Source: Candidatus Moanibacter sp.
Lineage (GTDB): Bacteria; Verrucomicrobiota; Verrucomicrobiia; Opitutales; UBA2987
DNA: 16,225 nt
Direction: 5' to 3'
Assembly: GCA_965215885.1 (NCBI GenBank)
Contig: CBDCEW010000005.1
Coordinates: 1 to 16,225, forward strand
The notes beneath the pieces were generated by a model. That model ran no database searches and was not told the origin of the DNA. It saw nothing but the letters and a program-made list of their open reading frames with translations. Shown here piece after piece: positions 1-16,225 of the stretch. Position numbers and translations under genes: made by a program. Every line of letters starts with the position of its first letter. Positions within the stretch are counted from its first letter, which is position 1.

Positions 1-1
1 T

Positions 2-1696
2 GGAGTCGAACGCCACCTGATTTGGATTGCTCGAATCCCGTTGACCACGGCGGCCGAACGCAGGGTTGATATTCTCGTTTCGGGAGTAATAGAGGGATAC
101 ATACTTAACGGGTTTGACTACGATGCCGTATTGCCACAGATCGTCAGTGCTTGTTTGTCCGTCGCTCCGATTGAGGACGCTCCGCGTCCAGCCGGCAGTA
201 CCGGCGACCCGTCCGTCCGCGAAACTGATGGTATCTCGAACATAATACCGCTCCCATTTTGTAGTGCTGAAGCCCGGGTCATTAGCTGAGGAGGTATCGT
301 ATGAATTACTCGGCAGATTATAGAAAGAAACGCCCTCCTCGGAATGCGGGCTCGGCGTGAGCGCAGCGGGGGTCCCGTCGGAAATGTTTACGATGTCAAA
401 TGAATACCCGCGACAAGCGCCATGGGGTGCGCGGGCAGGATTAATTGTCTGCACGTCTGGAAATCCCGGATTGACGGCGAATGTCTGGTCGCCACCCACG
501 AATCCGCAGAGGGGGAATCCGTAACGCTTGGTTGAGGATTCGTTGAATTCGAGTCCGGCGTAGACCCTATTCTTGATCGGGCCGGCATCAAATTCCGCGA
601 CCCAGTCGCTGTAGACGCGGTCGTAGGGCCAGATCCATTGGAAATTAAAAAGGTTCCGCGCCACATCGCCGTTCGCGTTGATCGCCTGTTGGCGCAGTGG
701 CGCCCGCCAATGGGTATGATATCGATAGTGATAACCGACTGATCCGCCGAACCAATCCGTCAGGTTGTAGTTGAGGTCGACCACGACCTCATGACCCTTG
801 CGTTTTTTGAAAGAGGAAGGGCCCTGCGGGTTGGTGCGATGGATGGGATTGCCAAAGAAGGTCGCAGTGGTGCCGTTTATAAGCGGGACATTGCCGTTGT
901 AGTGCGGCTCTTCGTGTTGCATCCATTCGTGGCGGACCGACAATGCAATGTTGTCGTTGATATTCCATTGGAATGATGGTGCGATGCTGATGTGCCTTAA
1001 GCGGTGGGAACCCTCGACGGATCTTTCATCATCCGGCTGAAAGGACCCGTTAACCCGGAAGAGGAACTTACCGTCCGCGTCCAGCGGGGTGTTCACATCC
1101 CATTCGAGACGCTGGGCATTGAAGTTACCCAATTTGCCACGAATAAAACCGAACTTTCCCGGGCGCGCCCGTTTCGTTATCATGTTGATCGTTCCGCCCG
1201 GGGAGGCGCCCGTGGAGGCGAAGAGAACCGCGCTGGGCCCCTTGGCGATTTCGACTCGCTCGATATTGATCATATCCATATTGGCTTCGCTGAAGAACGG
1301 TAATCCGTCGATCGCCACCGTGGAATCGAAACCACGGACCGTGTACCGGTTGCTGTCGTTCAGGGACTCGTGGACACTGGAGCTTCCACGGACGGCGTCA
1401 TATAGCGTATACGCCACGGTGTCATCCATCTTTTGACGGTTGATGACGTCCAGGGCCATGCCGAGATCGAGGAAATTAACAGCTGCTCTCGATCCGGTAA
1501 GTGTCTCACTGGTAACGTAGCCGATATTCTTGGACTCATCGACTGTAAAAGTGGGCAGTTCCTCAATTTCTTGGGCCTCCTCTGAATCCTGGGCGAATGT
1601 AGGAATCGCCAGGACAAGAGAGAAAAGGGATGCAAAGAAGCATCGCATGGTTCCGTTGCGGAACTTGTTTTGTTGATTCAGCGCAATCATATTCAT
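2..1696 (-). CDS. TonB-dependent outer-membrane receptor, 3' end beyond the left edge of the window
   Basis: Manual translation from ATG 1696 gives 565 codons with no stop. It has a signal peptide (…FASLFSLVLAIPTFA/QD), an Opitutae-style N-terminus ELPTFTVDESKNIGYVTSETLTGSR, plug motifs YTVRGF and NIERVEIAKGPSAVLF…GGTINMITK, then amphipathic beta-strands (LEWDVNTPL, FLFRVNG, IAPSFQWNI). Purine-rich AAAGAGAAAA lies just upstream. Alternative ATG at 1690. Confidence 0.93.
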   Translation of the reverse strand, partial: MNMIALNQQNKFRNGTMRCFFASLFSLVLAIPTFAQDSEEAQEIEELPTFTVDESKNIGYVTSETLTGSRAAVNFLDLGMALDVINRQKMDDTVAYTLYDAVRGSSSVHESLNDSNRYTVRGFDSTVAIDGLPFFSEANMDMINIERVEIAKGPSAVLFASTGASPGGTINMITKRARPGKFGFIRGKLGNFNAQRLEWDVNTPLDADGKFLFRVNGSFQPDDERSVEGSHRLRHISIAPSFQWNINDNIALSVRHEWMQHEEPHYNGNVPLINGTTATFFGNPIHRTNPQGPSSFKKRKGHEVVVDLNYNLTDWFGGSVGYHYRYHTHWRAPLRQQAINANGDVARNLFNFQWIWPYDRVYSDWVAEFDAGPIKNRVYAGLEFNESSTKRYGFPLCGFVGGDQTFAVNPGFPDVQTINPARAPHGACRGYSFDIVNISDGTPAALTPSPHSEEGVSFYNLPSNSYDTSSANDPGFSTTKWERYYVRDTISFADGRVAGTAGWTRSVLNRSDGQTSTDDLWQYGIVVKPVKYVSLYYSRNENINPAFGRRGQRDSSNPNQVAFDS

Positions 1697-1886
1697 TGTA
1701 TTTTCTCTTTCTGATTCAGGGTTAGTGTGTGAATTGGACTGTTTTACATTTCTTGGCTCCTCAGACAAGCCGTGCCGCTGTCTCGCCATATTCCAAGATC
1801 GGCAGAGTGTCAGATGGGATCGAAGGGGAGTTCGATATAGGGAAAACAGGAGCCTTTTCGGACGCAGTATTCTTGATATCGGAGCG

Positions 1887-1915
1887 AGATTTGCGATTGA
1901 CGGTTAGTGTGTCAA
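1887..1915 (-). promoter_or_regulatory. Possible sigma70-type promoter/operator for the receptor gene
   Basis: Perfect TTGACA on the - strand (1915-1910) inside a TTGAC-N9-GTCAA palindrome (1897-1915). The -10 at 17-bp spacing is weak (AAATCT). Confidence 0.3.
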
Positions 1916-1934
1916 GACCCTTCTTGCCAGCTTA

Positions 1935-1944
1935 GTGTTGCTCA
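1935..1944. repeat. Left target-site duplication GTGTTGCTCA
   Basis: Identical 10-mer at 3839-3848, each copy directly abutting an IS end. Confidence 0.92.
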
Positions 1945-2039
1945 CAGGGTAAAAGGATTCCAGGAAGCAACTAGCTGATAAGCAAGAAGATAAAAAAAGA
2001 GCTAAACAAACCCGAGGGAATCAGTCATGTTAAGATGGG

Positions 2040-3422
2040 ATGAAAGACAAAAAATCTTACCAACTGAATCCTTCGATAGATCGTTTAACTCTGCGTCTGG
2101 TCCTGCCCGAAGAGCAGGAGCGATTCAATGATCTATTGAAACAACATCATTATTTACACAGTGCGGGCAGCGCAGGAGAGACCCTGCGCTATGTGGCGCA
2201 GATCGACGGGCAATGGATGGGCCTGCTCTTGTGTGGGGCCGCATCCTACCGGCTGAAGGATCGAGACGAATGGATCGGGTGGGACGGGGCGCAACGGCAT
2301 GCACGATTGAAACTGGTAGTACAGAACCGGCGTTTTCTGATTTTGCCCTGGGTGGATCTTGCAAATTTGGCCTCCAAGACGTTGGGTATGTGCCTGAGAG
2401 TCTTAGCCGATCACTGGCAGGAGGCTTTTGGCTATCGTCCCTTAGTAGCGGAAACGTTCGTGGACCCACAGATTCACCGGGGCACTTGCTACGAAGCGAG
2501 CGGGTGGACGCCCTTGGGCTTGAGCGCGGGATATGGCCGCCAACGCGAAGATTTCTATCAACGCCATGAGCGTCCCAAGCAGATCTGGGTCAAACCCCTC
2601 AAGGCTAATGCCCTTGAGCTTTTGCGCGCTTCAGGGCCATTGCCCGCGGCACAGAGCCAGGCGCTCAATGAAACCGATAACTCCCATGCGGTCTGCCTCA
2701 AAGTGGAACAGATGAGCAGCCTGTGGGAACGCTTCAATCAGATAGAAGACTTCCGTCGTAAAGCGGGCCTTAGATATCGGCTCGCCACGGTCCTGAGCAT
2801 GATTGTGCTCGGCACGATGTGCGGCAAACAGACCCTCAAGGGCATCGTGCGCCTGGCCCATCATCTCAATCAAGCCCAATTGCGCGCCTTACGCTCCTGG
2901 AAAAACCCCAAAACAGGCCGCTATAAGGCCCCTTGCTATGATGTCTTCTATCGGGTCTTGCAAAACGTAAAGGCCGAGCTCTTCGATAAAACCCTCACCG
3001 AATTCATCTGCTTACAAGACGGCTGTTTGCCCCGCGATATTGCCGTCGACGGCAAGACCCTCAAAGGCACAAACACCGAAGAATCAAAGGCTCTGCACCT
3101 GGTGGCCGCAGTCGATCACCAAAGCGCTCAAACCTTAGCCCAAGTCGCTACCGCCGATAAATCCAACGAGATCACCGCCGCCCAGACTCTCTTGCGAAAG
3201 ATGCCCATTTTGGACGGCTCCACCTTCACCTTCGACGCCATGCATAATCAAAAAGAAACTGCCCACATCGTCGTCGAAGAACTCAGTGCTGACTATGTTA
3301 TTCAAATTAAAGACAATCAGCCCAACATGCATCAATACGCTCAGAATCTCTTCAGCTCCACCCCCTTTTTCTCCACCAAACCGTGGACAATGACCATGGG
3401 CGACTCGAAATACGTCAAATAG
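2040..3422 (+). CDS. ISAs1 transposase ORF A: DUF4338 (DruA-like) domain + DDE-associated domain + first part of the DDE core
   Basis: DUF4338 motifs HHYL…LRYVA, RDEWIGW, NRRFLILPW, NLASKTL, ETFVDP…GTCYEASGW. ISAs1 motifs DFRRKAGLRYRL, IAVDGKTLKG, KSNEITAA, TFDAMHNQKE, DYVIQIKDNQP. Confidence 0.9.
   Translation: MKDKKSYQLNPSIDRLTLRLVLPEEQERFNDLLKQHHYLHSAGSAGETLRYVAQIDGQWMGLLLCGAASYRLKDRDEWIGWDGAQRHARLKLVVQNRRFLILPWVDLANLASKTLGMCLRVLADHWQEAFGYRPLVAETFVDPQIHRGTCYEASGWTPLGLSAGYGRQREDFYQRHERPKQIWVKPLKANALELLRASGPLPAAQSQALNETDNSHAVCLKVEQMSSLWERFNQIEDFRRKAGLRYRLATVLSMIVLGTMCGKQTLKGIVRLAHHLNQAQLRALRSWKNPKTGRYKAPCYDVFYRVLQNVKAELFDKTLTEFICLQDGCLPRDIAVDGKTLKGTNTEESKALHLVAAVDHQSAQTLAQVATADKSNEITAAQTLLRKMPILDGSTFTFDAMHNQKETAHIVVEELSADYVIQIKDNQPNMHQYAQNLFSSTPFFSTKPWTMTMGDSKYVK
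3361..3370 (+). other. Candidate programmed slippage/frameshift site CCCCCTTTTT
   Basis: Lies in the overlap of ORF A with the -1 frame, which is open from 3311. It falls between the KDNQP motif (frame 0) and the HGRLEIR motif (-1 frame). Confidence 0.6.
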
Positions 3423-3814
3423 CAACCCATTCTCTAAGCGCTCCCTCTGCCGGCCTGCCCCATGCCCGCCAGTTCGCCTGTGTGCAACGCACCTTCCATT
3501 ATCCAAACAAAGCTGAACCTTCCTCTGAACGCTCTTACTACGTAAGCAGTCTCGATCCCGCCGATTTGAGCCCTCAACAGTTCCTCTCGAAAATTCGCAA
3601 CCATTGCTCGATCGAAAATAAAAATCATTACCCCAGGGATCGCTTCTTCGATGAAGATCGATGTATGATCCGTAATCATAACGCAGCCAGAATTCTTGCT
3701 GCATGCAGGCAACTGGTTCTCAGCCTCAAGTCTTCCATGGGCGCTGAATCCACTCCCGCACTCTGTGATGATTTCGTCTTTAACTTACATAAGGCCATCA
3801 ATATCATCACCTAA
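3368..3814 (+). CDS. ISAs1 transposase ORF B (C-terminal DDE part, -1 frame). Predicted fusion with ORF A is 591 aa
   Basis: Motifs DNDHGRLEIR, YYVSSL and IRNHCSIENKNHYPRDRFFDEDR (catalytic E region). The stop at 3812-3814 abuts the right IR. Confidence 0.88.
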   Translation, partial: FLHQTVDNDHGRLEIRQIATHSLSAPSAGLPHARQFACVQRTFHYPNKAEPSSERSYYVSSLDPADLSPQQFLSKIRNHCSIENKNHYPRDRFFDEDRCMIRNHNAARILAACRQLVLSLKSSMGAESTPALCDDFVFNLHKAINIIT

Positions 3815-3838
3815 TGCTCCGAGAATCAAAATACCGTG

Positions 3839-3848
3839 GTGTTGCTCA
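3839..3848. repeat. Right target-site duplication GTGTTGCTCA
   Basis: Identical to 1935-1944. Confidence 0.92.
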
Positions 3849-3915
3849 AGTGGGCATTCCTTGCGGGTTCGAGCCCTGCCGTACGGCCGCGTGATACTAT
3901 CGGTGTTCGAGTGGA

Positions 3916-3980
3916 CGAAAAGCTTCCGCTTTCCGCTACACACTCGGATTCAGTAGGTAGCGGAAAGCGGAAGCTTTTCG
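3916..3980. repeat. REP doublet (REPIN-like): perfect 24-bp inverted repeat with a 17-nt spacer; may also act as terminator/mRNA stabiliser for the GH42 operon
   Basis: 3916-3939 is the exact reverse complement of 3957-3980 (GTAGCGGAAAGCGGAAGCTTTTCG). Each unit is GTAG plus an internal hairpin CGGAAAGC-GGAA-GCTTTTCG. It sits 11 bp past the GH42 stop. Confidence 0.8.
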
Positions 3981-3991
3981 ATTCTTGCCAA

Positions 3992-6868
3992 TTACAATTT
4001 CTCCACTGTAATTGCGAATGTCAGTGGAAAGACCTTCTTATGAATCTGCCGGTAGATTATCTGGCTTACCTTTACATTGCGCAGGGGCACTGAGAATAAG
4101 TCCATATGACCCTCCAGTTGGACCTGCAGGGCCGGCATAACATTCTGCGCAAGGTGATGCCCCATAAAGAAACGGAAGTAGTCAACTTCCTTGAAGAGTC
4201 TCAGAGGATACTTTTGCTTCTTCCGATCCGCGTATTCGATTACATATTCACCGATTAATGCATTATCATTGGTGTTGGTTGACGCAGCCCAGGCGGAATT
4301 GCCCAAAATGTGCAGTTTCTTTCCCTTTCCGGCGACGGGAATTTGAATAACATCGTCCGATTTTTCCGCTACGACGTATTTTAGCATCTCATCGCTGAGC
4401 AGTTCAAATTGCACCCCGAGGGTTTCGATGAATTTCGTCTTGGGGAGGGAAATCTCCAGCCACTGGCCATGCATACAATCATCGCTGCGCATTCCGGTAA
4501 CCTGCATTCTGCGCTTGTCGGATTGCCGGCGCGCCGCCCCCTTCAGATTAACCCGCTGGAATTTATCGGTTGAGATCTTGTCGAGCAGGACAAATTCGCG
4601 CTTTCGGTAACGTCCATCCGCGGCCGTTTTACTCGTTCGGCAAGGCGGTTTTGGATCTTTAGTTACAAAGTAGATCTGGACCTCGGCGGAACTGATGGCT
4701 GATCTGAATTTCGGATTGCCCAGTTTGATTGGGTAGGATTTGGATCCGAGAATCTCGTGGACGTAAAAATCGTCGTCGAGATTGAATCGTTCGGGATCAA
4801 GCTCCACGGTGATCGATCGTTCATAATCTCCAGCTTCGATAACAAACAGGATGGCGCCGTCAGCGTGATTTTTAACCCCCGTGATAATGTCGTAATCGTG
4901 GCCCGACCTGTTTCTCACCGTGACGTGGGGAGAGCATCCCAGGTATTCGAACAGGCTCGCCATTAAATCATAAACCGCGCTCTGCCGGCATGTCGGGACC
5001 AGTCCCCGGGTCGGCTCCATACCCCAGAAAATGCATTGCCCGTTGCCCACCTTGCGAACTGTGAGAACAGGGGTGTCGCCAAATTTGGCAAAAACCTTCA
5101 CGCCACCTTCTTTTACTTCGGCCTTTTGGACACGCGGGTTGGTAAGGTGCCGCAGGTCGATTCTTTCTCCCCGTTCTAAACGGGGCATAGTTGTCGCCGT
5201 GGTAAGCTGATCGGCGATCAGGGTACGCTTCTCCAGACGCAAACCCGTTAAAGCGGCCAGCTTGTTCTTCCGTTGCGTTTCAGCGATCTCGTTGAACTCG
5301 CCTGAGTGCGCTCCCAGAATCAAAGTCCCGCCGTTTTTGACATAGCGGCAGAGACGATCGACGATGTCGGTACTGACATAGTTCACCAATGGTGCGATGA
5401 CGAGAGAGGAGGTCTCAAATTCGTGTGCATCGTGCATGGAGCAGACTTCCCCTCCCAGACCGGCATGGATGAGATAATCGCTGAACTCGCAAAGTTTGTC
5501 CTTCGCTTTCGTGGGGTAGGGCACGTAGGTGATGTTTTCCCTGGTTTGATTCCAGTAACCTACTTCGCGAGGACAGAAAAGTGAGATCCTGTTCGGCTGT
5601 GCCCAGGTAGGCACCAGGACGGGTGCGATGGCCTCGAATTCCCTATTCAGTCGAATATGCTCGGAGAGAGCTTCCCTCTCGTTATCACCGTCCAGCAAGG
5701 CGTAGTAGTTACCTTCCCAGGGGTTCCACAATTCTCTGGTGCCACCCCACTCCCAGACGTTGAGTCCAGTGCCACCCATGGCCTGGATAAGATAGGCCTG
5801 CCGGCGGGCGTGTTCGATAGAGCAGTTTGCCTGGGATTCGTTATTCTGGTAGGGGGGAGGACCATAGCTCTTTGCCATGGAGATAAAATACAAAAATCTG
5901 CCATATTGGTAGTCGTTTTCAAAATTGCATATCTGACCGGAATCCAGCATGTAACCGCTGTTCACCGCCCGGTCGTGGATGGTAAAGTAGCCGTTCATTG
6001 CCTGATTTTCCTCGCAGCCAATGGGGCGCTTATCGATTGCCTTTATCCAGCGGATGCTCTCGCTCCAGAAAAATCGAGAAATCGCCTGTTGAAACTGGTA
6101 CAGATCCCATCGCGAAATTTTCGCGTTAGGTAGTCGGCGCCCCTGGAAATCCGTCGGGATTGACAGTTTAGGCGGTTCCACCTCTTCCCACCTCCGGTAG
6201 CGCCGGCCCCAACGGGTCGAGAGTTCCTTCAAGCTGTAGCGGCTCCTCATCCACGCCCGGAATCGTTTACGCGAGAATTCATCGTACCCGAGCTGGCCGC
6301 GACGTCCGAAAAGCTCAAATTCCCCCATTAGCAGCCAGTAGATGACGGCATCATGGTCAACCACATGCCGGGCGACGGCTTTGGTATGCGTTTCAGCCTT
6401 GCGCATGAAGTCCGGATGACAGGGGAGGGCACCGCATGTATGGTTGCCGTGGGAAGGGGTGGCGTGGGATTTTCCCTCTTCATCCATCCACAGAAAACCG
6501 TTTTTTCTGTACCAGCTGGTCGCGAGTTTGATATAATCCTTTTCAGGGATTTTTGTCCTGCTCGGCACCAGATCGTACAAGAGGCAGACAAAGATCTTCA
6601 GCCCTTCCCCTGCCGCCCGTTCGACAAAGGCGTCGAACATCTCCCAGTCATACCCGCGATCAGTTACCCGGACCAGCGGATATCGCGCATAGACTTCAAC
6701 CGCGGTAAATCCCGCTCTCTTGAGATCACCGAGACTATGCAGTATTTTTTCAGGGTCCGCCGCGGAGCGGTAATGATGGCAGATCGCATGCGCTGTCGTT
6801 ACAAAGAACGGTTTTCCTCTATATCTCCAGTATCCTCTGTCGCCTTCAAAAATTCGCCCTGTTTGCAT
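3992..6868 (-). CDS. GH42-like beta-galactosidase/glycoside hydrolase (TIM barrel + trimerisation domain + C-terminal extension), 958 aa
   Basis: GH42-like segments YDWEMFDAFVERAAGEGLKI, HPDF…VARHVVDHDAVIYWLLMGE, FRAWMRSRYSLKELSTRWG…WEEVEPP, NNESQ, and trimerisation-domain LCRYVKNGGTLI…SGEFNE. SD AAGGAG upstream. No signal peptide. Confidence 0.8.
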   Translation of the reverse strand: MQTGRIFEGDRGYWRYRGKPFFVTTAHAICHHYRSAADPEKILHSLGDLKRAGFTAVEVYARYPLVRVTDRGYDWEMFDAFVERAAGEGLKIFVCLLYDLVPSRTKIPEKDYIKLATSWYRKNGFLWMDEEGKSHATPSHGNHTCGALPCHPDFMRKAETHTKAVARHVVDHDAVIYWLLMGEFELFGRRGQLGYDEFSRKRFRAWMRSRYSLKELSTRWGRRYRRWEEVEPPKLSIPTDFQGRRLPNAKISRWDLYQFQQAISRFFWSESIRWIKAIDKRPIGCEENQAMNGYFTIHDRAVNSGYMLDSGQICNFENDYQYGRFLYFISMAKSYGPPPYQNNESQANCSIEHARRQAYLIQAMGGTGLNVWEWGGTRELWNPWEGNYYALLDGDNEREALSEHIRLNREFEAIAPVLVPTWAQPNRISLFCPREVGYWNQTRENITYVPYPTKAKDKLCEFSDYLIHAGLGGEVCSMHDAHEFETSSLVIAPLVNYVSTDIVDRLCRYVKNGGTLILGAHSGEFNEIAETQRKNKLAALTGLRLEKRTLIADQLTTATTMPRLERGERIDLRHLTNPRVQKAEVKEGGVKVFAKFGDTPVLTVRKVGNGQCIFWGMEPTRGLVPTCRQSAVYDLMASLFEYLGCSPHVTVRNRSGHDYDIITGVKNHADGAILFVIEAGDYERSITVELDPERFNLDDDFYVHEILGSKSYPIKLGNPKFRSAISSAEVQIYFVTKDPKPPCRTSKTAADGRYRKREFVLLDKISTDKFQRVNLKGAARRQSDKRRMQVTGMRSDDCMHGQWLEISLPKTKFIETLGVQFELLSDEMLKYVVAEKSDDVIQIPVAGKGKKLHILGNSAWAASTNTNDNALIGEYVIEYADRKKQKYPLRLFKEVDYFRFFMGHHLAQNVMPALQVQLEGHMDLFSVPLRNVKVSQIIYRQIHKKVFPLTFAITVEKL

Positions 6869-6925
6869 TGATGCTCTCCTTGCGGTAGAAAAATGAAAGT
6901 CTACCCCCTGGGAATCTTCCGGATC

Positions 6926-7972
6926 CTAAGTCCGACAGATACCCAGCTCGGACCTGTGAACGGTGCGGTTTTCTTCGGCGGAAATAACCATCATCTGGCA
7001 CATTGCCATCACCTCGAGATTGTGGTTGCCGCTGATCCCCGGTTCGATCCCCTCTGCAATGTAAGAATGGAAATCGGCCAGGACGCCGGATTCGTTGGGG
7101 GCCTGCGCGAGAAGCACAGCGCTCGTTTCCGATCTTCCCCATTGTTCCACCGGACGATGGCTGAACTCCAGGACCTGCTCGCCGCTTTCATCGGTGCGCG
7201 CCATGACCGCACCCAATTCCCCGTGCAGGCCGCAGTAAGAATCGCTACGCGCCGAATCGTGTCCATGAAAATAGTTGACCACGACGCCATTCTCGAAGCG
7301 CAGGAAGGCGCTGGTGTTGTTCGGGTAGGGGTAGTTGGACCAGGGAGCTTCGAAGGCGTGAGCGGTGAATTCGGCCACAGGACCAAACCAGAACAGAAAA
7401 TTGTCGAAGTGATGGCAAGACATGTCCCACACCGACGCAAAGGGGTAGTTGAGGGTGCGGGGTTCCGGGCGCACGCGATGCTGAATGTAATCCAGCTGAT
7501 ACGGCTCGCCCACATTGGCGGGATCGTCCGCGGCATGCAGGACGCGGTGCAAGGTGCGCTCCACCGCCTTGTAACGATAATTCTGCGATACGCAAAAGAT
7601 GCCGTTCACTTCGCGGGCGTAGGCAACGGCCTCACAGGCGGTCTGCCAATCGGGAGCCATGCCCTTTTCCACGAGAACCGGCAGGCCCCGCTCGAGGGCC
7701 TGTTTTGCCATGGGAACATGATGTACCGTAGGTGTGCAGATGATGACGCAGTCGGCCTCTGCCTTTTCGAGGGCGCGGGTGTAGTCCGAATAGCAATGCT
7801 GGGCCGAAACTGCCGTAAGCTCGCGGCCAGCCTCGAGAGCCGAAGGAACCAGGTCGCACAGGGCCGTAATCTGGAATCCATTTTCCGGGCGGCAGGTCTG
7901 TAAAGGCCATTGGCCCCTCCCCGAGACTCCGACACAAAGAGTATTAAGAATCTTCGTTGCAGAGCCCGGCAT
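6926..7972 (-). CDS. Gfo/Idh/MocA family NAD(P)-dependent oxidoreductase
   Basis: Motifs VGVSGRG, ALCD, DCVIICTPTVHH, VLVEKG, VSQNYRY and DMSCHHFD. Confidence 0.92.
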   Translation of the reverse strand: MPGSATKILNTLCVGVSGRGQWPLQTCRPENGFQITALCDLVPSALEAGRELTAVSAQHCYSDYTRALEKAEADCVIICTPTVHHVPMAKQALERGLPVLVEKGMAPDWQTACEAVAYAREVNGIFCVSQNYRYKAVERTLHRVLHAADDPANVGEPYQLDYIQHRVRPEPRTLNYPFASVWDMSCHHFDNFLFWFGPVAEFTAHAFEAPWSNYPYPNNTSAFLRFENGVVVNYFHGHDSARSDSYCGLHGELGAVMARTDESGEQVLEFSHRPVEQWGRSETSAVLLAQAPNESGVLADFHSYIAEGIEPGISGNHNLEVMAMCQMMVISAEENRTVHRSELGICRT

Positions 7973-8239
7973 GACATTTCACTTAACCACGAAAGACAGT
8001 GCAGCAACCCAAAAGAGTTCAAGAACGAGAAAAAACAACTATTCACCAGGGGCAGCCTCAGAAACGTTAAACAGGTATGAAACCGGAGGCTACGCGACAA
8101 CATGCTTCCGCCGTGCTTTTGAAATGGAGGGCACACCTTCTAGATTGACAGAAAGCCCCTTTTGATCGGAACTCAGAGCTCGATTCCCAGGAATCTCCGA
8201 GGGGAGTTTTCCTTATAATTCACAGCAGCCAATCGTCTC

Positions 8240-10279
8240 GTGCGTCGATTCGTAATTTCCCTGACCCTGCGCCTGGCCGCCGGCGCCCTGGGCTTCTTTC
8301 TAATATTCCAACTCTATACCCGCCTCGCGTTCAAAGTGGCTGGGGCCGGCCGCACCGACGTGGCGGCTCTGGCCGCCCTGCCTTCCCCCCAGCGCCATCC
8401 CGCCCAACCCGGCGCCCTGCACCGTGTGGCCGAGTGGTCCGCCACAGTGCCCCGCGCCTTTTCCCAAGCGCCCCAGCTGGCGCGTCTCGAGCTTCCACCG
8501 GTGGACCAACGTTTGCCGGTAGAACCCCTGGTCGTAATACCCCCACACCAGGAAGGACCCTACGGCGGAACGTGGAAGCGCTTTGGCACCAGTCCGGCTG
8601 ATATTGGCACGCTGCCCGCTCGTCTGGCCTACGAGGGTCTCGTGCGTTGGGGACCCATGGGTCGTGAGATTCTCCCCAACCTGGCCACCCAATGGGAAAT
8701 TGCCGATGAGGGGCGGACCTATACCTTCACCTTGCGGCGGGGCGTGCGCTGGTCTGACGGCCATCTTTTTACGACCGCCGACATCATGTTCTGGTACGAG
8801 CACATCCTGCAGAACTCGGACCTCACCCCTGTGGTGAACAGCGAACTCCGCCACGGTGGGCAATTGGTCCAGTTGGAGGCGCCGGACGACTACACCATCC
8901 GTTTCCACTTCGCCGCTCCCTACGGCCTCTTTCTCAAAGTCCTCGCTTCAAATTTCACCTACATCGTCGATTATCCGGCCCATTTCCTGAAACAATACCA
9001 TCCCGCTTTTGCTCCGCAGGCTGAACTCGATCGCCTGGCCCACCGGGAGGGTTTCGATTTCTGGTATCAGGTGTTTGACGATCGCGCTGAGTGGCAAAAC
9101 CCCGACACGCCGCGCCTGTGGGCCTGGACCATGGAGCGTCCGCCACTCGCCAGACCGGTCGTCTTCACCCGCAACCCATATTACTGGAAAGTCGATCCCT
9201 CGGGCCGTCAGCTTCCCTATATCGACCGCGTCACCTTTGAAATCTACGACATCGAGACGATCAACATCAAAGCCATTAACGGCGAGGTGGGAATGCAGGG
9301 CCGCCATATCAGCTTTCAGAACTACCCCCTCTTCATGACCAATCGGGCCAAGGGCGGTTACCGGGTGCACCACTGGATCGACGGAAAAGCCGGTTCGTCC
9401 GCCCTCGCTTTAAACCTCAACCACAAGGATCCGGTCCTCAGATCCCTCTTCCACGACCGCCGTTTTCGCCTGGCGCTATCCCAGGCCCTGGACCGGGAAG
9501 CCATCAATGAGGTCTGCTACATGGGTGTGGGCCAGCCGCGACAGATGGCACCCCCACCGGGCTCGGCTTTTTATGACTCCGCCTATGAACGGGCCTATAT
9601 CGAATACGACCCCGATGAGGCCCGCCGCCTGCTCGATGCCATGGACCTCACCCGCACTGACCACCGGGGTCGCCGTTTGCGCCCCGACGGGAAGCCGCTC
9701 ACTCTGCGACTGGAGACCTCGTCCACCTTCGGAGGGACCAGCCGCCTCTTTGAAATGGTCGCCGCCTATTGGACGGCGGTGGGGGTCGAGACCAAGGTCA
9801 AAACCATGGCTCGCGAGCTCTTCGAAGAGCGGATCAACGCCCGCCTCTTCGATGTGACTTCGTGGATCGGGTCGGGCGAGATAATACCGGTGATCGACCC
9901 GCGCTGGTTCCTGCCTTACAATGGGGGCTCGTTCTACGGACTGGATTATGTGCGATGGTTCCGCACTGAGGGCGTCGAAGGCGCGCGGCCTCCTCCTGCC
10001 ATGGTGCAGTGCATGGACCTGTTCCGCCAGGTCCAGAGGGCAGTGGACGACGCCGAGCAGATCCGCCTGTTCCGCCGGATCATCGACCTGAACCGGGAGA
10101 ATCTTTGGGTCATTGGGACCGTCGGCCAGGTTCCGACGATCTTCATCGTGCATGAGTCCTTCCGCAACGTGCCTGAAGTGGCGGTGGCCTGCTGGCCCTT
10201 GCGTACGCCGGGAGCGACCGCGCCCGAGTGCTACGCAATCGAGGAAGCTCCTTCCGCATTCCATGGAGAAGAGAATTGA
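8240..10279 (+). CDS. ABC transporter substrate-binding protein, family 5 (OppA/DppA-like, probably oligosaccharide-binding clade)
   Basis: Motifs LPPVDQRLPVEPLVV, GPYGGTW, PNLATQWEI…YTFTLRRGVRWSDGHLFTTADI, RNPYYWKVD…QLPYIDRV, FRLALSQALDREAI and YDPDEARRLLD. GTG start. Confidence 0.93.
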   Translation: MRRFVISLTLRLAAGALGFFLIFQLYTRLAFKVAGAGRTDVAALAALPSPQRHPAQPGALHRVAEWSATVPRAFSQAPQLARLELPPVDQRLPVEPLVVIPPHQEGPYGGTWKRFGTSPADIGTLPARLAYEGLVRWGPMGREILPNLATQWEIADEGRTYTFTLRRGVRWSDGHLFTTADIMFWYEHILQNSDLTPVVNSELRHGGQLVQLEAPDDYTIRFHFAAPYGLFLKVLASNFTYIVDYPAHFLKQYHPAFAPQAELDRLAHREGFDFWYQVFDDRAEWQNPDTPRLWAWTMERPPLARPVVFTRNPYYWKVDPSGRQLPYIDRVTFEIYDIETINIKAINGEVGMQGRHISFQNYPLFMTNRAKGGYRVHHWIDGKAGSSALALNLNHKDPVLRSLFHDRRFRLALSQALDREAINEVCYMGVGQPRQMAPPPGSAFYDSAYERAYIEYDPDEARRLLDAMDLTRTDHRGRRLRPDGKPLTLRLETSSTFGGTSRLFEMVAAYWTAVGVETKVKTMARELFEERINARLFDVTSWIGSGEIIPVIDPRWFLPYNGGSFYGLDYVRWFRTEGVEGARPPPAMVQCMDLFRQVQRAVDDAEQIRLFRRIIDLNRENLWVIGTVGQVPTIFIVHESFRNVPEVAVACWPLRTPGATAPECYAIEEAPSAFHGEEN

Positions 10280-10289
10280 ACAGAAGCAC

Positions 10290-10439
10290 ACGTTTTATAG
10301 CAGGGAACGCGCGCCACCCCGGCACAAGACCGGGGCAGCCAGGAATCAAAGGCACGCTAAAAACGTACTACGGCAGGGCTTCGGAGGGGCACGGCAGGGC
10401 AGGTGAGAGATACGGTGATAAAAAGGATATAACTCTCAC
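10290..10439. repeat. Cluster of short inverted and direct repeats in the binding protein-permease spacer
   Basis: ACGTTTTATAGC (10290-10301) pairs with GCTAAAAACGT (10356-10366) around the hairpin CCCCGG-CACAAGA-CCGGGG (10317-10335). ACGGCAGGGC occurs twice, 21 bp apart (10370, 10391). GTGAGAG…CTCTCAC spans 10403-10439. Confidence 0.45.
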
Positions 10440-10538
10440 GCAAGTAGGTCTTTTAGAGTTGGTAGGGGGGACGACTGCAGAGAATGATGATTTGATAGGT
10501 AGTTTGATCAATGCCGAAGGTGAATTTGGAAAGTAGGA

Positions 10539-11612
10539 ATGACTAACTTGGTCCTTAAACGCTTTTACTGGATGGTGCCCACTTTGTTGGCAATCTCCTT
10601 CCTCTCTTTCGCGCTCATCCAATTGCCTCCGGGAGACTATCTGACTTCCTATATCGCGGCATTGGAAGAACAGGGAGAACCTGTGGCCGAAGAGCGGGTG
10701 GCAGCCTTGCGCCATCGCTTCGGTCTGGACCGGCCTTTTTTGCTGCAATACATCCTCTGGCTCAACAACCTGTTACCCTTCGGCTTTGACCGACAGGAAG
10801 GCGGCGGCTACCTGCGGCACGGGGACGGAGTTTTCAATTGGCCCCGGTTCAAATGGCCGGACTTGGGCTTTTCCTTTGAGTGGAACCGACCCGTGGGTGA
10901 GCTGATCGGTGAGCGCATCCTCCTGACCATTGTCATTTCCATCGCCACCATTCTCTTTACCTGGGCCCTGGCCATCCCGATCGGTATCTATTCGGCGCTG
11001 CGCCAGTACTCCTGGGGCGATTATTGCTTCTCTGTCCTGGGCTTTGTTGGCTTGGCTACGCCCAATTTCCTTCTGGCTCTCATCTTCATGTACCTGGGTT
11101 ACTCATATTTTGGCATAAGCCCCGGCGGTCTGTTCTCCCCCGGCTACCAGGAGGCCCCCTGGTCCCTGGCTAAATGTGCCGATCTGCTGGCCCATTTGTG
11201 GATTCCGGTGATCGTCATCGGCACCGAAGGAACTGCCGGACTCATCCGAATCATGCGGGGCAATCTGCTGGACGAGATCCCGAAGGAATATGTGCAGACG
11301 GCACGGGCCAAGGGCGTGCACCCGGTCAGATTGATTCTCAAGTATCCGGTGCGCGTGGCCTTGAATCCCCTCATCAGCACCGACGGGTGGTTGCTTCCCA
11401 GCATCGTATCCGGGTCGGTGATCGTCGCCGTGGTCCTTGGTTTGCCCACCACCGGTCCGCTCTTGCTGCGCTCGCTACAGAGCCAGGATATGTATCTGGC
11501 GGGGTCGATGATCATGATTCTGAGCTTTCTGACGGTGATCGGAACCCTCGTTTCGGACCTACTCCTGCTGTGGCTCGATCCGCGCATCCGCTTTGAAGGA
11601 GGAGGCCGGTGA
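10539..11612 (+). CDS. ABC transporter permease, DppB/OppB-like
   Basis: Motifs IQLPPGDY, FGLDRPFLLQY, DLGFSF, IPIGIYSA, EAA-loop region RGNLLDE…YVQTARAKG and SDLLLLWLDPRIR. Confidence 0.95.
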   Translation: MTNLVLKRFYWMVPTLLAISFLSFALIQLPPGDYLTSYIAALEEQGEPVAEERVAALRHRFGLDRPFLLQYILWLNNLLPFGFDRQEGGGYLRHGDGVFNWPRFKWPDLGFSFEWNRPVGELIGERILLTIVISIATILFTWALAIPIGIYSALRQYSWGDYCFSVLGFVGLATPNFLLALIFMYLGYSYFGISPGGLFSPGYQEAPWSLAKCADLLAHLWIPVIVIGTEGTAGLIRIMRGNLLDEIPKEYVQTARAKGVHPVRLILKYPVRVALNPLISTDGWLLPSIVSGSVIVAVVLGLPTTGPLLLRSLQSQDMYLAGSMIMILSFLTVIGTLVSDLLLLWLDPRIRFEGGGR

Positions 11613-11619
11613 TGGGGAT

Positions 11620-11709
11620 GTCATTTGCGCCTTTCGGCGCGTCAAAGGCTGCCTCCGGCGGTGTCAGTGACGCCATTCCGGCGCGTCATTTGGCGCTAAC
11701 GCGCTGTTA
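11620..11709 (-). repeat. Left array: 4 units of GTCA-NNN + variable hairpin (TGAC + hairpin when read on the - strand)
   Basis: GTCA at 11620, 11641, 11663, 11685 and GTTA at 11706 (spacing 21, 22, 22, 21). Hairpins on the + strand: GCGCC-TTTC-GGCGC, GCTGCC-TCC-GGCGGT, ACGCC-ATTCC-GGCGC, GGCGC-TAAC-GCGCT. Confidence 0.85.
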
Positions 11710-11738
11710 CATAATGAAGAAATTGAAGGGTATGGAAA

Positions 11739-12098
11739 ATGAAACTTGAGGAGTTAGAGGTTTATCAGATGGGAATGGAGATTGGCGATCAGGCGTGGTC
11801 AATTGTTCAGAAATGGAATTACTTCGCGAAAGACGCAGTGGGCAAGCAACTAATAAAAGCCGCAGATTCTATTGCGGCCAATATCAGTGAGGGGTACGGC
11901 CGTTACTATTACAAAGAGAACAGGCAGTTCTGCTACTACAGCCGCGGCGCGGCTTTCGAAACCCTTACATGGATTACGAAGGAGAAGAATCGAAAACTAA
12001 TTTCCGAGCTGGAGTTCAGTGTTCTCAAGAAGGACCTTAACACATTTATCATCAAGCTCAACCGCTATATCCGATCGATCGGCCCCACCGATGACTAA
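11739..12098 (+). CDS. Four-helix-bundle protein (TIGR02436 / 23S rRNA IVS protein / Avd-like family)
   Basis: 119 aa with family motifs LEELEVYQ, KQLIKAADSIAANISEGYGR and FCYYSRGAAFETLTW. Visibly more AT-rich than the flanking permeases. Confidence 0.93.
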   Translation: MKLEELEVYQMGMEIGDQAWSIVQKWNYFAKDAVGKQLIKAADSIAANISEGYGRYYYKENRQFCYYSRGAAFETLTWITKEKNRKLISELEFSVLKKDLNTFIIKLNRYIRSIGPTDD

Positions 12099-12234
12099 TG
12101 AGAACTGACGCGAACGCAGTGAGCTTTGACACGTCGATAGGCGCCCATGACGCGAACGCAGTGAGCCAATGACGATGAGCGAAGCGAATTCAATGACGCT
12201 GCCGGAGGCAGCCAATGACGCCCAGGAACTGGGC
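12089..12234 (+). repeat. Right array: three tandem 7-mers (NNNTGAS) followed by 6 units of TGAC + variable hairpin
   Basis: TGAC/TGAG at 12092, 12099, 12106, 12127, 12148, 12170, 12194, 12216 (spacing 7, 7, 21, 21, 22, 24, 22). Hairpins in order: GCGAAC-GCA-GTGAGC, ACGTC-GATA-GGCGC, GCGAAC-GCA-GTGAGC again, GATGAGC-GAA-GCGAATT, GCTGCC-GGA-GGCAGC, GCCCAG-GAA-CTGGGC. Confidence 0.88.
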
Positions 12235-13305
12235 TCCCTCTCCCAGTGGCAGCTCATGAGGCTGAGATTTCGCCGGCACCGCCTCGCGGTATGGTCCGGA
12301 TTTATTGTATTGGCTTTTTACCTTGTAACCCTTTTCTGTGAATTCATCGCCCCCTACTCCCTTGCCGACCAGCACATCACCCATCTTTACGCTCCACCCC
12401 AACCGGTGCGCTTCATTGGGTCCGACGGCCTCCACTTGCGACCCTTTGTCTACGGTCTCAAGGGCGTCCGCCACCCTCAGACCCTGCAAAAACTGTATGT
12501 CGAGGACCGGAGCCAGTTCTATCCAGTGCGATTTTTTGCTGAGGGACCGCGCTATCGCCTGTGGGGCCTGATCGATTCCAATCTCCACCTTCTAGGCGTC
12601 GATCCGGGCGGGACCCTGTTTCTCTTCGGCACCGATTCGCTGGGCCGCGACCTGTTTTCCCGTATAGTCTACGGGGCACGCATCTCGCTTACGATCGGTC
12701 TTATCGGGGTGGCGCTTACATTCGTCTTCGGCCTGACTGTGGGTGCGGTTTCGGGCTACTTCGGTGGCTGGCTCGACAATCTAATCCAGCGCTTCATCGA
12801 GATCCTGCGCTCCTTTCCCACCATCCCCCTCTGGATGGGCCTGTCGGCAGCCCTCCCGGTCACCTGGTCGCCGCTGCAGATTTACTTTGGCATTACCGTA
12901 GTGTTGTCCTTTTTGGGTTGGACCGGTTTGGCCCGGGTCGTGCGCGGCAAGATCCTATCGCTGCGCGAAGAAGACTACGCCACCGCCGCGCTCCTGGCCG
13001 GGGCAAACCGCACGCGTATCATACTGTTCCACTTGTTGCCCGGCTTTACCAGCCATATCGTCGTGAGCGTGACTCTCGCGCTACCCGGTATGATCCTGGG
13101 AGAAACCGCACTCAGTTTTCTCGGACTCGGGCTGCGTCCGCCCATCACCAGTTGGGGCGTATTACTGCAGGAAGCGCAGAATGTACAGGCTGTGGCCCTC
13201 CATCCCTGGCTCCTCACGCCGGCTCTCTTCGTCATCCTGGCGGTCCTGGCCTTCAATTTTGTCGGGGACGGTTTCCGCGACGCAGCCGACCCCTACGCCA
13301 ATTGA
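12169..13305 (+). CDS. ABC transporter permease, DppC/OppC-like (start uncertain: ATG 12169, 12175 or 12193, all inside the repeat array)
   Basis: Motifs SQWQLMRLRFRRHRLA, LFGTDSLGRDLFSRIVYGARISLTIG, ARVVRGKILSLREEDY, ETALSFLGLG…SWGVLL and FNFVGDGFRDAADP. Confidence 0.95.
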   Translation: MTMSEANSMTLPEAANDAQELGSLSQWQLMRLRFRRHRLAVWSGFIVLAFYLVTLFCEFIAPYSLADQHITHLYAPPQPVRFIGSDGLHLRPFVYGLKGVRHPQTLQKLYVEDRSQFYPVRFFAEGPRYRLWGLIDSNLHLLGVDPGGTLFLFGTDSLGRDLFSRIVYGARISLTIGLIGVALTFVFGLTVGAVSGYFGGWLDNLIQRFIEILRSFPTIPLWMGLSAALPVTWSPLQIYFGITVVLSFLGWTGLARVVRGKILSLREEDYATAALLAGANRTRIILFHLLPGFTSHIVVSVTLALPGMILGETALSFLGLGLRPPITSWGVLLQEAQNVQAVALHPWLLTPALFVILAVLAFNFVGDGFRDAADPYAN

Positions 13306-13513
13306 TGATCGACTTAACTCCGTTTGCGCCAATTCGGTGTACCGATGTCTCTCAATATCCGGGCTGGCGGTAGGCCCGAGAATGTATGGCGCAAGCGTTG
13401 AATGGGGAAGAAGCAGGCCGAGTGATTGAGCCGCGAAATCTGGGTAGTCTCAAGGATATGACGCGACGGAATTGGGAGCGATTTATGCAATGGCGATCGC
13501 CCGCTTCGCCCAT

Positions 13514-13810
13514 TTATCCTTTGAAGATTGTCCTAATGTCACGAGTGTCATGCAGCACTCTAACTATCTCGACTTCCTTTTCATTTCTTTGAAAAAAGAT
13601 CACATATTTTCTAAAGGCCAGACTCAACATCCCTGGGATCAAATCATCTCTTCGGTGTCCCACCCCTTCCAACTCAACTAATTCACAGCACTTTTCGACA
13701 ATCTGATCTATGAACCGATCCGCAGCTATGTCGGTGTCTTCCGCGATATATTTCCAAATCTCCTCAAGATCTCGCAGCGCTTCTTTTGAGATCAAAGGTT
13801 CCCTAGCCAT
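13514..13810 (-). CDS. parE: Type II toxin, ParE/RelE family
   Basis: Motifs SKEALRDLEEIWKYIAED…AADRFI, GHRRDDL, YVIFF and VEIVRVLH…RD. Overlaps the antitoxin stop by 8 nt. Confidence 0.9.
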   Translation of the reverse strand: MAREPLISKEALRDLEEIWKYIAEDTDIAADRFIDQIVEKCCELVELEGVGHRRDDLIPGMLSLAFRKYVIFFQRNEKEVEIVRVLHDTRDIRTIFKG

Positions 13811-14066
13811 GAACCCCCTGTCTTCCAGCTTTCTTTATCCGATTCGCAACTGATTTGGTCAATCGCTCAGACTTTCCGATTCGCAGTTGCTCAACTCCTA
13901 ACCGCAGTTCAGCTTTCAACTCTTCCAGCTTTTTTACTTTCTCTGCTTCAAAGTGATACAAAAGCCTAAGCGCATCGCGAACTACCTCTGATGATGAACT
14001 GTAAAGCCCTGTCGACACTTTTGACTGCACCCACTTTTCAAGTTCTGGTGTTAACGAAACATTCAT
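13803..14066 (-). CDS. parD: Type II antitoxin, ParD family (ribbon-helix-helix, CopG/Arc/MetJ), 87 aa
   Basis: MNVSLTPELEKWVQSKVSTGLYSSSSEVVRDALRLL is the typical family N-terminus, so ATG 14066 is preferred over TTG 14102. Confidence 0.9.
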   Translation of the reverse strand: MNVSLTPELEKWVQSKVSTGLYSSSSEVVRDALRLLYHFEAEKVKKLEELKAELRLGVEQLRIGKSERLTKSVANRIKKAGRQGVHG

Positions 14067-14113
14067 TGTTAAACAATATGACCCAATGTCAGACTTTGTC
14101 AATCTTTGACATT
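14065..14113 (-). promoter_or_regulatory. parDE promoter (probably leaderless) with candidate operator palindromes
   Basis: On the - strand: TTGACA (14102-14097), 18 bp, TATTGT (14078-14073), 6 nt, ATG, with no SD. Palindromes ATTGTT-A-AACAAT (14065-14077) and TGTCAA-TCT-TTGACA (14097-14111). TGTCA half-sites at 10-bp spacing (14087, 14097, inverted at 14107). Confidence 0.6.
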
Positions 14114-14261
14114 CTTTGTTTTTTTTGACTTACATCAGGAAGGACATGACAGATGAAGTAAACATAGTCCCTACCCAGCTCTGCACCGCGCAACATTGCA
14201 TTATTTGGACGTGCTGATCTAATCCCTTCCGGAAGAAATCTTATACAGGAGAGACTTTGAA

Positions 14262-15686
14262 TTGAGCACCACTGAGGTTACCACAACAGCGGAGGATTAT
14301 CCTCCCTGTCCTTTGAACCTGGACAATTCCTCTTTGGTGGAGGCCTATTGTCGCAAGACGCGGGGTTCCGCTGTATTGGCGGACCGTGCGCGGCAGATCT
14401 TTCCCAGCGGCATCACCCATGATGCCCGCTACATAGAACCACACGGCATTTACGTGACGGGCGCCGAGGGCTCCAGAAAGTGGGACGTGGATGGCAACGA
14501 GTATGTCGACTATTCAGGAGGCCACGGAGCTCTCCTGTTGGGGCACAACAATCCCGCCGTTGTCGAGGCGGTTCGCGAGCAACTGGCCAAGGGCACTCAT
14601 TATGGCGCCGGCCATGAACTGGAAGTCGAATGGGGACAATTGATCCAGGAGATGGTACCTTGTGCCGAGAGAGTGCGCTTCACCAACTCGGGTACGGAGA
14701 GTACCATGCTTGCCCTTAGGCTGGCTCGAGCATACACCGGTCGCAGCAGGTTCCTGCGTTTTAAAGGGCATTTCCACGGATGGCACGATTACGTTACGGG
14801 TGGGGTTGATTCCCATTTCGACGGCTCCCGGATTTCCGGTGTGCCTTACGGGACTTCCTCGACCATGGTGATTGCCCCTCCCAACGATCTCGAAACGACT
14901 GCTGAAATTTTGCATAAGGATGAAGACATCGCAGCAATGATCCTCGAACCGACCGGGTCGACCTGGGGACATGTGCCCGCCAAGCCCTCCTTTGTCCGAG
15001 GGTTGCGTCAACTGGCCAACGAATACGGTGTGGTTTTGATATTCGATGAAGTCGTGAGCGGTTTCCGGTGTGCTCCGGGAGGCGCCCAGGAGGCCATTGG
15101 AGTGAATCCCGATCTCGCCACGTTGGGCAAAATAGTCTCCGGCGGTTTGCCCGGTGCCGCCGTTGTCGGGAAGAAAGAAATCCTCGATCTCCTCGACTTC
15201 CGCCAGACGGCGGCGAATGAGCGGGAGAAAGTCTCACACAAGGGAACTTTCAATGCCACTCCCGCCAGCGCTGCGGCCGGTATCGCCGCCCTGCAACAGG
15301 TGCGGGAAGGCGGAGTCTGCGATACAGCGATTGAGTACGGGAATCAGTTGATCAGCGAATTAAACACCATGTTTGCCTCCGAGAGCGTCTCCTGGGTAGC
15401 CTACGGAACTTTCGGTGGTTTCCATCTCTTTTTGAATCCGCAGATGTGGTCGACGAGTCGAGAGCGCATCGAGTCCGGTGAATACGACTTCGACAGCTTT
15501 ACAGTGCCCAAGGATCGTTTGTTAGGTATGAAAGTGCGAGTTGGCGCCCTTCTCCAAGGCGTGGATATTCAGGGTTGGCCGGGCGGGACGGTTTCCGCTG
15601 TGCACAACGACGAGGATCTGGAGCGAACCGTGGATGCCTTTCGCCAGACGATCCGGCTACTCCGGTCCGATAGAGATCTCGGCTAA
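14262..15686 (+). CDS. Class-III PLP-dependent aminotransferase, glutamate-1-semialdehyde aminomutase-like paralogue
   Basis: Motifs WDVDGNEYVDY, LLLGH, VRFTNSGTEST, FKGHFHGWHD, ILEP, LIFDEVVSGFR, PLP lysine in LATLGKIVSGGLP, and GTFNA. SD AGGAG before the TTG start. Confidence 0.9.
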   Translation: MSTTEVTTTAEDYPPCPLNLDNSSLVEAYCRKTRGSAVLADRARQIFPSGITHDARYIEPHGIYVTGAEGSRKWDVDGNEYVDYSGGHGALLLGHNNPAVVEAVREQLAKGTHYGAGHELEVEWGQLIQEMVPCAERVRFTNSGTESTMLALRLARAYTGRSRFLRFKGHFHGWHDYVTGGVDSHFDGSRISGVPYGTSSTMVIAPPNDLETTAEILHKDEDIAAMILEPTGSTWGHVPAKPSFVRGLRQLANEYGVVLIFDEVVSGFRCAPGGAQEAIGVNPDLATLGKIVSGGLPGAAVVGKKEILDLLDFRQTAANEREKVSHKGTFNATPASAAAGIAALQQVREGGVCDTAIEYGNQLISELNTMFASESVSWVAYGTFGGFHLFLNPQMWSTSRERIESGEYDFDSFTVPKDRLLGMKVRVGALLQGVDIQGWPGGTVSAVHNDEDLERTVDAFRQTIRLLRSDRDLG

Positions 15687-15687
15687 T

Positions 15688-15792
15688 TTCGATATCCGCC
15701 GTTTCCTTCACCTGCAGAATGTCATCACGCTCGCGAAAACGCTGCATCCAAGCAGACATGTGAGCCGTCGTCTGCCGAAAGTTCTCCCAAGT
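15688..15792 (-). pseudogene. Probable remnant of a membrane dipeptidase (peptidase M19) gene
   Basis: The - strand frame reads TWENFRQTTAHMSAWMQRFRERDDILQVKETADIE, which resembles my recollection of the N-terminal part of bacterial M19 dipeptidases. It has no proper start and no continuation. Confidence 0.45.
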
Positions 15793-15809
15793 GTTCTTCC
15801 TTTTCCTTC

Positions 15810-16223
15810 TCAGTTATGGACGGAGTGACGGAGAAGAGGCTTTACAGTTTCGGGCAGGTTGTCGTAAACGGAGCGCTCGACGGGCGGGAACTCGGTCGGC
15901 TTGCCATTCGTCTCGACCACCATGCGCTGGAAATCGGGTGATCCCTCCAGGTTGGGCAGCAGGTTCAACCACCACGGTGCGTAGCCCACATTCATGGCGA
16001 TCCGCGGCTCGGCGCTTTCGTTTGTCGTCACGCAGTGCCATAGCCGGCTGTCGAACAGCATGACGCTGCCGGCGGCGCCTGAAATCTGCATCTCTGCAGG
16101 ATGCGGCGCCTCCCTGTCATGTACGTCGCCACCCGACGGGTTTGTCCGGGTTCGGTGGCTGCCAGGTATGACGAGCGTACCTCCGGTGTGAGGAGAGAAA
16201 TCCGTCAGCATCCAGATCGAGGA
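15810..16223 (-). CDS. Phytanoyl-CoA dioxygenase (PhyH) family Fe(II)/2-oxoglutarate dioxygenase, 5' part beyond the right edge
   Basis: Frame is open to the window edge: SSIWMLTDFSPHTGGTLVIPGSH…GAAGSVMLFDSRLWH…N…R (distal His and 2OG-binding Arg). Confidence 0.9.
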   Translation of the reverse strand, partial: SSIWMLTDFSPHTGGTLVIPGSHRTRTNPSGGDVHDREAPHPAEMQISGAAGSVMLFDSRLWHCVTTNESAEPRIAMNVGYAPWWLNLLPNLEGSPDFQRMVVETNGKPTEFPPVERSVYDNLPETVKPLLRHSVHN

Positions 16224-16225
16224 CA

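Follow-up and report, generated by a model that had tools for sequence, protein, structure and literature searches.

A four-helix-bundle gene enclosed by mutually complementary repeat arms in a permease operon: a candidate transposase-free selfish cassette

In the 16,225-nucleotide stretch of Candidatus Moanibacter sp. DNA analyzed here (the window), a gene for a small four-helix-bundle protein lies in the junction between two ABC permease genes and is enclosed by two repeat arrays (arms), which are complementary to each other, carry a core sequence specific to the protein clade and have been copied together with the gene between paralogous operons. On balance, we lean towards regarding this unit as a transposase-free selfish gene cassette resembling the intervening sequences (IVS) of 23S rRNA, with the arms forming a stem around the gene. 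No description of this cassette class was found in the literature searched.

Organization of the locus

The four-helix-bundle gene is the single open reading frame inside the cassette (Table 1). In agreement with the original prediction, this small gene separates dppB and dppC, which are normally adjacent: at 3 empty junctions (C64, G006 L022 and G056 L013), dppB adjoins dppC, with overlapping stop and start codons. The dppC gene probably starts at ATG 12169 (or 12175), and its N-terminus keeps the same frame in both the C90 paralogue and the empty G006 L022 junction. Given this start, the first approximately 24 codons of dppC coincide with the last 3 units of the right arm, and the true insert would therefore span approximately 11613–12168. 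Contrary to the original description, the right array is dppC-coding from 12169 onward. Relatives carry GGAGG at the position matching the GAAGGG motif of the window spacer. As already reported for this locus, the cassette lacks a transposase (and a recombinase), and a target-site duplication was not seen in the window; scans revealed no promoter-like site in 10400–13400 and no terminator within the arms, and the sole Rfam match over 11300–12600 was an sRNA at chance level.

Table 1. Features of the cassette and its neighborhood (positions in the window).
Feature	Positions	Strand	Basis and remarks
oppB/dppB-type ABC permease gene	10539..11612	+	Pfam BPD_transp_1 and BPD_transp_1_N; best NCBIfam model, Opp4B; TGA stop at 11610-11612
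Left arm, 4 units, each of GTCA, ~3 nt and a 5-6-bp hairpin	11613..11705	+	Cores at 11620, 11641, 11663, 11685
Spacer with purine-rich, Shine-Dalgarno-like GAAGGG ahead of the ATG	11706..11738	+	Read from the sequence
Four-helix-bundle gene, 119 aa, PF05635/TIGR02436	11739..12098	+	Family models, predicted fold
Right arm, TGAC cores	12092..12240	+	Cores at 12092, 12106, 12127, 12148, 12170, 12194, 12216
Left halves of 2 long inverted repeats	11620..11670		Partners at 12124-12151 (28 nt, 82%) and 12190-12228 (39 nt, 79%)
oppC/dppC-type ABC permease gene	12169..13305	+	Pfam OppC_N from residue 25

The units of both arms are located where they had been predicted, the right side being counted here as 7 TGAC cores. 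The core is of the GTCATT type in the left arm and of the complementary AATGAC type in the right arm; GTCA motifs on the left are spaced by 21, 22 and 22 nt, and TGAC motifs on the right by 14, 21, 21, 22, 24 and 22 nt. The right arm opens as heptamers within the last codons of the gene, has additional TGAG cores in heptamer phase at 12099, 12120 and 12162, and contains a 42-nt duplication (12105–12146/12147–12188; family D1 of the repeat search, spacing 42). Small hairpins, rich in G+C and with loops of GAA, GGA or GAAA (in right-arm orientation), lie between the cores. A hairpin had been claimed for every unit; clear ones are present in all 4 left units and in 2 or 3 right units, and those of the remaining right units are weak.

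The encoded protein matches PF05635 with 80.6 bits (cut-off 33.8) and TIGR02436 with 77.7 bits (cut-off 24), and the gene is under purifying selection (dN/dS of 0.11 relative to the C90 copy). The AlphaFold2 model (pLDDT 96.7) has 4 helices and the four-helix-bundle fold seen in XCC0516 and BT_0352. Searching the PDB with the single sequence gave no match; a profile search retrieved 2GSC and 2RLD, entries with 5 chains each, and Foldseek aligned the model with them at TM-scores of 0.91 (rmsd 1.1) and 0.79, respectively. The Avd-like fold proposed earlier is supported by the model, which aligns with Avd (PDB 4DWL) at TM-scores of 0.75/0.83 and approximately 7% sequence identity, and also matches chains of diversity-generating retroelement (DGR) ribonucleoproteins. 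Despite this resemblance, it is hardly credible that the locus is a DGR remnant with the gene as its Avd: no reverse transcriptase or template/variable (TR/VR) pair was found near the cassette, with RVT_1 matches in the genome confined to C92 and C37 (none on C5 or C90) and direct repeats within 11560–12300 not exceeding 28 nt, and the non-DGR proteins 2GSC and 2RLD are much closer in both sequence and fold.

Complementarity between the arms

The 2 arms are complementary to each other over their full length. The previously noted match of 11641–11666 to the reverse complement of 12194–12219 was reproduced, with 22 of 26 positions identical. The arm-to-arm duplex is predicted at −111.4 kcal/mol, as compared to −73.0 ± 5.8 kcal/mol (lowest, −89.1) in 300 shuffles, and in the predicted fold of the 671-nt cassette RNA, 61 of the 93 left-arm bases are paired with the right arm (ensemble pairing probability of the left arm, 0.48 with the right arm vs 0.25 within the arm). 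Arm-to-arm pairing also holds for an unrelated cassette on C94, with a duplex of −56.3 against −31.5 ± 4.8 in shuffles. Folded singly, arms do not exceed shuffles in stability (z = −1.8 and −0.7 for those of the window, and also −1.4 and +0.5). Perfect stems of at least 6 bp occur at 1.34–1.35 per kb in the arms of the clade and at 0.96 per kb in controls, an enrichment of only approximately 1.4-fold. Both results weigh against the selfish-cassette reading.

Because the cassette lies in sense orientation at the oppB/oppC stop/start junction and no promoter-like site was detected, it is most likely cotranscribed with the operon. The arms could then pair in the transcript into a long stem, looping out the gene together with its ribosome-binding site. 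Among Logan contigs, one RNA contig (from a single study, and weak) is identical to 11412–11619, ending where the left arm begins, and the gene itself is not covered by any RNA contig; these contigs argue neither for nor against processing. The predicted stem has the layout of that in ORF-bearing 23S rRNA IVS. In Coxiella burnetii, according to PMC4990558, the S23p ORF of the IVS is directly preceded by tandem heptamers, and the IVS termini form a 28-bp stem that RNase III cuts; citations therein extend ORF-bearing IVS to Leptospira and others. The two systems share an ORF of the S23p/23S_rRNA_IVP family, complementary termini forming a long stem around the ORF (predicted in our case), tandem heptamers adjoining the ORF, and the lack of a transposase, IVS being regarded as selfish with an unexplained mechanism of movement. 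They differ in that the cassette occupies the stop/start junction of an ABC permease operon rather than helix 25 or 45 of 23S rRNA, that its arms consist of approximately 90–150 nt of core-plus-hairpin units instead of a 28-bp stem, and that its right arm also serves as the opening codons of the gene that follows; by analogy with IVS, RNase III may cut the cassette as well.

The protein itself probably binds the structures of the arms, by analogy with the Avd pentamer, in which all 5 protomers hold an 11-bp, tetraloop-capped RNA stem-loop, as described in bioRxiv 10.1101/2023.10.23.563531 (ribonucleoprotein 8UB7). The same paper describes distant upstream and downstream segments of the DGR RNA that pair and loop out the intervening part. 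The unit would persist and spread as a selfish module.

Arm cores are specific to the protein clade

The cassette is widespread, with a PF05635 gene enclosed by mutually complementary arms built on a core that is specific to the protein clade. We examined relatives with 53–68% protein identity from many phyla. Among 61 usable metagenome loci, at least 3 GTCA motifs were found upstream of the gene in 49, at least 3 TGAC motifs downstream in 51, and both in 44; the corresponding rates in 815 control windows were 2.5% (GTCA upstream) and 2.9% (TGAC downstream). Loci from named genomes (73 usable, at least 7 phyla) gave 59, 50 and 46, respectively, against 1.7% and 2.6% in 861 control windows. The polarity of the arms is fixed, GTCA being always 5′ and TGAC always 3′, across unrelated operons. 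In contrast, GTCA/TGAC arms (at least 3 motifs each) surround none of the 27 loci from other PF05635 clades, which instead have heptamer arms with different cores, the 7-nt periodicity exceeding the 95th percentile of controls in at least 1 arm of 22 loci.

The arms of relatives range from plain heptamers to core-plus-minihairpin units, consistent with the earlier suggestion that hairpins were inserted between heptamers. Unit spacing spreads over 7–8, 10–11, 14–16 and 20–22 nt; hence, the originally proposed phasing of approximately 21–22 bp, or 2 helical turns, fits the window but represents one end of the range. The number of cores per arm has a mode of 4, and left and right counts are uncorrelated. 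Being uninformative in this respect, the counts lend no support to the idea that each pentamer subunit is matched by a single core.

Alternatively, the arms could be functionless, that is, slippage-prone repeats and corrected quasi-palindromes around a tolerated gene with an unrelated cellular role. Arm length and unit number are indeed highly variable, and a test for co-variation was negative: arm similarity in 6-mers correlated with protein identity (Mantel r = 0.34), but the value for distal DNA was 0.30, reflecting confounding by base composition, and within other clades only, r was 0.014, with 848 of 2000 permutations as high. Heptamer-type arrays are also dispersed in the genome (6.36 Mb), with 124 in total; just 7 of them have a PF05635 match within 300 nt, and no gene lies inside 3 of the 4 inverted array pairs. 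Nevertheless, 7 arrays against approximately 0.2 expected, as estimated from the genome share of the loci (~12 kb of 6.36 Mb), correspond to a roughly 30-fold enrichment beside PF05635 matches. Moreover, the core and its polarity are retained over the above range of protein identity, in many phyla and different operons, and are absent in other clades. Since neutral sequence would not last that long, we consider this explanation unlikely.

It also counts against the selfish-cassette reading that most heptamer arrays of the genome (117 of the 124) do not adjoin a PF05635 match. Chains of at least 4 TGAC motifs spaced by 19–25 nt occur 4 times in the genome, corresponding to the 2 window arms, the paralogous cassette on C90 and one chance-like site, whereas 3 locally shuffled genomes yielded 2, 0 and 0 chains. 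Being confined to 2 cassettes and the chance-like site, they are unlike dispersed repeats of the STRR type. Cyanobacteria have STRR and small dispersed repeats, with small hairpin repeats inserted within heptamer arrays.

Heptamer repeats have also been described between genes of other bacteria, namely, GGGAATC in Xanthomonas and GGGGA(T/C)T in Nostoc (PMC4692102) and TAACTGA in Beggiatoaceae (PMC4679880). As in the cassette, the 7-nt units are tandem and intergenic, some form inverted pairs, and their function is unexplained. Unlike in the cassette, the repeats are not linked to a four-helix-bundle gene in the passages searched; conversely, the TGAC arrays of the cassette are limited to its 2 genome copies.

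Copying between paralogous operons

The operons of the window and of C90 have in common a tract of high identity which extends from 11613 to approximately 12250 and comprises the arms and the gene. The dS between the 2 copies is 0.39 for the gene but 1.55 for dppB and 1.42 for dppC. The gene is thus much younger than the permease genes on either side and, therefore, the arm-gene-arm unit was copied between the paralogous operons. Between the arms of the 2 copies, entire units have been inserted or deleted. In the genome, 3 paralogous opp operons bear a cassette at the equivalent junction, and there are 2 TGAC-armed copies, each at an opp junction, with no further near-identical copies. In a sister genus, the junction orthologous to that of the C90 operon contains repeats of a different arm type, along with what is probably the remnant of a gene. 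The dS values, the shared tract and the differing orthologous junctions show that the cassette is gained, lost or copied as a unit, and the original view of gene and arrays as one unit agrees with the core found around relatives, the copied tract and the empty junctions. Beyond this genome assembly, the cassette is present in Logan contigs of 3 sequencing runs from 3 studies. A joint of 11602 to 12229 in contigs approximately 86% alike has only 24 letters on one side; because of this short side and the limited similarity, it probably belongs to another paralogue or organism.

With regard to the route of copying, the transfer between operons could have occurred by ordinary gene conversion, with the conserved flanks as anchors, which counts against the selfish-cassette reading.

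A different view of the arms is that of a mobile element acting at the DNA level, in which they would be composite terminal inverted repeats or single-strand hairpins, serving as recombination ends for the four-helix-bundle protein or for a host or trans-acting enzyme, with RNA pairing being incidental. Arm pairing shows no strand bias: across 63 loci, the sense duplex is the more stable one in 24 and the antisense duplex in 39 (Wilcoxon p = 0.35), and G-T and A-C stem mismatches are unbiased, a tally swamped by approximately 8 one-mismatch hairpins per kb everywhere. No RNA-specific signal was found, and a DNA-level role fits the arms equally well. One of the minihairpins with GAA-type loops is GCGAAGC, a heptamer that forms an unusually stable DNA minihairpin. 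The copying of the unit between paralogous operons, the occupation of orthologous junctions by different cassettes and the indels of whole units likewise favor this view, as does an imperfect direct repeat of the dppC start, approximately 17–19 nt long, on the two sides of the C90 copy. By the criteria for transposons and MITEs, however, only inverted ends are present; there is no recombinase or transposase, no dispersed multicopy distribution and no near-identical extra copy in the genome. Nor is there a general target-site duplication among 151 loci, the longest flank-to-flank direct match being mostly 7–10 nt. Furthermore, both neighbors are co-oriented with the gene at 103 of 140 loci and both opposed at 4, a sense bias that is unexpected for a purely DNA-level element, except where the gene has to be expressed. 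Phage records contain no match, plasmids 2 distant, cyanobacterial ones, and IMG/VR 5 distant relatives, none from the close clade. We regard the DNA-level view as possible but doubtful.

The position of the cassette also raises the question of whether the arrays regulate opp/dpp on behalf of the host, controlling dppB-dppC coupling or attenuation with the gene as a passenger. The right arm, which is predicted to be paired, covers the dppC start, the ATGAC core supplies both ATG and TGA, and the left arm of C90 is an open frame joined to the dppB stop and the gene start by ATGA overlaps; the use of the equivalent junction in the 3 opp operons points the same way. However, the arms also flank relatives in unrelated operons, the cassette clade being mostly outside opp operons, and several Ignavibacteria loci share a downstream reading frame (a nuoD|nuoE junction, assigned by eye only). 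In addition, other opp junctions work without an insert, and the 3 opp cassettes fall into separate clades whose arm cores differ. Regulation by the host is, thus, a very improbable explanation.

Implications

The selfish cassette, with a stem around its gene, is the reading that we prefer for the locus itself. More tentatively, the PF05635 pentamers and their clade-specific arms might together constitute a self-contained, transposase-free selfish element, in which the protein would recognize the stem or hairpin arrays of its own arms, as RNA or single-stranded DNA, and the complex would drive processing and copying into hairpin-like junctions. Such elements could then be the origin shared by 23S rRNA IVS, many heptamer arrays between genes and bacterial array palindromes that lack a gene.

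The function of S23p/23S_rRNA_IVP/TIGR02436 proteins has been an open question since rRNA intervening sequences were found, and the overabundance of heptamer repeats between bacterial genes is likewise a long-standing one. The locus described here and its relatives tie the protein family and the heptamer repeats together and provide testable material, namely, a protein clade with a defined GTCATT/AATGAC core, natural variants ranging from plain heptamers to units of core plus hairpin, a copying event that has been dated, and carriers that can be cultured, for instance Dyadobacter fermentans and D. beijingensis. Avd-type pentamers gripping RNA stem-loops offer a precedent. If the protein binds its own arms, the cassette would represent a new kind of small selfish module inside operons and, if so, would also give rise to insertions that are misread by annotation pipelines and repeat finders.

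Organization of the cassette

The cassette comprises a small PF05635/TIGR02436 four-helix-bundle gene and 2 inverted repeat arms and resides on contig C5 of a 6.36-Mb assembly (105 contigs, 53% G+C). The repeat positions of the original prediction were confirmed on the window sequence, as was its statement that 11641-11666 matches the reverse complement of 12194-12219 at 22 of 26 positions. In a repeat search, the 2 arms were further found to share inverted pairs of 39 nt (79%) and 28 nt (82%), and the right arm to contain an internal duplication of 42 nt. The claim that every unit forms a hairpin had to be narrowed for the right arm, where only some units contain good hairpins. Chains of at least 4 TGAC at 19-25-nt spacing occur 4 times in the whole genome (2, 0, and 0 times in 3 shuffled genomes), 3 of them at the window cassette and its paralogue.

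Features of the cassette and its host operon
Feature	Position	Remarks
SBP_bac_5 solute-binding gene		upstream of oppB/dppB-type permease gene
oppB/dppB-type permease gene	10539-11612	
Left-arm GTCA starts	11620, 11641, 11663, 11685	
Small ORF, 119 aa	11739-12098	PF05635 80.6 bits (cut-off 33.8), TIGR02436 77.7 bits (cut-off 24)
Right-arm TGAC starts	12092, 12106, 12127, 12148, 12170, 12194, 12216	
TGAG cores, heptamer phase	12099, 12120, 12162	
oppC/dppC-type permease gene	12169-13305	Pfam OppC_N from residue 25

The arms directly adjoin the flanking stop and start codons, and the last 3 right-hand units are dppC codons. The dppC frame from ATG 12169 or 12175 is preserved in the paralogous operon on contig C90, where the start is GTG, and a similar N-terminus is encoded at an empty junction (L022) of G006, a genome from a sister genus. 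Given these observations and the position of OppC_N, the insert proper spans approximately 11613-12168.

Elsewhere in the window, a 460-aa ORF (2040-3422, +) carries an N-terminal DruA-like (Druantia) domain followed by DDE_Tnp_1_assoc and DDE_Tnp_1 transposase domains, an unusual DruA-like/DDE_Tnp_1 fusion.

The arm core follows the protein clade

A metagenome scan yielded 80 loci encoding proteins 53-68% identical to the window protein, of which 61 had at least 150 nt on both sides after removal of 5 duplicates and 14 short-flanked loci; 73 of the 79 loci from a scan of named genomes, spanning Planctomycetota, Ignavibacteriota, Bacteroidota, Calditrichota, Desulfobacterota, Verrucomicrobiota, and Marinimicrobia, were usable. 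Arms were scored by at least 3 GTCA in the 200 nt upstream and at least 3 TGAC downstream. In the metagenome set, 49 loci had the upstream arm, 51 the downstream arm, and 56 either, compared to 2.5% (upstream) and 2.9% (downstream) of 815 control windows; the respective numbers for the named genomes were 59, 50, and 63, with 1.7% and 2.6% of 861 control windows. The core polarity is fixed, the reverse orientation being found in only 6 and 2 metagenome loci and 2 and 2 named-genome loci. Core spacings among the metagenome loci peak at 7-8, 10-11, 14-16, and 20-22 nt. The arms of most relatives consist of plain GTCATT-type heptamers; in others, the core is joined by a small stem whose loop is GAA, AAA, GGA, or GCA; the arms of L110 (Verrucomicrobia) resemble those of the window. 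Stems of at least 5 bp were present in 11 of 132 inter-core segments of 12-26 nt, with approximately 0.5 expected from shuffles.

For other clades, PF05635 matched in 105 of the 151 genomes sampled from the phylum, and the best 30 loci, one per genome, were considered; exclusion of 3 short-flanked loci left 27. Periodicity of 7 nt exceeded the 95th percentile of the controls in at least 1 arm at 22 of these loci and in both arms at 17, with 7 being the best lag in 21 upstream and 18 downstream arms. The cores differ among these loci, although sister proteins often have a common one (L193/L194, L186/L191, and the NNNNAGT group L185/L187/L189), and L208, L200, and L210 have core-plus-hairpin units with a different core. 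The TGAC/GTCA core was found at none of the 27 loci. Both arms with this core are present at 44 of 61 and 46 of 73 loci of close relatives, which supports the proposal that gene and arrays form one unit. This clade-level contrast is firmer than a 6-mer comparison of arm similarity with protein identity, which gave an overall r of 0.34 but 0.30 in distal control DNA and, inside the other clades, an r of 0.014, with 848 of 2,000 permutations as high.

Shifted cores were observed in sub-clades of Mucilaginibacter (GTTCATT/AATGAAC; L171 and L184) and Dyadobacter (10-11-nt units ending in CATGAC; L149, L173, and L176), as if arm and protein had gradually diverged together. In Ignavibacteria, same-clade cassettes (L122, L123, L143, and L158) are followed by one common reading frame across several genera; by eye, the site resembles a nuoD-nuoE junction. 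In L122 and L158, the apparent ATG of the downstream gene lies within an ATGAC core.

Copies and repeat arrays in the source genome

The source genome contains 16 PF05635 matches, 13 of them above the cut-off. The C90 operon has the same dppB-cassette-dppC arrangement, with a small gene 90% identical in protein to that of the window and arms of the same kind (7 left units, 4 right units, and 2 plain heptamers). A third opp operon, on C94, carries a remote member of the family (29% identical when aligned) between arms of plain heptamers, CGAGTT-type on the left and its complement on the right, the right arm lying inside the dppC N-terminus. Most other copies also adjoin short tandem repeats with other cores. 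Of the 124 heptamer-type arrays detected by TRF, 7 are no more than 300 nt away from a PF05635 match, against a chance expectation estimated at approximately 0.2 (loci covering approximately 12 kb of 6.36 Mb). Since 3 of the 4 inverted array pairs in the genome enclose no gene, generic heptamer arrays also stand alone, but TGAC arrays do not.

The C90 left arm is an entire open frame of approximately 70 codons, with ATGA overlaps with the dppB stop at its start and with the start of the four-helix-bundle gene at its end; its window counterpart runs from GTG 11608 to TGA 11748-11750. The frame may reflect translational coupling through the arm or chance, the latter being possible because GTCA arrays contain few stop codons.

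Several other arrays were noted. Array hairpins in which GACGAAG/CGACAAAG-type heptamers and the complementary units enclose a short loop form a dispersed family, at C72:9600-9900, C101:129100-129450 and 130170-130450, C56, C96, C104:66000-66700, downstream of dppC on C90, and downstream of dppB at C94:95601; they flank PF05635 genes of one subfamily, which are two-domain or truncated, but are also present where such genes are missing. A two-domain PF05635 gene has 2 gene-less palindromes of 4 CTTAGTC-type units, a loop, and 4 GACTAAG-type units on its upstream side and 1 on its downstream side (C104:27600-27970 and 28740-28900). The heptamer arrays at C80:69157-69406, C105:38524-38924, and C104:327732-327887 are very long and near-perfect, with 36, 56, and 22 copies, besides approximately 120 shorter arrays with many different units. 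Four more oppB-type genes have no oppC after them (C94:95601 onward, C2:27872, C97:150797, and C57:779), one running directly into a GGTCAGA-type heptamer array and array hairpins; this could reflect rearrangement at such junctions or an assembly break.

Movement and turnover

Between C5 and C90, dS is 0.39 for the small gene (dN/dS 0.11), 1.55 for dppB, and 1.42 for dppC. The high-identity tract extends from the left arm through the gene to approximately 12250, that is, over the arms and gene including the dppC N-terminus, and the differences between the arms are whole units inserted or deleted. The dppC tree places C5 with G006_L010 and C90 with G006_L016, indicating that the operon duplication predates the split of the 2 genera. 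In the G006 orthologue of C90, heptamer arms of the GGAGACG type enclose a short remnant whose first 20 residues weakly match family N-termini; the G006 orthologue of C5 retains right-arm remains with a rearranged upstream side. Empty dppB-dppC junctions, where the stop and start codons overlap, were found at C64 of the source genome, G006 L022, and L013 of another genome, G056. The C5/C90 copy could have arisen by gene conversion with the conserved flanks as anchors. No target-site duplication of general occurrence was found. On known vehicles, the clade is rare, with 0 matches to phage records, 2 distant ones to plasmids, and 5 distant relatives among IMG/VR entries.

Arm pairing and a possible mode of action

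Folded alone, neither arm is more stable than shuffles (z −1.8 and −0.7). The arm-to-arm duplex, at −111.4 kcal/mol, compares with −73.0 ± 5.8 (lowest −89.1) in 300 shuffles; the exceptional property of the arms is thus the complementarity of one to the other. In a predicted structure of the whole cassette RNA (671 nt), the right arm pairs with 61 of the 93 bases of the left arm. Neither a strand bias of arm pairing across loci (24 versus 39 loci, p 0.35) nor a bias in the mismatch types of the stems was found, which weakens a purely RNA reading.

Both neighbours are co-oriented with the gene at 103 of 140 loci and both opposed at 4, and no promoter-like site was found in 10400-13400 and no terminator in the arms. 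These features and the abutting stop and start codons agree with a cassette that would depend on transcription of its host operon and whose arms can form a stem enclosing the ORF along with its ribosome-binding site. A 209-nt metatranscriptome contig is identical to the dppB end (11412-11619) and stops 7 nt past the stop codon, at the first left-arm unit; the small gene is covered by no RNA contig among the assembled contigs of this single study.

The predicted structure is a four-helix bundle (pLDDT 96.7) matching XCC0516 (TM 0.91), BT_0352 (0.79), and Avd (0.75/0.83), the accessory protein of diversity-generating retroelements (DGRs). An 11-bp tetraloop-capped stem-loop in the DGR ribonucleoprotein is gripped by all 5 Avd protomers, and stem-loops of this kind have been predicted for 207 of 278 DGRs, with GNRA loops frequent among cyanobacteria (bioRxiv 10.1101/2023.10.23.563531). 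By analogy, the encoded protein would probably have the arm stems or hairpins as its ligand.

Relationship to known systems

The Coxiella 23S rRNA intervening sequence (IVS) has the same layout, with stem-forming ends around a family ORF: it comprises an S23p ORF, a 28-bp terminal stem that RNase III cleaves, and 3 tandem heptamers from the 5' cut onward (PMC4990558). By its location, the cassette is not a 23S rRNA IVS, but it most likely functions like one. In literature searches by the names of the family and on heptamer repeats, STRR, and small dispersed repeats, the family was named in only 6 papers, and none ties it to flanking arrays except for this heptamer description; the searched passages of heptamer-repeat papers on Xanthomonas and Nostoc (PMC4692102) and on Beggiatoaceae (PMC4679880) contain no mention of it. 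A figure legend lists it among proteins associated with CRISPR-type arrays (PMC10910872), which might reflect the detection of such arms by repeat finders. New here are the arm variant of a core plus variable hairpins, the specificity of the arm core to the protein clade, a dated copy of the cassette between paralogous operons, orthologous and paralogous junctions with different cassettes, and an arm that at the same time forms the beginning of the downstream gene.

Follow-up and report, generated by a model that had tools for sequence, protein, structure and literature searches.

The ten short hairpins around a small gene in the Candidatus Moanibacter sp. DNA analyzed here (16,225 nt; hereafter the window) are the two arms of an IVP-family gene cassette, which occupies the junction between oppB and oppC in an ABC-transporter operon. 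Both arms consist of outward-pointing (A)ATGAC words lined up in a row, a hairpin coming immediately after the word; each of the ten hairpins follows an outward TGAC, a feature absent from the first-pass annotation that had singled out the loops. Upstream of the cassette lies an oppB-like permease gene (10539..11612, + strand; PF00528, 1.1e-25, and PF19300) with its stop codon TGA at 11610-11612, and downstream lies an oppC-like permease gene (12169..13305, + strand; PF12911 OppC_N, 4.6e-15, and PF00528). The left arm (11620..11704) is read outward on the - strand and has four TGAC words, visible on the + strand as GTCA at 11620, 11641, 11663, and 11685, while the right arm (12106..12234) is read outward on the + strand and has six, starting at 12106, 12127, 12148, 12170, 12194, and 12216. 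The right arm also contains a 42-nt internal duplication, within hairpins R1-R2 and R3 (a repeat family with spacing of 42 and 46). Between the arms, the gene at 11739..12098 (+ strand) encodes a four-helix-bundle protein of 119 aa and pI 8.6 (23S_rRNA_IVP / PF05635 / TIGR02436).

The arms overlap coding frames on both sides. A 46-codon open frame (11609..11749, + strand) starts with a GTG that overlaps the oppB stop, spans the entire left arm, and ends 8 nt past the ATG of the four-helix-bundle gene; its GTG lies where oppC ancestrally began, and in relatives without the insert the oppB stop overlaps the start of the next gene. This frame is presumably translated. In a paralogous cassette on another contig of the genome (C90), a comparable 71-codon frame ends in an ATGA overlap with the start of the four-helix-bundle gene. 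On the other side, the longest oppC-like frame begins at an ATG within a right-arm word (12169), with a further in-frame ATG at 12193, which would make the two or three outermost hairpin units coding sequence for an N-terminal tail before the conserved SLSQWQL; the C90 paralogue keeps the same oppC frame, from a GTG inside a word. No rRNA or other Rfam family reached its gathering score within 11400-12400, and the lone match, to PinT, was dismissed as chance (23.5 bits, where the gathering score is 60).

Numbered outward from the gene, the right-arm hairpins, all on the + strand, are R1 and R3 (both GCGAAC-GCA-GTGAGC, at 12110-12124 and 12152-12166), R2 (ACGTC-GATA-GGCGC, 12131-12144, with one T.G pair), R4 (GATGAGC-GAA-GCGAATT, 12174-12190), R5 (GCTGCC-GGA-GGCAGC, 12198-12212), and R6 (GCCCAG-GAA-CTGGGC, 12220-12234). 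Those of the left arm, all on the - strand, are L1 (GCGC-GTTA-GCGC, 11693-11704), L2 (CGCC-GGAAT-GGCG, 11671-11683, with an alternative stem at 11668-11673/11683-11688), L3 (ACCGCC-GGA-GGCAGC, 11648-11662), and L4 (GCGCC-GAAA-GGCGC, 11627-11640). Stems thus range from 4 to 7 bp, and six of the ten loops are triloops. The sequence bears out the loops as first read, with nine of ten running from G to A and nine of ten closed by C-G, and it also bears out the three stems with tandem G.A mismatches (5'-GA/3'-AG), all of which lie in the right arm. C-G closure with a G..A loop, the hallmark of the DNA mini-hairpin consensus, occurs in the exact heptamer GCGAAGC of R4 (12179-12185) and in GCGTTAGC within L1 (- strand). 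A local compensatory change sets the two paralogues apart, with a CCCAG/CTGGG stem in the window and CCGAG/CTCGG in C90.

Standard nearest-neighbor models give these hairpins uneven stability. With DNA parameters only five are clearly stable, at -5.0 to -6.8 kcal/mol: R5, R6, L1, L4, and L2 (the last as the alternative TGACGC/GCGTCA stem). R2 is weak, and the three tandem-G.A units come to -0.5 to -1.3 kcal/mol. Energy gaps between the outward and the inward strand are small for each unit except L3, where two G.T pairs favor folding on the + (mRNA) strand. Minimum-free-energy z-scores of whole arms, again with DNA parameters, are modest, at -2.7 for the right arm on the + strand and -0.6 (+) and -1.4 (-) for the left arm. 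For a tandem-G.A unit, the nearest orthologue (G492) offers a rival fold, CTGAC-GCGAACGCA-GTCAG, with a perfect TGAC/GTCA stem.

The central gene belongs to PF05635, its only Pfam match (1.1e-22; 80.6 bits, cut-off 33.8), and also matches TIGR02436 (6.9e-22; 77.7 bits, cut-off 24). A search of the PDB with the single 119-aa sequence matched nothing (E up to 0.01), and a profile of 14 relatives matched 2gsc (2e-08) and 2rld (0.0031). PF05635, which a recent preprint still terms functionally uncharacterized (bioRxiv 10.1101/2024.02.27.582315), is very common: a gene of this family is present in 164 of the 251 genomes sampled from the phylum. The present genome has 14 matches, with words that differ between copies such that each gene type has its own word. 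The same is true of 30 other PF05635 loci of the phylum. These are plain-word cassettes, like the window's in having a gene between mirror-image arrays, and they differ in that spacers in the window carry C(GNA)G-capped hairpins of strict strand sense; the 30 loci have hardly any hairpins, with 7 G..A, 3 T..C, and 47 other loops.

The loop polarity first noticed in the window extends across the family and is present in both arms. We collected 155 non-redundant related loci and detected hairpins in a strand-symmetric manner. On the outward strand TGAC occurs 1032 times against 208 for GTCA, and 94 of the 155 loci have at least two outward words in both arms, forming inverted word arrays around an IVP gene. 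Outward loops comprise 48 G..A against 2 T..C (left arms 28:0, right arms 20:2), plus 48 others; the 48 G..A hairpins come from 14 loci and represent 28 distinct stems, three loci (L140, L148, and L041) supplying 23 of them, and the relatives are not independent of one another. All but two of the G..A loops are triloops (46/48: GAA 28, GCA 10, GGA 5, GTA 3), and C-G closes 44 of them. The exact heptamer GCGAAGC appears outward 48 times in 32 loci, compared with 6 for GCTTCGC. Of 162 word spacers 11-30 nt long, 41 hold a perfect hairpin of at least 4 bp, against 9.7 +/- 2.7 (maximum 17) in 200 shuffles, and TGAC+hairpin units counted across the whole genome show no background bias (113 G..A and 109 T..C of 1648). 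Together, these counts place both the hairpins and their polarity beyond chance. Outward words were also considered as three-frame stop arrays, an idea dropped as a general rule: in loci of the AATGAC type the + strand stays open through 35 of 92 arms on the left and 7 of 77 on the right, the - strand giving the mirrored picture, and in the 30 diverse PF05635 loci stop trinucleotides are unenriched on the outward strand (left 81 vs 135, right 115 vs 126).

What this loop class may mean is suggested by work on single-stranded DNA. GCGNAGC/GCGNNAGC is the consensus of DNA mini-hairpins that melt at 76.5 C as DNA, against 39 C for r(GCGAAAGC) (PMC13037366), which agrees with the initial description of GNA triloops as unusually stable DNA structures. 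Such hairpins serve as single-stranded DNA priming signals in G4, St-1, and ssiA, and the promoter of the N4 virion RNA polymerase consists of a 5-bp stem with a GGA or GAA loop (PMC13037366). If the hairpins of the window behave alike, they would be exceptionally stable as DNA and would contain a sheared G.A pair; the ViennaRNA DNA (Mathews 2004) and RNA (Turner 2004) parameter sets assign GAA and TTC triloops the same energy and are blind to this difference, so the key energetic claim is drawn from the literature. Judged by sequence class, the loops favor DNA-level structure: because the C(GNA)G triloop is the DNA optimum and not the RNA optimum, action on DNA is the most likely reading. Stems vary freely while the word, the hairpin position, and the G..A sense are kept, which suggests that the modules are selected as local one-strand stem-loops.

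As an explanation of the whole, we tentatively prefer, at somewhat under an even chance, that the hairpins are DNA-level recognition modules of the cassette. In the window, as in a small share of the relatives, a GC-rich mini-hairpin with a C(GNA)G cap expands the 3-nt spacer that follows the word. The cassette is two-fold symmetric, with GNA-capped hairpins 3' of the gene on each DNA strand. The modules would act on DNA, either in a strand that has become single or as small hairpins extruded under supercoiling, and together with the word they could provide structure and recognition signals for the cassette's own protein or for a host factor, in the service of keeping or moving the cassette. 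The initial claim of a DNA rather than RNA structural code thus stands as regards polarity, which is real and is carried by nearly invariable C-G-closed GNA triloops that match the DNA mini-hairpin consensus, whereas action on DNA is unproven; that DNA is the acting molecule, and which factor binds it, is what we infer.

The earlier argument that favorable loops of the left arm lie on the non-mRNA strand, and hence that selection acts on single-stranded DNA, is not conclusive on its own. Each arm is an inverted copy of the other: a counterpart with at most two mismatches exists in the opposite arm for 16 of 28 units on the left and 14 of 20 on the right, 30 of 48 overall, and the arms are predicted to pair on any single strand, so one of them could be a passive complement. 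The mirror polarity follows from this inverted-arm design and is no independent evidence for DNA. In the predicted single-strand fold of the whole cassette, left and right arms form 65 pairs with RNA parameters and 63 with DNA parameters, and the pairing gain is -36.9 kcal/mol against -8.5 +/- 2.2 for mononucleotide shuffles, with a similarly large excess in all 12 of the 12 loci tested. This predicted pairing would fit an RNA stem like that of intervening sequences (IVSs) equally well. Counting G.T against A.C mismatches as a strand test gave no consistent signal on the outward strand (AC 6/GT 3 in left arms, AC 10/GT 4 in right arms), and many of the stems in this count are probably spurious.

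It is possible, if on the unlikely side, that the arms act as RNA, pairing in the operon transcript as a long stem, as in the ORF-bearing IVSs of 23S rRNA, that is either processed (for example by RNase III) or insulating. The right-arm units would then be a functional RNA, a 3' protective or protein-binding array, and the left arm would be kept as their complement, which would mirror the loop sense automatically. Besides the inter-arm pairing and the units common to both arms, the better pairing of L3 on the + strand, with its G.U-type pairs, suits this explanation, as does the orientation of the cassettes, which are co-oriented with the upstream neighbor in 80 cases against 5 and with the downstream neighbor in 51 against 5 and so are always transcribed in one sense. 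Tandem-G.A units are also conserved in sequence in right arms, GCGAAC-NNN-GTGAGC in those of the window locus (C5), C90, and L102, and ATGAGCGAAGCGAAT in those of the window locus and L027, while left arms have no convincing tandem G.A pairs (two matches, both spurious). Leptospira, too, has ORF-bearing intervening sequences in 23S rRNA. It was in rRNA IVSs that this protein family first came to light, and the IVS of Coxiella burnetii, described as a selfish element, is cut out by RNase III (PMC4990558). The Coxiella IVS with its S23p protein resembles the cassette in having a small promoterless ORF of the PF05635 family between complementary arms (a predicted stem); the cassette differs in its site, an mRNA operon where permease genes flank it as opposed to helix 25 or 45 of rRNA, and in having arms that are arrays of oriented words and mini-hairpins and not a simple stem.

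Several features are harder to reconcile with a functional RNA. Its loops would be expected among the RNA-favored GNRA or UNCG tetraloops, not the GNA triloops that predominate, and the right arm should be the stronger, yet the two arms are statistically equal, with 529 and 535 words and 22 and 21 G..A spacer hairpins. The 12 of 28 left units without a close right-arm copy nevertheless keep perfect stems and the G..A sense, all 12 of them, and matching units in the window are not colinear (L3 resembles R5, and L4 resembles R2). An inter-arm stem needs no palindromic units in the first place. In addition, both arms lie largely inside open reading frames in the window and in C90, where translating ribosomes would unwind a stable RNA hairpin. 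The equality of the arms, the 12 left-only units, and the open frames also count in favor of the DNA-level recognition modules proposed above.

The polarity could alternatively reflect an insertion mechanism and not cassette function, if the hairpins were passengers, very small insertions of selfish or mutational origin that enter behind TGAC in one orientation, comparable to REP-like modules or to the small dispersed repeats of cyanobacteria. Most relatives are plain arrays of 7-nt words in which 3 nt is by far the commonest spacer (161 left, 154 right), the hairpins are additions of 7-13 nt immediately after TGAC, and stems of at least 4 bp with G..A loops occur in only 14 of the 155 loci, all as expected of passengers; two gene-less rows of TGAC+hairpin units on contig C38 also fit. 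We nonetheless regard this explanation as unlikely. Apart from the window locus, C90, and C38, the only sites that stand out, the genome has just unbiased background matches, and no dispersed, high-copy family of TGAC+hairpin units was found in it. The module type also recurs beside a single gene subfamily, the AATGAC one, in MAGs labelled Planctomycetota, Verrucomicrobia, Desulfobacterales, and Calditrichaceae, and the 30 other PF05635 loci, by their loop counts, hardly share it.

REP/REPIN elements offer a further comparison. REP units consist of a tetranucleotide and an imperfect GC-rich palindrome, are inverted around a RAYT gene, and are thought to act as single-stranded DNA hairpins. The cassette likewise has units of tetranucleotide and palindrome inverted around a gene; it differs in that its gene encodes a four-helix bundle and not a Y1 (IS200-like) transposase, in that its units are not dispersed in hundreds of gene-less copies, and in that its tetranucleotide is TGAC, compared with GTAG in REP.

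The first-pass annotation had also drawn a parallel to diversity-generating retroelements (DGRs). On a DGR-type reading, an Avd-like protein and a reverse transcriptase would use the hairpins as homing signals. Part of the parallel holds: PF05635 resembles Avd (PMC10053308), and DGR targets, as in Bordetella phage BPP-1, do use a GC-rich DNA hairpin or cruciform with a GRNA loop on the sense strand, function being abolished by a GAAA-to-CTTT swap (PMC3240598), so that a one-strand G..A loop on a GC-rich hairpin beside an Avd-family protein is common to both. The rest does not carry over. A DGR target is a single hairpin with a 7-10-bp stem and a 4-nt GRNA loop after the variable region, beside VR/IMH and a reverse transcriptase, and the cassette, with arrays of short triloops on both sides of its gene, has none of these. 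The window contains no reverse transcriptase, and the genome's only two RVT_1 matches are on contigs C92 and C37, neither of which has any of the 14 PF05635 matches; the window has no direct repeat of at least 40 nt and so no TR/VR pair; and no Avd chain of the PDB was matched by the single protein (E up to 0.01) or by the 14-sequence profile (E up to 1). DGR-type target recognition is thus highly improbable here.

The hairpins themselves can be compared with the DNA mini-hairpins of the complementary-strand origins of G4, St-1, and alpha3, of RSF1010 ssiA (CCGAAGG), and of N4 promoters, which share the loop class, the closing pair, and the strand-specific sense; R5, with its core CCGGAGG, is similar to the ssiA and N4 types (PMC13037366). 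Each of those occurs singly and has a proven function in single-stranded DNA priming or transcription, whereas the cassette has word-tied tandem arrays on both sides of a gene, with a putative role. A bolder conjecture, which we consider doubtful, is that IVP cassettes work through single-stranded DNA, the arrays of word and C(GNA)G hairpin that both strands of the AATGAC subfamily bear 3' of the gene being priming or recognition signals of the ssi or N4-promoter type. If this were so, either released strand could be recognized and copied, and the hairpin arms would be the first visible clue to how cassettes without a transposase, and by extension the ORF-bearing intervening sequences of rRNA, are moved or maintained. 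Among the literature titles and abstract openings consulted, none concerned repeat or hairpin arms around PF05635 genes. The strict, family-wide strand sense of DNA-type triloops opens a concrete and cheap experiment on whether these cassettes act as DNA or RNA and on the target of the protein. It also gives GCGNAGC mini-hairpins, which have few listed biological uses, a further natural example, and one that recurs.

Sequencing data from four runs, all in the form of contigs, bear on the cassette at two points. In two contig sets a joint from 11602 to 12229 skips the whole cassette, with 24 letters on one side and 85% likeness; it may come from a related operon of another organism and is evidence neither of processing nor of absence. 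In a metatranscriptome, an exact contig covering 11412-11619 ends where the left arm begins and leaves the cassette uncovered, a weak hint at most and likewise evidence neither of processing nor of absence. The remaining genes of the window are ordinary. Among genomes, insert-free junctions are seen only in more distant operons, and G492, the nearest orthologue, lacks the gene but retains a remnant of the right arm. In paralogous or related operons the same junction holds either a gutted cassette of another word type or an intact one.

The window is a complete contig (C5), one of 105 in a 6.36-Mb assembly, and carries at positions 11739-12098 (+ strand) a gene for a 119-aa 23S_rRNA_IVP/four-helix-bundle protein (PF05635, 1.1e-22; TIGR02436, 6.9e-22); a profile built from 14 relatives matches the structural-genomics entries 2gsc (2e-08) and 2rld (0.0031). 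This IVP gene sits within an ABC-transporter operon, between oppB-like and oppC-like permease genes: upstream come a solute-binding protein gene (8240-10279) and then the oppB-like gene (10539-11612), and the oppC-like gene, ending at 13305, lies downstream. The remaining genes of the window are ordinary (TonB-receptor plug, DDE transposase, glycosyl hydrolase, and aminotransferase); the reading frame at 2040-3422 combines an N-terminal DruA-like region (PF14236, 2.1e-27) with a DDE transposase (PF13808, PF01609).

Reading the sequence on either side of the IVP gene bears out the ten stem-loops of the first-pass annotation, in position and in loop: GCA, GATA, GCA, GAA, GGA, and GAA in the right arm on the + strand (R1 to R6), and GTTA, GGAAT, GGA, and GAAA in the left arm on the - strand (L1 to L4). 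Nine of the ten loops start with G and end with A (G..A), nine of ten are closed by C-G, and the 5'-GA/3'-AG tandem mismatches it noted are present in three right-arm stems. What it missed is a TGAC word, mostly AATGAC, that immediately precedes each hairpin and, on either side of the gene, faces outward from it (four left, six right). Standard nearest-neighbour models predict clear stability for only about half of the units: the proposed form is recovered for R5, R6, L1, and L4, L2 is predicted to form a different stem, TGACGC/GCGTCA, units with tandem G.A pairs are predicted at only -0.5 to -1.3 kcal/mol, and L3, with two G.T pairs, folds more strongly on the + strand (-8.2 vs -2.8 kcal/mol, RNA parameters). 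The z-scores of whole arms are likewise modest (-0.6 to -2.7), and the signal is therefore the regular layout of word plus hairpin rather than bulk folding energy.

Protein relatives (36-68% identity) were gathered from species genomes (encoded in 168, 80 kept), metagenomes (encoded in 205, 80 kept), and same-phylum genomes (matches in 17 of 401, the window's own genome counted). Removing 23 near-duplicates from 178 loci left 155, including the window's cassette and a paralogue on contig C90 of the same genome. The outward strand of these loci contains 1032 copies of TGAC and 208 of GTCA; 94 of the 155 carry two or more outward words per arm, and the commonest spacer, 3 nt, gives a 7-nt period. 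The arms are equal, with 529 and 535 words and 22 and 21 G..A spacer hairpins. These inverted arrays are the AATGAC-subfamily version of the IVP-cassette layout, and the hairpin is an add-on directly behind the word: of the 162 spacers that are 11-30 nt long, 41 contain a perfect hairpin of at least 4 bp, vs 9.7 +/- 2.7 (maximum 17) in 200 shuffles. Such add-ons might be passenger modules with no function for the cassette, which we consider quite unlikely.

The strand bias of the loops recurs in these homologous arrays. Strand-blind detection (Watson-Crick stems of at least 4 bp with at least three G/C; loops of 3-5 nt) found on the outward strand of the 155 loci 48 G..A loops, two T..C loops, and 48 others, with G..A to T..C ratios of 28:0 in left arms and 20:2 in right arms; the exceptions are 5-nt loops, in loci L031 and L179. 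The 48 G..A hairpins are spread over 14 loci and 28 different stems, but 23 come from three loci (L140, L148, and L041) and relatives are not independent, so the per-locus count of 14 vs 2 is safer. Triloops make up 46 of the 48 (GAA 28, GCA 10, GGA 5, GTA 3), C-G closes 44, and the heptamer GCGAAGC occurs outward 48 times (32 loci) vs six times for GCTTCGC. The named MAGs that bear hairpins carry the labels Scalindua, Verrucomicrobia, Desulfobacterales, and Calditrichaceae. Across the window's genome, hairpins directly behind TGAC are unbiased in loop sense (113 G..A vs 109 T..C, n=1648), and 30 same-phylum PF05635 loci of other subfamilies have mostly plain word arrays, with seven G..A, three T..C, and 47 other loops. 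Given the 48:2 bias and these controls, the polarity is real; it is specific to the AATGAC cassette subfamily and equal between arms. GCGC-GAA-GCGC or GCGTAGC/GCGGAGC modules also turn up at a few IVP loci built on other words (L252, L244), and in L116 two word-plus-hairpin arrays of opposite sense abut, as if cassettes or arms were nested. On contig C38 of the window's genome, two TGAC-plus-hairpin rows (about 69930-69975 and 70070-70135) lie about 140 nt apart without a gene, with loops AAA, GCA, and GAC and GACTTT/GACCTG-type words before each row; these may represent solo arms or what is left of cassettes.

Among the tandem-G.A units, GCGAAC-NNN-GTGAGC is conserved in the window (twice), in C90, and in locus L102, and ATGAGCGAAGCGAAT is common to the window and a Caldithrix MAG (L027), all in right arms; judged from sequence, the tandem G.A pairing is not secure, though the units are conserved as sequence. 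The second C90 unit has only a single A.G mismatch, and in the orthologue in the related genome G492 the first unit is CTGAC-GCGAACGCA-GTCAG, in which an inverted repeat of the word serves as its pairing partner. Local hairpins and one long inter-arm stem are both possible. Local hairpins are favoured by stems that vary while loops stay constant, including a change from CCCAG/CTGGG in the window to CCGAG/CTCGG in the C90 paralogue, and an inter-arm stem would not require self-complementary units. Folded as a single strand, positions 11600-12245 are predicted to pair left arm with right (65 pairs with RNA parameters, 63 with DNA parameters), with a gain of -36.9 kcal/mol vs -8.5 +/- 2.2 when the right arm is shuffled; the predicted gain exceeds shuffles in 12 of 12 selected loci, hairpin-type and word-only alike. 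Copies with at most two mismatches occur in the opposite arm for 16 of 28 left and 14 of 20 right units.

These shared units would be accounted for if the arms of a transcript paired as a long stem, a reading we hold to be doubtful. L3 prefers the mRNA strand, and cassettes almost always run in the same direction as the adjacent genes (80:5 upstream and 51:5 downstream, at callable flanks), and are therefore always transcribed in one sense. Selection on RNA would, however, be expected to yield GNRA tetraloops, and tetraloops are just two of the 48 G..A loops. We tentatively suggest that the hairpins act at the DNA level. The dominant loop, a C-G-closed GNA triloop, is the DNA mini-hairpin consensus; the two-fold symmetric cassette places GNA hairpins 3' of the gene on either DNA strand; the 12 of 28 left units that have no right-arm copy are nevertheless all G..A; and the arms in the window and C90 lie within open frames, where ribosomes would melt RNA hairpins. 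GCGAAGC and GCGAAAGC are reported to melt at 76.5 C and r(GCGAAAGC) at 39 C (PMC13037366). The same source describes such hairpins at single-stranded DNA priming sites (G4; GCGTTAGC in St-1 and alpha3; CCGAAGG in ssiA) and as the phage N4 virion-polymerase promoter, whose stem is 5 bp long and whose loop is GGA or GAA. Exact copies of GCGAAGC (12179-12185) and of GCGTTAGC (in L1, - strand) are present in the window. The mirror sense of the loops is a consequence of inverted arms as such and counts against deciding for DNA. Mismatch statistics were uninformative as a strand test, and the DNA and RNA energy sets used do not separate GAA from TTC triloops. The hairpins and their polarity hold and extend to relatives, and the DNA-structure interpretation placed on them is supported in part.

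The first-pass annotation also drew a parallel to diversity-generating retroelements (DGRs), whose Avd protein is reported to resemble PF05635 (PMC10053308) and whose targets are described as requiring a strand-specific GRNA hairpin (PMC3240598). The cassette does not belong to a DGR: the window contains no reverse transcriptase (the two of the genome are on contigs C92 and C37) and no direct repeat pair of 40 nt or more, and the likeness goes no further than a hairpin in DNA with a single strand that is read. A search for known RNA families at the cassette found none.

The oppB/oppC junction is an insertion hot spot. In more distant same-order operons (L201, L205, L211) oppB ends on the start codon of oppC, the two overlapping as ATGA or GTGA. 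Paralogous junctions of the window's genome hold the AATGAC-plus-hairpin cassette twice, in the window and in C90 (90% identical, with 6-7 left and four right units), and once, on contig C94, another IVP gene, flanked by words of the CGAGTT type. In G492, one operon has a gutted IVP gene with GGAGACG words at the junction, and in the closest orthologue the gene is missing and just a remnant of the right arm persists, beside upstream sequence that is rearranged and contains a long inverted repeat (loci L224, G492:C3:802500-807000, and L195). Judged from its reading frames, the cassette seems set up to couple translation to the genes at either end. In the window a 46-codon frame (11609-11749) starts at GTG 11609, the ancestral oppC start position, crosses the left arm, and stops 8 nt past the IVP gene's ATG; in C90 a 71-codon frame likewise crosses the left arm and ends in an ATGA overlap. 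The longest oppC frame begins at ATGs within right-arm AATGAC words (12169, 12193; window 12169-12260). The R5 loop and 3' stem also form GGAGG, 7 nt ahead of an out-of-frame ATG at 12215 (window 12198-12259), which opens a frame of 14 codons whose stop overlaps an in-frame oppC ATG (12256) as ATGA, an arrangement not kept in C90.

The class of IVP gene plus word-array cassette is seen in the window's genome and in 30 further loci, and the hairpin-bearing arms are a new variant of it, offering a direct experimental handle on whether the class works as DNA or RNA. Among titles and openings of abstracts we found no paper on repeat or hairpin arms around PF05635 genes. PF05635 is very abundant in the phylum: 164 of 251 genomes carry it, and a single genome can have as many as 16 matches. 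The window's genome has 14, each copy flanked by a different word (CAGTG-, GGACTAAGTG-, and AAGCTTACGACG-type among them), and some encode 214-242-aa fusions of two domains in tandem.
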